The notes under the pieces: generated by a model
What the model saw: the letters and a program-made list of their open reading frames with translations, nothing else
What the model was told of the DNA's origin: nothing
Databases searched by the model: none
Position numbers and translations under genes: made by a program
Shown: positions 1 to 64,000 of the stretch, one piece after another
Position numbering within the stretch: position 1 is the stretch's first letter
Layout: the number at the start of each line of letters is the position of its first letter
NCBI GenBank assembly: GCA_965226495.1
Contig: OZ245365.1
Coordinates: 2,144,001-2,208,000 of the forward strand
Source: Candidatus Marinacidobacterales bacterium
GTDB lineage: Bacteria; Acidobacteriota; Vicinamibacteria; Marinacidobacterales; DATDRI01
DNA length: 64,000 nt
Reading direction: 5' to 3'

Positions 1-801
1 GGGGTGTTTGGAAAGAAACGCCGCCAAGGCGATCGCGTTCGTGTTGTGCCGCTCCATTCGAAGGGCGAGCGTTTTAGTGCCGCGTAGCAGTAGCCATGAG
101 TCGAACGGGGACAGGATCGCACCTACCGCGTTTTGCACGAACGCCAGGTGTTCCACGTCGTCTTTTCGTGCCGCGACCACGACCCCACCGAGGCTGTCGC
201 TGTGCCCGTTCATATACTTCGTGGTGCTGTGAAGAACCAGATCCGCTCCCAGTTCCAGCGGGCGTTGGAAAAACGGGCTCATGAACGTATTATCCACCAC
301 CACCCGGGCATTGAAGCGGTGGGCGAGATCGCTGACGGCCTTCACATCGGTAAGCCGGAGGACGGGATTCGTAGGCGTCTCGAGAAACACCAGTGTGACG
401 TCCTCTCCCATCGCTTTTTCCACCTCGTCGAATCGAGACGAATCGACGTAGGAGAAGCGTATGCCAAAATGCGTTAACACTCGCTCGAACAGCCGGTAGG
501 TACCCCCGTAGAGATCTTCGGTGACGAGGACTCGCTCACCCTGCTTCACGAACATGAGAACCGCGGAAATGGCGGCCATGCCGGATGAAAAGGCGAGGGC
601 CCCGACTCCCTTTTCGAGGGTTGCGATGTTGGCCTCTACGGCGGAACGGGTTGGATTCTGAGTCCGCGCGTACTCGAACCCTCGGTGGCGTCCCAGCCCC
701 TCCTGGACGTAGGTCGACGTCTGGTAAATTGGCGTGATGATAGCCCCAGTGGTCGGATCGGGTTCCTGACCCGCGTGGATGGCGTCCGTGGCAAAGCCCA
801 T
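1..801 (-). CDS. PLP-dependent trans-sulfuration enzyme (cystathionine gamma-synthase/lyase family); 3' end runs off the window
   Basis: Manual translation from ATG at 801 (SD AGGAGG upstream): MGFATDAIHAGQEPDPTTGAIITPIYQTSTYVQ...YARTQNPTR...FSSGMAAI...ETPTNP...VVDNTF...HSTTKYMNGHSD. Open to the window edge, so absent from the ORF track. Confidence 0.93.
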   Translation of the reverse strand, partial: MGFATDAIHAGQEPDPTTGAIITPIYQTSTYVQEGLGRHRGFEYARTQNPTRSAVEANIATLEKGVGALAFSSGMAAISAVLMFVKQGERVLVTEDLYGGTYRLFERVLTHFGIRFSYVDSSRFDEVEKAMGEDVTLVFLETPTNPVLRLTDVKAVSDLAHRFNARVVVDNTFMSPFFQRPLELGADLVLHSTTKYMNGHSDSLGGVVVAARKDDVEHLAFVQNAVGAILSPFDSWLLLRGTKTLALRMERHNTNAIALAAFLSKHP

Positions 802-957
802 GACCGTGTTTCCTCCTGTTGTAACGGAAAGGGATGTTAGCCCGCAGGGGGAATAGAGTCAAAGAGTGGTCATCTGCGGTTTGCCTCCGGGCTTCAGAAT
901 CGCGACTCGCCCGATGAACCTTTATTCCGGCCGGTTGTTCTGTTAGCTTGAAGGTTC

Positions 958-2823
958 ATGGTAGCTCTTTGGTGCAACGAGCTCGTCAAGACATTCCGAC
1001 CTCGGCTCCGTCTTGTCGACCTACTTCGCGGTCGCCTGCGGCCGACCGACTCCCCCACGCTTGCTCTGAACGGGGTCAGCTTGGCTATCGAGGAAGGAGA
1101 GGTAGTCGCGCTCCTCGGGCCCAACGGAGCGGGGAAGACGACCCTTCTCAAGACGCTAGCCACGCTGGTGATGCCGGACGCCGGAGAGGCCCTGATCGCG
1201 GGCCATCCGCTGGGTGAGGAGATCGATGTTCGCCGGTCCATCGGGTTGGTGAGTAGCGAGGAGCGGAGCTTTTATTGGCGACTCACTGGCCGCGAGAACC
1301 TCGCGTTCTTTGCGGCGATGCATGGTATCGAGTCCGGCGAAGTCGCCAAACGACTGGTGCAATTGTCCTCGGTGTTTCGGCTCGACTCCTTCATCGACCG
1401 GCGGTTCGACGCTTGCTCGTCCGGGATGAAGCAAAGGCTCGGGTTGGCTCGGGCCTTGCTCCACCGACCGCGTCTTCTACTGCTGGATGAGCCGACCCGT
1501 AGTATCGACCCGGTGGAAAGCCAGGCCATCCATACGGCAATCGAACGGCTGGTAACGGAAGAGAAGACCGCCGTGCTGCTGGTGACTCATGATCTTGCCG
1601 AAGCTGAGAAACTTTGCAGGCGTTTTCTAGTCATGCGCTCGGGCCAGGTCGCCTTTGATGGGAGCCCGTCGGAGCTGCGAAGTCGCGCAGGAGAAGCCGA
1701 TCGCACTGCCCGCTATACGGTTCGCCTCGAGCGCTCGGTCGAAAGTTGGGAGCAAGCACCCGGCTTGGCGCGAGGTCGAGTCGTCGGGAGCGGTGAGGCC
1801 AATGAGATCAACGTGGAGTTGGAGCCGGGGGCCGCAATTGGCGACCTCGTAGCCGGTCTTCACAAGATGGGGGGGCGGGTCCAAGGTATCGAACCACACA
1901 ACACCTCGGAGGCCACGGAACGAGCTCTCCAAAGAGTGGAATCGAACGACGAAGACAAGGCTCCGTTTCAAACGTCCCGTCCCCCGAGCACTCCGAGCAA
2001 GCATGTCCCGGAACGGAAGCTCGTTCAGTTTGCGGCCTTCTTGCGTCGCGACATACGCCTCCACCTTTCCTATCGATTCGCGTTCGCATTGGGCTTCTTC
2101 GGAATCCTTTTCAACGTTGCGGTCTTTTTCTACCTGGCACAGTTGGTCACGGAGGCTCGTGTCCCCATTCTTCAGGAATACGGGACCGATTTCTTCCCCT
2201 TCATCTTGATCGGCATCGCTTTCCGCGGGTATTTGGGGGTGGCCCTCAATCACTTCGCGGGGTCACTGCGAGCGGAGCAGATGATGGGCACCCTGGAGAT
2301 GCTCTTGGCTAGTCCTCTGAGGTTGTCCACTCTGCTTGGGGCCACGACCAGCTTTACATTCATTTACCACACGGTCACGGTGGCAGGCTATCTTCTGCTA
2401 GGAGTCTTGATGGGGGGGTTATCTCTGAGCCGAATGAACATACCGGTGGCGCTGCTAATCATGGTTCCGACCATGGCTTCGTTCGCGGCTTTGGGGATGG
2501 TCTCCGCGGCCTTCATGATGACCGTCAAACGAGGCGATCCGGTGAATTTTCTCATCAACGCCGCCGCAACGCTTTTCGGCGGTGTCTATTTCCCCATTGA
2601 GGTACTGCCTGAGTCGTTGCAGATGATCTCTCGGGCTCTCCCTATTACCTATAGCCTTGACGCAATGCGCAAGGCCCTCCTACTGGGAAGCGGGGTCGAA
2701 GGAGTCGCTCGAGAGCTCGGCATATTGATGGTCTTCGCAGTGGTGCTGCTTCCAGTGGGGCTGGTCACCTTTCGCCACGCCCTGCGGCAGGCGAGAAGAG
2801 AGGGCACGCTCGGACAGTTCTAA
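958..2823 (+). CDS. ABC-2 type exporter with ATPase and permease fused in one polypeptide
   Basis: Walker A GPNGAGKTT, signature CSSGMKQR, Walker B LLLLDEPT, H-loop VTHD; C-terminal ~260 aa with about six TM helices and the ABC-2 motif GGVYFPIEVLP...LPITYSLDAMR. Confidence 0.9.
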   Translation: MVALWCNELVKTFRPRLRLVDLLRGRLRPTDSPTLALNGVSLAIEEGEVVALLGPNGAGKTTLLKTLATLVMPDAGEALIAGHPLGEEIDVRRSIGLVSSEERSFYWRLTGRENLAFFAAMHGIESGEVAKRLVQLSSVFRLDSFIDRRFDACSSGMKQRLGLARALLHRPRLLLLDEPTRSIDPVESQAIHTAIERLVTEEKTAVLLVTHDLAEAEKLCRRFLVMRSGQVAFDGSPSELRSRAGEADRTARYTVRLERSVESWEQAPGLARGRVVGSGEANEINVELEPGAAIGDLVAGLHKMGGRVQGIEPHNTSEATERALQRVESNDEDKAPFQTSRPPSTPSKHVPERKLVQFAAFLRRDIRLHLSYRFAFALGFFGILFNVAVFFYLAQLVTEARVPILQEYGTDFFPFILIGIAFRGYLGVALNHFAGSLRAEQMMGTLEMLLASPLRLSTLLGATTSFTFIYHTVTVAGYLLLGVLMGGLSLSRMNIPVALLIMVPTMASFAALGMVSAAFMMTVKRGDPVNFLINAAATLFGGVYFPIEVLPESLQMISRALPITYSLDAMRKALLLGSGVEGVARELGILMVFAVVLLPVGLVTFRHALRQARREGTLGQF

Positions 2824-2855
2824 CAGACGGACAACTCTAGCTAGCGACCGCGGCG

Positions 2856-3431
2856 TCAGAAGCGGAAAGTGACGCCACCAACGAAGCGGTTCAAATCTGG
2901 GCTGGCTTCGATTTTTATTCCGGTGAATGGTATTCCCAGGTCCGGGTCTTCATCGCCTGTTTGGATCGCAAACCTGCGGTAGTCGAGCCTTAGTCCTACG
3001 CTCCGGCTGAAGAAAACCTTCGCCCCGAAACCGAAGTTGAAGGCGCCGTTGGTTCCCAAAAAATCGCGGGGAACGTCCGAGCCGGCGTTTGCAATGACGA
3101 CGCCGTAGCCAATCGTTCCGTAGGGGTAGAACTGACCGATGGGTATCTGAACGACCAGGTTACCCATGAGGTTCGTGAGTGAGGCGCCGAGATCTAGAAA
3201 GGGTACCTGGAAATTGGACTTCGGCGAGTACTCCAGCCCGAACTCGAACCCGACGACCCCGCCGTAGGCGCCGACGGTACCGCCGAAGGTCGTCATGTTT
3301 TCCAAGAACAAGGCACTAGTAAACGTGCGGCCAAGGTAGACCGACGCTTGACCTTCCGCGTTTGCGGTCTCAGGGAGCGACATCACAGACACGAGAAGTA
3401 CAAGAGCTACTACCCACTTTCGGTCGTTCAT
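2856..3431 (-). CDS. Outer-membrane beta-barrel protein (OmpA/porin-like)
   Basis: Signal peptide MNDRKWVVALVLLVSVMSLPETANA, amphipathic strands (PYGTIGYG, FNFGFGAKVFF, GLRLDYRRF) and C-terminal GVTFRF with terminal Phe. Confidence 0.8.
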   Translation of the reverse strand: MNDRKWVVALVLLVSVMSLPETANAEGQASVYLGRTFTSALFLENMTTFGGTVGAYGGVVGFEFGLEYSPKSNFQVPFLDLGASLTNLMGNLVVQIPIGQFYPYGTIGYGVVIANAGSDVPRDFLGTNGAFNFGFGAKVFFSRSVGLRLDYRRFAIQTGDEDPDLGIPFTGIKIEASPDLNRFVGGVTFRF

Positions 3432-3525
3432 TTGCACCCCCAGTGGCGCATGCACCCACCACTGTACCATTGTTTCGACGCGTGGTAGTTGAAGTTTTGC
3501 AAGCGTTCGATCATGATCGGTTGTC

Positions 3526-4650
3526 ATGACCTCCTGGACATTGAGGTGTGTTGCTTGTGAGCGCGACACGGATCGCGATTTCAGAGGTTTTCGGTGTTCC
3601 TGCGGCGGGCCGCTGGACGTGCAGCTAGAGTTGTCCGGGGCACGCGATATTTTTTCTTCGGATGACGGTTCGCTGTGGCGTTATCGGGACGTCATTCCGA
3701 TCGAGGACCAAGAGGCGGTCGTGAGTCTAGGGGAGGGGATGACGCCCCTTCTGGATGCTGATTTCGACGGGACGCGCGTTCTGTTGAAAGCCGAGTACCT
3801 GGCCCCGACTGGATCCTTCAAAGACCGCGGCGCGTCCGTGCTACTGAGCCGCTTGAAGGAAATGGGCGTCGAGGAGATTCTCGAGGATAGCTCGGGCAAT
3901 GCCGGGTGCTCTCTCGCTGCCTATGCCGCTGCGGCCGGGATCAAATGTCGGGTTCTAGTTCCAGAGAATGTGCCCCTGGAAAAAGCGCTCCAGATCGAGA
4001 GCTACGGTGCCGTGTTGGAACGCATAGCGGGAAGTAGAGACGATGTAGCCGCCGAAGCTCTTCGACGCTCGGGCGAGACTTTTTACGCAAGCCACAACTG
4101 GCAACCCTTTTTCCTTCAAGGAACAAAAACATTTGCTTACGAGCTGTTCGAACAGGCCGAGCCCTTGCCGGACGTGATCTTCTATCCTATCGGGAACGGG
4201 TCGTTGATTCTGGGGAGCTTCAAGGGATTCAGCGAGATGAAGGCGCTCGGTTGGCTCGACACCGTGCCCCGGCTGGTTGGGATCCAAGTCGCGTCCTATG
4301 CTCCTGTCTATAGTCGGGTCACAGGAAATCGCGCAGAGCCGAACGAGGATGGCACGATCGCGAAAGGCATTGCGGTGCGCGAGCCAGTGCGGCTCGCGCA
4401 AGTGGCGGATGCCATTCTTGCCACATCGGGAACGGTCGTTGCCGTCGACGACGGGCAGATTCGTGTAGCTCAAAAGGACCTGGCCAGGGCAGGTTTCTTG
4501 GTCGAACCGACGTCCGCCGCAGTTCTAGCTGGCTACCGGGCCTGGAAGGAAAATGGAGGGGAAGCGAAACGGCCCTTGTTGCCTCTTACCGGCTGGGGCC
4601 TCAAGGACATGGAGGCTCTAGTCACCCTTGCCGATGAGCCCCCAGCTTGA
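3526..4650 (+). CDS. thrC: Threonine synthase family, fold-type II PLP enzyme with N-terminal Zn ribbon
   Basis: CVAC...CSCGG, LGEGMTPL, PTGSFKDRG (PLP Lys), SSGNAG, VEPTSA. Confidence 0.85.
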   Translation: MTSWTLRCVACERDTDRDFRGFRCSCGGPLDVQLELSGARDIFSSDDGSLWRYRDVIPIEDQEAVVSLGEGMTPLLDADFDGTRVLLKAEYLAPTGSFKDRGASVLLSRLKEMGVEEILEDSSGNAGCSLAAYAAAAGIKCRVLVPENVPLEKALQIESYGAVLERIAGSRDDVAAEALRRSGETFYASHNWQPFFLQGTKTFAYELFEQAEPLPDVIFYPIGNGSLILGSFKGFSEMKALGWLDTVPRLVGIQVASYAPVYSRVTGNRAEPNEDGTIAKGIAVREPVRLAQVADAILATSGTVVAVDDGQIRVAQKDLARAGFLVEPTSAAVLAGYRAWKENGGEAKRPLLPLTGWGLKDMEALVTLADEPPA

Positions 4651-4669
4651 GCGATGCGAGGACGGCAGC

Positions 4670-5728
4670 CTATTCTTGCCTCACCTGTTCTTGCGATGCC
4701 GAGTCCGTCAATACCCGCTCGACGAAAAAACGGATGAAACGGTCGGAGTCCACTTCCACGCACACTCTCGTGTTCGGTTTTAGCTCCGTCCGTCCGACGA
4801 CGGTCCTAACATCGTGACCTTCCTTGAACTCCAACATGTAGCCTTTACGCGCGGCAACGGTTTCCCCTCGAGTCTTCTCCCCTTGAGTCTCCACGCCTAC
4901 GTGTAGGTTTTCGGTATTCACGAAGCTGGGATCGATAGCCACGCCGACCGCCAACGGGTCGTGCATCGTGAGGCCGGCGGCACCGCGCTTGGTGTGGTGA
5001 TAATCGGTAAGATCCCATACCAGTTTGTTAGCGTGGCTGGCAGTCCTTGAAATTCCTTCCATGTCTTCCGGCTTCAGGACCGTCTTCTCGGTTACATCGA
5101 GTCCCACCATCACGATAGGAACGCCGGAGTGGAAGACCATGTCGGCGGCTTCCGGATCATTGTAGATGTTGAACTCGGCGGCAGGCGTGATGTTTCCACC
5201 CGCGATGGAGCCTCCCATCAGCACGATCTCCTTGATGTCGGCTCTGAGGTCGGGTCGTAGCTTCAAGACCAATGCGATGTTGGTGAGGGGACCCACCGGA
5301 ATCAGGGTTAGCTGACCCGGATGCTCTTCGATCTTCTTGACAATGAGATCGACGGCGCTGCCCGCATACGGTTTCGTATGCGGAGACGGAAGCTCTACGT
5401 TCCCGAGACCGGTTTCGCCATGCACGTGTGTCGAAGTGACCAGTTGACCAACCATCGGCGCTTCGGCCCCTCGTGCCACCGGGATGTCGGACCGGCCCAT
5501 AAGCTCCAGGAGCTGCAGCGCGTTGCGTAGCCCGGTGTCGACGTCGACGTTACCCGCTACGACGGTGATGGCCTCGACCTTCAGCTCGGGGGAGGAAAGC
5601 GCGAGAAGTATCGCCAGCGCATCATCGGTGCCGGGGTCGACGTCGAGCAAGACCGGTTTCGGTTGTGCTCCAGCGACACCACTTGTAAGAGTCATTAGAA
5701 AAACGATCACCCGCGATATATTTTTCAT
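4670..5728 (-). CDS. Inosine/uridine-preferring nucleoside hydrolase with predicted signal peptide
   Basis: DVDPGTDD Ca-binding motif, VHGETGLG, GPLTNIA, AEFNIYNDPEAA, HDPLAV; N-terminus MKNISRVIVFLMTLTSGVAGA looks like a Sec signal. Confidence 0.9.
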   Translation of the reverse strand: MKNISRVIVFLMTLTSGVAGAQPKPVLLDVDPGTDDALAILLALSSPELKVEAITVVAGNVDVDTGLRNALQLLELMGRSDIPVARGAEAPMVGQLVTSTHVHGETGLGNVELPSPHTKPYAGSAVDLIVKKIEEHPGQLTLIPVGPLTNIALVLKLRPDLRADIKEIVLMGGSIAGGNITPAAEFNIYNDPEAADMVFHSGVPIVMVGLDVTEKTVLKPEDMEGISRTASHANKLVWDLTDYHHTKRGAAGLTMHDPLAVGVAIDPSFVNTENLHVGVETQGEKTRGETVAARKGYMLEFKEGHDVRTVVGRTELKPNTRVCVEVDSDRFIRFFVERVLTDSASQEQVRQE

Positions 5729-5766
5729 ACAGTCGAGTCGCCGCAAGCGTGTGACACCGCCGTCTT

Positions 5767-5844
5767 ACTCCCTGGCTAGTAGCAACGACACCGTTTGACG
5801 GCCTTGGGACTCCCCGGCTAGTAGCAGAGCCACAGTTTGACGGC
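5767..5844. repeat. Two 36-bp imperfect direct repeats, 42-bp period
   Basis: ACTCCCTGGCTAGTAGCAACGACACCGTTTGACGGC (5767-5802) vs ACTCCCCGGCTAGTAGCAGAGCCACAGTTTGACGGC (5809-5844); 31/36 identical. Confidence 0.85.
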
Positions 5845-6119
5845 ATTGCGGGGAGCTGCATCGCGCAGGCCCACCACTATGGGCGGAAGCATATCGCTAC
5901 TTGGGGTGTCCGTAAAGCGCTGCTAGCGCTTCAGTAGCGAGCCACCGGGAGGGGCTTGCCCTCGGGCGGCATCTCGTTCATAATAAAGGATAAATCCACG
6001 GAGAATCTGTTGATTAAGAAGGCGTTTTAGCCTGGCGGGGGTCTCCCTCGTCAACAGGAATCCTGTCACTCAGTGGCCCACGCCGCTGAGGGCAATTCAC
6101 GCGTCGGATAGGGGACGTC

Positions 6120-7796
6120 ATGGGATTGCAAGGCCAACTTCACGAGATGCCCTTTGTGGACATCCTCCAGCTAGTGGCCTTTTCACAGAAAAACGGTTAC
6201 CTGTACATCGACGGTCCGTTCGGCCTAGGCACCGTCGTTTTCAGAGACGGGAAAGTAGTCTGCGCCTACGCCTGGTCGACGCTCGATTACGTTCGCCGAA
6301 TCGCGGCGGGACAGTACGAGGAAGGTCAGAAAGACGCGGTCATCCAGGAGGTGGTCGAGACCTCCTTGCGCGAAATGGCCCGCTTGCAGGAGGGCAACTT
6401 CCATTTTCAAGTGGCCCACAAGATAGCGCCGGAGCTACATAGCGTAGACATTTCCGCGTTTCTCAGCTCCCCCGGCATCAATGCGCAAGGGCTGTTGCTC
6501 GAATTGAGCCGAGAGCTCGACGAGGATCGTCGCGATACGACCGCCATGTTGGAGTCTGGCTTCCAGCTAGAGACCGAACCACCGATTCCCGTCGAAGCCA
6601 CACCCCCGGCAGCTGGGGTCGACTCGTCCAAGGTTCCCGGCATGGTGGACCCCATGCCGCCCGGTGCACTGGACGAACCGGGTCTAGACCCAACCCGCAC
6701 CCAAGTAATGGCTCCGGTCGGTTCGCTCGACGACCCGCTTTCTACCCCGCTCCGTCACGAGGGATCCACAGTGGTCGTGGTGGACGACGAGCCCGTTGTT
6801 GCCGAGGTCGTAGGAGAAGAGCTCGAGGCGAATGGTTACCAGGTGTTCACCGCAACCACACCCCTACAAGGTGCAAACCTCGCCAAGGAAAGGGTAGCAG
6901 AAGGCGAGCACGTCTTGGTCGTCAGCGATCTAAAGATGCCGACCACGACCGGCAAGAGTTTCTTCGGAGGTTTCGAAGTGGCTCGTCGCGTCCGAAAGCT
7001 AGAGAAGCCGGTACCGGTTTTACTGATGGTGGAGGAACTCTCCGACAAAGCGCGCCGACGAGCGATCGAGCTCGGAATTCGCAAGGTGGCTTTCAAACCG
7101 GCGTTATCGAAACTGGATATCGGGCAGTACAAATCCGATCTCCGCCTTTTCGGCCATGCCATCTTACGCGAGCTGGCCGAGCTGGCGCCGCATCAATCAC
7201 CACCGGAAAGGCAGGAGCAAGGGGCGGGGGACGGAGGGTCCGTCGACGGAAACCAGATCCTGGAGTTCCTCGCTTCGATGACGGAGCAGCTGATCGATCC
7301 CCGTCGCTCGGTGGATATTTCCCGAATGGTGCTGCAAGCGGCGGAAAGATTCTTCGAGCGCGGCATCTTGTTTCTCTTGAAGAACGAACGTGCGTCTGGT
7401 TTGAGTGGTTTCGGGTTGGCCAAGAGCGAACGGGACAATGTCGCTCTCGCACAGAAGCTGTCGATTGGTATCGAGTCCACCGCGCCTGTGCAAGACGTCG
7501 TCACGCGTCGGAAAACCCGGACTCTGGATGCGGAGCTGGATTTGCTGGAGCCAGGCCTTTTTACTCACGTCGGCCGAGGACGAGCCGCTGAAGCAGCGTT
7601 GGTCCCGATGCTCAATAATGCCGAAGTGCTTCTTATTCTCTACGGTGACAACGGACTCACCGGAAAACCACTCACCTCCCTGACCGCCCTCGAGGTCTTT
7701 ATGGGCCAAGCCGGAATGGCGTTGGAGAACGTGTTCCTACAGGGCAAGCTTCGTTCCCTGGATGCGAAGCTTTCAGTGGGCGAAGTCAAGGAATGA
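6120..7796 (+). CDS. DUF4388 (PATAN-like) domain + receiver domain + GAF-like domain signalling protein
   Basis: N-terminal MGLQGQLHEMPFVDILQLV...GYLYI...EGNFHF (DUF4388 pattern); receiver VVVVDDE...VSDLKMP...AFKP; C-terminal GAF-like LVPML...LILYGDN...LEVFMGQAGMALEN. Confidence 0.75.
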   Translation: MGLQGQLHEMPFVDILQLVAFSQKNGYLYIDGPFGLGTVVFRDGKVVCAYAWSTLDYVRRIAAGQYEEGQKDAVIQEVVETSLREMARLQEGNFHFQVAHKIAPELHSVDISAFLSSPGINAQGLLLELSRELDEDRRDTTAMLESGFQLETEPPIPVEATPPAAGVDSSKVPGMVDPMPPGALDEPGLDPTRTQVMAPVGSLDDPLSTPLRHEGSTVVVVDDEPVVAEVVGEELEANGYQVFTATTPLQGANLAKERVAEGEHVLVVSDLKMPTTTGKSFFGGFEVARRVRKLEKPVPVLLMVEELSDKARRRAIELGIRKVAFKPALSKLDIGQYKSDLRLFGHAILRELAELAPHQSPPERQEQGAGDGGSVDGNQILEFLASMTEQLIDPRRSVDISRMVLQAAERFFERGILFLLKNERASGLSGFGLAKSERDNVALAQKLSIGIESTAPVQDVVTRRKTRTLDAELDLLEPGLFTHVGRGRAAEAALVPMLNNAEVLLILYGDNGLTGKPLTSLTALEVFMGQAGMALENVFLQGKLRSLDAKLSVGEVKE

Positions 7797-7806
7797 GGAC
7801 TGGTTG

Positions 7807-8175
7807 ATGGAGAAAAGAAAAAGTGACCGCCTGCAGCCGCTGGTAATACGCACCATGTGGACGTACCAAGAGAATGAAAATTCAGGCTATCTTACGAACT
7901 TGAGCGAGAAAGGCACCTTCCTGGCCACCGACGACCCGATCCCGATTGGGGACACGGTTAACCTCGACATCACGCTCCCTTGGCAGATTGGCGAGATCAC
8001 GTTAGATAGCGTGGTCGAATGGACGAGCGTCGATTCCCCGCAGCGTACGGCAGACCATCCTCTAGGAGTGGGTCTTTCTTTCGGGGACCTGCCTGAGGAG
8101 GCGGGCGAAAAAATCGAAGCCTTCATTCACCGGTTCCACGAACTGGTCGCACAGCTCGAGGATATGCCCACCTAG
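7807..8175 (+). CDS. PilZ domain protein
   Basis: RKSDR (RxxxR) and NLSEKG (D/NxSxxG) motifs, then VVEW...GVGLSF; SD GAGGA upstream. Confidence 0.85.
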   Translation: MEKRKSDRLQPLVIRTMWTYQENENSGYLTNLSEKGTFLATDDPIPIGDTVNLDITLPWQIGEITLDSVVEWTSVDSPQRTADHPLGVGLSFGDLPEEAGEKIEAFIHRFHELVAQLEDMPT

Positions 8176-9053
8176 AACGAACCCTCCAAGGTGAGCACGA
8201 GCGCGAATTTGACCACCGTATCCAGCTTCTTCCTGGGGACCACCGCCGTCCCGATACCGACGCCGCCTTGGCCTGGGTCGAGATTGAACAAGTCGATCGC
8301 TTCCAAAGTCGGAAAGTTCTGATACAGGAACTGAAGCGAAGTCATATTCGTGGTCACCGCGTTGATGGTGTTGAAGTGGTAGTCGTTGGCGTCGCTCACG
8401 TTGACGAAGAAGATGAAATTGCTGTCGAAGCGCGTCTCCTTCGCGAACTGGTGCATGTAGTCCCAGGAGAGGCGGACTTCGGAGAAGTTCTCGTCGCGCT
8501 CCGGGTTTACGATTTCGTCGATCTGCCGGGTGAAAGTGAGCGCATAGTCGGTCTTGAAACGGAGGTGATCATCGTTCCTCCAGGTGTTGCCGACACCGGC
8601 GAAAACGACGTTTCGGTTCTCGATGCCGGCGTCGGTGTCGCGGTCCCAGCCTGCGCCAACCACCCAAAAGAATCGCTCCGTGATGTCCCGATCGTAGCGT
8701 CCCTCCACGAAGTAGCGCTCGGTGTCGAGCTCCCGTGAATCATCCTCTATGATCCGAAAATCATCCGGTGTCCCCACAGCGAAAGAGTCGTCGACAGTGT
8801 TCGTTCGTAGCGCACCGCCGCGGAACGAAAGCTCCGCATTCTTCCAAGCGCGCGTCAGCTTGTCGTCGAACGTCAGAGTCGATGTCGAGGAGTTTCCCGA
8901 CGTGAGGACGAACCCGAAGTCCGCAACGTTGGACCAGCCTAGCTTTCTTTCCTCGTCGCGGTTGGGCTCGTCGGTCGAAACCTGGGCGCGGGCCTGGAGA
9001 GCCCAGGCCAAAGCGAATACCGTGAAGAGAACGCGTCGCATGAAGTTCCTCAT
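8172..9053 (-). CDS. DUF481-like outer-membrane beta-barrel protein
   Basis: Signal peptide MRRVLFTVFALAWALQARA; GWSNVADFGFVLTSGNSST...GRYDR...WDRDTDAGIENR...GVG pattern. Confidence 0.7.
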   Translation of the reverse strand: MRNFMRRVLFTVFALAWALQARAQVSTDEPNRDEERKLGWSNVADFGFVLTSGNSSTSTLTFDDKLTRAWKNAELSFRGGALRTNTVDDSFAVGTPDDFRIIEDDSRELDTERYFVEGRYDRDITERFFWVVGAGWDRDTDAGIENRNVVFAGVGNTWRNDDHLRFKTDYALTFTRQIDEIVNPERDENFSEVRLSWDYMHQFAKETRFDSNFIFFVNVSDANDYHFNTINAVTTNMTSLQFLYQNFPTLEAIDLFNLDPGQGGVGIGTAVVPRKKLDTVVKFALVLTLEGSF

Positions 9054-9078
9054 TGGGTTTGACGTTGAAACCATCGGT

Positions 9079-9906
9079 TTAGGCTGGGCCGTCGTCGCCG
9101 GCCGGATACACGTGGATGTCCCGCTGGGGGAAGGGAATGCCGATGCCCGCCTCGTCCAGGGCAATCTTTACGGCGCGGATTGTAGCCTCCTTGACCGCCA
9201 GGAAGTCTGCTCTCGGCGACCAGACCCGCACTTGCCAGTCTACCGAGGAGGCTCCGAGCCCGGTCAAAACGACTTGTATGTCTTTCCCCGGCAGGCGGCC
9301 GGGGACGTTGGAGGCAGCCCCCTCCAACACCTCGCGCGTGCGGTCTATGCTCGCGGCGTAGTCGGCGCCCACGTCGACGTCAGCGCGTCGAACGTCATGG
9401 TACGAAATGTTCTCGATAGTGGTACCGAATACTGAGCTGTTGGGCAGAACGATACGCCGGTTGTCCGGCGTGTCGAGGGTAGTGGTGAACAGACCGATGG
9501 CGTCGACGGTACCCGTTTGTCCCGCCACGTTGACGAACTGTCCGATCTGGAAGGGCCGGAAGACCAGGAGCATGACGCCGGCTGCGAAGTTGGAAAGGGC
9601 GCCTTGAAACGCGAGGCCGATTGCGATGCCGCCCGCGCCGAGCACCGCCGCGAAGCTCGTCGTCTCGACCCCAAAGACGCCGAGGCAGGCGAGCCCGGCG
9701 AGCACCAGGACGGTCCAGCGGGCGGCGCTTCCGAAGAATTTGGTGAGCGTGGGATCGAAACGCGCCCGCTCGAGGCTTCGCACTACGCCGCGCCGTACCC
9801 AGGCCGAGGCCATCCAGGCGATGCCCAGGAGGACGAAGACACCAACGACGCGCACCGCGTAGGTCGTGATCAACGTCTGAAAACTGCTTAGGTCCAACTC
9901 ACCCAT
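9079..9906 (-). CDS. mscS: Small-conductance mechanosensitive channel
   Basis: GAGGIAIGLAFQGALSNFAAGVMLLVFRPF, TPDNRRIVLPNS, GIGIPFPQRDIH; ATG at 9906 with GAGGTG upstream. Confidence 0.92.
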   Translation of the reverse strand: MGELDLSSFQTLITTYAVRVVGVFVLLGIAWMASAWVRRGVVRSLERARFDPTLTKFFGSAARWTVLVLAGLACLGVFGVETTSFAAVLGAGGIAIGLAFQGALSNFAAGVMLLVFRPFQIGQFVNVAGQTGTVDAIGLFTTTLDTPDNRRIVLPNSSVFGTTIENISYHDVRRADVDVGADYAASIDRTREVLEGAASNVPGRLPGKDIQVVLTGLGASSVDWQVRVWSPRADFLAVKEATIRAVKIALDEAGIGIPFPQRDIHVYPAGDDGPA

Positions 9907-10185
9907 AAAAACACCTCTCCTGCCGCAAGCCGCTCCTTGTCGTTCAGAGCAGGTCCATATCGTTCGGCTACGGTCTCTGGTTCGCCATCGACCGCCAGTC
10001 GCTCGAACCGGCCGAGGAGAGACTACCACAATGAAACACGGCGAGAAGTAGTGGGGGAGTTTTATTCCGCCGCGGTTTCATTCGGACAGATCTACGGCGT
10101 CTAGGATGGAATCTAGCGATCGTGTTAGCATGAGGCGAATCGCCGTAATCGCCATAGTTGCCTGCCTTCGATTGGACGAAGTGCT

Positions 10186-11136
10186 ATGCGGATCATCGAA
10201 GAAGAGAAGCTGAGAGATTAGATCAAGGCACCCGAGGCATTGGAATCGGCGGAGCGAGCCTTTCGCGCGTTGGCCGAGGGACGCGTGGAGCAACCGCCTC
10301 CGATGGCGCTGGATGTAGCCCCGGTCCGGGGAGAAGTACATGTGAAGGGGGCCTACTTAACGGGATCGAAGTTCTTCGCCATCAAGGTCGCTTCTGGTTT
10401 TTATGGCAACACCGACAAGAATCTACCCACCGGGTCGGGCCTGGTGTTGGTCTTCGACGCGGAGACCGGGTTTCCGCTAGCGCTATTGCGGGACAACGCG
10501 TACCTGACCGATCTGCGAACCGCCGCGGCGGGGGCCCTGGCGGCTCGGCTTCTTGCCCCCACGTCGGTGGCGCGGGTCGCGATGTTGGGAAGCGGGGTTC
10601 AGGCTAGATACCAGCTTCGGGCCATCGCTCGAGTGTGTGAGTTCGAAGGTGTCGCCGTCTGGAGTCCCCATCGCGACCGCGTGGCGTCCTACTGCCAGGA
10701 GATGCGAGGTGTGAGCTCGGGAAAACAGTCGCGCCGGCCGACACTCCGGAGCAGGCCCTGCGGGGGGCGCAATTGGTCGTGACCTGCACCCCGTCCCGGG
10801 AGCCGCTGGTGCAAAGCGCATGGTTGGAGTCCGACGCGACGATCATTGCCGTGGGCTCCGACGGACCCGACAAGCAGGAGCTAACTGCCGAGGTGATTGC
10901 CGGGGCCGACAAGGTTGTTGCCGACCGGTTTTCGCAAATGCGTTCGCTTGGGAGAGATCCACCATGCGGTGGAGGCGGATCTTTTCAAAGAAGAGGACCT
11001 TCACGCCGAGCTCGGTGAGGTCCTGATCGGACGCCAGGCGGGCCGTGTGGGGAAAGAACTGATCGTCTGTGACCTGACCGGCGTAGGGGCGCAGGACGCC
11101 GCCATAGCGGAAGTCGCTTGGGAACGGTCAGGGTGA
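10186..11136 (+). pseudogene. Ornithine cyclodeaminase/mu-crystallin family gene, disrupted (in-frame TAG plus two frameshifts) or mis-assembled
   Basis: MRIIEEEKLRD-TAG(10219-10221)-IKAPEALESAERAF...LTDLRTAAAG...GSGVQA; shift near 10705-10713 to ELGKTV...VVTCTPS...AVGSD; shift near 10936-10938 to CVRLGEIHHA...DLTGVGAQDAAIA. Confidence 0.85.
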
Positions 11137-12531
11137 AGCCAGCCCCGCGGCCACTGTGCGCTGCGAGTATCCGTTCTTCTTCGCCTCTTCGAGCGTGTCT
11201 TGGTAGCTGCGATAGATTCGCCGGAGCTCCAATCTGAGCAAGGGCGACGAAACGCCTTTGTCGCGCGCCCGTACCCGTAGCTCACGCTCAGCATGTTCGA
11301 CTCCCGGCCACAATTGGCCCTTCATAGATTCGACCATGTGTTCGTCGTATCCGAAGCCGAATCCCACGATGCTAGGCAACGGTACCTCGTACTTGTCGCT
11401 GAGGCCGAGCGCAGCGAACGGGAAACCATGGGCCCAATCGAGATGGTGTCCAATGAGCATCTTCTTCGGATTCACCGAAATGAGCCCGTGCGGTACGGAG
11501 TTGGCGTCAGGGATATCATAGTGGGCCCGCAACATATCGGTGAGATTCATGGCGGCCTGAATCTGGGCCGGCGTCAGTAGCTCCGCTTCGTTCGCCCCTG
11601 CCTTCCACGCACTTTCGAAACATACGCCTAAGAAGCTGTCGTTCAGATCGAGATAGTAGTTATCGTCGTCGGCCCAGATGGATCGGCCGGCGTGGTACGC
11701 CACGTCGGACTCCTCGACGAGCCGGTAGATGCGACCGAACCGATCGATCAGGTAGTGATAGTTGCCGTGCTTACGTAGCCAGCGAAGGAGGCCGCGGGTG
11801 TTCCGAAGAATGGAGCTGGTCTGCCCAGGCTCGAAGGGAGCGATGTCGCTCTCGCTGGTGTGGTAGACGATGCCGGCTGGCTTGTCCTCGACGAAAGCCG
11901 GGTCGCCGCCGTCGCGGGGGAAGACGAGGTAGCGGCGCTTCTCGGTGCTCACCTTATAGGAGGTGAGTATTCTCAGCCCGTTGCTCCATAGTTCACCTTG
12001 CGGTGCCGCTTCCACCTGCCAAACCTTCTCGGGGGCCATACCCACCCGTGACGTCGGATAGCCGGCCGCAGGCGCGTCGCGGCGCCGTCCGCGTCCGCGG
12101 GGCGAGGGCTGGGTGGAGGTGAAGGGCGGCCACATCTGCGCGACGAGACTTACGCCTTTGCGCGCCGCCCGGTAGCCGCGGGGGCCGAGCGAGTATCCAA
12201 GAGAGGCCACTCCCGCAAGGAGAAGGACCAGGACGACCTTGCGAGCACGGTAGAGGGCCCAACTCGGCTGCGGTAGCGCAGGCACCGGGCCCAGTCGTCG
12301 TTCGTTGCTCAGTTCTTCCAAGGCTTCGAAACAGGCGAGGCGTACCGCGACCGGCTTCAGCAAGCTCGATCTACGGAGAAGCCCAGGCTGCTTTTCGTAC
12401 ACTTCCAGCGTTCGCTGGATGAAGCGGAGCTTGCTTCCCGGGTCCTGGATCGAGGGTGCGACGCTTTCGATGGCCCTTTGGAGCTGTCGTTCCGGGAGAG
12501 GGACCGGCTTGGGTTTTTTCATCGCACCCAC
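11128..12531 (-). CDS. Membrane-anchored N-acetylmuramoyl-L-alanine amidase (Amidase_2/PGRP fold)
   Basis: TM segment VVLVLLLAGVASLGY; Zn-amidase motifs IVYHTSE, YHYLIDRFGRIYRLV, AYHAGRS, LNDSFLGVCFE, TPAQI, PHG, HLD. Alternative ATG at 12522. Confidence 0.82.
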   Translation of the reverse strand: MGAMKKPKPVPLPERQLQRAIESVAPSIQDPGSKLRFIQRTLEVYEKQPGLLRRSSLLKPVAVRLACFEALEELSNERRLGPVPALPQPSWALYRARKVVLVLLLAGVASLGYSLGPRGYRAARKGVSLVAQMWPPFTSTQPSPRGRGRRRDAPAAGYPTSRVGMAPEKVWQVEAAPQGELWSNGLRILTSYKVSTEKRRYLVFPRDGGDPAFVEDKPAGIVYHTSESDIAPFEPGQTSSILRNTRGLLRWLRKHGNYHYLIDRFGRIYRLVEESDVAYHAGRSIWADDDNYYLDLNDSFLGVCFESAWKAGANEAELLTPAQIQAAMNLTDMLRAHYDIPDANSVPHGLISVNPKKMLIGHHLDWAHGFPFAALGLSDKYEVPLPSIVGFGFGYDEHMVESMKGQLWPGVEHAERELRVRARDKGVSSPLLRLELRRIYRSYQDTLEEAKKNGYSQRTVAAGLASP

Positions 12532-12597
12532 CCCGCGGCCCCGCCCGGTGTGCGCGACGGGAAGGTGCTCGGTTTCACGAATTACGGATACAGGGCA

Positions 12598-13620
12598 CTA
12601 TGAGTCGTTGACGGCGGCGACGAGGGCTCCAGCGGCGGTAGCCTGCATGGGTCGTGGCGACAATCTCACCTCAGAAACCTCGATCGGACACTTCGATTCT
12701 TTCAGGACGGTCTCGAACTTCTCCCGGAAACCCTTGGGCCGAGCCGTTCCGCCGGCGAGCACAACGGGGACCGCTCGATCCAGCTTGGGAACGTTGGACG
12801 CCTTTCCGAAGGCCTCATTCAAGTTCGTAACCAGGGTTTGAATGACGTCGTCATAGTAGATGTGCAAGGCCTCTTCCACCTTGTCGCTCGGTTTACGGGA
12901 GAGATCGAGGGAAGCCTCCTTGATCATTTTTACCCTGGTAGCGGATTCACCGGTCACTGAGCCCACGCTACGATCGATATAATCGCCCGCCTTGGTTGTG
13001 CTAAAGGAAAGGACGGGAACCGACAAGAACGCCAGGCACACGTTGCACATGCCTCCCCCCGCGGAGACTCCGATTCCGGTGAAGCTCTCCTTTTCGAGCT
13101 CAGAATACACAATGGCTTGCCCTTCGTTGATGCTCTTGACTCGATAGCCCAGCTCTGTGAGAAACTTCTTCAGGAACTCCTCGTGGTAGATCAAGTCGCT
13201 CGGTGCTTCGACCGGTGCGCTGGGCACCGAGAAGCAGATGAGCTCTTCTCTGCTTTTCGGTTTTTTCACTAGCCCCTTGATGATGACCTTGATGAGGGTG
13301 AGCGCCGAAGGCTCGTTCGGGTTGATGAGCCCACGACTCATCGGCCGACGTGTCTCCGCGTTGAAGAGGCTCGCGAATTTTTCCGCGCTATTCCCGTAGA
13401 CGAAGAAGTGGCCGTTCTCCTGGTAGTAGTGCACCTTGTTCTGCAGGAGGATGTTCTCGGTAATACGGGAATAGGGAAGGGGAATGAAAGCGTTGACTTC
13501 GACGGATGCCTGGAGCTCACGTCCGGTGCGGCGGGCGACCAAGATCTTGCTGGTCCCGACATCCAGCCCGATTCGGCCTTCCGCGCTCGGAACGACGCTC
13601 TGGGTTTTTGGGTTCTCCAT
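12598..13620 (-). CDS. Actin-fold ATPase, volactin/Mad28-like (paralog B)
   Basis: Phosphate-1 IGLDVGTS, ETRRPMSRG, SVPSAP...YHE, connect-1 INEGQA, phosphate-2 GIGVSAGGG, AGDYID, adenosine VLAGGT, connect-2 PMQATAAGAL. Confidence 0.85.
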   Translation of the reverse strand: MENPKTQSVVPSAEGRIGLDVGTSKILVARRTGRELQASVEVNAFIPLPYSRITENILLQNKVHYYQENGHFFVYGNSAEKFASLFNAETRRPMSRGLINPNEPSALTLIKVIIKGLVKKPKSREELICFSVPSAPVEAPSDLIYHEEFLKKFLTELGYRVKSINEGQAIVYSELEKESFTGIGVSAGGGMCNVCLAFLSVPVLSFSTTKAGDYIDRSVGSVTGESATRVKMIKEASLDLSRKPSDKVEEALHIYYDDVIQTLVTNLNEAFGKASNVPKLDRAVPVVLAGGTARPKGFREKFETVLKESKCPIEVSEVRLSPRPMQATAAGALVAAVNDS

Positions 13621-13640
13621 GGCTTTGTCCTCTAATTAAT

Positions 13641-14118
13641 GCGAGTGGGCTCCTCGCCCACTCGCTGGCCCTCGCTCTTCGCTCGGGCCTAAAACCACGG
13701 CCGCATTCCCTTGCGCGCCGTATGTTGCCATCGCAATTCCTCGCGGCCGACGGGCCCGTTGCTGCTCGCGGGGCTATCGCCCACGCATTTCCCTCGGGCT
13801 TCCGCAACGGCGTTGGGGCCCCACCCCCAACGCTTGATGCTCCGTCGCCTTCGCGACTGCGCATGGGCTCAAGGCTGCGCTCGGCCTTCCTTCGGCGGGC
13901 GGGTTCCCTTGAGCACTTCTATTCATTGACTCAATTCCTCCTGGCCGATGGCCCTGACGGGCCCGTTCGTGCGCGCGGGCTCCTCATCCACGCGTTTACC
14001 TAATTTGCTCATCATTCATCAATTGCCTGGGGCCCCACCCCCAGGCTTGTCGCTTCGGCGGCTGCGCGCCTGCGCGACGGCTGAAGGCTCCCCGGCCGAT
14101 GGCCCTGACGGGCCCGTT
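13641..14118. repeat. Structured intergenic repeat array (REP-like hairpins, two to three imperfect units)
   Basis: Identical 25-mer GGCCGATGGCCCTGACGGGCCCGTT at 13943 and 14094 (shortened copy at 13745); CAATTCCTC at 13734 and 13932; hairpins with a CCCCAC loop at 13810-13833 and 14025-14046; perfect 10-bp stem at 13641-13665; GCTCAAGG/CCTTGAGC stem at 13867-13914. Confidence 0.85.
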
Positions 14119-15187
14119 AGTTGTCATACATGGCTGCGAGCAGGGCACCCCGAGCCGTGGCTGTCAAGGGATCCTTACCCAAGCGTACACCGGCCAACTG
14201 AATCGGAAGCTTCTGCGCCGTTAGGGCCCGGTCGAAGTTCAGCTTGAACCCTTTCGGGAGGGCGCTGCCTCCCGCCAGTACCACCGGCAGAGGATGGTCC
14301 AGTTTCGGCATGTTCTGGGTTCGGGCAAGCGCCTCCTCGATACCCTCGACCACGGTTGTAATCAAATCCTCGTAATAGATGTGGAGGGCGCCCTCGATCT
14401 TGGTCTTGGGCTTGCGATTGAGATCGAGCCCCTCTTCCTTGATGGCCCGAACCCTCGTCGCGGTCTCGCCACTCACTTTGCCGACCGCCTCGTCGATATC
14501 GTCTCCGCCTTTTCCGATCGCGAAAGAAAACACCGGCACGGAGAGATAGGCGAGCGAGACGTTGGTCAAGCCGCCGCCAAAGCTGATGCCGATGCCGGAG
14601 AAGTTCTCCTTCTCCAGTTCGGAGAAGACCACTGCCAACCCTTCGTTGATGCTCTTGGCCTCGTAGCCCATGCTTTCCAACATTTGTTTTATCAAGGCTT
14701 CATGGTAAACGAGACTCGTACGCCCCTTGAGCGGCTTGCCGGGAACGCTGTAGCAAATCACGCTCCCTTTCGGTTTCTTGGGGCCGAGCAATTTCTTGAC
14801 GATGACCTGAAGAAGTTTTTGGGCGTACGGCTCTGTCGCGTTGACCAGACCGTGGCGCATCGGCCGTCTGGTCTCGGCGTTGAACATGTTTGCGAATTTC
14901 GCTGCGCCGTTGCCGTAAACGACGATCCGACGGCCCGCACGGACGAAATCGATATCGTTCTGGTCCAGAATCTGTTCGGTAAATTTCGAAGGGGGGAGAT
15001 CGATGAACGCGTTCAACTCGCGCGCGGAACGGAATCCCTTTCCGTTCTTGCGTGCGGTCACCACGGTGCTGGTGCCGAGGTCGAGCCCCGCAGCATGGCC
15101 GTTCGAAACTCTGCCATTCGAACTCGAACGGGTCGGAGTTTTTCGACCCTTGGAGGCACTCTTCCTAATGGTTTTTCTCGAAACCAT
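14117..15187 (-). CDS. Actin-fold ATPase, volactin/Mad28-like (paralog A, with basic N-terminal extension)
   Basis: GLDLGTS, FANMFNAETRRPMRHG, SVPG...YHE, INEGLAVVFSEL, GIGISFGGG, GGDDID, VLAGGS, DPLTATARGALLAA; SD AAGGTGG upstream. Confidence 0.85.
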   Translation of the reverse strand: MVSRKTIRKSASKGRKTPTRSSSNGRVSNGHAAGLDLGTSTVVTARKNGKGFRSARELNAFIDLPPSKFTEQILDQNDIDFVRAGRRIVVYGNGAAKFANMFNAETRRPMRHGLVNATEPYAQKLLQVIVKKLLGPKKPKGSVICYSVPGKPLKGRTSLVYHEALIKQMLESMGYEAKSINEGLAVVFSELEKENFSGIGISFGGGLTNVSLAYLSVPVFSFAIGKGGDDIDEAVGKVSGETATRVRAIKEEGLDLNRKPKTKIEGALHIYYEDLITTVVEGIEEALARTQNMPKLDHPLPVVLAGGSALPKGFKLNFDRALTAQKLPIQLAGVRLGKDPLTATARGALLAAMYDN

Positions 15188-15306
15188 GGTCCACCTTCTT
15201 TTCGTGAGCTCCGCAGAGGTCGTTTTAGAGGAACTTCGCCGCCTTGGGCAGTACCCGCCCAGGAATCAGTATGTATAGAAGGTACTATCGGATCAGAAGC
15301 TAGAAA

Positions 15307-15335
15307 ATCGTAGCATCATGCCAACTTCCTGTCAA
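15307..15335 (-). promoter_or_regulatory. Sigma70-type promoter for the actin-like gene pair
   Basis: Minus strand TTGACA-17 nt-TACGAT with an extended TGn before the -10, about 120 nt upstream of the ATG at 15187. Confidence 0.7.
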
Positions 15336-15452
15336 CCGGCTCAGAAACTACTTTATTTGTTGGAGTTACAGGCCGATTGCCGTCCTTGTCGCCGGGGTGG
15401 GAAAAAAACTACACGTCAATAAAATGGCTTCGTTTCTATAAGCCTCGCCCTT

Positions 15453-15526
15453 CCGCCTACGCTAAAGCTACGGCGAGACCACGCCTTCGCCGTTGTCGCA
15501 CCGAGCACGTTCCAACGGCGAAGGCG
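15453..15526. repeat. REP-like palindromic element
   Basis: CCGCCTACGCTAAAGCTACGGCG small hairpin followed by a perfect 14-bp stem CGCCTTCGCCGTTG (15482-15495) / CAACGGCGAAGGCG (15513-15526). Confidence 0.7.
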
Positions 15527-15537
15527 GGCACTCCTCA

Positions 15538-15546
15538 TGCTATACT
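15538..15546 (+). promoter_or_regulatory. Extended -10 element upstream of the DAACS transporter
   Basis: TGCTATACT, 35 nt upstream of the ATG at 15582. Confidence 0.5.
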
Positions 15547-15581
15547 GCCGCGGTTTTTCTAGTTCACGTCGCGCAACTCAG

Positions 15582-16880
15582 ATGGCACCAGAAGCAAAAG
15601 GAACCCCTCTCCACACGAAGATCCTGATCGGCTTCGTGGTCGGCGGTGCGGCGGGCGTGACGGTGAACCAGCTCACCGCGACCGGGACCATTCGCTACTC
15701 GACCCTGGAATGGTTCGTGGCAAACGTGACCGCCCCGATCGGTCAGATCTTTCTGAATCTACTCTTCATGGTCGTCATTCCGATCGTGTTCTGTTCTTTG
15801 TCGCTGGGCGTTGCACGGTTGGGCAATGTGGGGAAGCTCGGCCGCCTTGGCGCGAAGACCTTCGGCTATTTTCTAGTGACCAGCACGATCTCGGTAGCCA
15901 TCGGGGTGACAATGGTGAATATGTTGCGGCCGGGTGAGGGCTTCGACCCGGAGACGCAACGAGCGCTCATGGAAAAATTCGGAGGACAAGCCGAGCAACG
16001 AGCAACCATTGCCGGAGACGGCAAGTTTTGGCCCGACATGTTAGTGGGCATGGTGAGTCGCAACCCGATACGTGACGCCGCCGAGACCCAAATGCTACCG
16101 ATCATTGTTTTCGCAATCCTCTTCGGCTTGGCACTCACGATGATTCCTCGCGAGCGCGCCGAGCCAACGATCAAAGTGCTCGATGGGATCGGAGATGCGA
16201 TGGTTGTCATCGTCGGGTTCGCCATGCGGATCGCCCCTTTTGCCGTGCCGGCGCTAATCTTCGATGTTACGGCCCTTTTCGGCTGGGAGATTCTCAGGCA
16301 ACTCTCTTTTTACGTCATCATTGTTTTGGTTGGCTATCTCCTGCATCTATTCGGCACGTTCTCGGTGCTGCTGCGAGTCTTCGCCCGTTATTCGCCCGGG
16401 CGGTTTTTCAAGAAGATGATTCCGGTCATGGTTACTGCGTTTTCCACGAGTTCCTCGAACGCCACGCTGCCGACGACGATCAAGACCAGCGAGGAAGAGT
16501 TAGGTGTGCCTTCGGAGATCGCAGGCTTTGTTCTCCCTCTCGGTGCAACGATCAACATGAATGGGAGCTCCTTGTTCGCGAGCGTGGTCGTACTCTTTGT
16601 CGCTCAGGTGTTCGGGGTCGAGTTGTCTCTGGGGACGCAGTTCTTGGTGGTCTTGCTCTCCGTGTTCACGGCGGTGGGGGCGGCGGGGGTGCCCGGTGGA
16701 GCGATTCCCTTGTTGGTCGTGGTCTTGGAAATGGTTGGCGTTCCGGGCGAGGGCATAGCCATCATCATCGGGGTGGATCGTATTCTAGACATGGGGCGCA
16801 CGGTGGTGAACGTTACGGGTGACGCCGCCGCGGCGTGCTTCATTGCGAGCAGCGAAGGTTATCCCTTGAAGATCGGCTAG
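15582..16880 (+). CDS. Dicarboxylate/amino acid:cation symporter (DAACS, GltP/DctA family)
   Basis: FSTSSSNATLP serine motif, LPLGATINMNGS (NMDG variant), GAAGVPG, DRILDMGRTVVNVTGD. Confidence 0.93.
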   Translation: MAPEAKGTPLHTKILIGFVVGGAAGVTVNQLTATGTIRYSTLEWFVANVTAPIGQIFLNLLFMVVIPIVFCSLSLGVARLGNVGKLGRLGAKTFGYFLVTSTISVAIGVTMVNMLRPGEGFDPETQRALMEKFGGQAEQRATIAGDGKFWPDMLVGMVSRNPIRDAAETQMLPIIVFAILFGLALTMIPRERAEPTIKVLDGIGDAMVVIVGFAMRIAPFAVPALIFDVTALFGWEILRQLSFYVIIVLVGYLLHLFGTFSVLLRVFARYSPGRFFKKMIPVMVTAFSTSSSNATLPTTIKTSEEELGVPSEIAGFVLPLGATINMNGSSLFASVVVLFVAQVFGVELSLGTQFLVVLLSVFTAVGAAGVPGGAIPLLVVVLEMVGVPGEGIAIIIGVDRILDMGRTVVNVTGDAAAACFIASSEGYPLKIG

Positions 16881-16961
16881 TCCTGTTCCAACTTGATTCG
16901 CCCAGAACGTGATTAGGCAAGATCACTCTTGGTGTCCTTGGCGAGACTAGTTGGAACGGAA

Positions 16962-17633
16962 CTAGTTCTCGGTCTCCGCCTCGATTTCCTGGGCTCTCCG
17001 GTAATCCTCAGGCGTATTGAGGTTGAAGAATGAAAGCCCTCGAGGGTCTAGAGACTGCAACTCCACTTCCTTCACCCAGCGCACCGAGACATCGGCGAGG
17101 AAGTCGGCGGCCTTTAGGCTGCCCCGCTTCAGGCGGGCTTCTACCGCTCCCAGGCAGCGAACCGAGTAGAAAGCACAGACCGGAACCGGATGGTCCTCCC
17201 ACACCGGGACCACTGCGTCATGCCCGGGGAGCAGGCCGGCTAGGCGGCTCAGGAGAGCTCGATCGAGAAAAGGGAAGTCGCAGCCGGTCACCAGGACGAG
17301 CTCGTGGGCGGCCGTCGCCAGAGCAGCGTGGATGCCACCGAGAGGGCCGGAATCGGACAGTAGATCCGGCTGGATGGGGAGGCCTAGCTGCTCGATCTGT
17401 GGCCTCGGCGGGCCGATGATTCGGATCGGGTCATAATTCGCCGCCCGCAGCGTCTCAATTAATTTCTCGATAACCGTCTTGCTTCCAAGGCGAAGAAACG
17501 CCTTGTCGGAGCCCATGCGGCGGGAGCGCCCGCCGGCCAGGATTGCCGCCTCGATGGGCGGAAGTGACGGCAAGTGCTGTCGCGGGAGAAGAGGTTCGCG
17601 AAATGGTATAATTAGGCTTACTCCGTTAGTCAT
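16962..17633 (-). CDS. mobA: Molybdenum cofactor guanylyltransferase (true start probably about 20 codons downstream)
   Basis: AILAGGRSRRMGSDKA, GPLGGIHAAL, CDFPF, FFNLNTPEDY. Confidence 0.88.
   Translation of the reverse strand: MTNGVSLIIPFREPLLPRQHLPSLPPIEAAILAGGRSRRMGSDKAFLRLGSKTVIEKLIETLRAANYDPIRIIGPPRPQIEQLGLPIQPDLLSDSGPLGGIHAALATAAHELVLVTGCDFPFLDRALLSRLAGLLPGHDAVVPVWEDHPVPVCAFYSVRCLGAVEARLKRGSLKAADFLADVSVRWVKEVELQSLDPRGLSFFNLNTPEDYRRAQEIEAETEN
17604..17612 (+). promoter_or_regulatory. Extended -10 element (TGnTATAAT) upstream of the V4R gene
   Basis: TGGTATAAT, a perfect extended -10 in an otherwise GC-rich region, about 120 nt upstream of the V4R ORF. Confidence 0.5.
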
Positions 17634-17729
17634 GATAATCGGGCGCCGACTCGGGGGGCAACTAGCCCAAGACCCAGACGCTCCGGGTTCCGTCTACGGC
17701 AAGCAATACTGATTGGCCCGGGAGGGGTC

Positions 17730-18290
17730 CTGAAAAAAGACTCGGTCGAGCGCTTGTTCTTCGCCAGCTTGCGGCGGGCCCTGGAGGACATTGCCCCTGA
17801 GAAGCTGGATGTCTTCCAAAAGTGGTTCGATCCGTCCGATCGCCGTCCGCAATTCCACATCGCTCCGGTGATGGGCGCAGTGAGCTATCTCGGTCGCGAA
17901 CCCGCCTTGTACGAAAGAGTCATGGATCGAGCGGGCCGTTATGCCTCTGATTGGAGTTACGAGCATTTGTCACCGTTTGAGCGCAAGTTATGGAGCTCTC
18001 TACCGCTGTCTGGGCGTGAGCGGGCAGTGAAGAGGCTTCTCCGGGCCGGTCTGAAGAACATCCATCGCGATGGTCAGCTGGAAACCCGGCGGGAAGGGTC
18101 CAAGCTCGTTGTGGTCGTCTCGAATTCAATATTTTGCCGAACCGTTACAGGTAATGGGCCGGCTTGCGTCTACTATGCCTCGTTGTTCAAAGGACTGATG
18201 GAGCACGCGGCGCTTGGTTGGTCTCTGGTGGTCGAGTCTAACTGTGGGGGCCAAGGACGGCCGGAATGCGAATTTGAGGCCACAGCCTGA
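17730..18290 (+). CDS. V4R (4-vinyl-reductase/BchJ-like) domain protein; probable CTG start
   Basis: C-terminal SIFC...PACVYYA...ESNCGGQGRPECEF Cys pattern of V4R; GGAGGGG just upstream of an in-frame CTG at 17730 (the track uses TTG 17754). Confidence 0.65.
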   Translation: MKKDSVERLFFASLRRALEDIAPEKLDVFQKWFDPSDRRPQFHIAPVMGAVSYLGREPALYERVMDRAGRYASDWSYEHLSPFERKLWSSLPLSGRERAVKRLLRAGLKNIHRDGQLETRREGSKLVVVVSNSIFCRTVTGNGPACVYYASLFKGLMEHAALGWSLVVESNCGGQGRPECEFEATA

Positions 18291-18312
18291 CCATCCTGAC
18301 AAGCCTGACAGG

Positions 18313-18657
18313 ATGGTAAGGGGCGTCAAACCTCCCTGGGTATGGCCCGTCGCTTGGACGGGTCTCTTATGGATATCCGGGCCTCTTCTCCTCGCGCTCA
18401 GGAATTACCTCAACGAGAACGCGGTGGGGGGGGTCCATCGTTACGTCGTAGTCGGCCTGCTCACCGCTGCAGCGGTGATCGTTGCCTCCACCTGTTTGCT
18501 TGTCTCCGGCCGTCGCTTGCGAGCCGTTGGCATCTTGATTCTGCTTTGTGTTGGCCTCGGCCTGGTCTATCTCCTGCTGGCCGCGCCGGATCCCAGGTCC
18601 CGTGTGGTGGAGGCCGCCCACTTCGTCCAATACGGGATGCTCGCGTTTCTCGGCTGA
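18313..18657 (+). CDS. Small membrane protein ending in a VanZ-like motif (possibly truncated)
   Basis: Three hydrophobic helices, then EAAHFVQYGMLAFLG-stop, resembling the VanZ HFxxYxxL motif with nothing after it. Confidence 0.5.
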   Translation: MVRGVKPPWVWPVAWTGLLWISGPLLLALRNYLNENAVGGVHRYVVVGLLTAAAVIVASTCLLVSGRRLRAVGILILLCVGLGLVYLLLAAPDPRSRVVEAAHFVQYGMLAFLG

Positions 18658-18699
18658 ACTGGCTCTGGTCGGCCCAGTCCTACGTTGGGGAAACAGTCT

Positions 18700-20058
18700 A
18701 TGAAGAGTCTTAGCGCACTCAAGTTGATCGCTCTCTCGCTCGCAGCACAGGTCGTGGTCCTGGTTATGGCGTTGGGCTACGGGCCGGCGGCGCAAGCGCA
18801 GGGTGAAGCAAGCGAGGAGGAGCTGGCTCGAGCCTTCGAGCTGCTCGGAAACATGCTTGGCTTTCCCGAAGTGGACGCGGACGAGCTCAAAAAGAGGGTG
18901 GAGGAGGTCGGCGAGCTTCGTTTCACGGAAAGCGTTCCCATCGATTTCATGAGCCGCGATGAGCTTGCCGAATACATCGGTCAGCTCTTCCAGGAAGAAT
19001 ACCCGCCGAGCGTTGCTGAGAAGGAGGAGCGGATGCTTAGAGCATTCGGATTCCTCAACGCGGAGGAAGACCTGCGCGCGATTCGCGAGGAGGTTCTGAA
19101 CGAGAACATAGCCGGCTTCTACGACGAGCGTCCGGGTGCAAAGAAGCTCTTCGCAATTTCGACCGTTTCTTCGGGCCAATCGTTGAACTTGATGAACCAG
19201 CTCATCCTGTCTCATGAGCTTCGACACGCGTTGCAGGATCAGCATCTCGATTTGAGATCGATCCTGGGAGAGGGAACCGACTACGACGATCGCAGGCTTG
19301 CGGCTCTCAGTTTGCTGGAGGGAGACGCCACACTGCTGATGGAAATGTACTTAGGAAGGGGAGCATCGCCCGAAGACGGATCGGGTGGGCAGGGAATGGG
19401 CCAAGAGGTTATCGAGGGGCTCTTTGCTTTGGGAAGAACGGGGACCGACGGGCGGGCGATGGCGGAGATGTTTGCCGGCCCGGAGCTCAGGAGTGCGCCA
19501 CTCGTCGTGCGTGAGCAGCTGATTGTGCCGTATCTCGAGGGCAAGCAGCTAGCTGCGGAAGTCTACCGCCGGGGAGGCTTTCGGCTTCTCAATCGGAGTC
19601 TTCAGGATCCACCGAGCTCGATGGAGCAGGTTCTTCATCCGGAGAAATATTTGGACAAACGAGACGAGCCAATCGAGGTGAACCTGATCGAAGCCGTCGG
19701 GGAGTCGGTCGAATCGGAGGGGCAGCTCGGAGAATTCTTTATACGAGTTCTCTTTGAAGGAAAGATTGGGAGGCGAGATGCCGATCGTGCCGCGCAGGGT
19801 TGGGGTGGCGATCGCTACGCGTTGTGGCGAGACCAGCGAGGAAACTATCGTCTGGTTTGGCGCACCGTCTGGGATTCCGAGGAAGACGGGGAAGAGTTTT
19901 TCGAGATCTTGACACGGTACGGGTCTCTTCAATACGGGCAAGGTGTCACGCCGAGTGCCGACACGCGTGAGATCACTTTTGAGGGTGCGGATGGAAGTCA
20001 AACTACGATTCGTCGGAGCGGGCCGGAGATTGTTCTGGACCGCAAGGGCTTCGAGTGA
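18700..20058 (+). CDS. Exported putative zinc metallopeptidase (DUF6782/Hvo_1808-like)
   Basis: Signal peptide; AGFYD, SHELRHALQDQH (HExxH), EGDAT, PYLEG, PPSSMEQVLHPEKY, AQGWGGD. Confidence 0.72.
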   Translation: MKSLSALKLIALSLAAQVVVLVMALGYGPAAQAQGEASEEELARAFELLGNMLGFPEVDADELKKRVEEVGELRFTESVPIDFMSRDELAEYIGQLFQEEYPPSVAEKEERMLRAFGFLNAEEDLRAIREEVLNENIAGFYDERPGAKKLFAISTVSSGQSLNLMNQLILSHELRHALQDQHLDLRSILGEGTDYDDRRLAALSLLEGDATLLMEMYLGRGASPEDGSGGQGMGQEVIEGLFALGRTGTDGRAMAEMFAGPELRSAPLVVREQLIVPYLEGKQLAAEVYRRGGFRLLNRSLQDPPSSMEQVLHPEKYLDKRDEPIEVNLIEAVGESVESEGQLGEFFIRVLFEGKIGRRDADRAAQGWGGDRYALWRDQRGNYRLVWRTVWDSEEDGEEFFEILTRYGSLQYGQGVTPSADTREITFEGADGSQTTIRRSGPEIVLDRKGFE

Positions 20059-20098
20059 TGATTTAAACGCCAACAACTGAGCCAGGCGTCGGTCGAAA

Positions 20099-21805
20099 TT
20101 ACTGCGTTGTTTTCTCCATCATCACTTTTCCCGAGCCTTCCAGCCTGACATTGAGCGATGTCCCGGCATGGGGCGACATGAGCTCGGCGAGTGCTTCGTC
20201 CTCTACGATCGTGGGTGTGAGTTCTCCCGTCCACGAGATCACGTTGGCGCTCGAGACATTCACCGGGTAGCCGGGAGTTACCGCCAGTACCAATGGCTTG
20301 GTGGTAACGGAAAGAGCTACCAAGCCGGTGCCTTGGACAGAGAGGACATGCAATCGGGGTTCGGACTCTCCCTCCCGCTCTATGACCGCGTATCGCGGCG
20401 TCAGGGTTTCTTGACACGCGAGTAGGTGCGAGGGCTCCACGAAGATCTCCTCACCGGCGACTTGCAGCACCGTGATCTCTCTTTCGCGGTCGGTGAGCAA
20501 CAATCGCCCAGTCCCGCTGACGATGACCAGCGATGGCGCTCCTTCTTCCCGCTGAGGCTTGACCCAAAACGTCAGGTTTCCACTGTAGCTATAGATGGTT
20601 CCTTGTTTGATGAAGACCTTTCCGGAAAAGGTTACTTCCATCAGGTTGTTCTCGAGGTATCGAAAGCTGTCGTCTCGACGCCTCAACTGTGAATACAGAT
20701 GCGGTGTGCGCTCCTCGTCATCCTCCCGAAGCGAGGTTGGCTGCCGGGAGGAATCATCGGGCGTGTTCCCGGCGTCTTCGCCGGCGATGATGGGCGGAAC
20801 CTGCAATCTCAGTGTGTGATCCCCGGTTCTGCGGGAACCTCTTCGACGCTCCAGTCGCGTCGCCGTGAAAAGGTCCTGGGCCGCAGTCGAGAGAGATTTC
20901 GAGGAAGCAACTTCGTTGAGCGGTACGTCGGGGACGACCGGGTCGGTGAGTCGCACGACGGTCCGGAGCAGTGGACCGGTCTCGTCATTGCGATCTTCTT
21001 GTTCTTCTTGACCTTGTTTGGCGGGCTGAGTTGGCTCCGCCGATTCCCCAACGAGGGCTCGTTCGGCCAAGTCCGGAGGCGGCGTGGGCGGCGGCATCGT
21101 CGGGTCATCATCATTTGATTCATCGGCAGTGCTCGTGACTTCATCCGGCGCAAGGGAGTCTACGGCAGGGGTACGCGGGCCCATGGGGCTGGTATCGTTC
21201 AGCGCAGTCAGAATCTGCTCTGGATCGATATCATCTAGTGTAAGCATCGGGGGCGATTCGCTTTCTGCGAATTGGGCGTCCTCTGGACCGGAGGGTGTGG
21301 ATGGGTCGTCCCGCCCATTGCCTACACTCTTCTCGGAAGAGATTTTGGCCTGCACGCGCTTGACCATGATGTTGGCGCCGGCTTTGCGGTACTGGAAGAT
21401 GGCGTTGTAGTGCTGCCCCTTTTTTTCGTAAATGTTACCCAGGTAGAAGTTGATCTTCTGATTGTCCGGCTTGAGGTCGAGAGCCTTGAGGAACGCCGCC
21501 TCGGCCTGATCCAGAGAGCCAAGTTTGAAGCAGATCAGGCCGTGGTTGAAATGCAGGATATAGGAATCGGGGTTTCCGTCAATGAGACGCCGATAGATCG
21601 CGGCCGATTCGGTGTATTTCTCGCGTTTGAAGTAGACGAGCCCGAGGAGGTTGAGAACGCGCTGATCGGCGGGCCTCATGCGACGGGCCGCTTCGAGCTC
21701 CCGCTCCGCGATCGCGAAGCTCCGCCGCTCGAAGTTTTCCATCCCACGGTTGAGATGGACGAGGAATAACCCCTGGTCGAAAGGAGTCGGTGCACTGTCT
21801 GCCAT
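20099..21805 (-). CDS. TPR + acidic linker + AIM24-family domain protein
   Basis: N-terminal TPRs (LNLLGLVYFK, FNHGLICFKLG, FYLGNIYEK), a long P/D/E-rich linker, and a C-terminal AIM24-like region (GTGRLLL, GTGLVAL, SWTGELTP, LEGSGKVMM). Confidence 0.7.
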   Translation of the reverse strand: MADSAPTPFDQGLFLVHLNRGMENFERRSFAIAERELEAARRMRPADQRVLNLLGLVYFKREKYTESAAIYRRLIDGNPDSYILHFNHGLICFKLGSLDQAEAAFLKALDLKPDNQKINFYLGNIYEKKGQHYNAIFQYRKAGANIMVKRVQAKISSEKSVGNGRDDPSTPSGPEDAQFAESESPPMLTLDDIDPEQILTALNDTSPMGPRTPAVDSLAPDEVTSTADESNDDDPTMPPPTPPPDLAERALVGESAEPTQPAKQGQEEQEDRNDETGPLLRTVVRLTDPVVPDVPLNEVASSKSLSTAAQDLFTATRLERRRGSRRTGDHTLRLQVPPIIAGEDAGNTPDDSSRQPTSLREDDEERTPHLYSQLRRRDDSFRYLENNLMEVTFSGKVFIKQGTIYSYSGNLTFWVKPQREEGAPSLVIVSGTGRLLLTDREREITVLQVAGEEIFVEPSHLLACQETLTPRYAVIEREGESEPRLHVLSVQGTGLVALSVTTKPLVLAVTPGYPVNVSSANVISWTGELTPTIVEDEALAELMSPHAGTSLNVRLEGSGKVMMEKTTQ

Positions 21806-21840
21806 GGGTCTCCCGCCTGGGTCCGGCCAACGTATCTTCG

Positions 21841-22713
21841 TCAAGGCTCCAGAACCTCGTATGTTACACCGGACGGTCGCGTCCTGGTTATATAGATGAC
21901 GCCATTTTCGTCCCGGTAACGGTAGTAGCGAAGCTCCCCGTTGGCAACCTCTTTTTCACCGGTCGTGACGGCTTGGACCGCAGCGGTCGTCTGGGGCAGG
22001 GCCGACGGGTTCTTGACGGGTTGGGTGGCCTTGCCAGGGGCCGGTGCGGCTTTGGCGGTCTTGGTAAGTCCTCCGGTGACACGGGTTTGGCCGCCCGGAC
22101 GGTCGATACTGTAGGTGCGACCGCCTTTGGTAATTCGGAGCCGGGAGCCGGCGCGGTAGACGGCTAGCACCTTTTTCACGTAGTTCTGCGTCTCTTTGTA
22201 GGGCGGCACTCTTTTCAGCCGTCGGACGGGCGTGGGTCCCGCGTTATAGGCTGCCAGCGAGAGCCGAAGATCTTTAAACTCGTCCAGCAGGTCACGAAGA
22301 TGCCTGGTGCCGGCGCTCACGTTTTGCCAGGGGTCATAAGGGTTGACGAGGCCATATCTTCGGCCCGTCTCTGGCATGAGCTGCATGAGTCCTTGCGCTC
22401 CCTTCGGGGAACGCGCGAAGCGGTTGAATGCCGACTCTACTGCGATGACGGCTTTCACTAAGGCGTGATCCACACCGGAGTCTCGCGCCGCCCTCATGAT
22501 CACTGGATCGTACTGCCCGTTGTAGCGCCAGACCTTGCCGGCCTCTTCGGGGCTCCCCCGGGCAATGAGATTCATTCGAGAATCGGTGGGAACGTTGGAC
22601 AGAATGAGCACACCTTTGTCGTTGGTGAATCCGTAGATTTGAGCGTTTGCGTGCACCGCGAGGAGCGACAATGCTACTCCCCAACAGCAACCGGCGAACT
22701 TTTTTTCTCTCAT
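21841..22713 (-). CDS. Lytic transglycosylase (SLT) flanked by DUF4124-like modules
   Basis: AVIAVESAFN (catalytic Glu), GAQGLMQLMP, LAAYNAG, ETQNYV; IYGFTNDKGVLILSN and YYRYRDENGVIYIT ends; signal peptide. Confidence 0.88.
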   Translation of the reverse strand: MREKKFAGCCWGVALSLLAVHANAQIYGFTNDKGVLILSNVPTDSRMNLIARGSPEEAGKVWRYNGQYDPVIMRAARDSGVDHALVKAVIAVESAFNRFARSPKGAQGLMQLMPETGRRYGLVNPYDPWQNVSAGTRHLRDLLDEFKDLRLSLAAYNAGPTPVRRLKRVPPYKETQNYVKKVLAVYRAGSRLRITKGGRTYSIDRPGGQTRVTGGLTKTAKAAPAPGKATQPVKNPSALPQTTAAVQAVTTGEKEVANGELRYYRYRDENGVIYITRTRPSGVTYEVLEP

Positions 22714-25386
22714 TCAATCCCCGAGTTTTTCACGCACCGTTTTGCGCCCCTCTTCATAGAAATTCTCGAGTCGTTCTGGATTGCGACCGCCGGCCTCGGC
22801 GCGATCGGGTTTCCCTCCGCCCCGGCCGTCGATGATGGGCAGCAAGTGTTTCATCAGCTGGTCGGCTGGCAACTTCTTGGTGACGTCCGATGATACCTCG
22901 ACGATCACTGAGACTTTTCCGTCGTTGATGGCTCCTGAGATGGCGATCCAAGAGCGATTCTGATTCCTGTTCTTGAATGCATCCATGAACTGACGATGTT
23001 CCTTCTTATCGTAGTTCTGGAGCGGTTCCGGTGTCCACACCAGAACCCCCCCGATCTCGGTGCTTCGATCTTCGGCGGCTTGAGGGGCGCCGCTGGCCAG
23101 TTTTAGCTTTAACTGCTCGATTTCCTTCTCGCGTTTCTTGAGCTCGTCGCGCAAACGTTCCGCGGAGGCGATAAGCTCTTCCGGCTGCGCTCGAAGCGCT
23201 GCGCTGACGCCCTCCACCAGCCGTCTTTGAGAGCGAATGTAATCCACCGCGGCCCGACCGGTCAGAGCCTCTACCCGACGCACCCCGGCAGAAATGGAGG
23301 ACTCCGACGTCAGCACGAACAAACCGGCCTGACCGGTGTGGTGCAGGTGTGTTCCTCCACAAAGCTCGATACTGAAATCGGGCACCTCGACCACGCGCAC
23401 GCGATCCCCGTACTTTTCTCCGAAGAAGGCAATGGCCCCCCGGCCGAGAGCCTTGTCGATGGGCATCTCCTCGGTCTTGACCTCGAGGTCCTCTTGGATC
23501 TTGTCATTAACACGGCCTTCGATCGTTTCGAGCTCCCTCGACTGCACCGGTGCGAAATGCGAAAAATCGAAACGGAGGCGATCCGGGGCGACCAGCGAAC
23601 CGGACTGCTTCACGTGAGGCCCCAAGGTTTCTCGAAGCGCGGCGTGGAGCATATGCGTGGTGGTGTGATGAGAAGCGGTGGCGCTCCGAGTACGCTCATC
23701 GACACGAGCCACGACCTTCTGGTCACGTGCGAGAGTGCCCTTCCTCATGCGAACTCGATGGGCATAGAGCCGGGCGACGGGTACTTTCGTGTCCAACACG
23801 TCGGCCACACCTTCTGGGCCGGACAAAATGCCGCGGTCGCCGACCTGCCCACCGCCTTCGGCGTAGAAGGGGGTGTTGTCGAGAAAAACCTCGCCTTCCT
23901 GACCTTCGACGAGGGCCGGAACTTCCTTATCCTCGTGGGTGAGAGCGAGTATCTGTGCCTCATCGACCACGGTTCGCTCATAGCCGACAAACTGAGTCTC
24001 TACTCGCTGGCGGAGGTTCCCGTATATGCTCTTGTCGACCCTCTTGTCGGCGGCGACCCTCTTCCACGATTCGCGGGCGCGGCGGCGTTGTTCCGCCATC
24101 TCCTTTTCGAAGCCCTCCGAATCGACGTGTATCCCCCGTTCGGATGAGATTTCGTCGAGCATGTCGAGGGGTAAACCGAAGGTATCGTAGAGCTTGAAGG
24201 CGTCGGCTCCGTCGAGCTGCTCACCCGGCTGGACCCCATCGAGCATCTTCTCCAGGGAGGCGATTCCAGTGGCCAAAGTGGTCCTGAATCTGTCTTCTTC
24301 CGAGTGCACGACGCGGTTCACGAGGTCTTGGCCCAGTAACAATTCTGGATAGGGCTCCTGCATCTGCTCCACAACCTTTCCCGTCAATTCGTGGAGAAAG
24401 GGCTCCTTGAGTCCTAGACGCTTTCCGTGACGCATGGCGCGACGCATGATCTTCCGCAAGACGTAGCCGCGGCCGTCGTTCTGGGGCATCACCCCATCGG
24501 TGATAAGAAAAGTCGTCGCCCGAACGTGATCGGCAATGACTCGGAAGGAAATATCGTCCTCGGCCGAGGCACGGTATGTCTTGCCGGTCAGCGATTCGAT
24601 CTCGGCGATATAGGGCTTGAAGAGGTCGGTGTCGTAGTTGCTCTCGACTCCCTGCGATACGGCGGAAATTCGCTCCAAGCCCATCCCGGTGTCGACGCTT
24701 GGTGCGGGGAGTGTTTCCGTTTTTCCGTCTGAGTCGCGGTTGAATTGCATGAAGACTAGATTCCAAATCTCGAGCCAGCGATCGCACTCGCAGGCCACAC
24801 CCAGGCACTCCTTGAGCTCGGGGCAGGGAAGGTGATCGCCCTGGTGGAAATGGACCTCCGAGCACGGTCCGCAGGGACCGGTGTCTCCCATCGACCAGAA
24901 GTTATCTTTGCGGCCCAAGCGGTGAATTCGCTCGGTCGGGACATAGCGGAGCCAGTGCTCGGCGGCCTCGTCGTCGGCAGCAACCTCGGAATCGCCTTCG
25001 AAGACCGAGACTGCCAGTCTGTCGGCAGGTAGCTCGAGTTCCTTGGTGAGAAAGTCCCATCCGAAATTGATAGCGTCTTTTTTGAAATAGTCGCCGAAGG
25101 AGAAATTCCCGAGCATTTCGAAGAACGTATGATGCCTTGCCGTCACGCCGACGTTTTCCAGGTCGTTGTGCTTGCCACCAGCCCGCACACACTTTTGCAC
25201 GCTGGCGGCGCGTCGGTACTCGCGTTTCTCCAGTCCCAGAAAAACGTCCTTGAATTGGTTCATCCCGGCGTTGATGAAGAGGAGCGACGGATCATTGTGA
25301 GGTACGAGAGAGGAGCTGGGAACCACGCGATGCCCTCGCTTATCGAAAAAGCCGAGGAAGCGCCTTCTTAGCTCCGCGGATGTCAT
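22714..25386 (-). CDS. alaS: Alanine--tRNA ligase
   Basis: NAGMNQFK, RHHTFFEMLGNFSFGDYFK, DTGMGLER, editing motifs HTTTH and CGGTH, C-terminal GRGGGKP. Confidence 0.98.
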   Translation of the reverse strand: MTSAELRRRFLGFFDKRGHRVVPSSSLVPHNDPSLLFINAGMNQFKDVFLGLEKREYRRAASVQKCVRAGGKHNDLENVGVTARHHTFFEMLGNFSFGDYFKKDAINFGWDFLTKELELPADRLAVSVFEGDSEVAADDEAAEHWLRYVPTERIHRLGRKDNFWSMGDTGPCGPCSEVHFHQGDHLPCPELKECLGVACECDRWLEIWNLVFMQFNRDSDGKTETLPAPSVDTGMGLERISAVSQGVESNYDTDLFKPYIAEIESLTGKTYRASAEDDISFRVIADHVRATTFLITDGVMPQNDGRGYVLRKIMRRAMRHGKRLGLKEPFLHELTGKVVEQMQEPYPELLLGQDLVNRVVHSEEDRFRTTLATGIASLEKMLDGVQPGEQLDGADAFKLYDTFGLPLDMLDEISSERGIHVDSEGFEKEMAEQRRRARESWKRVAADKRVDKSIYGNLRQRVETQFVGYERTVVDEAQILALTHEDKEVPALVEGQEGEVFLDNTPFYAEGGGQVGDRGILSGPEGVADVLDTKVPVARLYAHRVRMRKGTLARDQKVVARVDERTRSATASHHTTTHMLHAALRETLGPHVKQSGSLVAPDRLRFDFSHFAPVQSRELETIEGRVNDKIQEDLEVKTEEMPIDKALGRGAIAFFGEKYGDRVRVVEVPDFSIELCGGTHLHHTGQAGLFVLTSESSISAGVRRVEALTGRAAVDYIRSQRRLVEGVSAALRAQPEELIASAERLRDELKKREKEIEQLKLKLASGAPQAAEDRSTEIGGVLVWTPEPLQNYDKKEHRQFMDAFKNRNQNRSWIAISGAINDGKVSVIVEVSSDVTKKLPADQLMKHLLPIIDGRGGGKPDRAEAGGRNPERLENFYEEGRKTVREKLGD

Positions 25387-25408
25387 CTCGTGTTTCGTCT
25401 CCTCTCAC

Positions 25409-25921
25409 TCATGCGGTGTTTTTGCTTCGCAATGCCTGTTGGATCGCCTCCGGGCTGAACCCCCGCCCGTGCAAATGCCGGTAGGCTCGAGCCAGTTTTT
25501 GACGCGGTGTGCCGCGTCGCCGATCGGTGCGTAGAAATCGCTCGAGCACTTCGGCCACCGTTTCGGATTCTCCCTCCGGAAACGCTTCCGCCACCGCCTG
25601 CGCGATGTGAGAGCCGTCGAGCCCGCGTTTGCGGAGTCCTTGGACGATCCGGGCTGGTCCCCAGCGTTTCCGGCTCCGTGCAGCGTGAGCGAAAGCTTGC
25701 GCAAAGGCGAGATCGTCGACGTAACGTCGGGTACGCAGCTCAGTGAGGGTCGCGGAAATCTCGGACGCCGCATAGCCTGCCCGTTCCATTTTGGAGCTGA
25801 GCTCCCCTTCGCTATGCGTGCGTCGGGCCAGCCGGATTAGGGCGAATTCCAGAGGCGAACGGTCGGAGCCTGTGCGCTTGCCCTTTCTAGCTGAACTCGA
25901 ACTCGGAATCACCCCGGTCAT
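25409..25921 (-). CDS. recX: Regulatory protein RecX (start uncertain)
   Basis: LARRTHSEGELSSKM, YVDDLAFA, WGPARIVQGLRKRG, LHGRGFS; position upstream of alaS. Confidence 0.88.
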   Translation of the reverse strand: MTGVIPSSSSARKGKRTGSDRSPLEFALIRLARRTHSEGELSSKMERAGYAASEISATLTELRTRRYVDDLAFAQAFAHAARSRKRWGPARIVQGLRKRGLDGSHIAQAVAEAFPEGESETVAEVLERFLRTDRRRGTPRQKLARAYRHLHGRGFSPEAIQQALRSKNTA

Positions 25922-27044
25922 CTATAAAGTCGGACATGCTCTTTTCCATCTCCTCTTGAGCCAAGTCGCTGGTGGACTGAATACCCTGAATCTTGAGCTT
26001 GAACTCGTCAGGGTTGCTAGCCCGGCGTAGGGCCTCGTCGTAGGTGATGAGGTCCTTCTTGTAGAGATTGAAGATGGATTGGTCAAAGGTCTGCATTCCG
26101 TATTGCGAAACGCCGGCGGCGATCGCTTCGTGGATTAGCTTGGTCTTGTCCTTGTTAATGATGCAGTCGCGGATAAACGGGGTGGCGATCATCACTTCGA
26201 CGGCGGGGACTCGGCCATTGCCATCCACGCGAGGGATCAATCGCATGGAGACGACCGCCTTCAAAACGCCCGCCAACTGGAGCCGAATCTGTTTTTGCTG
26301 GTGGGGCGGGAAGACGGAAATGATCCGGTTGATGGTCTCCGTCGCGTCGAGGGTGTGCAATGTCGAGAGGACGAGATGGCCTGTTTCTGCGGCGGTGATG
26401 GCGGTCTCGATGGTTTCGTAGTCACGCATTTCGCCGACTAGGATGACGTCGGGGTCCTGACGCAGAGCGCTACGTAAGGCGCCGGCGAAACTCTTGGTGT
26501 CGACCTCGACCTCGCGCTGGTTGACGATGGATTTCTTGTCTCGGTGCAAGAACTCGATCGGATCTTCGATGGTCATGATGTGCTCGCAGCGATGAGCGTT
26601 GATGTAGTCGACCATCGCTGCGAGGGTCGTCGACTTACCGGAACCGGTCGTTCCGGTGCACAGGATGAGTCCTCGCGTTTCCTGGGCGATTTTCTCGAGC
26701 ACCAGCGGTAGGCCGAGCTCCCGGATCGTGAGAATCTTCACCGGAATGACACGGAGGACCAAACCGACCGTTCCGCGCTGCTGGAACACGTTGCAACGGA
26801 AACGTCCCAAGCCGGGAACGCTGTAGGCAATGTCGATCTCGAGATTGTCCTTGAACTTTTGCTTTTGACGGTTGCTCATGATGGAGAACGCCATGGCGAT
26901 GGTGTCTTCCTGCATGAGTCTCTTCATCTCGACCAGAGGCAGAAGCTCGCCGTTGATGCGGAGCACGGGATGGCTGCCGACTTTGAGGTGCAAGTCGGAG
27001 GCTTTGCGCTCCGAAGCGATCTTCAAGAGATCGTTGATATGCAT
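25887..27044 (-). CDS. pilT: Type IV pilus retraction ATPase
   Basis: ASDLHL, GTTGSGKSTT, TIEDPIE, ALRQDPDVILVGEMRD, AETGHLVLSTLHT, GMQTFDQ. Confidence 0.95.
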   Translation of the reverse strand: MHINDLLKIASERKASDLHLKVGSHPVLRINGELLPLVEMKRLMQEDTIAMAFSIMSNRQKQKFKDNLEIDIAYSVPGLGRFRCNVFQQRGTVGLVLRVIPVKILTIRELGLPLVLEKIAQETRGLILCTGTTGSGKSTTLAAMVDYINAHRCEHIMTIEDPIEFLHRDKKSIVNQREVEVDTKSFAGALRSALRQDPDVILVGEMRDYETIETAITAAETGHLVLSTLHTLDATETINRIISVFPPHQQKQIRLQLAGVLKAVVSMRLIPRVDGNGRVPAVEVMIATPFIRDCIINKDKTKLIHEAIAAGVSQYGMQTFDQSIFNLYKKDLITYDEALRRASNPDEFKLKIQGIQSTSDLAQEEMEKSMSDFIDDRGDSEFEFS

Positions 27045-27110
27045 CGTTTCGCCCCTTTCAAATCTCGCTTATGCCCGACCGAGTCGTCGTCGACGTTTTC
27101 GGTGTTTTCA

Positions 27111-28079
27111 TCAGGCTGTAGAACCGGCTTCCTTCTTAGAGAACCCCTCACGAGAAGCCTCGGCGATGTAGGTGAACCAGCCATGACGGTCCTCCCGTTC
27201 GCCGCTTAGAATTCCGAAAAACTCGTCTTGAAGGCGCTTGGTAATTGGGCCTCGTTTTCCGGAGCCCACCGGGATCTTATCGACGGAACGGACTGGCGTG
27301 ATCTCAGCCGCGGTCCCTACCATGAAGACCTCGTCTGCGATGTAGAGTGCTTCGCGAGGAATGACCTGTTCTTTGGTCGGGATGGCTGCGTCGTTGGCCA
27401 GGGTCAGCACCGAATCTCGAGTAATGCCCGGCAAGATCATGGAGTGACAGGGCGGGGTCATCAAAATTCCATTCGACACCACGAATAAGTTCTCGCCGCT
27501 TCCTTCGCTGACGAAGCCGAAGGAATCGAGGGCAATTCCCTCGGCGTAGCCCTCGACGACGGCCTCCATCTTGATGAGCTGTGCGTTCATGTAGTTGGCA
27601 CCGGCTTTGGCTGTTGTCGGAAGCGTGTTGGGTGCCACGCGATTCCAGGACGAGACGCGTACATCGATGCCTTCCGTGATGGCCTCTTCGCCGAGGTACC
27701 TGCCCCATTTCCACACCATGATGTAGCACTCCACCGGACAGGGAAAGGGGTTGACACCCAGCGAATGGTAACCACGAAAGACAATGGGGCGTATGTAACA
27801 TTCGTCCATGGCGTTGACGCGGATGGTCTCGATGATAGCTTCGCGGAACTCCTCGAGGCTAAAGGGAATCTCCGTCCTATAGATCTTGCAGGAGTTGAAC
27901 AGACGCTCCACATGCGGGTCCAGCCGGAAGACCCCCGACCCATTGGCCGTGTTGTAGCAGCGAATCCCCTCGAACAGGGCAGACCCGTAGTGAACGACGT
28001 GGGAGCCAACGTGAATGGTCGCCTCATCCCAGGGGACGAATTTGCCATTTATCCAGATTTTGTCAGATTTCGGCAGCAC
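27111..28079 (-). CDS. ilvE: Branched-chain amino acid aminotransferase
   Basis: HYGSALFEGIRCY, AKAGANY (PLP Lys), EGSGENLF, ILPGITR, GTAAEITP; GTG start chosen. Confidence 0.95.
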   Translation of the reverse strand: MLPKSDKIWINGKFVPWDEATIHVGSHVVHYGSALFEGIRCYNTANGSGVFRLDPHVERLFNSCKIYRTEIPFSLEEFREAIIETIRVNAMDECYIRPIVFRGYHSLGVNPFPCPVECYIMVWKWGRYLGEEAITEGIDVRVSSWNRVAPNTLPTTAKAGANYMNAQLIKMEAVVEGYAEGIALDSFGFVSEGSGENLFVVSNGILMTPPCHSMILPGITRDSVLTLANDAAIPTKEQVIPREALYIADEVFMVGTAAEITPVRSVDKIPVGSGKRGPITKRLQDEFFGILSGEREDRHGWFTYIAEASREGFSKKEAGSTA

Positions 28080-28157
28080 GTACGATGCATCCTTGCCAAG
28101 ATTAGACCGTGAAGTTGTTTCCCGATGGAATAATTCAGATATTACACTAATCATACC

Positions 28158-28187
28158 ATCCTAGGGCAAAAACCCCAATTCTGTCAA
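28158..28187 (-). promoter_or_regulatory. Sigma70-type promoter of ilvE
   Basis: Minus strand TTGACA-18 nt-TAGGAT. Confidence 0.55.
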
Positions 28188-28260
28188 CACGTTCGGCCCC
28201 CACCGGCGTCTGACTGCCTTGTTTATTGCAACCTCCGTATTTTGACGCCCAGGGAGCTTC

Positions 28261-28313
28261 GACCTCTCCCCCTTGGAGAGGAGGTCGGCCGCCAGAGGCG
28301 GCCGGGTGAGGAG
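28261..28313. repeat. REP-like double-hairpin element
   Basis: GACCTCTCCCCCTTGGAGAGGAGGTC hairpin next to CGGCCGCC-AGA-GGCGGCCG hairpin, followed by GGTGAGGAG. Confidence 0.6.
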
Positions 28314-28402
28314 TGGCACCTGGGTTACCCCAACATTTTTAACTGGGTTAACTGGCTGTTTGGCCTCCGGGGGGGCGCCTGGGCTGGGCGGCTAGACCGG
28401 CC

Positions 28403-29341
28403 TTACTGTCTCTCGTTACAGAAGGCGCAGTTCTCTGCGCGGTGGTGGAGGGGCTTCCGGCAGTTCCAACAGAACCGGCTTGTGGGCCGTTCGCGAGCCT
28501 TGAGTCGTTTCCGGATGTCAGTCAAGCGCGACCCTCGATAGTCGATCTCGGAGACCGTGGCCAGGTCATCGAGGAGCTCCTCAGCGCCTTGATATCGGTC
28601 GGTGACCTCGGGAGCGAGTGCCTTTTCCACGATTTCATTGACCTCTCGAGAGACGGCGCGGTTGCGCTCTCTGGGCGGCACTAACCGTCCCGAAGCCGCC
28701 ATCTTCTCCAGCTGTCTAGGGTTAGTGCTGAAGTAGGGAAGTGAGCCGGTCATCATCTCGTACATGATGACTCCGATGGAGTAGACGTCGGAAGCGAAGA
28801 CCGCCCGCCCCTGGAACTGTTCCGGTGCCATGTAGGGCGGGCTCCCGATTATGGTGGAGGCGTGATCGGCTATCTCTAGAAACCGGGAGGTCCCGAAATC
28901 AGCGATCTTGATGTTGCCCGACTCGGTGATAAGAACATTCCCTGGGCGAAGATCCCGGTGCAGAACACCCTGGCGGTGAGCGTGCTGTACTCCTTCGCAG
29001 ATCTGTCGGGAGAACGTAAGCGCCCGCGGGAGGTCGATGACTTTGTCCCGAGTCAGAATCGCTTCCAGAGTTTCTCCTTCGACGAACTCCATGACGATGA
29101 AGAAATAGTCGTCTGCTTTCTCGGCGGTGACGATTCGTACGATATTGTCGTGATCGAGGGCGGCAAGCAGTCTGGGCTCCCGGAGAAGCTCAGTGAAATC
29201 GACGCTCTGGCGGTGCGGAACTTTGATCGCGAACTTCTTGTCGATCCAAGTATCTTTGACTAGGTAGACGGTTCCGAAGCCGCCGCTGCCTAGAGTCTGG
29301 AGGATTTGATACTTGCCGATCTCTTGCCCGAGAAGGAACAT
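28403..29341 (-). CDS. Soluble Hanks-type Ser/Thr protein kinase with C-terminal zinc ribbon
   Basis: GSGGFGTVY, AIK, HRDLRPGN, DFG, YMAPE, DVYSIG; C-terminal CWNC...CAFC; no TM segment. Confidence 0.92.
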   Translation of the reverse strand: MFLLGQEIGKYQILQTLGSGGFGTVYLVKDTWIDKKFAIKVPHRQSVDFTELLREPRLLAALDHDNIVRIVTAEKADDYFFIVMEFVEGETLEAILTRDKVIDLPRALTFSRQICEGVQHAHRQGVLHRDLRPGNVLITESGNIKIADFGTSRFLEIADHASTIIGSPPYMAPEQFQGRAVFASDVYSIGVIMYEMMTGSLPYFSTNPRQLEKMAASGRLVPPRERNRAVSREVNEIVEKALAPEVTDRYQGAEELLDDLATVSEIDYRGSRLTDIRKRLKARERPTSRFCWNCRKPLHHRAENCAFCNERQ

Positions 29342-29350
29342 CCGCGCGGG

Positions 29351-29359
29351 AGTATAGCA
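29351..29359 (-). promoter_or_regulatory. Extended -10 element 9 nt upstream of the kinase ATG (near-leaderless transcript)
   Basis: Minus strand TGCTATACT-CCCGCGCGG-ATG; no SD sequence. Confidence 0.55.
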
Positions 29360-29398
29360 CCATCAGGAAATTTTTCTAACGGTCCTGTTCGGATGGCG

Positions 29399-30112
29399 TT
29401 AGGGCTGCGATAGCCACTCCAAGATGGCGGTCGCCGCCAGGGCTGCGGTCTCTGTCCGGAGAGTTCTGGGCCCAAGACCGACCGGCTCGAACCCTTTGGC
29501 TAGGGCGGAGGCGAGCTCCTCTTCCTCCCAACCGCCTTCCGGACCGATGACCACGAGACAAGCTGACGGGTGGGGCCCGCCACGCAGAGGCGGCCCGCCC
29601 ACCGTGAATAGAAGGCGACGCGAGTAGTCATCCCTTTCGATGAGGGCCTCGAATGTTAGGGGGGCTTCTACTTGCGGAACGATTCCGCGCCCCGATTGTT
29701 TACTCGCCTCCTCGGCGATCCGGCGCCAGCGGGCTATCTGTCCCGCCGCCCGACGGGCGGAAGCGGCGGTGCGGCCAGTGAGGAGCGGAACAACACGGTG
29801 AACGCCCAGCTCGGTGAGTTTTTGGACGATCCTAGCCATGCTGTCCATCTTCGGTACGGCGACCGCCACGGTGAGCTCGAGAGGAGATTCTCGGGTCGCG
29901 ATGGGCTCGAGTAGCTTGGCCGCCGCAGTGGTTTTTTCGCAACGCGTCAAGACGGCTCGAAATTCTTTGCCGTGCCCATCGAAGACGACAACCTCGTCGT
30001 TTGGGCGCAGGCGAAGTACGTTCAGCAAATGGTGCGCCTCGGTACCGGCAATCACCACTTCGCCCCTGGTCGGGATATCTGGAATGAGGAAGCGCCGTTC
30101 CCGCATCAACAT
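29399..30112 (-). CDS. rsmE: 16S rRNA m3U1498 methyltransferase
   Basis: HHLLNVLRL, KLTELGV, EASKQSGR, IGPEGG, LGPRTLRTETA; TGATG overlap with the prmA stop. Confidence 0.93.
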   Translation of the reverse strand: MLMRERRFLIPDIPTRGEVVIAGTEAHHLLNVLRLRPNDEVVVFDGHGKEFRAVLTRCEKTTAAAKLLEPIATRESPLELTVAVAVPKMDSMARIVQKLTELGVHRVVPLLTGRTAASARRAAGQIARWRRIAEEASKQSGRGIVPQVEAPLTFEALIERDDYSRRLLFTVGGPPLRGGPHPSACLVVIGPEGGWEEEELASALAKGFEPVGLGPRTLRTETAALAATAILEWLSQP

Positions 30113-30957
30113 CAACGCGTCGAGCGAGCGAGCAGAGTGGCCCATTCGCCGGCCGTGTAATAGCGAACCGGCTTCATGTGGGAAGGCAAACTCTCTACTA
30201 GGTCTTCGACTTCGGAAACGAGAAGGCCCGAGAGGATGAGTGTGCCACCCGGCACAACCCACTCGGTCAGTCTGTTTAGGTGTCGGACCAGTATTGAAAA
30301 ACGGAGGTTGGCGATGACGAGATCGGCGACGTCCGGACGCGCATCAGAAAGGTCACAGGTCAGGACTTCAACTCGTCCATCCAGCCCGTTACGGCTCACG
30401 TTCTCTCGCGCACAGGACGCCGCGGCTGGATCGATGTCGATGGCGAGGACCGGCTCGCAGCCTAGCGCCGCCGCCGCCATCGCCAGAATTCCGGTTCCGG
30501 TTCCCACGTCAATGACTCTCACTCCCGGCGCGGCCGATTCTTCGACCAACTCGAGGCAGACCCGAGTCGTGTCGTGACTCCCCGTGCCGAACGCCTGCTC
30601 GGGGTCGATACGAAGGACGACCCGTTTGGTCTTTGGAGGCGTTTGCCAAGACGGCGAGACGTAGAACCGATCACCCAGTGCAAACCCAGACAGGCCTTTC
30701 TTCCACTGCTCGAGCCAGTCTTGTTCGGCAACCGCGGCGATCGGATCTATGCGAAGGCTGGGGAGGTCCTGTGCAAGTTTTTCGCTCAGCGGCCTAAGAT
30801 CTGTGCCGGGGAGGAAAAACGCCCATACAGATGCGGAGTCTGCGACCGTCTCCGTACCTATGCAGCCTTCCTCGAAGATGGTGCAGATGGCTGCGTCGAC
30901 ATCGTCACGCGGTCCCCTGAAGAGAAGACTCGGGTAGCTTCGGTGGGATCCTGGCAT
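30112..30957 (-). CDS. prmA: Ribosomal protein L11 methyltransferase
   Basis: DWLEQWK, DPEQAFGTGSHDTT, DVGTGTGIL, LILSGL. Confidence 0.92.
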   Translation of the reverse strand: MPGSHRSYPSLLFRGPRDDVDAAICTIFEEGCIGTETVADSASVWAFFLPGTDLRPLSEKLAQDLPSLRIDPIAAVAEQDWLEQWKKGLSGFALGDRFYVSPSWQTPPKTKRVVLRIDPEQAFGTGSHDTTRVCLELVEESAAPGVRVIDVGTGTGILAMAAAALGCEPVLAIDIDPAAASCARENVSRNGLDGRVEVLTCDLSDARPDVADLVIANLRFSILVRHLNRLTEWVVPGGTLILSGLLVSEVEDLVESLPSHMKPVRYYTAGEWATLLARSTR

Positions 30958-31008
30958 TGCTCGGGCTGACCGCCTGTCATTTCCTAGCAGTCGCTTGCGT
31001 CGACGAGT

Positions 31009-32148
31009 CTACGATCCGAACAGCTTACCGAGGAAGCCCTTTTCCTTCGAGTTTCCGTCGCGTGCTGCGGACAAAGGAGGCGTCAGCTCTCCGAGTTGGG
31101 CGAGTAATTTGCGTTGTTCTCCGCTCAGCTCGGTGGGGGTGACCACGTTGACCACAACCAGTTGGTGTCCCCGGCCGGACCCACGAAGTCGCGGAACGCC
31201 TTTTCCTTTGAGCTTGAAGATTGTCCCGGTTTGCGTGCCCTCGGGAACGGAAATCTTCTCCTTGCCATCGATGGTCGGAACTTCGATCTCATCACCCAAG
31301 GCGGCTTGGACAAAGCTGACGGGAACCTCGCAGAAAATGTCGTCCTCGCGACGCCCAAAAAACGGATGGTCCTCTACTTGAAGAAAAACGTAGAGATCTC
31401 CCGGTGGTCCGCCCCCCGCGCCGGCCTCGCCCTCGCCCGTCAAACGAAGCCGCGACCCGGTGTCTACTCCGGCCGGTATTTTGACGGACAGTTCCCGCTC
31501 CCGTGAAACCTGGCCGCCCCCAGAGCACTCTGGACAAGGCGTGGGGATGACTTGTCCGGTGCCATGACACCTCCCGCAGGCACGCGAGACGACCAGGAAG
31601 CCTTGTTGGTAGCGAAGATGTCCGTGACCGTCGCAAGTGGAACAAGAAGACTTCTTGGTTCCGGGCGCTGCGCCGGAACCACTGCAGTTGGAACAGGTTT
31701 GGGCACTCGGGATCCGAATCCGCGTCTCCGTTCCTTTAACCGCTTCTTCGAAGGTGATTTCCAGATCGTAGCGGAAATCTGCCCCGCGTCGGGCGGAGCT
31801 TCTCGTCCGCGCGCCGCCGAAGATATCGCCGAAGCCGAACAGATCTTCGAAAATGCTTCCGCCGAAAATGTCCGAAAACTCGCGAAAGATGTCCTGGTTG
31901 ACCGTGGGGCCGCCTTTGAGACCGGCGCGGCCGTACTGGTCGTAGACGGCTCGCTTCTCGGGGTCTCCGAGGATGCCGTACGCTTCTGCGGCTTCCTTGA
32001 ACCCTTCCTCGGCGTTCTGGTCCCCGGGATTCTTATCTGGGTGAAGTTTGACGGCGAGCTTTCGGTAGGCGCTCTTGATCTGCTGTTGACTTGCTGATTT
32101 ACCGACACCTAGAACTTCGTAGTAATCTCTTTGGCCTACGCCGACCAA
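31009..32148 (-). CDS. dnaJ: Chaperone DnaJ
   Basis: DYYEVLGV, HPD, four CxxCxGxG zinc-finger repeats, GDLYV. Confidence 0.97.
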   Translation of the reverse strand: MVGVGQRDYYEVLGVGKSASQQQIKSAYRKLAVKLHPDKNPGDQNAEEGFKEAAEAYGILGDPEKRAVYDQYGRAGLKGGPTVNQDIFREFSDIFGGSIFEDLFGFGDIFGGARTRSSARRGADFRYDLEITFEEAVKGTETRIRIPSAQTCSNCSGSGAAPGTKKSSCSTCDGHGHLRYQQGFLVVSRACGRCHGTGQVIPTPCPECSGGGQVSRERELSVKIPAGVDTGSRLRLTGEGEAGAGGGPPGDLYVFLQVEDHPFFGRREDDIFCEVPVSFVQAALGDEIEVPTIDGKEKISVPEGTQTGTIFKLKGKGVPRLRGSGRGHQLVVVNVVTPTELSGEQRKLLAQLGELTPPLSAARDGNSKEKGFLGKLFGS

Positions 32149-32172
32149 TCGCTGTCTCCTCTATTTGTAATG

Positions 32173-33972
32173 TTAGCTTCCGAGCATCGCCGTCGACAAA
32201 GCCGCGGCGGCAGACTCCAACTCGGCCAAGGCGGACTTTAGCTCCTCGACGCTCCCGTCCTTTTTCTGTTCCGCGCCCGCCAAGGCATTACTCGCCTTGG
32301 TCTTCTCTTCTTCAGTCAGTTTGTCGCCGAAGTCGTCGAAGCTTTTCTTGGTGGTTTCCAGTAGCCCTTGCAGCTGGCCCGCGACTTCCTCACGTTCAGT
32401 CTTTGTCTTTTTGTCCTCCTGGCGCGTCTCCGTTTCCCCGCGCAGGCGGTTCACTTCGGTCTCGGAGAGACCGCTCCCGGCTCGGGTCACGATGTTCTGT
32501 TGCCGGCCGGTAGCCTGATCGAGTGCGGTCACTTGGACGATGCCGTTCACGTCGATCTCGAAGGACACTTCGATTTGGGGGACCCCCTTCGGGGCAGGTG
32601 CGATGTCGGTCAATTGGAACCGCCCCAGTGAGGTGTTGTAAGCGGCTGACTCATTCTCGCCTTGAAGAACGTGAACCTCTACCTTCGTCTGGTTGTCGGT
32701 GACGGTGGTGAAGATCCGGCTCTTCTTGGTCGGAATGGTGGCTTGACGATCGATGAGGGGAGTAAACGTCCCATCTTTGGTTTCGATGCCGAGCGTGTGG
32801 GGCGTGACGTCGAGCAAAACGAGGTCGGTGACCTCCCCGGACAGGATCCCGGTCTGGATCGCGGCGCCCATCGACACGACTTCGTCGGGGTTCACACTTC
32901 GGTTGGGCTCGCGGCCAAAGACCTTCCGTACGGTCTCGAGGACCTTGGGCGTACGGGTCTGGCCGCCCACCATAACGACGTCGTCGATCTCGTCTTTCGT
33001 AAGGCCGGCGTCCTTCAAGGCTTTCATGCACGGCTCGATGGTCCGCTCGAGCAGCGGACCGATCATCTCCTCGAACTTTCCCTTCGTGAGGACGGTGTTG
33101 AGATGTTTAGGGCCGGACTGGTTTGCGGAGATAAAGGGAAGAACGATCTCCGACTGAGCAGACGTCGAGAGCTCGCACTTGGCCTTCTCTGCGGCTTCCT
33201 TTAGCCTCTGGAGCGCCATGCGGTCCCCGGTGAGATCGATCTCGGTCTCCTTCTTGAACTCATCGACAAGCCAATTGATGATGAGCTGATCGATGTCCTC
33301 GCCCCCGAGATAGGTGTCGCCACCGGTGGAGAGTACCTGGTAAAGCCCGTCCGTGAGCTCTAGGATCGAGATGTCGAAAGTGCCTCCGCCGAGGTCGTAA
33401 ACCGCGACCGTAGCGGCTTGCGTATGTTGGGCTCCATAGGCGAGGGCAGCCGCCGTGGGCTCATTCAAGATACGCAGCACCTTCAGTCCCGCAATTTGCC
33501 CGGCATCCTTGGTAGCTTGTCGCTGCGAATCGTTGAAATACGCCGGAGCGGTGATGATGGCATCTTCCACCGGCTCACCGAGATAGTCTTCCGCCGCCGC
33601 TTTCAGCTTTTGAAGGACGATGGCCGAGAGCTCGGGAGGGCTGTAGATCTTATCGTTGATCTTGATGTGGGCGTCTCCGTTGGCGGACTGGACCATCTCG
33701 TAGGGGAGTATGTTCTTGGCTCCTTCTATTTCAGGAGAGTCGAAACGCCGTCCGATCAGCCTCTTTACGCCGTGGACGGTGTTTTGGGGATTGGTCAGGG
33801 CTTGCCGCTTGGCGATCTGCCCCACCAGCCGCTCGCCCTTATTGGTAAAGGCCACGATGGAAGGAGTCGTCCGCGCACCCTCCTGATTGGGGATGACTTG
33901 CGCGGTTCCGCCTTCCATCACCACGATGCACGAGTTTGTCGTGCCCAGATCGATTCCTACCACCTTGCCCAA
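32173..33972 (-). CDS. dnaK: Chaperone DnaK (Hsp70)
   Basis: [48 protein letters not shown]; TTG start with AAGGAG. Confidence 0.97.
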
Positions 33973-34072
33973 TGCTAGCTCCTTTGTTTCTGGCTACGTC
34001 GGCGATCCGATTTGGTCGCCGAGACGTACGCCCTCGATAATTCCGGGTCCATCATCGCGTTAGGCATAAGCG

Positions 34073-34837
34073 CTAGGTATCAGACTTCGAACTTTCATCA
34101 CTTGCCCGGACTTCTGCGGGCGACTCGGTATCACTATCCCCTTCGTTAAAGGAGGGGTTATGGCCGACCCTAACCATCGCCGGCCTCAACAAACGCTCCT
34201 TAAGAAAGTAACCCTTTTGAAGAACATCCATGATCTCGCCTTCGCGATGGTCGGTCGTTTCGACGCGAGCCACCGCTTCATGTATGTGGGGATCGAAATC
34301 CTCCCCCAGAGCGACCACTTCACGCAGGCCAGTCTTCTGCAAGACGTCACCGAATTGGCGATAGATGATCGTGACTCCGTCGCGAATCTGTTTTTCGGAG
34401 CCCGACTCATCCGGCTGCGCCGATCCCAAAGCGCGCTCCAGGTTGTCCAGCACCGGCAGGATCTCGAGAACTAACTCTGAAGTTGCGTAGGAAATGAACT
34501 CTTTCTGCTCACGTTCGATGCGCTTCCGATAGTTCTCGAATTCCGCGTGTTTCCGTCGGAGGAGATCTTGGGTTTCCCGGAGCTCCTGATTGAGTTTCTC
34601 AACCCTCGTGTCTTCATCAGGAGGCTCTACCGGCTCTACCGCCGCGAGACCCGTTTCTTCCTGCTCGGGCTCCACTGGCGCGAGGCCGTACTCTTCGGGC
34701 TCCACTCCAGGGGGTTCCGAGGACTCCGGGTAGTGGTTGTGGTCCGTCACCGCAGCTTCTTCCCGGTCTTCCGGGTCCGGCCGGCCTGGCCCGTCTTGAA
34801 TGTCTGGCACCGGTATCGTTTTCTTATGTTTACTCAG
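34073..34837 (-). CDS. grpE: Nucleotide exchange factor GrpE; probable CTG start
   Basis: AEFENYRKR, LPVLDNLERAL, FDPHIHEAV, QKGY...LLRPAMV; GAGGAG 7 nt before an in-frame CTG at 34837. Confidence 0.93.
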   Translation of the reverse strand: MSKHKKTIPVPDIQDGPGRPDPEDREEAAVTDHNHYPESSEPPGVEPEEYGLAPVEPEQEETGLAAVEPVEPPDEDTRVEKLNQELRETQDLLRRKHAEFENYRKRIEREQKEFISYATSELVLEILPVLDNLERALGSAQPDESGSEKQIRDGVTIIYRQFGDVLQKTGLREVVALGEDFDPHIHEAVARVETTDHREGEIMDVLQKGYFLKERLLRPAMVRVGHNPSFNEGDSDTESPAEVRASDESSKSDT

Positions 34838-34934
34838 CGAACTTCTCCTCGTCTTTGCTCCGCATTGTAGAGCGTTCCACGTTCCTCGCATCGGGCGTGA
34901 CATATCCCTTTGCGGGGCAGGTGATTGGGCTCGG

Positions 34935-36014
34935 CTATGGCAACCCCGTGATGTGCGCATCCGCTCTGGCCGGGGAGTGGCTAATCGTATCCGACAACGA
35001 GCGGGCGATGTAGTCCACGACCGAGATGAACTTTGCGTATTTCATTCGGGTCGGGCCTATGATTCCGACCGATCCCAACTCTCGATCCTGGTACCGATAG
35101 CTGGCAGCAATCAGCGAGATGCCCTCAAGGTCTGGAACCTGCGCTTCCGAGCCGATGATGATCTCGAGGTCGCTGCCCTCCAAGCAGGCGGTGAGGATCT
35201 CTAGGACGCGGTTCTTCTCTTCGAGCGTAGCGAAAAGCTGCTGCGCGCGTCCGATGTTGGTACTGAACTCGGGTTTGGCTAGCATCCGCGATGTGCCCTC
35301 GAGGTATACATCGGCCGCCGTCGCGTTTTCCGCAAAAGCCACCTGGCCCAAGGTCAAGGCGTTCTGCACGACACGATCGTATAGGGCTTGTTCCTCTCTC
35401 AGTTTCAAGAGCATCGTTTCCCTCGCCTCCGCGAGGGTAAAGCCCCGGAACTCGGTGTTCAAATACCGCGCGCATCGCTCGAGCTCCGGACCGGTGAACT
35501 CTTCCGTCAGCTCGACCACCCGGCTTACAACCTGCGCGGTTTCCGAGACCACTACGACGAGAAGGCGTCCTGGGGCGAGCCTCACAAAGTCCACCTGCTG
35601 CAATGTACTTTGCTGAATGTCCGGGCCGATGACGAAGCTCACCATGTCGGTCATGCTCGCCAGAAGGTGGGAGGTCCCTTGCATGAGAGACCCGACGTCG
35701 CCCTCCGACTGTTTCAACCTTTTCCCGATCATGTCTCGCTCGCCCGGCGACAGCCCGCTCCCTTCCTTGACCGTGCCAACGTAGAAACGATATCCCTTGT
35801 CGGTCGGTACTCGTCCCGCCGAGGTGTGTGGTTGGAACAGGTAGCCGAGCTCTTCGAGGTCGGCCATTATGTTGCGGATCGTAGCCGGAGAGAGACCCAG
35901 AGAGTTCACTTTGGCGAGCGTCCGGGAGCCCACGGGGTCGCCGAAAGCGATGAACGTATGCACCGCTTGCCGAAGAATACTCTGGGTTCGCGTGTCCAAG
36001 TCTGTTGTCTTCAT
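34935..36014 (-). CDS. hrcA: Heat-inducible transcription repressor
   Basis: PVGSRTL, SPATIRNIMADLEELGYL, PHTSAGRVPTDKGYRFYV, GIIGPTRMKY. Confidence 0.96.
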   Translation of the reverse strand: MKTTDLDTRTQSILRQAVHTFIAFGDPVGSRTLAKVNSLGLSPATIRNIMADLEELGYLFQPHTSAGRVPTDKGYRFYVGTVKEGSGLSPGERDMIGKRLKQSEGDVGSLMQGTSHLLASMTDMVSFVIGPDIQQSTLQQVDFVRLAPGRLLVVVVSETAQVVSRVVELTEEFTGPELERCARYLNTEFRGFTLAEARETMLLKLREEQALYDRVVQNALTLGQVAFAENATAADVYLEGTSRMLAKPEFSTNIGRAQQLFATLEEKNRVLEILTACLEGSDLEIIIGSEAQVPDLEGISLIAASYRYQDRELGSVGIIGPTRMKYAKFISVVDYIARSLSDTISHSPARADAHITGLP

Positions 36015-36038
36015 CCGTATCGCTCGGAAGTTCAAGGT

Positions 36039-36065
36039 TTAGCACTCTCGGCTCAAGAGTGCTAA
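36039..36065. promoter_or_regulatory. CIRCE element (HrcA operator)
   Basis: Perfect TTAGCACTC-N9-GAGTGCTAA, 24 nt upstream of the hrcA ATG. Confidence 0.97.
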
Positions 36066-36070
36066 GTCCT

Positions 36071-36099
36071 TATCTAGCAAATATCTCCCAAGTTGTCAA
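36071..36099 (-). promoter_or_regulatory. Promoter of the hrcA-dnaK operon
   Basis: Minus strand TTGACA-17 nt-TAGATA with TGn, immediately upstream of CIRCE. Confidence 0.55.
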
Positions 36100-36268
36100 G
36101 AAAACCGTCAGTTCGCCGCGTTTGCGAACAGATCACTAGTTCGAATGCTAATTCCAGGGGATCAGTACAGAAGGATAGCATAACTCCCCTCTGCAGAGAA
36201 GCGCCGTCCTAGCGACGCTGATAGAGGCGCCCACACGCCTACTGGACGCCCGAGAGCGTCATGAGCCC

Positions 36269-37114
36269 TCAAACCGCCTTGTCAAGATCTGTGCGCCTGG
36301 CAAGATCACGCCGGAACACGTTCCAATCACGGTTCGAGTACTTGGTGTCAGCCAAGCCTACCGCGGACTCCTTTTCGAAAGGCGAAAGATAGCGCACGGT
36401 GGCCGGCCCTCCCATCGCGCGCTCGAACTCGACCGCTAGAGACTTCATGAGCTCCGACGCGGACATGGAAGGTTCAAGGAGCTCGTTGACGCCGACGGCA
36501 TGCAACTCGTTGGCAGCTTCGTGGCCGACCACGTTTGCCCAAAGTGCCGTGTCGATGTTCAAAAGGATCGAGCCGTGCTGCAGGAAGCCTCGGCGGCTCC
36601 ACTTCTGGGCACCCCCAATAACTTTGCGACCCCCCGACGTGAGCTCGTGGCCCGTGGGAACTGCGAAACACGGAAGCGCGTCGTTTTCCGACTCCGGAGC
36701 AGGTGAGTGCTTCGACGCAGAGGGGAGCGGATCCATCGGCACTCCCTTCCTCTCGAGGCATTGGTGTAGCACACGGCTAACCCATCGGTAGACGCTTCGT
36801 ACCGAAAGCCCTCGAAACGGGCCGTGCGCACCAGCCGTGACGCAATAGGTGAGCTCCCGATCGTGAAGCACCGCTCTTCCGCCGCTTAGACGCCGTATCG
36901 TTTCGATCCCTAACCTTCGACATGCTTCGAGGTCGCAGGTTTCTTCCAGATTCTGCCGGAAGCCGACGGACAGTGTGGGGCGAGACCAAGAGTAGAGGCG
37001 GACCGTGGGCGGCGCCTGGCCGCCGATCGCGGAAAGAAAAAGCGCCTCATCAACGCCCATGTTCATCGCTCCATCGCCAGGCGGATCGAGCAGGAGTCTC
37101 CAGGCCAAGGTCAC
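36269..37114 (-). CDS. Lipoate-protein ligase/octanoyltransferase (LplA/LipM family)
   Basis: NMGVDEAL, RLYSW, RRLSGGRAVLHDRELTY, CF, GRKVIGGAQ, LQHGSI. Confidence 0.88.
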   Translation of the reverse strand: MTLAWRLLLDPPGDGAMNMGVDEALFLSAIGGQAPPTVRLYSWSRPTLSVGFRQNLEETCDLEACRRLGIETIRRLSGGRAVLHDRELTYCVTAGAHGPFRGLSVRSVYRWVSRVLHQCLERKGVPMDPLPSASKHSPAPESENDALPCFAVPTGHELTSGGRKVIGGAQKWSRRGFLQHGSILLNIDTALWANVVGHEAANELHAVGVNELLEPSMSASELMKSLAVEFERAMGGPATVRYLSPFEKESAVGLADTKYSNRDWNVFRRDLARRTDLDKAV

Positions 37115-37137
37115 CTCGGGGGGGGACGAACCTTAAT

Positions 37138-38250
37138 TCATAATAGGCTTGTGAGATCGGTGAAGGGGCGGTCTTGGGATTTGGCGACCGGTTCGCAGGT
37201 CACTTTGCCTTGGTAAACGTTGACGCCTTGGCGGAGTGCCGGGTCCGCCTCTATCGCGGCCCTAAAGCCATCCTGCGCGATTCGCAGGGCGTAGGGGAGT
37301 GTAAGGTTCGTCAAGGCGAACGTAGAGGTTCGCGGTACCGCTCCGGGCATGTTAGCCACGCAATAGTGGAGGACTTCGTCGACGAAGTAGGTCGGGTCAC
37401 TATGTGTGGTGGGATGCGTGGTTTCGATGCACCCCCCTTGATCGACGGCGACGTCCACGATCACCGAACCGCGTTTCATCTGGCGAACCATCTCCCGGGT
37501 GACCAACTTGGGTGCTGACGCACCGGGGACGAGCACTGCCCCCACGACCAGGTCGGCGGAGCGAACTGACTCGAGGATTGTCAGCGGGTTCGACATCAAA
37601 GTCGTGATCAAGCTCGCGAAAATGTCGTCGAGGTACTGCATCTTGGCGTGACTCTTTTCGATGACGGTGACACGCGCCCCCATTCCTACCGCCATCTTCG
37701 CCGCATTCACTCCTACGACTCCGCCCCCGATGATGACCACGTGCGCCGGCGCGACTCCCGGGACACCACCTAGGAGGATTCCTGCTCCACCCTGGTTCTT
37801 CTCTAGGTAGTGCGCTCCCTCTTGAATTGCCATCCGGCCCGCCACCTCGCTCATCGGCGTCAGAAGGGGTAAGGCTCCATCGTCGGTAGCGATGGTTTCG
37901 TAGGCGACCCCAGTGACTTTTCTTGCGAGCAACGCTTCGGTGAGCTTGGGTAAGGGGGCGAGGTGGAGATAGGTAAACAGAATCTGACCATCCCGGAGCT
38001 TGGGTACCTCGGAATCCATAGGCTCTTTGACCTTGATGACCATCTCGACCTCTCGGAAAACGTCGTCCGCTGAGGGAACGATCCGCGCCCCGGCCGCCTC
38101 GTACTCTTCGTTTCCGACTCCGCTTCCGATCCCCGCCCGGTCTTCGACGAGGACCTCGTGTCCAGCCTCGTGGAGTGTCTTGACACCACCCGGTACGAGT
38201 CCGACTCTGTACTCGTTGTCTTTCAGTTCTTTTACGGTTCCGATTCGCAT
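37138..38250 (-). CDS. ald: Alanine dehydrogenase
   Basis: [54 protein letters not shown]. Confidence 0.96.
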
Positions 38251-38335
38251 GTTCGTCTTCTCTGAGGCCTGACGGGCTAGTGCCCTGTGTCAGCAATTCA
38301 ATTCGGCGTCACTTCAAGACGGCCGAGCCGGTCTC

Positions 38336-38842
38336 TTAGCCTCCGCCGGTTTTCTCGGAGGAGCCTGGAGCCGACCCCGCTTGCGATCCCGGCGCAGTTG
38401 GCGCGGGGGCTTCCTTTGCGCCCGAGCGCTCTTCGTTGGCCGTCATCTGACTGGCTCCACGGAAGATGGCTCCTTCGGCGACGGCAATGCGCGGAGCGCG
38501 GAGGTTCCCAAAGACTTTGCCGGTGCGGGTGATCTCGACTTTGTTCTTCGCCGTGCAATCGCCTTCCAATTTTCCGCGGATGGTGACGTTGTCCGCCTCG
38601 ATCTCCGCTTTCACTCGGCCGGCTTCGCCTATCACGACCAACCCGCTGCTCTTGATTTTGCCTTCCACACGGCCCTCGATTTGGACGACCTCACTGGTAT
38701 TCAGCTCGCCGGTGATCACCGTTTCGGCTCCGATGAGGGTTCGGGCTGCAACAGACGGCGGCGTTTGGTCTCTCGTTGGGGAACTTCGAGGACCGGTTGC
38801 TGGATTAGGCTTGTCGGGTTCGGATTTTCCAAACAATCCCAC
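38336..38842 (-). CDS. Bactofilin (polymer-forming cytoskeletal protein)
   Basis: Beta-helix repeats TLIGAETVITGEL...IEGRVEGKI...GRVKAEI...GKVFGNL...EGAIFRG; N-terminal MGLFGK membrane-targeting-like peptide; SD GGAGG. Confidence 0.9.
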   Translation of the reverse strand: MGLFGKSEPDKPNPATGPRSSPTRDQTPPSVAARTLIGAETVITGELNTSEVVQIEGRVEGKIKSSGLVVIGEAGRVKAEIEADNVTIRGKLEGDCTAKNKVEITRTGKVFGNLRAPRIAVAEGAIFRGASQMTANEERSGAKEAPAPTAPGSQAGSAPGSSEKTGGG

Positions 38843-38963
38843 GTTACCTCCTGCAGTTCGGGCTCACGCCGCAGCGCTCAAGAAGGTCCAATCGCTGCAG
38901 CGAATGACGAAGCGAGAAAACGATGTACCGTGGAGGGTGCACCATGCGTTGGTTTCACCACTC

Positions 38964-39038
38964 TGGAGCGGGCGACGGGGTTCGAACCCGCGACCCCAAG
39001 CTTGGGAAGCTTGTGCTCTACCACTGAGCTACGCCCGC
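38964..39038 (-). tRNA. tRNA-Gly (CCC)
   Basis: GCGGGCGTAGCTCAGTGGTAGAGCACAAGCTTCCCAAGCTTGGGGTCGCGGGTTCGAACCCCGTCGCCCGCTCCA: full cloverleaf, anticodon CCC, encoded CCA. Confidence 0.97.
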
Positions 39039-39053
39039 CCCCAAAGCGTAATG

Positions 39054-39083
39054 ATTATAGCGGTGCTCAAATCGGACTGTCAA
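39054..39083 (-). promoter_or_regulatory. Consensus sigma70 promoter of tRNA-Gly
   Basis: Minus strand TTGACA-18 nt-TATAAT, 15 nt upstream of the tRNA. Confidence 0.8.
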
Positions 39084-39107
39084 AGGAACCAACCTTTGTG
39101 CCGCAGG

Positions 39108-40469
39108 CTAGGAGCGGATCACCGCCAACACTTCCTCACGTCGGCGATTCATCTCCGTCAGGTCCAGGGCTTCGAGATTCAAACGCAGTAACGGCTCGGT
39201 GTTGGAGGGCCGGACATTGAAATGCCAACCCGCATATTCGACCGACAGTCCATCCAGCTTGTAGATGCGACCATCCGCGTATTGCGACTCGAGCTTGGCC
39301 AGGACTGCGGGCACGTCACGGACCTCGGAGTTAACCTCCCCGGTGATGAAATACTTCTCACGAAGTGGGGCGAGAAGCTCGGAGAGTTTCTTCCCCTTCT
39401 TGGAGATCAGCTCCAAGATGAGTAGCGCCGGTATCATGCCGTTGTCGGCGAAGTAGTTCTCGCGAAAATAGAAGTGGCCACTGATCTCGCCTCCGAAGAC
39501 AGCGTTCTCTTCTCTCATCCTCTTCTTGATAAAGGCATGCCCCACGCGATTCATCAAGGCACTTCCTCCGAGCCTTTCTACCGTGTCCCTCACCGCCCAG
39601 CTCGCTCGGGCGTCATAGATGATGGTGGCGCCCGGCTCTTTCAACAGAAACGCCTCGCCCAAGAGAGCGGTGAGGAAATCCCCGGGGACGAACTCTCCTA
39701 GGTCGTCGATGAAAAAACAGCGATCTCCATCTCCATCCCATGCGATCCCGAGGTCTGCCCCTTCGGCGCGAACTCTCTCGATGATTTCGCGGCGGTTTTC
39801 CTCTACCAGCGGGTTCGCTTCGTGGTTAGGAAAATTGCCGTCCGGTTCGAAATACATGTCGACCCGTTCAAGGGGGAGGTCAGCGAAGACGTCCGGGGCG
39901 ATCGCACCCGCCATGCCGTTGGCGGCGTCCATCACCACGCTCAATGGTCGAATAGCGTCCGGATCGATAAAGTTTCGAACATGCTTGACGTAATCGGGGA
40001 GAACGTTCTTCTCGACGCGCTCTCCCCCGGTCTTATCCGGCAGCTTGCGACCAGACAGAATCCACTCCTTGATCTCCTTGATTCCCGCATCGCCGGAGAG
40101 CGCGAGGGCACCTTCACGGACTAGCTTGAATCCGTTGTACTGTTTCGGATTGTGAGAGGCGGTGACCATGGCTCCACCCGAAAGGTCGAAGTGGGGCACC
40201 GCAAAATAGAGCATGTCAGTAGTCGTCATGCCGATGTCTAAGACCTTGGCGCCGCCCGCCATGGCGCCTTCGCACAAGGCTTTCGCGAACTCCGGTGAGG
40301 AGTCTCGCATGTCACGCCCGACGGCAATCGACTCCGCCCCCAAATAGTCGATAAGGCCTCGGCCAATCTTTTGCGCCAACCTTGGCCCCAACTCATCGGG
40401 TACGATTCCGCGGATGTCATAGGCCTTGAAGACACCGGGTTCTACGGATTCTTCTTCCACGTGTCTCAT
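39108..40469 (-). CDS. Phosphomannomutase/phosphoglucomutase
   Basis: FKAYDIRG, TASHNP (phospho-Ser), DGDGDR, GEISGH, VRPSNTEP. Confidence 0.95.
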   Translation of the reverse strand: MRHVEEESVEPGVFKAYDIRGIVPDELGPRLAQKIGRGLIDYLGAESIAVGRDMRDSSPEFAKALCEGAMAGGAKVLDIGMTTTDMLYFAVPHFDLSGGAMVTASHNPKQYNGFKLVREGALALSGDAGIKEIKEWILSGRKLPDKTGGERVEKNVLPDYVKHVRNFIDPDAIRPLSVVMDAANGMAGAIAPDVFADLPLERVDMYFEPDGNFPNHEANPLVEENRREIIERVRAEGADLGIAWDGDGDRCFFIDDLGEFVPGDFLTALLGEAFLLKEPGATIIYDARASWAVRDTVERLGGSALMNRVGHAFIKKRMREENAVFGGEISGHFYFRENYFADNGMIPALLILELISKKGKKLSELLAPLREKYFITGEVNSEVRDVPAVLAKLESQYADGRIYKLDGLSVEYAGWHFNVRPSNTEPLLRLNLEALDLTEMNRRREEVLAVIRS

Positions 40470-41533
40470 CCCTCCGGTTGACCGAGCCGACTGAAATCGG
40501 CGACCACCGACTTATCTCCCAAGACGATGCCTCGACCGACGACGGCGTGCCTCCCGATATGAGTGTTTCTGCCGATCAAGGCGCCGTGCACGCGTGCTTC
40601 CTCCCCCACGCGGACGTTGGGCCAGAGGACCGAGTCGGCCACGGTTGCCCCCTCCTCGATGCGACAGTTGTTTCCGACGACGGCGAAGGGCTCGATTCGA
40701 GCGCCCGGCTTTACCGTCGTGCCGGCTCCGACAAACGCAGGCCCGGAGATCTTGGAGTTACCATCCACCGAAGCGGTAGGGTCGATGTAAACGCCTCCCT
40801 GCTTTCCGTCGAACCCCTTTAGCTTGGCTTCGCCGCTCAAGAGGTCCTCGTGCGCTTTTAAGTACTTCTCGGGAGTGCCGACGTCGATCCAGTAGCCGCG
40901 GTGAACATAGGCATAAAAGGGAACTTTCTCTCGTAGGAACGCGGGAAAGACGCCTCTCTCGAAAGAGTAGTTCTTGCCCGGCGGTATATGGGCAAGCGTT
41001 TCCGGTTCCAGAATGTAGATGCCGGCGTTGATCGTGTCGCACGTGATCTCATCATAGCTGGGCTTCTCGAGAAAACGTCGCACGCGTCCATCTTCCTCCA
41101 GCTCCACCAAGCCATAGGCGGCGGGGTTCTCGACCGGGGTCAGTACGATCGTGGCCTTGGCTCCGGTCGCTTGGTGTTGCGCAATAACCGCGGGCAGGTC
41201 CACATCGCTCAGTACATCTCCGTTGAAGACGATCGTGGTGCTACCCAAAAACGGCTCCGCCTTCTTTACGGCTCCCGCAGTTCCCAGTGGCTCGGATTCA
41301 ACGGTATAGATAATCTTGACCCCGAGGTCGCTTCCGTCACCGAAGATTTTCTCGATTCTCCGTGGCTGGTACGACAAGGAAAGCACGATCTCTGAGATCT
41401 CAGAGTGGCGTAAGACATCGATCTGAAACGAAAGGAATGGTCGGTCGAGGATCGGTACGATGGGTTTCGGCGTGTGCAGTGTCAGAGGGCGCAAACGGGT
41501 GCCCTTCCCCCCGGCGAGGATTACCGCCTTCAT
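40466..41533 (-). CDS. NDP-sugar synthase (mannose-1-phosphate guanylyltransferase-like)
   Basis: LAGGKGTRLRPLT..TPKP, EPLGTAG, FLEKP, INAGIY, WIDVGT, C-terminal left-handed beta-helix. Confidence 0.9.
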   Translation of the reverse strand: MKAVILAGGKGTRLRPLTLHTPKPIVPILDRPFLSFQIDVLRHSEISEIVLSLSYQPRRIEKIFGDGSDLGVKIIYTVESEPLGTAGAVKKAEPFLGSTTIVFNGDVLSDVDLPAVIAQHQATGAKATIVLTPVENPAAYGLVELEEDGRVRRFLEKPSYDEITCDTINAGIYILEPETLAHIPPGKNYSFERGVFPAFLREKVPFYAYVHRGYWIDVGTPEKYLKAHEDLLSGEAKLKGFDGKQGGVYIDPTASVDGNSKISGPAFVGAGTTVKPGARIEPFAVVGNNCRIEEGATVADSVLWPNVRVGEEARVHGALIGRNTHIGRHAVVGRGIVLGDKSVVADFSRLGQPEG

Positions 41534-41711
41534 AGCCTGCCTGTCGGGAGACTGCTGTTGTTCATGGGGCCCCTTTTCAGCCGTCGCATCGTGACTACGG
41601 ATCGTACCTTTGGTGCTGGAACGGCCCGGAAGCGTAGCACGTGGTCGCCGAGCCTTTCAAGCTCCGCGACACTAAGCGCTTCAAATGCTATAGTATAGAT
41701 TGACAGCTTCA

Positions 41712-41788
41712 GGGGAATTTCGAGGACAGGTTATTTAATTCAGCTCCGCAACGAACTCGAATCAAATAACCTGTCCCCGAAATTCCCC
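41712..41788. repeat. 25-bp inverted repeat (REP/MITE-like)
   Basis: GGGGAATTTCGAGGACAGGTTATTT (41712-41736) pairs with AAATAACCTGTCCCCGAAATTCCCC (41764-41788) at 24/25 positions, with a 27-nt loop. Confidence 0.85.
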
Positions 41789-41815
41789 GCAAGATTTGCC
41801 CCTGCTAAGAAGAAT

Positions 41816-43126
41816 GTGAGTTCAATGAAGGCTCAGGCCCTAAGGCAGAAGATTGGAGATAAGACGGTCCGCTTGGCTACGGTGGGCCTGGGGTACGTGG
41901 GTCTACCGCTGTCGGTGGAGTTCGCGAGCGCCGGAGTTCGCGTCGTCGGCATCGACATCGATGGCGAAAAAGTCGATGCGGTTCAACGCGGAGAGTCCTA
42001 CGTCCGGGACGTCCCCTCCGAATCCGTAGCCAAACTGGTGAGCGAAGGGAGGCTCTCCGCCACGATCGATTTCGATGTGCTCAGCGACCAGGACGCGGTC
42101 ATCATTTGCGTTCCGACGCCCCTATCGAAAACGAAGGATCCGGATCTCTCGTTGGTGGTCAATGCGAGTCGCGAGATCGCCAAGAGACTCCGCGACGGCC
42201 AGCTGGTGGTGCTGGAAAGCACGACTTACCCGGGTACGACGGAAGAGTTGATACTTCCGAGCCTCCGAGAAAGTGGTTTGGAAGTAGGGAAGGGCTTCTT
42301 TCTCGCGTTTTCTCCGGAGCGCGTAGATCCTGGGAACACTCGTTGGAATACGCGCAACACGCCCAAGATCATCGGGGGCATGACGCCGAGCTGTCTCGAA
42401 ATGGCGTGCGCGCTGTACGAGCACGCGGTGGACCAAGTGATCCCGGTGTCCTCGACGCGCAGCGCGGAAATGGTAAAGCTCTTGGAGAACACCTTCCGAA
42501 GCGTCAACATCGGCCTGGTTAACGAAGTGGCTCTTATGTGCGATCGTTTGGGCGTGAATGTTTGGGAAGTCATCGATGCCGCGGCCACCAAGCCGTTCGG
42601 CTTCATGCCGTTTTACCCGGGACCTGGGTTGGGTGGTCATTGCATTCCCATCGATCCTTTCTACCTTTCCTGGAAGCTGAAGACCTTGAACTACCGTGCC
42701 CGGTTCATCGAACTGGCGGGGGAGATAAACTCCGGTATGCCGTATTACGTCGTTAGCAAAATTCAGGATGCATTGAACGAAGGAAAAAAGAGCGTGAAGG
42801 GCTCTCACATCCTCATCCTCGGCATGTCCTATAAGAAGGATGTCGATGATATTCGGGAATCCCCCGGTCTGGATATTCTCAGAATTCTGGAGCAGAAGGG
42901 GGCGCGGGTGGTCTATCATGATCCGCTAGTGGCCGAGCTCGAGATGGATGGCAAGACCTATCGCTCAGTGGCACTTGCTGATGCGCTCGACTCGACTGAC
43001 TGCGCCGTCATCGTGACCGAACACTCTTCATTTGACATGGAGACCATCGTGGCTCAGGCTCCACTGGTGATCGATACGCGGAATGCAACCAAGCATCTGC
43101 GTTCGGAAAAAATCCTGAAGATCTGA
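41816..43126 (+). CDS. Nucleotide-sugar dehydrogenase (UDP-GlcNAc/ManNAc 6-dehydrogenase type)
   Basis: GLGYVGLP, ICVPTP, ESTTYPG, FSPER, KLLENTFR, GGHCIP, YKKDVDDIRESP. Confidence 0.93.
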   Translation: MSSMKAQALRQKIGDKTVRLATVGLGYVGLPLSVEFASAGVRVVGIDIDGEKVDAVQRGESYVRDVPSESVAKLVSEGRLSATIDFDVLSDQDAVIICVPTPLSKTKDPDLSLVVNASREIAKRLRDGQLVVLESTTYPGTTEELILPSLRESGLEVGKGFFLAFSPERVDPGNTRWNTRNTPKIIGGMTPSCLEMACALYEHAVDQVIPVSSTRSAEMVKLLENTFRSVNIGLVNEVALMCDRLGVNVWEVIDAAATKPFGFMPFYPGPGLGGHCIPIDPFYLSWKLKTLNYRARFIELAGEINSGMPYYVVSKIQDALNEGKKSVKGSHILILGMSYKKDVDDIRESPGLDILRILEQKGARVVYHDPLVAELEMDGKTYRSVALADALDSTDCAVIVTEHSSFDMETIVAQAPLVIDTRNATKHLRSEKILKI

Positions 43127-43160
43127 GCCTCCGGAGTTCAAGGACGCTCTAGCGTGAGTC

Positions 43161-43727
43161 ATGACGCTTCCGAATCTACCCAACTCCCTGACCTTCAGTC
43201 GTATCTTTCTGGTGCCATTGCTGGTCGTCGTCTTGCTCACCCGCACCGAGCGTTGGGAGATCATCGGCGGTCTGATCGTCGCGGTGGCGGCCTTTACCGA
43301 TTGGCTGGATGGTTTCCTGGCGCGCCGCCGAGGTCAGGTCACGACCCTCGGCATCATGTTGGATCCCATCGCGGACAAACTTCTGGTCTCGGCGGCTTTC
43401 ATCAGCTTGGTGCAGATAGATCTCGCTCCCGCTTGGATGGTGGTCGTGATCGTCGGCCGCGAGTTCGCGGTGTCCGGGCTCAGAAGTATCGCCATCTCCC
43501 GAGGCATTACCATTCCGGCAAGTGGGTTGGGCAAGGGCAAGATGTTGACTCAAGTCGTTGCCATTCTGCTGCTGATCCTTGGTAAGAAGTTCCTCGGTCC
43601 TTTTTACTACCTCGGCGAAGTGTCGCTTTGGGTAGCAGTGGGTTTGGCATTGATCTCGGGTGTGGATTACTTCCTCCGCTTCTATCGAAAGGTCGGAGGG
43701 GAGATTCCCAACGGCAGCGACGCATGA
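43161..43727 (+). CDS. pgsA: CDP-diacylglycerol--glycerol-3-phosphate 3-phosphatidyltransferase
   Basis: NLPNSLT, TDWLDGFLARR...G..LDPIADK, GREFAVSGLR, GKGK. Confidence 0.93.
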   Translation: MTLPNLPNSLTFSRIFLVPLLVVVLLTRTERWEIIGGLIVAVAAFTDWLDGFLARRRGQVTTLGIMLDPIADKLLVSAAFISLVQIDLAPAWMVVVIVGREFAVSGLRSIAISRGITIPASGLGKGKMLTQVVAILLLILGKKFLGPFYYLGEVSLWVAVGLALISGVDYFLRFYRKVGGEIPNGSDA

Positions 43728-44155
43728 AACCTAGGGACACCCCTTCCGCCCGTGAGGCCGGGGGCCGCCGCGGTTCGAATCGTTTCCGCCTCATCGACGA
43801 AATACCGGTCGTGTATTTAGGGCCGGATGCCCTCGGCGCTCTGAATCGGGGGAGGGGTGTCTTGCTCGGCGCACAACGGCCCGGATGGGTCGATGCTCTT
43901 TTCTTTGACGCGGCGCACAACGGGGACTGGAAGGCACTCGTCGATCGTCGCTTCCGCGGTGGCGGCGACTTGGAGCCGGTTGGGATCGTCGTCTCTCGCG
44001 CCGATTTCCTTCGTCTCAGCGAGAGTCTTTCACGGGAGCTGGTCCCTGGCGACGTGGTCCTCGCGATCGCGGGCAAAAAAGGAAAACCCGCGGCCTATGT
44101 GAACCGCGGGGATGTCCTCGCTCCAGCACGCCTGAAGATCTCAGGCGTGAAGTGA
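43724..44155 (+). CDS. Hypothetical protein, possibly a degenerate JAB/MPN fold
   Basis: ATGA overlap with pgsA; GVLLG...GDLEPVG...P..V.LAI...AY spacing recalls MPN but lacks HxHx7Sx2D. Confidence 0.55.
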   Translation: MKPRDTPSAREAGGRRGSNRFRLIDEIPVVYLGPDALGALNRGRGVLLGAQRPGWVDALFFDAAHNGDWKALVDRRFRGGGDLEPVGIVVSRADFLRLSESLSRELVPGDVVLAIAGKKGKPAAYVNRGDVLAPARLKISGVK

Positions 44156-44162
44156 CTTCGAG

Positions 44163-45293
44163 TTACTTCAGCTCGACGAGGTCGCCCCTCTCCATGTAGT
44201 TATAGCTGAGAGTTATCAGCGCCGTTGAGGTCTTGGGATGAACGGTCAGCACCGCCAGCTCTCCCAGCACCTTCCTTGGTGTTCGGGAGGTGTTGAAGCG
44301 AAAGACGGTGAAGATCGAACCAGGAATGACACCGTCGTTCTCGCCTTGGTCGATACTGACCAAGTATCCACGGCCTAGGCTTCCGATCTCCCGAACGTCG
44401 TCCAAAGAGGCGATGATTGTCCCGCGATTCTGGCCGGTCTCAGGAGTTAGTCGGGTGACGGGTTCCTGGAAGGGTACGAGTGGAACGGGTATCGGCTCGA
44501 AGGGGACCAGGTAATGCCCCTCGAGAATATCGCGGCAGGAGCCGATGATTTGGGCGGTAGCGGTCTGCGACTGGACCGCGAGTACAGTTAGCCATCCCGT
44601 CGTATTGATGAGCCATCCGTGCCCGCCGATCTTCCGGACGCGATCCCTGATGTAGTACTCGTCTCCAGCCTTGATCCCGTCCTCTTGTCCACGATTGAGG
44701 TAGATGATATCGGTTTCACTGACGGCGATGTGGACCTTGAAGGTATCCTCGGACTCGAAAATTCGGAACCCCTCGTCTTCTTTCTCGGACACGAAGCCAG
44801 CGCACTGGATCGATTCTTCCTCGAAAATGGGGAATAGGTTGGGGGCCCCTCGGACCACTCCCGTTGCTCCTGCTTCACCCTCGGCGCCGGACGTTCCGTC
44901 TGGACCGCCCGCACCGGGTTCCTCATCCGCGGCGCGTAGCACGTCGAGATCGGGAATGACGAGCGGATCGCCTGGATAGATCCAGTGGGGGTCGGTGATG
45001 TAACGGTTGGCTTCCCAGAGTTGGGGCCACAGAAAGGGATTCTCCTGATACGTATTGGAGAGGTCCCAAAGCGTGTCACCCTTGACGATGATGTGGAGCC
45101 TCGTGCCTTCCGGGAAACTGTTCGGAGCTTGGTAGGGAGACCAGTGAGGAGGGATGACGATCTCACCTCCCTCTGATGCCTGATCGGGGGATTGCTCTGC
45201 CCAGGCCAGCCCACCACTGACCAGAATCGCCATGCCCCAAGTGCTAATCCGCGACGGTCGGGTCCTCACGATATACCTCCACTGGGATTTCAA
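44163..45293 (-). CDS. LysM peptidoglycan-binding protein
   Basis: HIIVKGDTLWDLS...PFLWPQLWEANRYITDPHWIYPGDPLVIP; signal-like N-terminus. Confidence 0.88.
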   Translation of the reverse strand: MKSQWRYIVRTRPSRISTWGMAILVSGGLAWAEQSPDQASEGGEIVIPPHWSPYQAPNSFPEGTRLHIIVKGDTLWDLSNTYQENPFLWPQLWEANRYITDPHWIYPGDPLVIPDLDVLRAADEEPGAGGPDGTSGAEGEAGATGVVRGAPNLFPIFEEESIQCAGFVSEKEDEGFRIFESEDTFKVHIAVSETDIIYLNRGQEDGIKAGDEYYIRDRVRKIGGHGWLINTTGWLTVLAVQSQTATAQIIGSCRDILEGHYLVPFEPIPVPLVPFQEPVTRLTPETGQNRGTIIASLDDVREIGSLGRGYLVSIDQGENDGVIPGSIFTVFRFNTSRTPRKVLGELAVLTVHPKTSTALITLSYNYMERGDLVELK

Positions 45294-45310
45294 ACCGGAT
45301 CTTATTTACT

Positions 45311-45340
45311 ACGGTAGCAGCTAGATATCCGTGGTGTCAA
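45311..45340 (-). promoter_or_regulatory. Sigma70-type promoter of the LysM gene
   Basis: Minus strand TTGACA-18 nt-TACCGT with TGn. Confidence 0.5.
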
Positions 45341-45401
45341 GAGGTATTTCCATGAAACCTTAAAGTTGTACTTGAAGGTTGGGATGGGCGAAGCGCCTGA
45401 A

Positions 45402-46223
45402 TCATGGAATCTTTGGGCCCTCGTCGGCCTTGGCCTGGAGGGCTCCCAAACGCTTTTCCGCGTCGTCCTTGAAGTCACTCGAGGGGTAGTTATCGATGAG
45501 CTCCTTGTAGTAGGGCATGGCTTGCACGGGAGCGCCGCACTTAATGTGGGCCTCCCCCAAGGCCCAGTACACCTCGTCGATCCGGCTGAAGGTCGGATAG
45601 TTCTCCAAGACGCCCTTGAGGCGAGCGATCGAGCCCCGGCAGTGTTTACGGACCTTCATGTAGAACCGACCGATGCGATATTCGTGGTCGGCCAAGGTCT
45701 CGTTGCAGTCCACGAGCAGCTCGCGGCCCGTCTCTGCGTAGGGGCTAGAGGGGTACAGATCGATGAGCTTTTCGAGCTCTTCGACGGCGGTTCGAGTCGG
45801 GTCCTGGTCCCGGTCGGCGCTGCGCTTTTGTCGATAGTAGGCGTAGGCGATCTGGTACTGGACGTAGTCGGCGCGAGGGTGATTGGGGAAGAAGGTGAGT
45901 ACATCACGGTACTCTGCGATCGACAGCACGATGTTTCCAAGCCCCTTCTGATAGAAATAGGAGTCTGCGATACCGACCCGAGCGTCGCCGACGTACTGGC
46001 TCCTCGGGAATGTGTCGATCAGCTGTTGGAAGTAGCCGCGCGCTTCGTCCCAGTGTTTTTCCTCTAATTGGTTCTGGCCGAGCTCCAGGAGCATCTGATC
46101 GCCCCCGGCGTCGGAAGAGAAGTCACGAACCACTGTTTTGCTGCCGCAGGAAATCGAAATCGCCAGACACGCGAGGATCGCCGCCAACTTGATGCTTGTC
46201 ACTCTTGGTTCCGTTCGGGCCAT
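45402..46223 (-). CDS. bamD: Outer membrane protein assembly lipoprotein BamD
   Basis: Lipobox-like ISISC, TPR helices, RDQDPTR..A, YPSSPY, HEYRIGRFY. Confidence 0.88.
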   Translation of the reverse strand: MARTEPRVTSIKLAAILACLAISISCGSKTVVRDFSSDAGGDQMLLELGQNQLEEKHWDEARGYFQQLIDTFPRSQYVGDARVGIADSYFYQKGLGNIVLSIAEYRDVLTFFPNHPRADYVQYQIAYAYYRQKRSADRDQDPTRTAVEELEKLIDLYPSSPYAETGRELLVDCNETLADHEYRIGRFYMKVRKHCRGSIARLKGVLENYPTFSRIDEVYWALGEAHIKCGAPVQAMPYYKELIDNYPSSDFKDDAEKRLGALQAKADEGPKIP

Positions 46224-46239
46224 TGGTAGTCAACCGAAA

Positions 46240-47211
46240 TTATAGCCCAGCGGCTCCCGTGCCGCCCTGCTTGGCAATGGCGGTTCTCAGCCATTTCCAC
46301 TCCTCTTCCAGTCCATCCCGCAGCGTGACCTTGGGCTGGTAGCCCAGATCGTTTCGCGCCGCGGTCGTGTCGGCATAGGTATCTCGCATGTCGCCTTTTT
46401 GGTTGGGCTCTCGGCGAAGGCGAAACTTCGTGCCGGTGAGCTTCTCGATCTCCTCGATGACCTCGAGGAGGGATACGCGCGAGCCGCCGCCGATGTTGTA
46501 AACGCTACCGGGACGCCCTCGTTGCGCGGCAGCCAAGGTGGCTTCTACCGCGTCGCTCACATAGGTGAAATCGCGCGTCTGCTGGCCGTCACCGAAGAGA
46601 TGAAACTCCTCTCCGTCGAGGGCGTTTCGAAACAGACGGTGAAACGCCATGTCCGGACGCTGGCGTGGCCCATAGACCGTAAAGTATCGCAGGCCCATGG
46701 TGGGGACTGAGTGGTTCACGCAATAGAGGTAGCACAGTTTTTCGACCGCAAGCTTGGATACCCCATAGGGTGAGAGCGGATGCAACGGGACCGACTCCCG
46801 CATCGGGAGCTCCGCGGCATCACCATAGACGGAGGAGGAAGACGCGTAGACAAAGGCCTTCACCGGTTCCTTAACCGCCGCCTCGAGAAGGCGCTGGGTC
46901 GCCAAGATATTGTTATCGGTATAGACCGAAAATTCCTTTCCCCAGCTAGCTCGGACCCCCGCTTGGGCAGCCAAGTGGTAGACCACATCTACTCTTGCTA
47001 ATAGGGGCTCGAGCTCCATCTCCTGAAGCGGTGTTTCGATTAGCTCGAAGCGCGGCGAACGGGTGAGCGATTCGAGGTTCTTCTGCTTGATCTCTCGAGG
47101 GTAATAGTCGATGAAAGAATCGACCCCAATAACGTTTTCCCCCTGGGCGGTGAGCGCCTCCGCCAAATGGGAGCCAATGAAGCCGGCAACACCGGTGACC
47201 ACAACGTTCAA
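46240..47211 (-). CDS. NAD-dependent nucleotide-sugar epimerase/dehydratase
   Basis: TGVAGFIGSH, HLAAQAGVR, SSSSVYG, YGVSK, RYFTVYGPRQRPDMA. Confidence 0.92.
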   Translation of the reverse strand: MNVVVTGVAGFIGSHLAEALTAQGENVIGVDSFIDYYPREIKQKNLESLTRSPRFELIETPLQEMELEPLLARVDVVYHLAAQAGVRASWGKEFSVYTDNNILATQRLLEAAVKEPVKAFVYASSSSVYGDAAELPMRESVPLHPLSPYGVSKLAVEKLCYLYCVNHSVPTMGLRYFTVYGPRQRPDMAFHRLFRNALDGEEFHLFGDGQQTRDFTYVSDAVEATLAAAQRGRPGSVYNIGGGSRVSLLEVIEEIEKLTGTKFRLRREPNQKGDMRDTYADTTAARNDLGYQPKVTLRDGLEEEWKWLRTAIAKQGGTGAAGL

Positions 47212-47747
47212 AGAACCAACCTCGCAAGCTGTTCCGGGAGTCGCATGGGTTTTCCTCGTTGGTCGACGGCAGCATGGACGGTATTGCCAGTGGCGAGGAG
47301 CTCGTCTTCCTTATCTTCCTCACCTGGCTCACCTGGCTCTTCCTCACCTGGCTCACCTGGCTCACCTGGCTCACCTGGCTCACCTGGCTCACCTGGCTCA
47401 CCTGGCTCACCTGGCCCACCTGGCCCACCTCGGTCTACTCGACGGCCTTGACTGCCGATGCGGCGGACCTCGTACTCGAAAAGCAGGCGGGTACGTTTCG
47501 CCTGCGATACCTTGGTGAGGATCCGAAGCAGGTCGTCGTAGTGGGCCGGTTTGAGATAGCGACAGTGTGCTTCGACGACGGGAAGAAATACACCGTGGCT
47601 CTCGAGGTCTCGATAACTCACTCCGCTCTCGCGGAGAAGGTCCGATCGGCCCGCTTCGAACCAGTTGAGGTAGTGGGCGTAGTAGGCTACCCGCATCTGG
47701 TCGGTCTCGCCATATCGAACTCGGATTTCACAGGTTGCTTCTGCCAT
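47208..47747 (-). CDS. Hotdog-fold acyl-CoA thioesterase (YbgC/4HBT family) with a collagen-like insertion
   Basis: RVRYGETDQM..AYYAHYLNWFEAGR, PAHYDD, LLATG.TVHA..GKP.RLP; (PGE)n tract inserted between FEYEV and LLATG. Confidence 0.88.
   Translation of the reverse strand: MAEATCEIRVRYGETDQMRVAYYAHYLNWFEAGRSDLLRESGVSYRDLESHGVFLPVVEAHCRYLKPAHYDDLLRILTKVSQAKRTRLLFEYEVRRIGSQGRRVDRGGPGGPGEPGEPGEPGEPGEPGEPGEPGEEEPGEPGEEDKEDELLATGNTVHAAVDQRGKPMRLPEQLARLVL
47320..47430. repeat. 9-bp tandem microsatellite (TCACCTGGC)n
   Basis: Two units at 47320-47337, a 6-nt break, eight perfect units at 47344-47415, then variant CCACCTGGC and a partial unit. Confidence 0.95.
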
Positions 47748-47754
47748 GGCCGAA

Positions 47755-48426
47755 TCAAGCCCCTGTCGTGTCGGCCTGGAGCATTTCCTCGAGCATTGCT
47801 CGAAGATGCTCCGCCGGGTCGTCGGCGTTGAAGATCGCGGAGCCGGCGACGACGACATTTGCCCCTGCGGTTACCGCTTCTCGGACGTTGCCGATATTGA
47901 TGCCGCCGTCGATTTCGATCTCGACAGGAAGCGCGTCCCTCGAGACCATCATGCGCAATTGCTCGAGGCGAGCGAGACTGCCGGGAATGAAATCTTGGCC
48001 GGCGAAACCAGGGTAGACCGACATGACGATGACGTAATCGACGTTCGGTAGCAACTCCTCCATTGCGCGGATAGGTGTCGATGGGGCCAGCGCGACGCCG
48101 GCTTTCTTGCCGTTGTCACGGATGGCCTGGATCGTTCGGTCTAGATGGTGAAGCGTTTCCGGATGGACCGCGATCATGTCGGCGCCCGCATTACAGAAAG
48201 CATCGATCCACCGATCGGCGTTTTCGATCTGGAGGTGGACATCGAGCGGGAGTCGAGTGGTCCGTCGTATCGCTTCGACGACCAAAGGTCCAAAGGTTAA
48301 ATTCTCCACGAAGTGCCCGTCCATCACGTCGAGGTGAAGCTGTCTTGCTCCGGCCTGTTCGAGACCGGCGATTTGATCTCGTAACCGAGAGAAATCTGCG
48401 GAGAGAATAGATGGTGCCAGTCGCAT
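47755..48426 (-). CDS. rpe: Ribulose-phosphate 3-epimerase
   Basis: LAPSILSADF, HLDVMDGHFV.NLTFG, DVHL, MSVYPGFAGQ, IDGGI, VAGSAIF. Confidence 0.95.
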   Translation of the reverse strand: MRLAPSILSADFSRLRDQIAGLEQAGARQLHLDVMDGHFVENLTFGPLVVEAIRRTTRLPLDVHLQIENADRWIDAFCNAGADMIAVHPETLHHLDRTIQAIRDNGKKAGVALAPSTPIRAMEELLPNVDYVIVMSVYPGFAGQDFIPGSLARLEQLRMMVSRDALPVEIEIDGGINIGNVREAVTAGANVVVAGSAIFNADDPAEHLRAMLEEMLQADTTGA

Positions 48427-48482
48427 GGCCCCCCTGAATACATCGCTACCCGACGGGTGCCGGGTCTCGGACTGAGGCAATG

Positions 48483-49298
48483 TCAGGAGCCCTTGCTTAC
48501 GTACAGCACGATACGGTCTCGAGAGTGCACTTTCGTGCCCGCTCCGGGAGTTTGTCTGACGACCACACCCTTGCGTACTCCGGGGTAATCGACGTAGCGG
48601 ATACTGCCGATCCGAAGGCTGCCTCGTCGGACGCGATCCAAAATCGCAGAAAGCTCACGGCCGATAAAGTCCGGCATCACGTAAGAGGTGCCGCGGTACC
48701 CGCGGGACAAAAGAACGGAGACCTCGGTTGCGTCCCCTGCCTCGTCGTAGGCCGAAGGGTTCTGCGCGATCACCGTGTCGGTGCCGTACACGTCACTGTG
48801 AACTTTCACCACTCGCCCGAGGGCGAAGCCGTTCTGCTCGAGAAGAATCTGAGCCGATTGCAAGGACTCCCCCTCGACGCGCGGGACGATTCTCCGCTCC
48901 GGACCCAGACTGACCCAGACCTTGACGGTGCGACCCTTCTTGAGCTTGGTGCTCGGTGGCGGCAGTTGATGCACGATGAGGTCGGCAGGGAGATCAGGAT
49001 CGAAACGATTTCCGTCGTGTCTGAGGTTGAGCTCGGCTTGCGTCAATAGTGGGCCGGCATCCGAGAGCGCCGCGCCGATGAGGTTGGGAACCGTGATCTC
49101 GTTGCCGCGTACCGCGAACGTGAAAGTCGCGAAAGCGGAGACGAGTCCGCTTGCCACCAGAGCGGCGCCTATCAGAAGGTATTCGACCCACCGAACGACG
49201 GCGGCGCCGAAACGGTTCTTCGGCTTCCACGACAGCAGGGTGTTGGCGCGTCGCCCCCGCCGAACGTTTGGCCCGGGCGAGGCCGAATCCCTTACCAT
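48483..49298 (-). CDS. Membrane-anchored PASTA-domain protein (three PASTA repeats, no kinase domain)
   Basis: One TM helix, then VPNLIG...Q.P, VPRVEG...QNP, MPDFIG...QTP repeats, each ending in S.G. Confidence 0.85.
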   Translation of the reverse strand: MVRDSASPGPNVRRGRRANTLLSWKPKNRFGAAVVRWVEYLLIGAALVASGLVSAFATFTFAVRGNEITVPNLIGAALSDAGPLLTQAELNLRHDGNRFDPDLPADLIVHQLPPPSTKLKKGRTVKVWVSLGPERRIVPRVEGESLQSAQILLEQNGFALGRVVKVHSDVYGTDTVIAQNPSAYDEAGDATEVSVLLSRGYRGTSYVMPDFIGRELSAILDRVRRGSLRIGSIRYVDYPGVRKGVVVRQTPGAGTKVHSRDRIVLYVSKGS

Positions 49299-49444
49299 TC
49301 GCTCTCCACACTCTTTCCTCCACGTTCGTCCAAGACCCCTCCATTCTAACTTGACCCGCGTATTCCCTGAAAGTGCTTTGAAAACAAAGGCATCAGACGG
49401 GATTTACTGGATGGACCGGATATCGGCCTATTTGGCTTCCTAGC

Positions 49445-50800
49445 TCACTCCGTTTTTGTGAGAACAGTCGCGAAGTAGCCGTCCACGTCGTCTCTCCCCG
49501 GTTCTGTTCTCAACGCGAGGTCGGATCCAATCAAGTGGCGCGCCGCGGTGGGGAAGGTCGCCGGAGGTTTGGCAGCTCTGAAACCGGTGTGGGACGACAG
49601 AAAGCTCTCGATGACCTCTTCGTTCTCTTCGGGTTCGGTAGAGCACGTGGCGTAAACCAGCCTTCCTCCGGGGCTGAGTTGCGCAGCGCAGGAGTCGAGC
49701 AACTGACCTTGCGTCGCCGCGTGCGACCGGAGGTCCTTCTCCTGGAGGCGCCACTTGATGTCGGGATTGCGTGCCAAGGTACCGAGGCTCGAACAGGGGG
49801 CGTCGAGCAGAATGCGTTCGAAGGAATTGTGGAACGGCAAAAAACGGGAATCGGCGACGATCCCAACCAGGTTCGGCGAGCCCAAGCGTTTGGCGAGCGA
49901 TGTCAAGAGTCGCAAGCGAGCGGGGCGTCCGTCGACGGCAAACAGGAGACTTGGTCTCACCCAAGGAGCGACCTCGGTGGCTTTCGCGCCCGGAGCGGCG
50001 CAGGCGTCCAGGGTTCGGGCCCCGGGCTCGGCGCCAAGAAGATACGGGATGAGTTGAGAACCCGCCTCTTGAATGAAGACCGCCCCGCTCGAATAGAGTT
50101 TGCTCGCCGTTGCCTTGCCGGAGCTAACCCTGAGGCCGCGAGGTGCAATGGGGAAGCGAGAGGCAGAGATGTCTTCTTGACGGAGCGCCACTTGTGCCGT
50201 CTCGAGATCGAAGGGTGGCTCGACGCGCAGGTCGGTGGGCGGGCGACGGTTGTTGCGAAGACAGAGCGCCTCCGCTCGATCGAGCCCGAGGCGCGACAGG
50301 TAACGCTGAGCCAGCCACTGTGGATGAGACAAAGTGATAGTGAGATAGCGAAGTGCGTCGTCTTGTTTGCGCGGCAACTGCGGCTTGTCGCGCCCGCGGC
50401 ACAAACTCCGCAGCACCGCGTTTACCAGCTTCGAGCCTCCTCTTGCCCCGAACGCGTGCGCTAGCTTCACCGACTCGTCGACCGCGGCCCGCTCCGGCAC
50501 TCTGCTCAAATAACGAATCTGATAAAGGCCGATACGAAGCGCAATGAGTAGTGGACGATCGATGCTGGAGCTGGGCCGGCGTGCATGAAACTCGATGATG
50601 TGGTCGAGCAACGATTGCCAGCGGAGAACTCCGTAGACGATCTCCGTGAGCAGATCGTTGTCGGCCGGGCTTAGCGCTTGGGTGGGCCCTTCGTGCAGGA
50701 GGGCGCTCGGCGCGGCACGTTCCCGCGCGACTTCGTTCAAGATGGAAAAGGCCGCCGATCGGGCGGGTGACGGATTGGGTGACACTTTCTTTCTGTTCAT
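49445..50800 (-). CDS. rsmB: 16S rRNA m5C967 methyltransferase
   Basis: N-terminal NusB-like domain, SHPQWL, DACAAPGAK, LDAPCS, YATCS..PEENE. Confidence 0.92.
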   Translation of the reverse strand: MNRKKVSPNPSPARSAAFSILNEVARERAAPSALLHEGPTQALSPADNDLLTEIVYGVLRWQSLLDHIIEFHARRPSSSIDRPLLIALRIGLYQIRYLSRVPERAAVDESVKLAHAFGARGGSKLVNAVLRSLCRGRDKPQLPRKQDDALRYLTITLSHPQWLAQRYLSRLGLDRAEALCLRNNRRPPTDLRVEPPFDLETAQVALRQEDISASRFPIAPRGLRVSSGKATASKLYSSGAVFIQEAGSQLIPYLLGAEPGARTLDACAAPGAKATEVAPWVRPSLLFAVDGRPARLRLLTSLAKRLGSPNLVGIVADSRFLPFHNSFERILLDAPCSSLGTLARNPDIKWRLQEKDLRSHAATQGQLLDSCAAQLSPGGRLVYATCSTEPEENEEVIESFLSSHTGFRAAKPPATFPTAARHLIGSDLALRTEPGRDDVDGYFATVLTKTE

Positions 50801-50908
50801 GTGGCCGTCCGGGCGAGCTGCGGCGCGCTCAAGGCTCCAGAAGTCTATTCAAAGCTGGGCGCAGGTGCTAGCATATCGTTCCCCAGATCAATAAAGGAGG
50901 GTGAGGGG

Positions 50909-53419
50909 ATGCCGGAGCTGAGATCTTTCCCTGAAGTTCCCGTCGAGAAGCTGCGCTGGCGGTGTGATCCCGAGATCTTTCGCTTCCAGACGACCCGAGA
51001 CATACCCTGTGCCACCGATATCATCGGTCAGGAACGGGCCATCAAAGCCATCAAACTGGGACTATCCGTCCCCTCGCGTGGCTACAACATCTACGTCCAG
51101 GGACTAACCGGCACGGGCAAAGAAACGACGGTGGAGTGCATTCTCGAGCAAGTGGCGACGGATTCCAGGATTCCAGGGGACAAGTGCTACGTGCACAACT
51201 TCGACAACGGCGACCGGCCTTTGATCCTCTACCTCCCGGCCGGGAAGGGTGCCGCGTTCCGCAAGGACTTGGAATACCTAATCGAGTACTTGGACCGGAC
51301 CGTCCCGGCGGTGCTCGAGTCGGAAGAGTTCCAAACCCGGCGCAACCAAATGATGGAGAAGGAAGGCCAAAAGGGGCGGGAGCTCATTCGAGAGTTCGAA
51401 GAACGCATCAAGAAGGAGAACTTCGTCCTCGTCGAGATCCGGTTCGGACCCGTTACCAAGACGGAAATCGCTCCCTTGGTAGAAGAAAAGCCGCGATCCG
51501 CAGCCGAGCTCGAAAAGATGTTGGCGCAGGGGAGCCTGGCCCGAGATGAGTTCGAGCGCATCGAAAAAGCGCAAGACACGCTAGGAGAGGAACTGGAAGA
51601 CGTCCTGAAGCACGCGAGAGAGATCGAAAAACAAATTGGCGAAGCCTTCAAGGCGCTGATTTTTGGGTTCGGTGCCGAGCTGGTGACGCCTCGGATCGAG
51701 GAGTTGAAAGGGAAGTACGAGGGTAAGAAAGTTCATGCCTATTTGGAAAACGTGCGCCACCACCTGCTCGAGAACCTCGAGACTTTCGTCAAGCGTGACG
51801 ACGAGGAAGGAAACAAACAGCTTGGGTTGGTAACTTTATTGCAAGGACAGCGAGACCGTTATCTCGAGTATCGCGTCAATTTGTTGGTAGACAACTCCCT
51901 AACCCAGCGGGCTCCCATCGTGGTCGAGAACCACCCAACATACCGGAATCTTTTCGGTACCGTCGAGCGTAATTGGGATCGGTCGGGGCAATCGCAAACC
52001 GACTTCACGCGCATCAAAGCGGGGAGTCTTCTCTTGGCCGATGGTGGCTATTTGGTCATTTCGCTGCTCGATATGCTCTCAGAGCCGGGCGTTTACCAAT
52101 CGTTGAAGCGCACCCTCAAGCACGATCAGGTGGACATTCAGGGTTATGACCCGATGTTTTTCGCGGCGAGCGCGATGAAACCAGAGCCCATCGAGGTTGA
52201 CGTTAAGGTGGTGCTTCTGGGGGATGCGCATTCGTACCAGACCCTTTATTCCTTGGATCCAGACTTTCGCAAGATCTTCAAAGTGAAGGCCGACTTCGAT
52301 ACCGTCATGGAGCGTGACGGGGAGGCGGTGCAGCGCTACGCGGAGTTCGTGGCCCGGATCACCGCGAAGGAGGAGATTCTTCCCTTCGATCGCACCGCGG
52401 TGGCGGCGGTGGTGGAGCAGGGTGTACGGCTTGCCGGCCGCCAGAGCAAGTTGAGCACGCGGTTCAGTGATGTCGCCGACCTGATCCGCGAGTCCGCCTT
52501 TTGGGCTAGTGAGGCGGGGAGCGAAGTGGTTCGGCAACAGCACGTCGATCGCGCGGTAGAGGAGCGTATCGATCGTTTGAGTCTGATGGAGACGAAGATC
52601 CGCGAGCTGATCCGTGACCGGATACTCATGATCGATATTGACGGAGCCAGCGTCGGACAATTGAACGGACTGTCGGTTTATGACCTCGGTGACTACCGGT
52701 TCGGGACCCCCACTAAGATCACCGCCGCGGTGGCGACTGGCCGCGGGGGGATCATTAATATCGAGCGCGAGGCCGACCTGTCCGGCCGCACCCACAACAA
52801 GGGCATGCTCATCTTGTCCGGCTACTTCCGGGCCAAGTTCGCACACCGCCGCCCCCTTAGCCTTTCGGCGAGTGTGGCGTTCGAGCAAAGCTACAGCGGT
52901 GTGGATGGAGACAGTGCGTCTTCCACCGAGCTCTATGCCCTTCTTTCCGCGTTGTCCGAGATTCCGCTCCGTCAGGACCTCGCCGTCACGGGCTCGGTGA
53001 ACCAAAAGGGCGAGGTACAGGCTATTGGGGGCGTGAATCAGAAGGTGGAGGGTTTCTTCGACGTTTGTCGCATCAGCGGTCTTACCGGAAAGCAGGGGGT
53101 TCTCATTCCCGCCTCGAACGTCAACGATCTAATGCTGAGGAAGGACTTGGTAGAGGCCATCGAAGCTGGGAAGTTCCATGTCTACCCGGTTCGTACGATC
53201 GAGGAAGGGGTCGAGCTACTTACCGGAGTAGTAGCCGGGGAGCGAGACGAGAAAGGGGCGTTCCCGGACGATTCGATCTACGGGCGCGTCGAGTCCCGAC
53301 TGCGGGAAATGACCCGGGGGATTAAAGAGCTGCAGTCAAAGGGGCGTGACGAAGAGGCGAGTAAGGACGGCGAGAACGGCGACGAAGCGAAGGACGGGAA
53401 GGCGAAGGACGACTCCTAG
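50909..53419 (+). CDS. Lon-family AAA protease (LonC/LonB-like)
   Basis: IIGQERA, GLTGTGKET, LFG..E, IKAGSL, KIFKVKADF, FEQSY.GVDGDSAS (Ser), GGVNQKVEGF (Lys); ATG 50909 with GGAGG upstream. Confidence 0.9.
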   Translation: MPELRSFPEVPVEKLRWRCDPEIFRFQTTRDIPCATDIIGQERAIKAIKLGLSVPSRGYNIYVQGLTGTGKETTVECILEQVATDSRIPGDKCYVHNFDNGDRPLILYLPAGKGAAFRKDLEYLIEYLDRTVPAVLESEEFQTRRNQMMEKEGQKGRELIREFEERIKKENFVLVEIRFGPVTKTEIAPLVEEKPRSAAELEKMLAQGSLARDEFERIEKAQDTLGEELEDVLKHAREIEKQIGEAFKALIFGFGAELVTPRIEELKGKYEGKKVHAYLENVRHHLLENLETFVKRDDEEGNKQLGLVTLLQGQRDRYLEYRVNLLVDNSLTQRAPIVVENHPTYRNLFGTVERNWDRSGQSQTDFTRIKAGSLLLADGGYLVISLLDMLSEPGVYQSLKRTLKHDQVDIQGYDPMFFAASAMKPEPIEVDVKVVLLGDAHSYQTLYSLDPDFRKIFKVKADFDTVMERDGEAVQRYAEFVARITAKEEILPFDRTAVAAVVEQGVRLAGRQSKLSTRFSDVADLIRESAFWASEAGSEVVRQQHVDRAVEERIDRLSLMETKIRELIRDRILMIDIDGASVGQLNGLSVYDLGDYRFGTPTKITAAVATGRGGIINIEREADLSGRTHNKGMLILSGYFRAKFAHRRPLSLSASVAFEQSYSGVDGDSASSTELYALLSALSEIPLRQDLAVTGSVNQKGEVQAIGGVNQKVEGFFDVCRISGLTGKQGVLIPASNVNDLMLRKDLVEAIEAGKFHVYPVRTIEEGVELLTGVVAGERDEKGAFPDDSIYGRVESRLREMTRGIKELQSKGRDEEASKDGENGDEAKDGKAKDDS

Positions 53420-53445
53420 GCACTTCGAGCCCACCTGCACTCACG

Positions 53446-54174
53446 ATGAAAAGGAACGCGTCCCAAGCCCTCCTCGCTGTTTTGCTGCTCTCTTTTGTCG
53501 CTCTAGAGTTTCTCTATCCTTCAGGCCCCGAGATTGCCGGGGAATCGTTTCGCCCCGACAGACGCAAGTACGAAACGGTGCGGGATTCATTTCCCGAGAA
53601 GACCATCGAATACTTCCTGGATGTGGGCTTCCGCCCAGAAAAAGGCAACCGTTCCCACATCCGTAAATGGAATGAGTCGCTTCGCGTCAGGGCGTTCGGC
53701 AGGCCGAGCGGGGACGACCGTAAAGCGTTGCGTCGAGCCGTTGACGAGTTGAGCCCCCTCATCGCCCCCCTGGAGATGACATCCACCGAGCGAGACCCTA
53801 ACGTCGAAGTTTATTTCTCGCGCGCCGCGGAGCTACCGAAGTACGAGCCCAACTATGAACCCGGGAGCCAGGGAACGTACTGGTGCTGGTGGTCCAGTGT
53901 TGGTGCGATCAATCGATGCCGCATCGTGATCGCGACCGATCTCACCTCTGAATCCGAACGCCACCGCGCCCTTAAGACCTTCTTACTTGGCGCGCTCGGG
54001 TTCATGGGCTCGCGGCCGGAGAGAGGGGAGGACAGCCTCCTCGACATTGCGCGTGAACCTGGACCACACGAATACTCCTCTCTCGACCGGGATCTCGTTC
54101 GGCTCCTTTATCGCGACGAAATTTATCCGGGGATGAGCCTTCGGACAGCGCGGTCGGTGTTGATCGCACCCTAG
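53446..54174 (+). CDS. DUF2927-like exported protein
   Basis: Signal/TM anchor; IRKW, N.EVYF, LGALG, DS, S.LD..L..LLY..I.PGM pattern. Confidence 0.55.
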   Translation: MKRNASQALLAVLLLSFVALEFLYPSGPEIAGESFRPDRRKYETVRDSFPEKTIEYFLDVGFRPEKGNRSHIRKWNESLRVRAFGRPSGDDRKALRRAVDELSPLIAPLEMTSTERDPNVEVYFSRAAELPKYEPNYEPGSQGTYWCWWSSVGAINRCRIVIATDLTSESERHRALKTFLLGALGFMGSRPERGEDSLLDIAREPGPHEYSSLDRDLVRLLYRDEIYPGMSLRTARSVLIAP

Positions 54175-54182
54175 GCTGCAAC

Positions 54183-55703
54183 GTGTCGAGAGCCGTACTT
54201 TCCTTGATCGTTTTTGCGACCGGCGCCGCGATACTCGCGCTGGAGATTCTCGCTAGCCGTTACATGCTTCCGGTGTTTGGGACCAGCATTTTCATCTGGG
54301 GGGCGATCCTTTCGGTCACTCTCATCAGCCTCGCGGTCGGGTACCGATGGGGAGGCGTGCTGGGTGACCTATTGCCGCAACCGCACCTTCGATTGGTGCG
54401 GCATATTCTTATCGCGGCCGGGTGGATCGCGGCTCTTCCGGTTTGGGGCACCTTGTTTCTACGCTTGGGGCTTTCGACGGGTGCCCTGTTTGGCCCCATC
54501 GTCGTTGCCACGGTGCTCTTTGCGTTCCCCCTGACACTCCTCGCCACCAGCGTTCCACTTGCTTTCGGCAGTGCGCTCCAAGATGGAGAGCCCGGTCCTG
54601 GCAAAATGCTCGGTTCTCTTTTCGCGATAAGCACCGCCGGCTCGGTTCTCGGCGCACTGCTCACCGCCTACATCGCCGTACCTTTCATTGGTATGAACCG
54701 GGCCTTCCTCCTGATCGCGGCTTTGCTTTTCGTGATTGTGGCGCCGTCTGTTTTTCGCGGTACAGGGATCAAAGCTGCGATTCTGATCATTTCCGGCTTG
54801 GTTGGAAGCAAGCTCATCCCTCCGACCGCTCGCGGCGTTCTCGAACACAAAGCAGGGGTCCATCACCTTTATCGTGCCGATACTCGTTATGCGCAGGTTG
54901 ACGTATTGGAAGACGAGCGAGACGGCTCGCGAGTGCTTTTGTTGGATGGGGCGAGTCAGAACTGGGTGGCAGGCCGTAATTGGTCGGAGAGCCAGTTCGA
55001 CTACATCCCCGCGCTGCTGCATAACGTGGCGCGTTTCCGGCCCCCGCCGGGACGCGCGCTTGTTCTCGGGCTTGGTGCCGGAACCCTGGTGCGAGACCTC
55101 GATCGACTCGGATACCAGGTGGAAGCCGTAGAGATCGATCCGCTGGTGTATGAAGTCGCCCGGACCTATTTCTCTTTCCCCTCTGAGACGGCCACCTTGC
55201 ATTTCGCCGACGCCAGAGCCTTCCTCGAGCGAACGAGCGAGGCGGGAAAGACGTTCGACGTCATCATCGTGGATGTCACCGGCGGCGGGCATCATCCCGA
55301 ACACATTTACAATCGCGACGCCTACCTTTTGATCGAACGACTACTCGCGGACGATGGAGTTATGGGGGCCAACATGGTCGTCTTCACGCATGCGCCGTTG
55401 GATCGCGCCGCAAGATATTCCGTAGCGACCCTCGCCAGCGTCTTTCCCATCGTCGAGGCTGTCGACCTGCACCCGAATGCGGGGGAAACCGACGATCTTT
55501 CGCAATTGCTCTTGTTCGGGGCTTTTCGGGGACCTCTCGAGCCTTTCGACGAGGAGCGAGGGCAACGTCTGCTCCCGATCGAACAAGATCTCCGCCCCAT
55601 CACCGACGACTGGAATCCGCTTCCATTGTGGTCGATTCGTGCGAATGCGCGCTGGCACCACAACGTACGGGAGTGGTTGGGCGAGGCTTCCTACCTGCCG
55701 TAA
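54183..55703 (+). CDS. Fused MFS-like membrane domain / spermidine-synthase-like SAM methyltransferase
   Basis: LEILASR...FGTSIFIW, STAGSVLG; C-terminal LVLGLGAG, VEIDP, DARAFL, DVIIVD, PITDDWNP. Confidence 0.88.
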   Translation: MSRAVLSLIVFATGAAILALEILASRYMLPVFGTSIFIWGAILSVTLISLAVGYRWGGVLGDLLPQPHLRLVRHILIAAGWIAALPVWGTLFLRLGLSTGALFGPIVVATVLFAFPLTLLATSVPLAFGSALQDGEPGPGKMLGSLFAISTAGSVLGALLTAYIAVPFIGMNRAFLLIAALLFVIVAPSVFRGTGIKAAILIISGLVGSKLIPPTARGVLEHKAGVHHLYRADTRYAQVDVLEDERDGSRVLLLDGASQNWVAGRNWSESQFDYIPALLHNVARFRPPPGRALVLGLGAGTLVRDLDRLGYQVEAVEIDPLVYEVARTYFSFPSETATLHFADARAFLERTSEAGKTFDVIIVDVTGGGHHPEHIYNRDAYLLIERLLADDGVMGANMVVFTHAPLDRAARYSVATLASVFPIVEAVDLHPNAGETDDLSQLLLFGAFRGPLEPFDEERGQRLLPIEQDLRPITDDWNPLPLWSIRANARWHHNVREWLGEASYLP

Positions 55704-55940
55704 GAATTGATCTCCCGCTTCAGATCGCGGCAAGGGACGACGACTCTCCGTTGCGACGCTTCCGTGACGATTCTTGAGAAAGGGTCGTCCAGTGTGATAC
55801 ACGGTTGTCATTAAAGCTGCATCCTTTGGCTAGCCGCACATGATCCGCCGGCGCCAGGCAGAGCGTCCGCATACTCCAAACGATGGCGTAACAAGCCAGC
55901 GTTTCGACGTTACTTGGATCGTGTCCCGAAACGCGGAACA

Positions 55941-56852
55941 TCATCTAGCCTGAATCATCTTCAGCACGGCAAGAAAGAGCACGCTGTCCTGGTCTCCAAG
56001 AGACAAGGCAGTCTGGTCGTGATTTTCGTCTTCTAAAACGACGAGCTCCGCTTTGACACCCCTGGCTTTCATATTGTCGACGAGCTCCCGCGATGTGGCT
56101 TCGAAGGGCTCCAGGGAACCGAAGGCAACAACGGCTCGAGGAACCGGGTTGTCCACGTTTAGGATCGGGCTTGCCTCGGCTCGAAGCTCCGGGTCGGGTA
56201 CGTAGCCATCGATCTCACCGGACCGCCGAACAGCGCGCAGGTCGTAGGGACCGCTGACCGGGGCGACACCTTTGATGAGTCCTTTGGGTAGGCCCATTTT
56301 CTCTCGCCATGTGCCCCTCACCCCGACGTACGCAGAAAGAATCGCTCCCGCCGAGTGCCCACCGACATAGACAAGGTCTGGATCGCCCCCATACTTTTGA
56401 ATGTTCTGGTGAATCCAGCGAACCGCGGCCGCGACATCCTCCGGTTGATCCGGGAAGTGAAATCCCTGACCAGTGAGCCGATAGCTGGCTACCGCAGTAA
56501 TGATGCCGTTTGCGGCGAACGGCGTGGCGATATAGCCGTAGTGAGCGCGATCCCCTTCACGCATGCCGCCTCCGTGCAGGAACAAAAACGTAGGAGCGCC
56601 CTCCGGCTTTTCCTTGGGCAAGTAGAGATCCAGTTTCTGTTTTGGATCGTCGCCGTAGGGTAAGTCCAGATGGTGGGGCAGCTCCTTCCGTGCCTTGGCC
56701 GTACGCTCATCACACGTTTCATAAAAACCGACCCAGTCCATGCTGAACTCGTCAGCATGTTGGATGGTGTAATATTTCGACTTGTCCTGGCCCGCGGACG
56801 GAGAGGAAATTAGGACACCGAGGAATAGGAGGCCCATCATTTTCTTGCTCAT
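55941..56852 (-). CDS. Exported alpha/beta hydrolase (HSL/arylformamidase-like)
   Basis: Signal peptide; LDLY, HGGG, GHSAG nucleophile, ASP, catalytic His in ENHD. Confidence 0.87.
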   Translation of the reverse strand: MSKKMMGLLFLGVLISSPSAGQDKSKYYTIQHADEFSMDWVGFYETCDERTAKARKELPHHLDLPYGDDPKQKLDLYLPKEKPEGAPTFLFLHGGGMREGDRAHYGYIATPFAANGIITAVASYRLTGQGFHFPDQPEDVAAAVRWIHQNIQKYGGDPDLVYVGGHSAGAILSAYVGVRGTWREKMGLPKGLIKGVAPVSGPYDLRAVRRSGEIDGYVPDPELRAEASPILNVDNPVPRAVVAFGSLEPFEATSRELVDNMKARGVKAELVVLEDENHDQTALSLGDQDSVLFLAVLKMIQAR

Positions 56853-57052
56853 GGTCCGACTCCTTTGAAAGTCATAGCCGCCGCCCATCAATGCAGCCCT
56901 ACTTACAACCTTTTGTTGTTCTAATCAAACCCTCTATTTGGCGGTGCGGTGAAGCAGGACAAGTTTTCAGACGAGGTCTCGCTCTTTCACGGTAGCAGCC
57001 GAAAAGCCCCTTTGAGTTTCGCAACGGACGGGACCGCGTTCTATAGTAGGTT

Positions 57053-58257
57053 ATGAGAAGCGGTCGGCGTTTTGGATGCGTTGCCGCATTGGCGTCTTGC
57101 AGCCTCGCATCTGCCGTCCAAGACCCTCCGACGGATCGCATTCTCGAGATCGACGTCATACCCGCCGCGGATGGTGATTTCGCCCGGGCGTTCGACGTTG
57201 CACAAGAAGCGGGAATGCAAGCCGTCTCCATGTCAGTGGACTGGAATACGATCGACATCGGCACGGACGACACGACAGACCCGCCGACTCCGATCTATGC
57301 GCCGGATCCGGATACGGATTTTCTTGCGATCGCGAACGCTTGCTATCCGAACACCAACACGATGGTGAGCCTCACCTTGCGTCCAATTACCACGCTCACG
57401 CGAGAAGCGCCGCCCGGCTTCGAGGACATGTCGTTTGACGATCCACGAATGATCGATCGCTTTTCGCGGTTCCTCGACGAAGTGTTTCGACGGATTCCCG
57501 ACTCGGAGCTGACGTCACTTGTCATTGGGTCGGAAGTCGACCTGTACCTGGTCACCGCCAACCGGCGCGCCGAGTATTTGAGCTTCTACTCCGCGGTGAG
57601 CGCGCATGCTCGAAGTGCCTACGCGCAAGCCTACCCCAGCCGCGGGCCCCTCAAGATTGCCGTCGAAGCCACATTCGAAGCTCTGACGTCTCCCGAGACC
57701 GAGGCTTACTACCAGCAGCTCAACACGTTCAGCGATGTCATCGGTGTCTCGTACTATCCTCTGACGGATGGGGTCGTCCGTTCTCCCGACACGGTCGGGG
57801 AGGACTTTGCGCGTCTGGTGGCGGCGTACGCCCAAGCTCCGGTCTTCTTTTATCAGCTCGGTTATCCGTCCGGGTACTACAGCGGCAACGCCTACCCCGA
57901 GCTCGAAGCGGGAGACGTGAAGCGCTCGCTGAAAAGCTCCAGCATCAAGCAGGCGCGTTTCATCACCGAAGTGTTCCGGGATGGGACGAGCACGGATCGA
58001 TCCACTTGATCGATTTCACCTGGCTCACCGATCTGTCGCGCGAGAACGTTTTCGAGACCACTAGCAATCCCTCGTTTGGCGGAACGGGCGACCCGAGCCC
58101 TGATTTCGTTGAATTTCTCCGCACGCTCGGTCTTCGAACCGATGTCGGTCCCGGTGACGGGCTAACGGGAGTGGACAAGCCCGCGTTCCTCAGGTTGTTA
58201 TCTGAAGCTGCTGCAAGGGGCTGGGTCGACTCCGGGTTGAGATTCCACTGCCAGTAG
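57053..58257 (+). pseudogene. Exported TIM-barrel glycoside-hydrolase-like protein with a frameshift near 57980
   Basis: Signal peptide; IGSEVD, DVIGVSYYP, PVFFYQLGYPS, QARF..EVFR; continues in the next frame as WDEHGSIHLIDFTWLTD...FLRTLGLR. Confidence 0.65.
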
Positions 58258-58296
58258 CCGGCTGCCCCTGGACCGAGCGCTAGAAACACCCTCTCC

Positions 58297-60183
58297 ATGA
58301 CGCTTCTCGCCTTCAACGGTTTATCTTTTGACATCGGCGACCTGTCGATCCTCCGTGGCGCCGCTCTGGCGCTCGACGCCGGCGAGCGTGTCGCCCTCAT
58401 CGGCCGCAACGGTGCGGGCAAAACGACGCTCCTTCGACTTCTCGCTTCAGAATTGAAACCAGACGCGGGAGACATCCGGCGCAAGCGCGACTTGCGGGTG
58501 AGCCGCCTCGACCAAACACTACCCGAATCCGGCGGGGACGAAACCGTCTCGGAGTACGTCGCGGCCGGGCTCGCGAAGGTCCAATCGATTGTCGATCGCT
58601 ACCAGGCCCGGGCCGGGAATGCGACCGACGCCGCCTCGATGAAAGGGCTCGACGAACTCCACCATCGCATCGACGCCGAGGATGGATGGAACCTATCGGG
58701 CCGCGTCGAGAGTCTGCTCGCGGAAATGGGTCTTCCCGCCGAACAACGCATGCGCGAGCTTTCCGGTGGTTGGCGCCGTCGGGCGGCACTCGCGCGGGCT
58801 CTCGTCTCGCGCCCGGAGCTTCTGATGCTCGACGAGCCGACGAACCATCTAGACGTGACGACGATCGAATGGATGGAAGAGCGTCTGCGGGGCTTCCCGG
58901 GCGCCCTTCTCTTCGTGACCCATGACCGGGCGTTTCTCGAGCGGTTGGCCACGCGTATCGTCGAGTTGGATCGGGCGGTGCTCACGAGCTGGCCGGGCGA
59001 CTACGGAAACTTCCTACGGCGAAAGGAGGAGGTGCTCGCGGTGGAGTCTCGGACGGACGCTTTGTTCGACAAACGCCTCGAGGAGGAAGAAGCCTGGATC
59101 CGGCAAGGTATCAAGGCGCGCCGTACCCGGAACGAGGGACGGGTGCGTGCGCTCGAGGCGATGCGCGAAGCCTATGCCGCTCGGGTCGGTCCCCAGGGCA
59201 AGGCGCGTATCAGCATAGAACGGGCGAAAGCCTCGGGCCGTCGCGTCATCGAGCTCGAAGGTGTTGGTCACGGGTTCGAGGCGGAGTCGCTCTTCGAAGA
59301 CGTCTCTCTCATGATCCTGCGCGGCGACCGTCTCGGGCTCGTCGGCAACAACGGTGTGGGCAAGACCACGCTTTTACGCATCCTGCTGGGTGAGCTCGAG
59401 CCGCGGGCGGGGACGGTGACGATCGGCGTCAATCTCGAGATTGCTTACTTCGATCAGCTACGACGTGACTTCGATCCGACGAAGAGCGTGGTGGACGTTG
59501 TTGCCGAGGGGAATGAGTTCGTCACCATCAATGGGAAGGACCGTCATGTCATCGGCTATCTCAAGGGGTTTCTCTTCAGCCCCGAGCGGGCGGTCACCAA
59601 GCTCGCCGCACTCTCGGGTGGCGAGCGCAACCGGGTCATTCTCGCGCGCCTCTTCGCCCGCCCGTCGAACCTCCTGGTGCTAGACGAGCCCACCAACGAT
59701 CTCGACCTCGAGACGCTCCAAGTTCTCGAAGAACAGCTGATGGACTACACCGGCACGTTGATCGTGGTCAGCCACGACCGCGCGTTTCTCGACAATGTCG
59801 TCACTGGCACGCTGGTCTTCGAAGAGGGTGGCGCTGTCGACCGATATGTTGGGGGTTACAGTGACTGGCTGCGTCACGGAAAAAGGCTGGCCGTCAAGGA
59901 AGGCACCCGTCGTGTCCCCGGCTCCAAGCCGTCGTCCGAAGCGGCGGAGAAACCGCAGCGCGCCAAGAAGAAGCGGAGCTACAAGCGACAGCTCGAGCTC
60001 GACGCGCTTCCGTCACGCATCAAAGAGCTGGAAGACGAGCTCGCGGAGCTCGAAACGCGTGCCGCGGCGCCGGATTTCTATTCTCAGCCGTTCGAGAAAG
60101 TCGAGCCGGTGCTGAACGAAATCGCCGCGACCAAACAAACGCTCGAAAAAGTACTGGAGCGATGGCTCGAGCTGGAAGGGTAG
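58297..60183 (+). CDS. uup: ABC-F family ATPase Uup
   Basis: Two NBDs (GRNGAGKTT, LSGGW; GNNGVGKTT, LSGGE), linker WIRQGIKARRTRNEGRVRAL, C-terminal coiled coil ending RWLELE. Confidence 0.93.
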   Translation: MTLLAFNGLSFDIGDLSILRGAALALDAGERVALIGRNGAGKTTLLRLLASELKPDAGDIRRKRDLRVSRLDQTLPESGGDETVSEYVAAGLAKVQSIVDRYQARAGNATDAASMKGLDELHHRIDAEDGWNLSGRVESLLAEMGLPAEQRMRELSGGWRRRAALARALVSRPELLMLDEPTNHLDVTTIEWMEERLRGFPGALLFVTHDRAFLERLATRIVELDRAVLTSWPGDYGNFLRRKEEVLAVESRTDALFDKRLEEEEAWIRQGIKARRTRNEGRVRALEAMREAYAARVGPQGKARISIERAKASGRRVIELEGVGHGFEAESLFEDVSLMILRGDRLGLVGNNGVGKTTLLRILLGELEPRAGTVTIGVNLEIAYFDQLRRDFDPTKSVVDVVAEGNEFVTINGKDRHVIGYLKGFLFSPERAVTKLAALSGGERNRVILARLFARPSNLLVLDEPTNDLDLETLQVLEEQLMDYTGTLIVVSHDRAFLDNVVTGTLVFEEGGAVDRYVGGYSDWLRHGKRLAVKEGTRRVPGSKPSSEAAEKPQRAKKKRSYKRQLELDALPSRIKELEDELAELETRAAAPDFYSQPFEKVEPVLNEIAATKQTLEKVLERWLELEG

Positions 60184-60286
60184 CGGGTGGACGACACGTC
60201 CCGACGGCGTCGTCGGTGAAGCGTTCTGGTCGCTCGCAGCCAAGGGACTCCATCGATTGGCGCGCTAATGATGCGCTTGCCGGTCG

Positions 60287-61267
60287 CTACGCGAAATTCA
60301 GGGCAACCAGCAGCGTCACAGGCACGATAGCCGCCCAGAGCAGGAGCGCGTGCCACACCACTCGGCCTTGGAGACTCTTCACGGTCTCGCGGGTGAATTC
60401 CATACCGATGAGGAATAGGGCCGCCACGATCAGCGCCTTGGAGGCATATTGCGTTACGTCGAAAACGATCTGAGGCACCGCCAGATGAGCCCGCGCCAGC
60501 GAGCCGACTATCGAAGCCAGGATGAACAGGCCGATGAAACCAGGTATCCGTATTTTGGTCTGCTCGGCCCGAGTCGGGAAGCTGAAGACCAGAGCGAGCG
60601 GGATCAGCCACAGGGTTCGGCCTAGCTTCAGGGTGGTGGCAACCTCGGCCGCTTTAGCCCCGTACACCGCGGCCGTAGCCACGACCGAGCTGGTGTCGTG
60701 AACCGCCAGCGCGGACCAGACACCGAATTGCGCCTGAGTCATGTCCAGCCAGTGACCCACCATGGGGAAGGTAACGAGCGCGACCATGTTAAGCGTGAAG
60801 ACGATGGCAAGCGCCACCGCCAGCTGATCGGCGCGAGCCTTCAGAATAGGGCTGAGCGTCGCAATGGCAGTGGCCCCGCAGATCGCGCTCCCCGCGGAAA
60901 TCAAGCGGGTAAGAATCCCGTTCACGCCAATCAGGCGCCCTAGCAGCATGCCCGCTCCCAGTGTGAAAAGAACATAGAGCGCGATGAGGCCCGCGTAATC
61001 CCTGCTCACTTCCCACATGTTTTGGGCATCCAGGTTGAACCCCAACAATACGATGGCGGCTTGGAGCGTGAACTGGCCGTAGCTACTCGCGTTCTCCGTC
61101 AGGGGTCGATCGAGGGCCAGGGAGAGTCCGGCGCCGGCGATGATGGCGAGCAGCGGGTTACCCCAGAGAATCAGGGGCACCAACGCCACCGGGACGAGCC
61201 CCAGCGTCCAATCCGTTGACGCGGGACGGATTGTGGCTACTGCCGCGTCGTCCTCCCGTTCTGGCAT
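60287..61267 (-). CDS. YeiH/putative sulfate exporter family membrane protein
   Basis: IVLLGF.L, GSAICGATAI, FGVW..LAVHDTSSVVA, ATTLKLGRTLWLIP. Confidence 0.88.
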   Translation of the reverse strand: MPEREDDAAVATIRPASTDWTLGLVPVALVPLILWGNPLLAIIAGAGLSLALDRPLTENASSYGQFTLQAAIVLLGFNLDAQNMWEVSRDYAGLIALYVLFTLGAGMLLGRLIGVNGILTRLISAGSAICGATAIATLSPILKARADQLAVALAIVFTLNMVALVTFPMVGHWLDMTQAQFGVWSALAVHDTSSVVATAAVYGAKAAEVATTLKLGRTLWLIPLALVFSFPTRAEQTKIRIPGFIGLFILASIVGSLARAHLAVPQIVFDVTQYASKALIVAALFLIGMEFTRETVKSLQGRVVWHALLLWAAIVPVTLLVALNFA

Positions 61268-61303
61268 AACTAGAAAGTATATGCTTGTAACTAAATCCAG
61301 CGA

Positions 61304-62959
61304 TCAACTCTCTGCCAGAAGACGCTCTACCACACCCGCGAGAGCGGCGAAGCTTTCGTCAGTGAAGCCCTCTACGCGGTAGCGCAACCGTCCGTTGCGG
61401 TCGATGACAACGCTCGTCGGATAGGTCAGAACCTCGTACTCATCGGCAAGTCCGTCGTCGATGAGTGCGGGATAACTCATGCCGATCTCTTCGACGAAGG
61501 CGGGAAGGTCCTTGGGCTCATCCCCGTAGTCGGCACCGAGCACGACGAGGCCCGCACGTCGCCATTTCCGATCGAGCTCGACGAGCCGAGGAATTTCGTC
61601 GCGACAACGCGTACACCAGATACCCCAAAAGTTCAGGAGCACAACTTTCCCCAACAAGTCCTCGAGCCGATAGTCATAGCCGTCGATTCCCACTGCCGCG
61701 AAACTCCGGGCGGGCTCGTCGAGAAGAGCAACCTCGCTGGTGACTCTGGCGATGCGCACTTGGGAAGGACCGCTGCGCTCGTAAGAATCCGTCCACGAGA
61801 TGAAGATCTCGTCACCGAAGCGGGCGATACGAGGGAATCCACTTGCCCGTCCCGAGCCCGTCTTGGCGACGCCGAGTGACGTTCCTACGTCTCCCGATGA
61901 CGAAACCTTCTTGATGCGAACTTCCCCGTCACGCCCTTCGAGCCTCTCTACCCACGACACAAAGACGTCGTCCCCGAGAGACTCGCCCCACTCGATGTCG
62001 ACGCGCCCGATGGCGTTGCCGTCGTCGACGCGCACCGGCTCGCCGAAGCTCGCGCCACTGTCGTCCGAGAACATAACGTACACACGAGGGGTGTCGCCCG
62101 AAGCCGTGAACCAAGCGACCGCGACACGGTTGCCCTCGGCAGCGACTCGGGGGCCGTTGACGGGACAGCCCGGAAGGTACCATCCGTCCTCGTTCAAGGT
62201 CGCCGGCTTGGTCCAAGTGCCATCGACGTAGCGTACGTAGCTTATGTCGCGAATCTCTTCGCCGGAGCGGTCCCGATAAGCAACGAACAAACCGCTGTCG
62301 GTTCGAGCCATGCCGGTCTGGCAGCACTCGCATACCCGGCCATCGAGGAGAACGTCCCCGCCGAAACCTTCGTCGTAGATGGTGAACCTGAGGGTCATCT
62401 CGTTGTCGCCCGCACCTTTTTTGACCTCGCGGCCGTCGAGCCACACGGCGGCGAAGCTGCTTTCGCCCTGCGCCACCATTGAGACGAAGCCGTGCTCGCT
62501 GAGCGTGCCATCCCGGTGGGGCCGCTCCGGTTTACTCCAACTTTTACCGTCGTCGTCCGAGATGGCCATCCACACGTCGTACTCGTAGGTACCGTTTCCC
62601 GCTTTCTCCAGCCAATGCGCTGCGAGACGGCCGTTACCCCAAGGCAACACCGACGCAAAGTCGGCCCAGTTGGCGAAGAAGCGGTCCGAGGCGTGGATCG
62701 ACTGGGCTTTGTCGAACGCGGTTCCGTTCCATCGGGAGACGCGCAGCTCGTGCCCGTCCTCGGTCCGCTCGAGCCAGCTCAGATAGAGCGCATCTCCGGA
62801 GCTTGCGAGGTGGGGTGTCAAGCTCGCCTGTGGCGCCGGCGTTTCGATCATGGCCACGCGCATCCGATCCGCCGCGAACGAGGGCGCGGTTGCCGCGAGG
62901 CTTATGGCCAAACCCATCCATAAATGATGGGCGCTCCTCGTGACCATCGGCCTACTCAC
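61304..62959 (-). CDS. BNR/sialidase-like beta-propeller fused to a TlpA-family thioredoxin
   Basis: GTG at 62959 with AGGAGG; signal peptide; Asp-boxes SDDDGKSW and SDDSGASF; NWADF, EHGFVS, CECC, GCPVNGP; C-terminal GKVVLLNFWGIWCTRC...YPTSVVIDRNG. Confidence 0.85.
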   Translation of the reverse strand: MSRPMVTRSAHHLWMGLAISLAATAPSFAADRMRVAMIETPAPQASLTPHLASSGDALYLSWLERTEDGHELRVSRWNGTAFDKAQSIHASDRFFANWADFASVLPWGNGRLAAHWLEKAGNGTYEYDVWMAISDDDGKSWSKPERPHRDGTLSEHGFVSMVAQGESSFAAVWLDGREVKKGAGDNEMTLRFTIYDEGFGGDVLLDGRVCECCQTGMARTDSGLFVAYRDRSGEEIRDISYVRYVDGTWTKPATLNEDGWYLPGCPVNGPRVAAEGNRVAVAWFTASGDTPRVYVMFSDDSGASFGEPVRVDDGNAIGRVDIEWGESLGDDVFVSWVERLEGRDGEVRIKKVSSSGDVGTSLGVAKTGSGRASGFPRIARFGDEIFISWTDSYERSGPSQVRIARVTSEVALLDEPARSFAAVGIDGYDYRLEDLLGKVVLLNFWGIWCTRCRDEIPRLVELDRKWRRAGLVVLGADYGDEPKDLPAFVEEIGMSYPALIDDGLADEYEVLTYPTSVVIDRNGRLRYRVEGFTDESFAALAGVVERLLAES

Positions 62960-63127
62960 GCTGCACCTCCTGTCTCTCGTCGACGCGACGCGCGCCGTGT
63001 TCACGGACACGATGGCTCATTTCTATTTCGCCGGAATTTCCGGGAGTATCAAGCGGGCCGTCCTCTGGCAAAAATACACGAGGATGCAACCGAAGTCTAG
63101 GTAGAGCCAGGCGAAGGCTACACCACG

Positions 63128-63266
63128 CCTGATCCGATAGAGACGGAAAACATTAGTGTCTCCTCCCGAAAACTTCTCGCGCCATTCGACGAAAATCGAG
63201 AGCAACGTCTGCTCCTGGCACCACAACATACGGGAGTGGTTGGGGGAGGCTTTCTATCTGCGGTAG
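63128..63266 (+). pseudogene. Decayed copy of the 3' end of the spermidine-synthase-like gene
   Basis: Reads PDPIETENIS...LAPFDENREQRLL | WHHNIREWLGEAFYLR* vs PNAGETDDLS...LEPFDEERGQRLL...WHHNVREWLGEASYLP* (about 55473-55703); last 51 nt are 45/51 identical; 77-nt internal deletion. Confidence 0.8.
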
Positions 63267-63275
63267 AGATTCTGC

Positions 63276-64000
63276 TCAACGCCCCAGGACGTTCAACAAT
63301 TTGTCGGGGTGGTTGGTAAGGATACCGTCGACTCCAAGCTCGACGAACCGTTTCATTTCATCCACTTCGTTCACCGTCCAAACGTAGACACGAATGTTCC
63401 GACCTCGGGATTGGCGAAGGAATTGCGGCGCCACGATCTCGAGGTCTCCGAGACGCGGCGGCACTTCGAAGGCCTTCGCTGCGCCCCGATAGAGATTTCC
63501 TAGGTGGAGTTTGTGGGTCCACATGAACATCCGAATTTCCGTTGCCGTGGCGGAGGTCGCGACTTCCGGGCATTCGGCGCGAAAGTCTCTCATCGTCGAA
63601 GGATCGAAAGACGCCACCAACACCCTTTGCTCCATCCCGTAGGCTTGGATCATTTGGCAGAGCGGAGCGGACAGATGTGGGTTGGATTGTTTGATCTCGA
63701 CGTTCAGCTTCATGTGCGGAAACCTTTGGAAAACCTCTTCCAAGGTTGGAACGCGGAAGCTTTTTCCTCGGAAGGGGTAGCTTGCTCCTCCGTCCTTCGT
63801 CCAGTGGTAGCCTGCGTCGAGCGCCTGAATTTCCGAGAGTGGTTGTTCGCGGATGGCGCCAGTCCCGTTGGTGGTTCGGTCGAGCGACGCGTCGTGGCAA
63901 ACAACTAAGACGTCATCGGCAGTACTGTGGACGTCCATTTCGAGAACATCGACACCCAGAGCCGTCGCCCCTTGGAAAGCACGGAGCGTGTTCTCGGGCC
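63276..64000 (-). CDS. Glycerophosphodiester phosphodiesterase; 5' end outside the window
   Basis: PENTLRAF...GVDVLEMDVH...CHD..LDRTT, VPTLEEV, NVEIK, WTVN, GVDGILTNHP. Confidence 0.93.
   Translation of the reverse strand, partial: PENTLRAFQGATALGVDVLEMDVHSTADDVLVVCHDASLDRTTNGTGAIREQPLSEIQALDAGYHWTKDGGASYPFRGKSFRVPTLEEVFQRFPHMKLNVEIKQSNPHLSAPLCQMIQAYGMEQRVLVASFDPSTMRDFRAECPEVATSATATEIRMFMWTHKLHLGNLYRGAAKAFEVPPRLGDLEIVAPQFLRQSRGRNIRVYVWTVNEVDEMKRFVELGVDGILTNHPDKLLNVLGR

What the first reader, a model, noticed from the sequence alone, without database searches (positions are those of the whole stretch)
11128..15335. Candidate cytoskeletal system: tandem non-MreB actin paralogs plus a membrane-anchored peptidoglycan amidase
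Seen: two co-oriented ~340-356-aa paralogs with all actin-fold motifs (GLD.GTS, INEG.A, G.GGG, VLAGG) and shared FNAETRRPM, YHE and ALHIYY blocks; the phosphate-2 Asp is replaced by Ser. A near-consensus sigma70 promoter lies upstream and an Amidase_2 gene 66 nt downstream. No mreC/mreD, fts, parR or mam genes are nearby. From recall, these motifs match haloarchaeal volactin (cell-shape actin) and probably Mad28 of deep-branching magnetotactic bacteria rather than MreB, FtsA, ParM or MamK. Inference: an apparently uncharacterised two-subunit filament in a walled bacterium that may position wall hydrolysis or an organelle.
Basis: partly seen in the sequence, partly recalled or inferred. Interest (0 to 1): 0.82.

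Follow-up and report, generated by a model that had tools for sequence, protein, structure and literature searches.

The report
Twin volactin actins with wall amidase
A soil-type acidobacterium carries two neighbouring genes for actin-like filament proteins of the "volactin" family next to a membrane-anchored cell-wall-cutting enzyme, a trio kept together across many genomes, which points to an unstudied bacterial cytoskeleton that probably steers wall cleavage from inside the cell.

Summary
Three co-oriented minus-strand genes lie at 11128-15187. A (356 aa) and B (340 aa) are 52% identical and are full-length Pfam Volactin PF25216 members (285 and 271 bits, cut-off 35). They are not MreB or MamK. 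The third gene encodes a single-pass membrane protein with an Amidase_2 domain.

The extended -10 sigma-70 promoter is conserved in 13 of 13 genomes of the order. The A-B tandem is present in 19 of the 21 PF25216-positive genomes, out of 55 searched in the order. Both copies are under purifying selection.

The actin-amidase linkage holds in 77 of 79 loci, including Desulfobacterales, although the gene order differs between lineages. Mad28-like actins of magnetotactic Desulfobacterales also score as PF25216 but form a separate clade.

New here:
- A always carries a polybasic N-terminal tail and B never does.
- Blastocatellia relatives carry an HU DNA-binding domain at the same place.
- One relative of the amidase's N-terminal domain is joined to the unrelated Amidase_3 domain.
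- A sister species has lost the operon.

Best reading (about 0.55): a filament that docks on the amidase's conserved cytoplasmic N-terminal domain to place or gate periplasmic peptidoglycan cleavage. Binding and polymerisation are untested. The scan had already noted the actin-amidase pair on other genomes; I found no paper describing it.

The parts
15307..15335 (-). Extended -10 sigma-70-type promoter (TTGACA, 17 nt, TG-n-TACGAT) of the operon
   Evidence: Consensus scan, 10 of 12 positions plus TG. The -35 bases, the TG and positions 1, 2 and 6 of the -10 are invariant or nearly so in 13 of 13 order genomes; one row has a 1-nt gap in the -35 (alignment A8).
15188..15306 (-). 5' leader of about 120 nt with blocks conserved within the family; function unknown
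   Evidence: Alignments A7 and A8. A predicted hairpin has no compensatory changes, 0 of 11 pairs. A contig from an RNA library reaches 15269.
14117..15187 (-). Volactin-family actin paralogue A (356 aa)
   Evidence: PF25216 E 1.4e-84, residues 32-352 on profile 2-321 of 321. AlphaFold model pLDDT 87.4. Best solved-structure matches are MreB, MamK, BeeR and actin.
15089..15187 (-). Polybasic, disordered N-terminal tail of A (residues 1-33; 9 Lys+Arg, no Asp or Glu)
   Evidence: A orthologues have tails of 20-34 aa with 5-12 K+R and 0-2 D+E in 11 of 11. B tails are 12-18 aa with 1-2 K+R. pLDDT is below 50 for residues 1-27.
13621..14116 (.). A-B spacer of 496 nt holding about two copies of a dispersed intergenic repeat
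   Evidence: Internal repeats about 200 nt apart. 48 matches across the genome. DNA contigs of two studies break here and depth rises 4-5 fold. In most orthologous loci the two Pfam matches lie about 65-135 nt apart.
12598..13620 (-). Volactin-family actin paralogue B (340 aa)
   Evidence: PF25216 E 1.9e-80, residues 17-336. The B clade has support 100 in the tree.
11128..12531 (-). Single-pass membrane protein with a periplasmic Amidase_2 domain (467 aa; 464 aa from ATG 12522)
   Evidence: Pfam PF01510. It is the only Amidase_2 in the genome. Model pLDDT 84.5. Best fold matches are AmiD, AmpD, AmpDh2 and AmpDh3.
12247..12531 (-). Conserved cytoplasmic N-terminal helical domain of the amidase protein (residues 1-95; motif DPxxKLxF, with P31 and L35 invariant); proposed docking site for the filament
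   Evidence: Helices 15-27, 31-46, 50-54 and 59-76 with pLDDT 87-90. Conserved across classes and in Desulfobacterales. A profile of this part finds 174 cluster representatives.
12181..12243 (-). Transmembrane helix (residues about 97-117)
   Evidence: It is the single hydrophobic segment. Lys+Arg in the 15-aa flanks average 3.26 on the N side and 1.58 on the C side over 31 orthologues, so N-in and C-out. In this protein itself the counts are 3 and 4.
11446..11877 (-). Amidase_2 catalytic domain (residues 219-362) within the periplasmic part (residues 168-455, nt 11167-12030)
   Evidence: Pfam. H224, H280, E306, H348, H363 and D365 are invariant in 31 of 31. The HAG, E306 and H348 blocks align with E. 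coli AmiD.

Best explanation
The locus encodes a bacterial, amidase-coupled member of the volactin branch of the actin superfamily.

Shown:
- A and B are actin-fold proteins of Pfam family PF25216, with intact nucleotide-binding motifs apart from a family-wide Ser for Asp in phosphate-2.
- The third gene encodes a bitopic membrane protein. It has a conserved N-terminal helical domain, one transmembrane helix and an AmiD/AmpD-like zinc-amidase domain.
- The three genes sit behind one conserved promoter.
- The actin-amidase pairing is kept across classes and phyla.

Inferred:
- A and B polymerise, probably together, into cytoplasmic filaments.
- The filament binds the cytoplasmic N-terminal domain of the amidase protein, much as MreB binds RodZ or ParM binds ParR. 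It thereby clusters, positions or switches on the periplasmic enzyme, which cuts peptide stems off peptidoglycan at chosen sites during growth, division or cell separation.
- The order-specific duplication split the roles of the two subunits. A gained a polybasic tail that could bind DNA or acidic membrane. B kept the short-tailed form.
For: Family and fold:
- PF25216 matches are full length, at 285 and 271 bits against a cut-off of 35.
- The model of A best matches MreB, MamK (TM 0.70), BeeR (0.71) and actin.
- Family members polymerise. Volactin forms dynamic filaments whose tips touch the membrane (PMC10869688, passages). Mad28, which has the same Ser, polymerises in vitro (PMC10653835, passages).

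Linkage:
- An amidase homologue lies on the same strand beside the actin in 77 of 79 loci. The median gap between matches is 154 nt. The order is amidase-first in 58 loci and actin-first in 19.
- It is adjacent in 12 of 14 loci of the own order and in 10 of 13 loci of other acidobacterial classes, and in 16 of 30 Desulfobacterales loci.
- Amidase-linked actins group together, apart from the Mad28-like clade (branch support 97).

Amidase protein:
- The N-in/C-out topology and the conserved N-terminal domain are described.
- Catalytic-type residues are invariant.
- Of 51 proteins of at least 250 aa that carry the N-terminal domain, 37 have Amidase_2 and 1 has the unrelated Amidase_3. This suggests that amidase activity is what is selected.

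Other wall-related neighbours: a SPOR-domain gene in L062 and L063, and a class A PBP next to the non-amidase-linked L060.

Selection and conservation:
- In the three pairs with dS below 1, omega is 0.07-0.08 for A, 0.05-0.06 for B and 0.18-0.19 for the amidase.
- A and B are equally conserved: 180 against 178 invariant columns, with 22 fixed differences.
- The promoter is conserved in 13 of 13.

Weak evidence: contigs from two metatranscriptome runs of one study lie on A and B. DNA carry-over is not excluded.

Parallel in archaea: a CdpA-like membrane protein lies next to volactin (PMC12126565, passages).
Against: - No result here shows polymerisation, A-B co-assembly or binding to the amidase protein.
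- The module is dispensable. It is patchy in the phylum (14 of 401 genomes) and was not found in one family of the order (0 of 28). In a same-genus genome it has been destroyed by deletions.
- HU fusions (16 of 26 long forms; also L067 and L069) and A's polybasic tail point to DNA. A pure wall-positioning model does not explain this.
- In this protein itself the charges flanking the membrane helix do not settle the topology (3 against 4).
- The third zinc ligand was not mapped.
- The 496-nt repeat-bearing spacer could uncouple A from B and the amidase in this genome.
- In 4 of the 12 A-B-amidase loci of the order the matches are split between frames. I could not tell whether this is gene decay or assembly error.
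Confidence: 0.55

Rival explanations
1. Nucleoid-linked filament. The actin filament mainly moves, tethers or partitions DNA, through A's polybasic tail here and through the fused HU domain in Blastocatellia. The amidase protein then serves chiefly as a wall-bound membrane anchor for the filament tips, with its catalytic activity secondary. This can be combined with the best explanation, giving coupling of chromosome position to wall cleavage.
For: - An N-terminal HU (PF00216) domain is fused to the amidase-linked actin in 16 of 26 long-N-terminus forms, in L067 and L069, and in 7 of the 120 listed homologues. In the tree these fused forms make up one Blastocatellia-rich clade of nine rows.
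- A's tail carries 5-12 Lys+Arg in 11 of 11 orthologues.
- ParA/MinD-like genes follow the actin in L065 and L066.
- Volactin filaments touch the membrane only with their tips (PMC10869688). The same paper says that salactin, another haloarchaeal actin, aids DNA partitioning.
Against: - Catalytic-type residues of the amidase are invariant in 31 of 31, and one relative has swapped in a different amidase family. Both argue for selected enzyme activity rather than mere anchoring.
- Most amidase-linked actins have neither an HU domain nor a basic tail.
- A polybasic tail can bind acidic lipids just as well as DNA.
Confidence: 0.2
2. Co-regulated but not physically coupled. The amidase is an ordinary peptidoglycan-turnover enzyme of the AmiD/AmpD type. 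It merely shares an operon or regulon with an actin that works elsewhere, for example in cell shape.
For: - It is the only Amidase_2 in the genome, and its best structural matches are turnover amidases.
- No binding was shown.
Against: - The linkage has survived inversion of gene order and transfer between phyla (77 of 79 loci; 16 of 30).
- The amidase protein carries a conserved cytoplasmic domain of about 95 aa that has no role in a free periplasmic enzyme.
- Among the proteins of at least 250 aa that match this domain and have any Pfam hit, all carry an amidase domain: 38 of 51, with no hit for the other 13.
Confidence: 0.15
3. Mobile-element cargo: a ParM-like segregation actin together with a phage endolysin.
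For: - The amidase domain weakly matches endolysin PHROGs.
- Volactin-family clusters also occur in phages (earlier scan notes).
- An integrase or recombinase gene flanks two relatives, L064 and L059.
Against: - The setting is a housekeeping chromosome, with no mobile-element family among the 53 window ORFs scanned.
- The flanks are syntenic across the order.
- A and B have no PHROG or PADLOC match.
- The A and B trees mirror each other across the order.
Confidence: 0.03
4. Non-polymerising ASKHA proteins, that is a chaperone or kinase-like enzyme, made inactive as an ATPase by the Asp-to-Ser change.
For: - The phosphate-2 Asp is replaced by Ser.
- There is a weak BcrAD_BadFG match at E 0.057, below its cut-off.
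Against: - The best Foldseek matches (ranks 1-50 listed) are filament-forming actins, or actin-fold proteins in filament complexes. None is an Hsp70 or a sugar kinase.
- The Ser is family-wide, and members with it polymerise: Mad28 in vitro (PMC10653835).
- The other nucleotide-binding residues, D36, E182 and G306-G307, are invariant.
Confidence: 0.03

Closest known systems
Volactin (VolA, HVO_2015) of Haloferax volcanii; Pfam PF25216
   Same: - Same Pfam family over its full length.
- Actin fold.
- A membrane-protein gene lies next door in both. In H. volcanii it is the CdpA-like HVO_2016 (PMC12126565).
- Volactin filaments contact the membrane by their tips (PMC10869688), which fits a membrane adaptor.
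   Different: - The host here is a bacterium with a peptidoglycan wall.
- The neighbour is a peptidoglycan amidase, not a four-helix CdpA-like protein.
- There are two diverged paralogues instead of one gene.
- I could not retrieve the archaeal sequence, so identity to it and its phosphate-2 residue were not checked.
Mad28 of deep-branching magnetotactic bacteria
   Same: - Same Asp-to-Ser change in phosphate-2 (PMC10653835).
- PF25216 actins lying 8-35 kb from a true MamK in 5 Desulfobacterales genomes score 250-270 bits on the same Pfam model.
   Different: - A and B sit in the amidase-linked clade, separated from the Mad28-like clade (support 97).
- The genome has no MamK and there are no magnetosome genes nearby.
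- That the MamK-linked proteins are the ones named Mad28 is inferred from their context, not from a named sequence.
MreB with RodZ (actin filament plus bitopic membrane adaptor that guides wall enzymes)
   Same: - The proposed logic is the same: a cytoplasmic actin filament is bound by the cytoplasmic N-terminal domain of a single-pass membrane protein and acts on peptidoglycan metabolism.
- MreB is among the best structural matches.
   Different: - This is not MreB: 37 bits against a cut-off of 366. A true MreB is encoded elsewhere.
- There are no mreC or mreD genes here.
- The adaptor itself is the enzyme, and it is a hydrolase rather than a synthase.
AmiD / AmpD / AmpDh2-3 Amidase_2 zinc amidases
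   Same: The catalytic domain has the same fold and shares conserved blocks.
   Different: - It has an extra cytoplasmic domain of 95 aa and a transmembrane helix.
- It has a conserved beta-rich pre-domain (residues 168-215) and a C-terminal helical extension.
- It is always encoded beside an actin.
FtsEX-EnvC/NlpD control of Amidase_3 septal amidases
   Same: The idea is the same: periplasmic amidase activity is controlled from the cytoplasm by an NTPase.
   Different: The proteins are unrelated. Here the proposed controller is an actin-type filament and the amidase itself spans the membrane. The genome also has two ordinary Amidase_3 genes.

Membership tests
Volactin family (Pfam PF25216) | Scores above the Pfam gathering cut-off over the whole model | tested here: met
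   A scores 284.8 bits on profile 2-321 of 321. B scores 271.2 bits on profile 3-321. The cut-off is 35.
Volactin family (Pfam PF25216) | Actin fold with phosphate-1, connect-1, phosphate-2, adenosine and connect-2 motifs | tested here: met
   Model pLDDT is 87.4. The top matches are MreB, MamK, BeeR and actin. The motifs are invariant in 31 of 31 sequences, with Ser in place of the phosphate-2 Asp.
Volactin family (Pfam PF25216) | Forms dynamic filaments in cells | not testable with these tools
   Known for H. volcanii volactin only (PMC10869688).
MreB | Reaches the NCBIfam mreB cut-off; mreC and mreD lie beside it | tested here: not met
   TIGR00904 gives 37.2 bits against a cut-off of 365.75. 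The true MreB (500 bits) lies at another place in the genome. No mreC or mreD family was found among the window ORFs scanned.
MamK | Reaches the NCBIfam MamK cut-off of 400 bits; lies in a magnetosome gene cluster | tested here: not met
   A scores 22 bits and B 29.9 bits. The best hit in the genome is MreB at 70.8 bits.
Mad28 | Actin-like protein with Ser in phosphate-2 | tested here: met
   S202 in A and S186 in B. The paper gives xxxSxGxGxx for Mad28 (PMC10653835).
Mad28 | Encoded in the magnetosome island alongside mamK | tested here: not met
   The genome has no MamK. A and B fall outside the MamK-linked clade.
Amidase_2 N-acetylmuramoyl-L-alanine amidases (PF01510; AmpD/AmiD type) | Pfam domain above its cut-off, with the same fold | tested here: met
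   59.3 bits against a cut-off of 26. Foldseek matches AmiD 2bh7 at E 1e-6 and AmpD 2y28.
Amidase_2 N-acetylmuramoyl-L-alanine amidases (PF01510; AmpD/AmiD type) | Zinc ligands (His, His, Asp or Cys) and the catalytic Glu are present | tested here: inconclusive
   H224, E306 and H348 are invariant, and E306 and H348 align with AmiD. The third ligand (D365 or H363) lies after an insertion and was not mapped. That His, His and Asp are the ligands in AmpD is recalled, not taken from a call.
ParM/Alp plasmid-segregation actins | Encoded with a ParR-type adaptor and a centromere on a mobile replicon | tested here: not met
   The locus is chromosomal and housekeeping, with no such family among its neighbours. 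The best Pfam and NCBIfam matches include no ParM model.

The most novel reading that the evidence does not exclude
A and B build one heteropolymeric actin filament that physically bridges the nucleoid and the cell wall. Subunit A holds DNA by its histone-like polybasic tail; the single-copy Blastocatellia version does the same with a fused HU domain. The other end or face of the filament docks on the cytoplasmic domain of a membrane-spanning peptidoglycan amidase. The position or segregation state of the chromosome would then dictate where and when the wall is cut. That would be an actin-based counterpart to nucleoid occlusion, acting on a hydrolase.
Probability: 0.15. Interest if true: 0.9.

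Novelty: new variant of a known kind. Interest (0 to 1): 0.7.

Why it matters
Bacterial actins are known to guide wall synthesis (MreB), division (FtsA), plasmids (ParM) and magnetosomes (MamK, Mad28). An actin encoded with its own membrane-spanning wall hydrolase is not among the described systems. I found none in searches for 'volactin', 'PF25216', 'Mad28' with 'volactin', 'actin-like' with 'Acidobacteria' and 'amidase', or 'actin homolog' with 'Acidobacteriota' and 'cytoskeleton'.

If the coupling is real, it gives a new and directly testable way in which a cell controls a dangerous periplasmic enzyme from the cytoplasm, in two abundant and poorly studied phyla.

It also ties the archaeal volactin and the magnetosome actin Mad28 into one widespread family that uses membrane adaptors.

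The twin-subunit form in this order, with one tailed and one untailed subunit, offers a natural experiment on how actin paralogues divide their tasks.

Tried and rejected
- Complex prediction of A + B + amidase residues 1-92 (after two hand-ins met a full queue). The verdict was 'no answer', so it counts neither for nor against binding.
- RNA-library contigs gave no cover on the amidase gene. Absence of cover shows nothing.
- The leader hairpin has no covariation, 0 of 11 pairs, so I make no RNA-structure claim.
- Rfam gave nothing above threshold in 11000-15600.
- No terminator-like site was found on the minus strand between the genes. All five found were on the plus strand and no more than chance would give.
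- A single-sequence search with the amidase N-terminus found only 5 close relatives. A profile was needed.
- The locus of the Amidase_3 variant P0228 could not be retrieved. A search of 401 Desulfobacterales genomes matched only the generic Amidase_3 domain. A metagenome scan found no relative. Whether it sits beside an actin is therefore unknown.
- A search for longer, fused forms of B found none. The tool itself calls this weak evidence.
- The phage, defence and plasmid readings were rejected.
- The magnetosome or organelle reading was rejected.
- I could not obtain the H. volcanii volactin sequence or a named Mad28 sequence. Comparison with them therefore rests on the Pfam model and on genomic context.

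Full report
**What is there.** Between 11128 and 15335, on the minus strand, lie a promoter, a leader of about 120 nt and three genes:
- A, 14117-15187, 356 aa.
- B, 12598-13620, 340 aa.
- A 467-aa protein, 11128-12531. The public protein collection holds the 464-aa form starting at ATG 12522.

A and B are 52% identical. Both match Pfam Volactin PF25216 from end to end, at 285 and 271 bits against a cut-off of 35. Their matches to MreB, MamK and salactin lie far below those families' cut-offs. The third protein carries Amidase_2. The phosphate-2 Asp is indeed Ser, and it aligns with the Asp of MamK.

The genome encodes only these two PF25216 genes. It also has a true MreB elsewhere and two Amidase_3 genes. 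It has no other Amidase_2 and no MamK. The rest of the window is ordinary chromosome. None of the 53 ORFs scanned carries a mobile-element, mre, fts, par or mam family.

**Promoter and transcripts.** The TTGACA-17-TACGAT site with an upstream TG was the only promoter-like site found in 4.6 kb. In an alignment of the region upstream of A from 13 genomes of the order, the -35 bases, the TG and positions 1, 2 and 6 of the -10 are invariant or nearly so. This holds although synonymous sites in the genes are saturated.

Seven short contigs from two metatranscriptome runs of one study lie on A and B at 95-100% identity. One of them reaches 82 nt upstream of A's start. This is a weak hint of expression only, because DNA carry-over cannot be excluded.

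A and B are 496 nt apart here, whereas in most relatives the two Pfam matches lie about 65-135 nt apart. The extra DNA is about two copies of a repeat that has 48 matches around the genome. DNA contigs from two studies break there.

**Conservation of the tandem.** In a sample of 401 Acidobacteriota genomes, 14 have PF25216. The 13 other than this one each have one match.

In the window's own order, 21 of 55 genomes have it: 6 of 7 and 14 of 19 in two families, and 0 of 28 in a third family with small genomes. Of the 21, 19 have two adjacent copies and 2 have a single partial match. Relatives' records are titled Vicinamibacteria or Candidatus Marinacidobacterales. G403, flagged as unpublished, is one of the 21. 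Through what appears to be the same contig (L073) it is also one row in the promoter alignments and one of the 79 loci below.

I built an IQ-TREE tree of 59 sequences: A and B from 11 genomes and 37 single-copy relatives. Disrupted copies and the other fetched loci not chosen for the set were left out. A and B each form a clade with support 100. They are sisters with SH-aLRT 90, have equal stems (0.52 and 0.51) and show mirrored branching. In a larger FastTree their sisterhood is unresolved.

Nei-Gojobori omega values are low in all 35 pairs with dS(A) below 1.5, out of 55 pairs:

| Gene | Omega range |
|---|---|
| A | 0.07-0.23 |
| B | 0.05-0.18 |
| Amidase | 0.13-0.44 |

Only three pairs are unsaturated. 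A and B are equally conserved, with 180 and 178 invariant columns of 363, and differ at 22 positions fixed in each.

The clearest difference between them is the N-terminus. All 11 A proteins have a disordered tail of 20-34 residues with 5-12 Lys+Arg. All 11 B proteins have a short tail that is neutral or slightly acidic.

**Conservation of the actin-amidase pair.**
- In 14 loci of the order, the arrangement A-B-amidase is present in 12. In 4 of these 12 the matches are split between frames, which may be gene decay or assembly error.
- In one locus the amidase is displaced by 2.3 kb and fragmented.
- In a same-genus genome only remnants are left. Two deletions removed window 11450-13361 and 14672-15532.
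- In 13 single-copy loci of other classes the amidase is adjacent in 10.
- Among the best 79 loci of 539 relatives found in species-representative genomes, 77 have the amidase on the same strand. It comes first in 58 and follows the actin in 19. The median gap is 154 nt. One of the two exceptions is cut off by a contig end.
- In Desulfobacterales, 42 of 301 genomes have PF25216, and 16 of 30 loci show the amidase within 1.5 kb.

The amidase-linked actins of both phyla group together, apart from a clade of 14 that lacks the amidase (support 97).

**The Mad28 lead.** Ten of the 42 Desulfobacterales genomes have a true MamK. In five of them the PF25216 gene lies 8-35 kb from it on the same contig. 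These proteins fall in the non-amidase clade and carry the same GIGISxGGG motif.

The mBio paper on Mad28 (passages read) reports exactly this Asp-to-Ser change and shows polymerisation in vitro. The J Bacteriol paper (abstract read) reports curvature-dependent localisation. No paper in the library mentions both Mad28 and volactin. Mad28 therefore very probably belongs to the Pfam volactin family, but A and B are not Mad28.

**The amidase protein.** The AlphaFold model has pLDDT 84.5. Its parts, from N- to C-terminus, are:
- A four-helix N-terminal domain, residues 15-76.
- One membrane helix, residues 97-117.
- A disordered linker.
- A well-predicted C-terminal part, residues 168-455.

The core of the C-terminal part best matches AmiD, AmpD and AmpDh2/3. 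Over 31 orthologues the N-side flank of the membrane helix holds twice as many Lys+Arg as the C-side flank, so the N-terminus should be cytoplasmic and the enzyme periplasmic.

H224, H280, E306, H348, H363 and D365 are invariant. The HAG, Glu and second-His blocks align with AmiD. The N-terminal domain is conserved from Acidobacteriota to Desulfobacterales, with P31 and L35 invariant.

A profile of this domain finds 174 cluster representatives among 1.84 billion. Of the 51 that are at least 250 aa long, 37 carry Amidase_2, 13 have no Pfam hit and are mostly short, and one (P0228) carries the unrelated Amidase_3. I could not fetch its locus.

**Other context.**
- SPOR-domain genes precede the pair in two genomes.
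- A class A PBP follows one non-amidase-linked relative.
- ParA/MinD-like genes follow two others, one of which is fused to a receiver domain.
- Two STAND-like ATPase genes follow the pair in two Vicinamibacteria. An earlier scan note describes the same arrangement.

An HU domain is fused to the N-terminus of the actin in 16 of 26 long forms tested, and in L067 and L069. In the tree these fused forms make up one Blastocatellia-rich clade of nine rows. A PilZ gene recurs a few kb away in 26 of 106 loci from three lineages.

**Reading.** The identity of the parts is secure. The mechanism is inferred from three things: the conserved linkage, the bitopic architecture with a conserved cytoplasmic domain, and analogy with MreB-RodZ, ParM-ParR and volactin with its CdpA-like neighbour (PMC12126565). 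I propose that the filament docks on the amidase's N-terminal domain and so places or activates wall cleavage. The HU fusions and A's basic tail suggest an added or alternative link to DNA.

The module is dispensable in some lineages. Earlier notes of this scan (e1-5243486, e1-5243487, e1-4193451) had already reported the actin-amidase pair in other genomes, and my counts agree with them. New in this report are the order-wide twin paralogues with the tailed and untailed split, the conserved promoter, the HU and Amidase_3 variants, the placing of Mad28-like proteins, and the loss in a sister species.

Noticed in passing
window 10240-11018 (+): The ornithine cyclodeaminase / mu-crystallin gene is split into two overlapping frames, 10240-10782 and 10773-11018. 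Both match PF02423. This is either a frameshifted pseudogene or an indel error of the assembly.
   Followed up: partly
window 13621-14116; also G000:C1, 48 places: A dispersed intergenic repeat with a core of about 70 nt and a GGGGCCCC-centred palindrome. About two copies are inserted between A and B. Short-read contigs break here and depth rises 4-5 fold.
   Followed up: partly
L067, L069, L087, L089, L108, L110, L113, L114, L118, L119, L123, L127, L128, L131, L132, L134, L141, L146: Blastocatellia-type volactin genes carry an N-terminal HU (PF00216) DNA-binding domain and are still preceded by the amidase gene, except in L089.
   Followed up: partly
L057 (G405, same genus as the window): The operon is eroded. 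Only the C-terminal half of A, the first 86 codons or so of B and the last 107 codons or so of the amidase remain, and the flanking genes are intact. A third genome of the genus has no match.
   Followed up: yes
P0228 (486 aa): This protein has the Desulfobacterales-type N-terminal domain and membrane helix of the amidase partner, but is joined to Amidase_3 instead of Amidase_2. Its genomic context could not be retrieved.
   Followed up: partly
window 7762-8175 (+); L058, L059, L067, L069 and others: A small PilZ-domain gene lies a few kb from the module in 26 of 106 fetched loci, in three separate lineages. This may be a c-di-GMP input, or it may be chance.
   Followed up: partly
L045 10404-12087, L053 10355-11996 and relatives: In one family of the order, an ECF sigma factor gene and two unknown genes are transcribed divergently from A. 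This genome has a sodium:dicarboxylate symporter gene there instead, at 15537-16880.
   Followed up: no
L062 10680-11921, L063 10782-11969; L060 5771-7993; L065 and L066: Other neighbours of volactin genes: SPOR-domain proteins upstream of the amidase, a class A penicillin-binding protein, and ParA/MinD-like ATPases. One of the actins next to a ParA/MinD-like gene is fused to a response-regulator receiver domain.
   Followed up: no
G609, G617, G662, G725, G750 (Desulfobacterales): PF25216 actins lie 8-35 kb from true MamK genes, so Mad28 of magnetotactic bacteria appears to belong to the Pfam Volactin family. No paper in the library links the two names.
   Followed up: partly
window 15336-15360 (-) and the leader 15188-15306: A block just upstream of the -35 (AAGTAGnTTCTGAGCCGG) is conserved across the order, and leader blocks are conserved within the family. 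It may be a regulator site. This was not tested.
   Followed up: no
window 6120-7796 (+): A gene for a protein with DUF4388 and a receiver domain sits directly before the PilZ gene.
   Followed up: no
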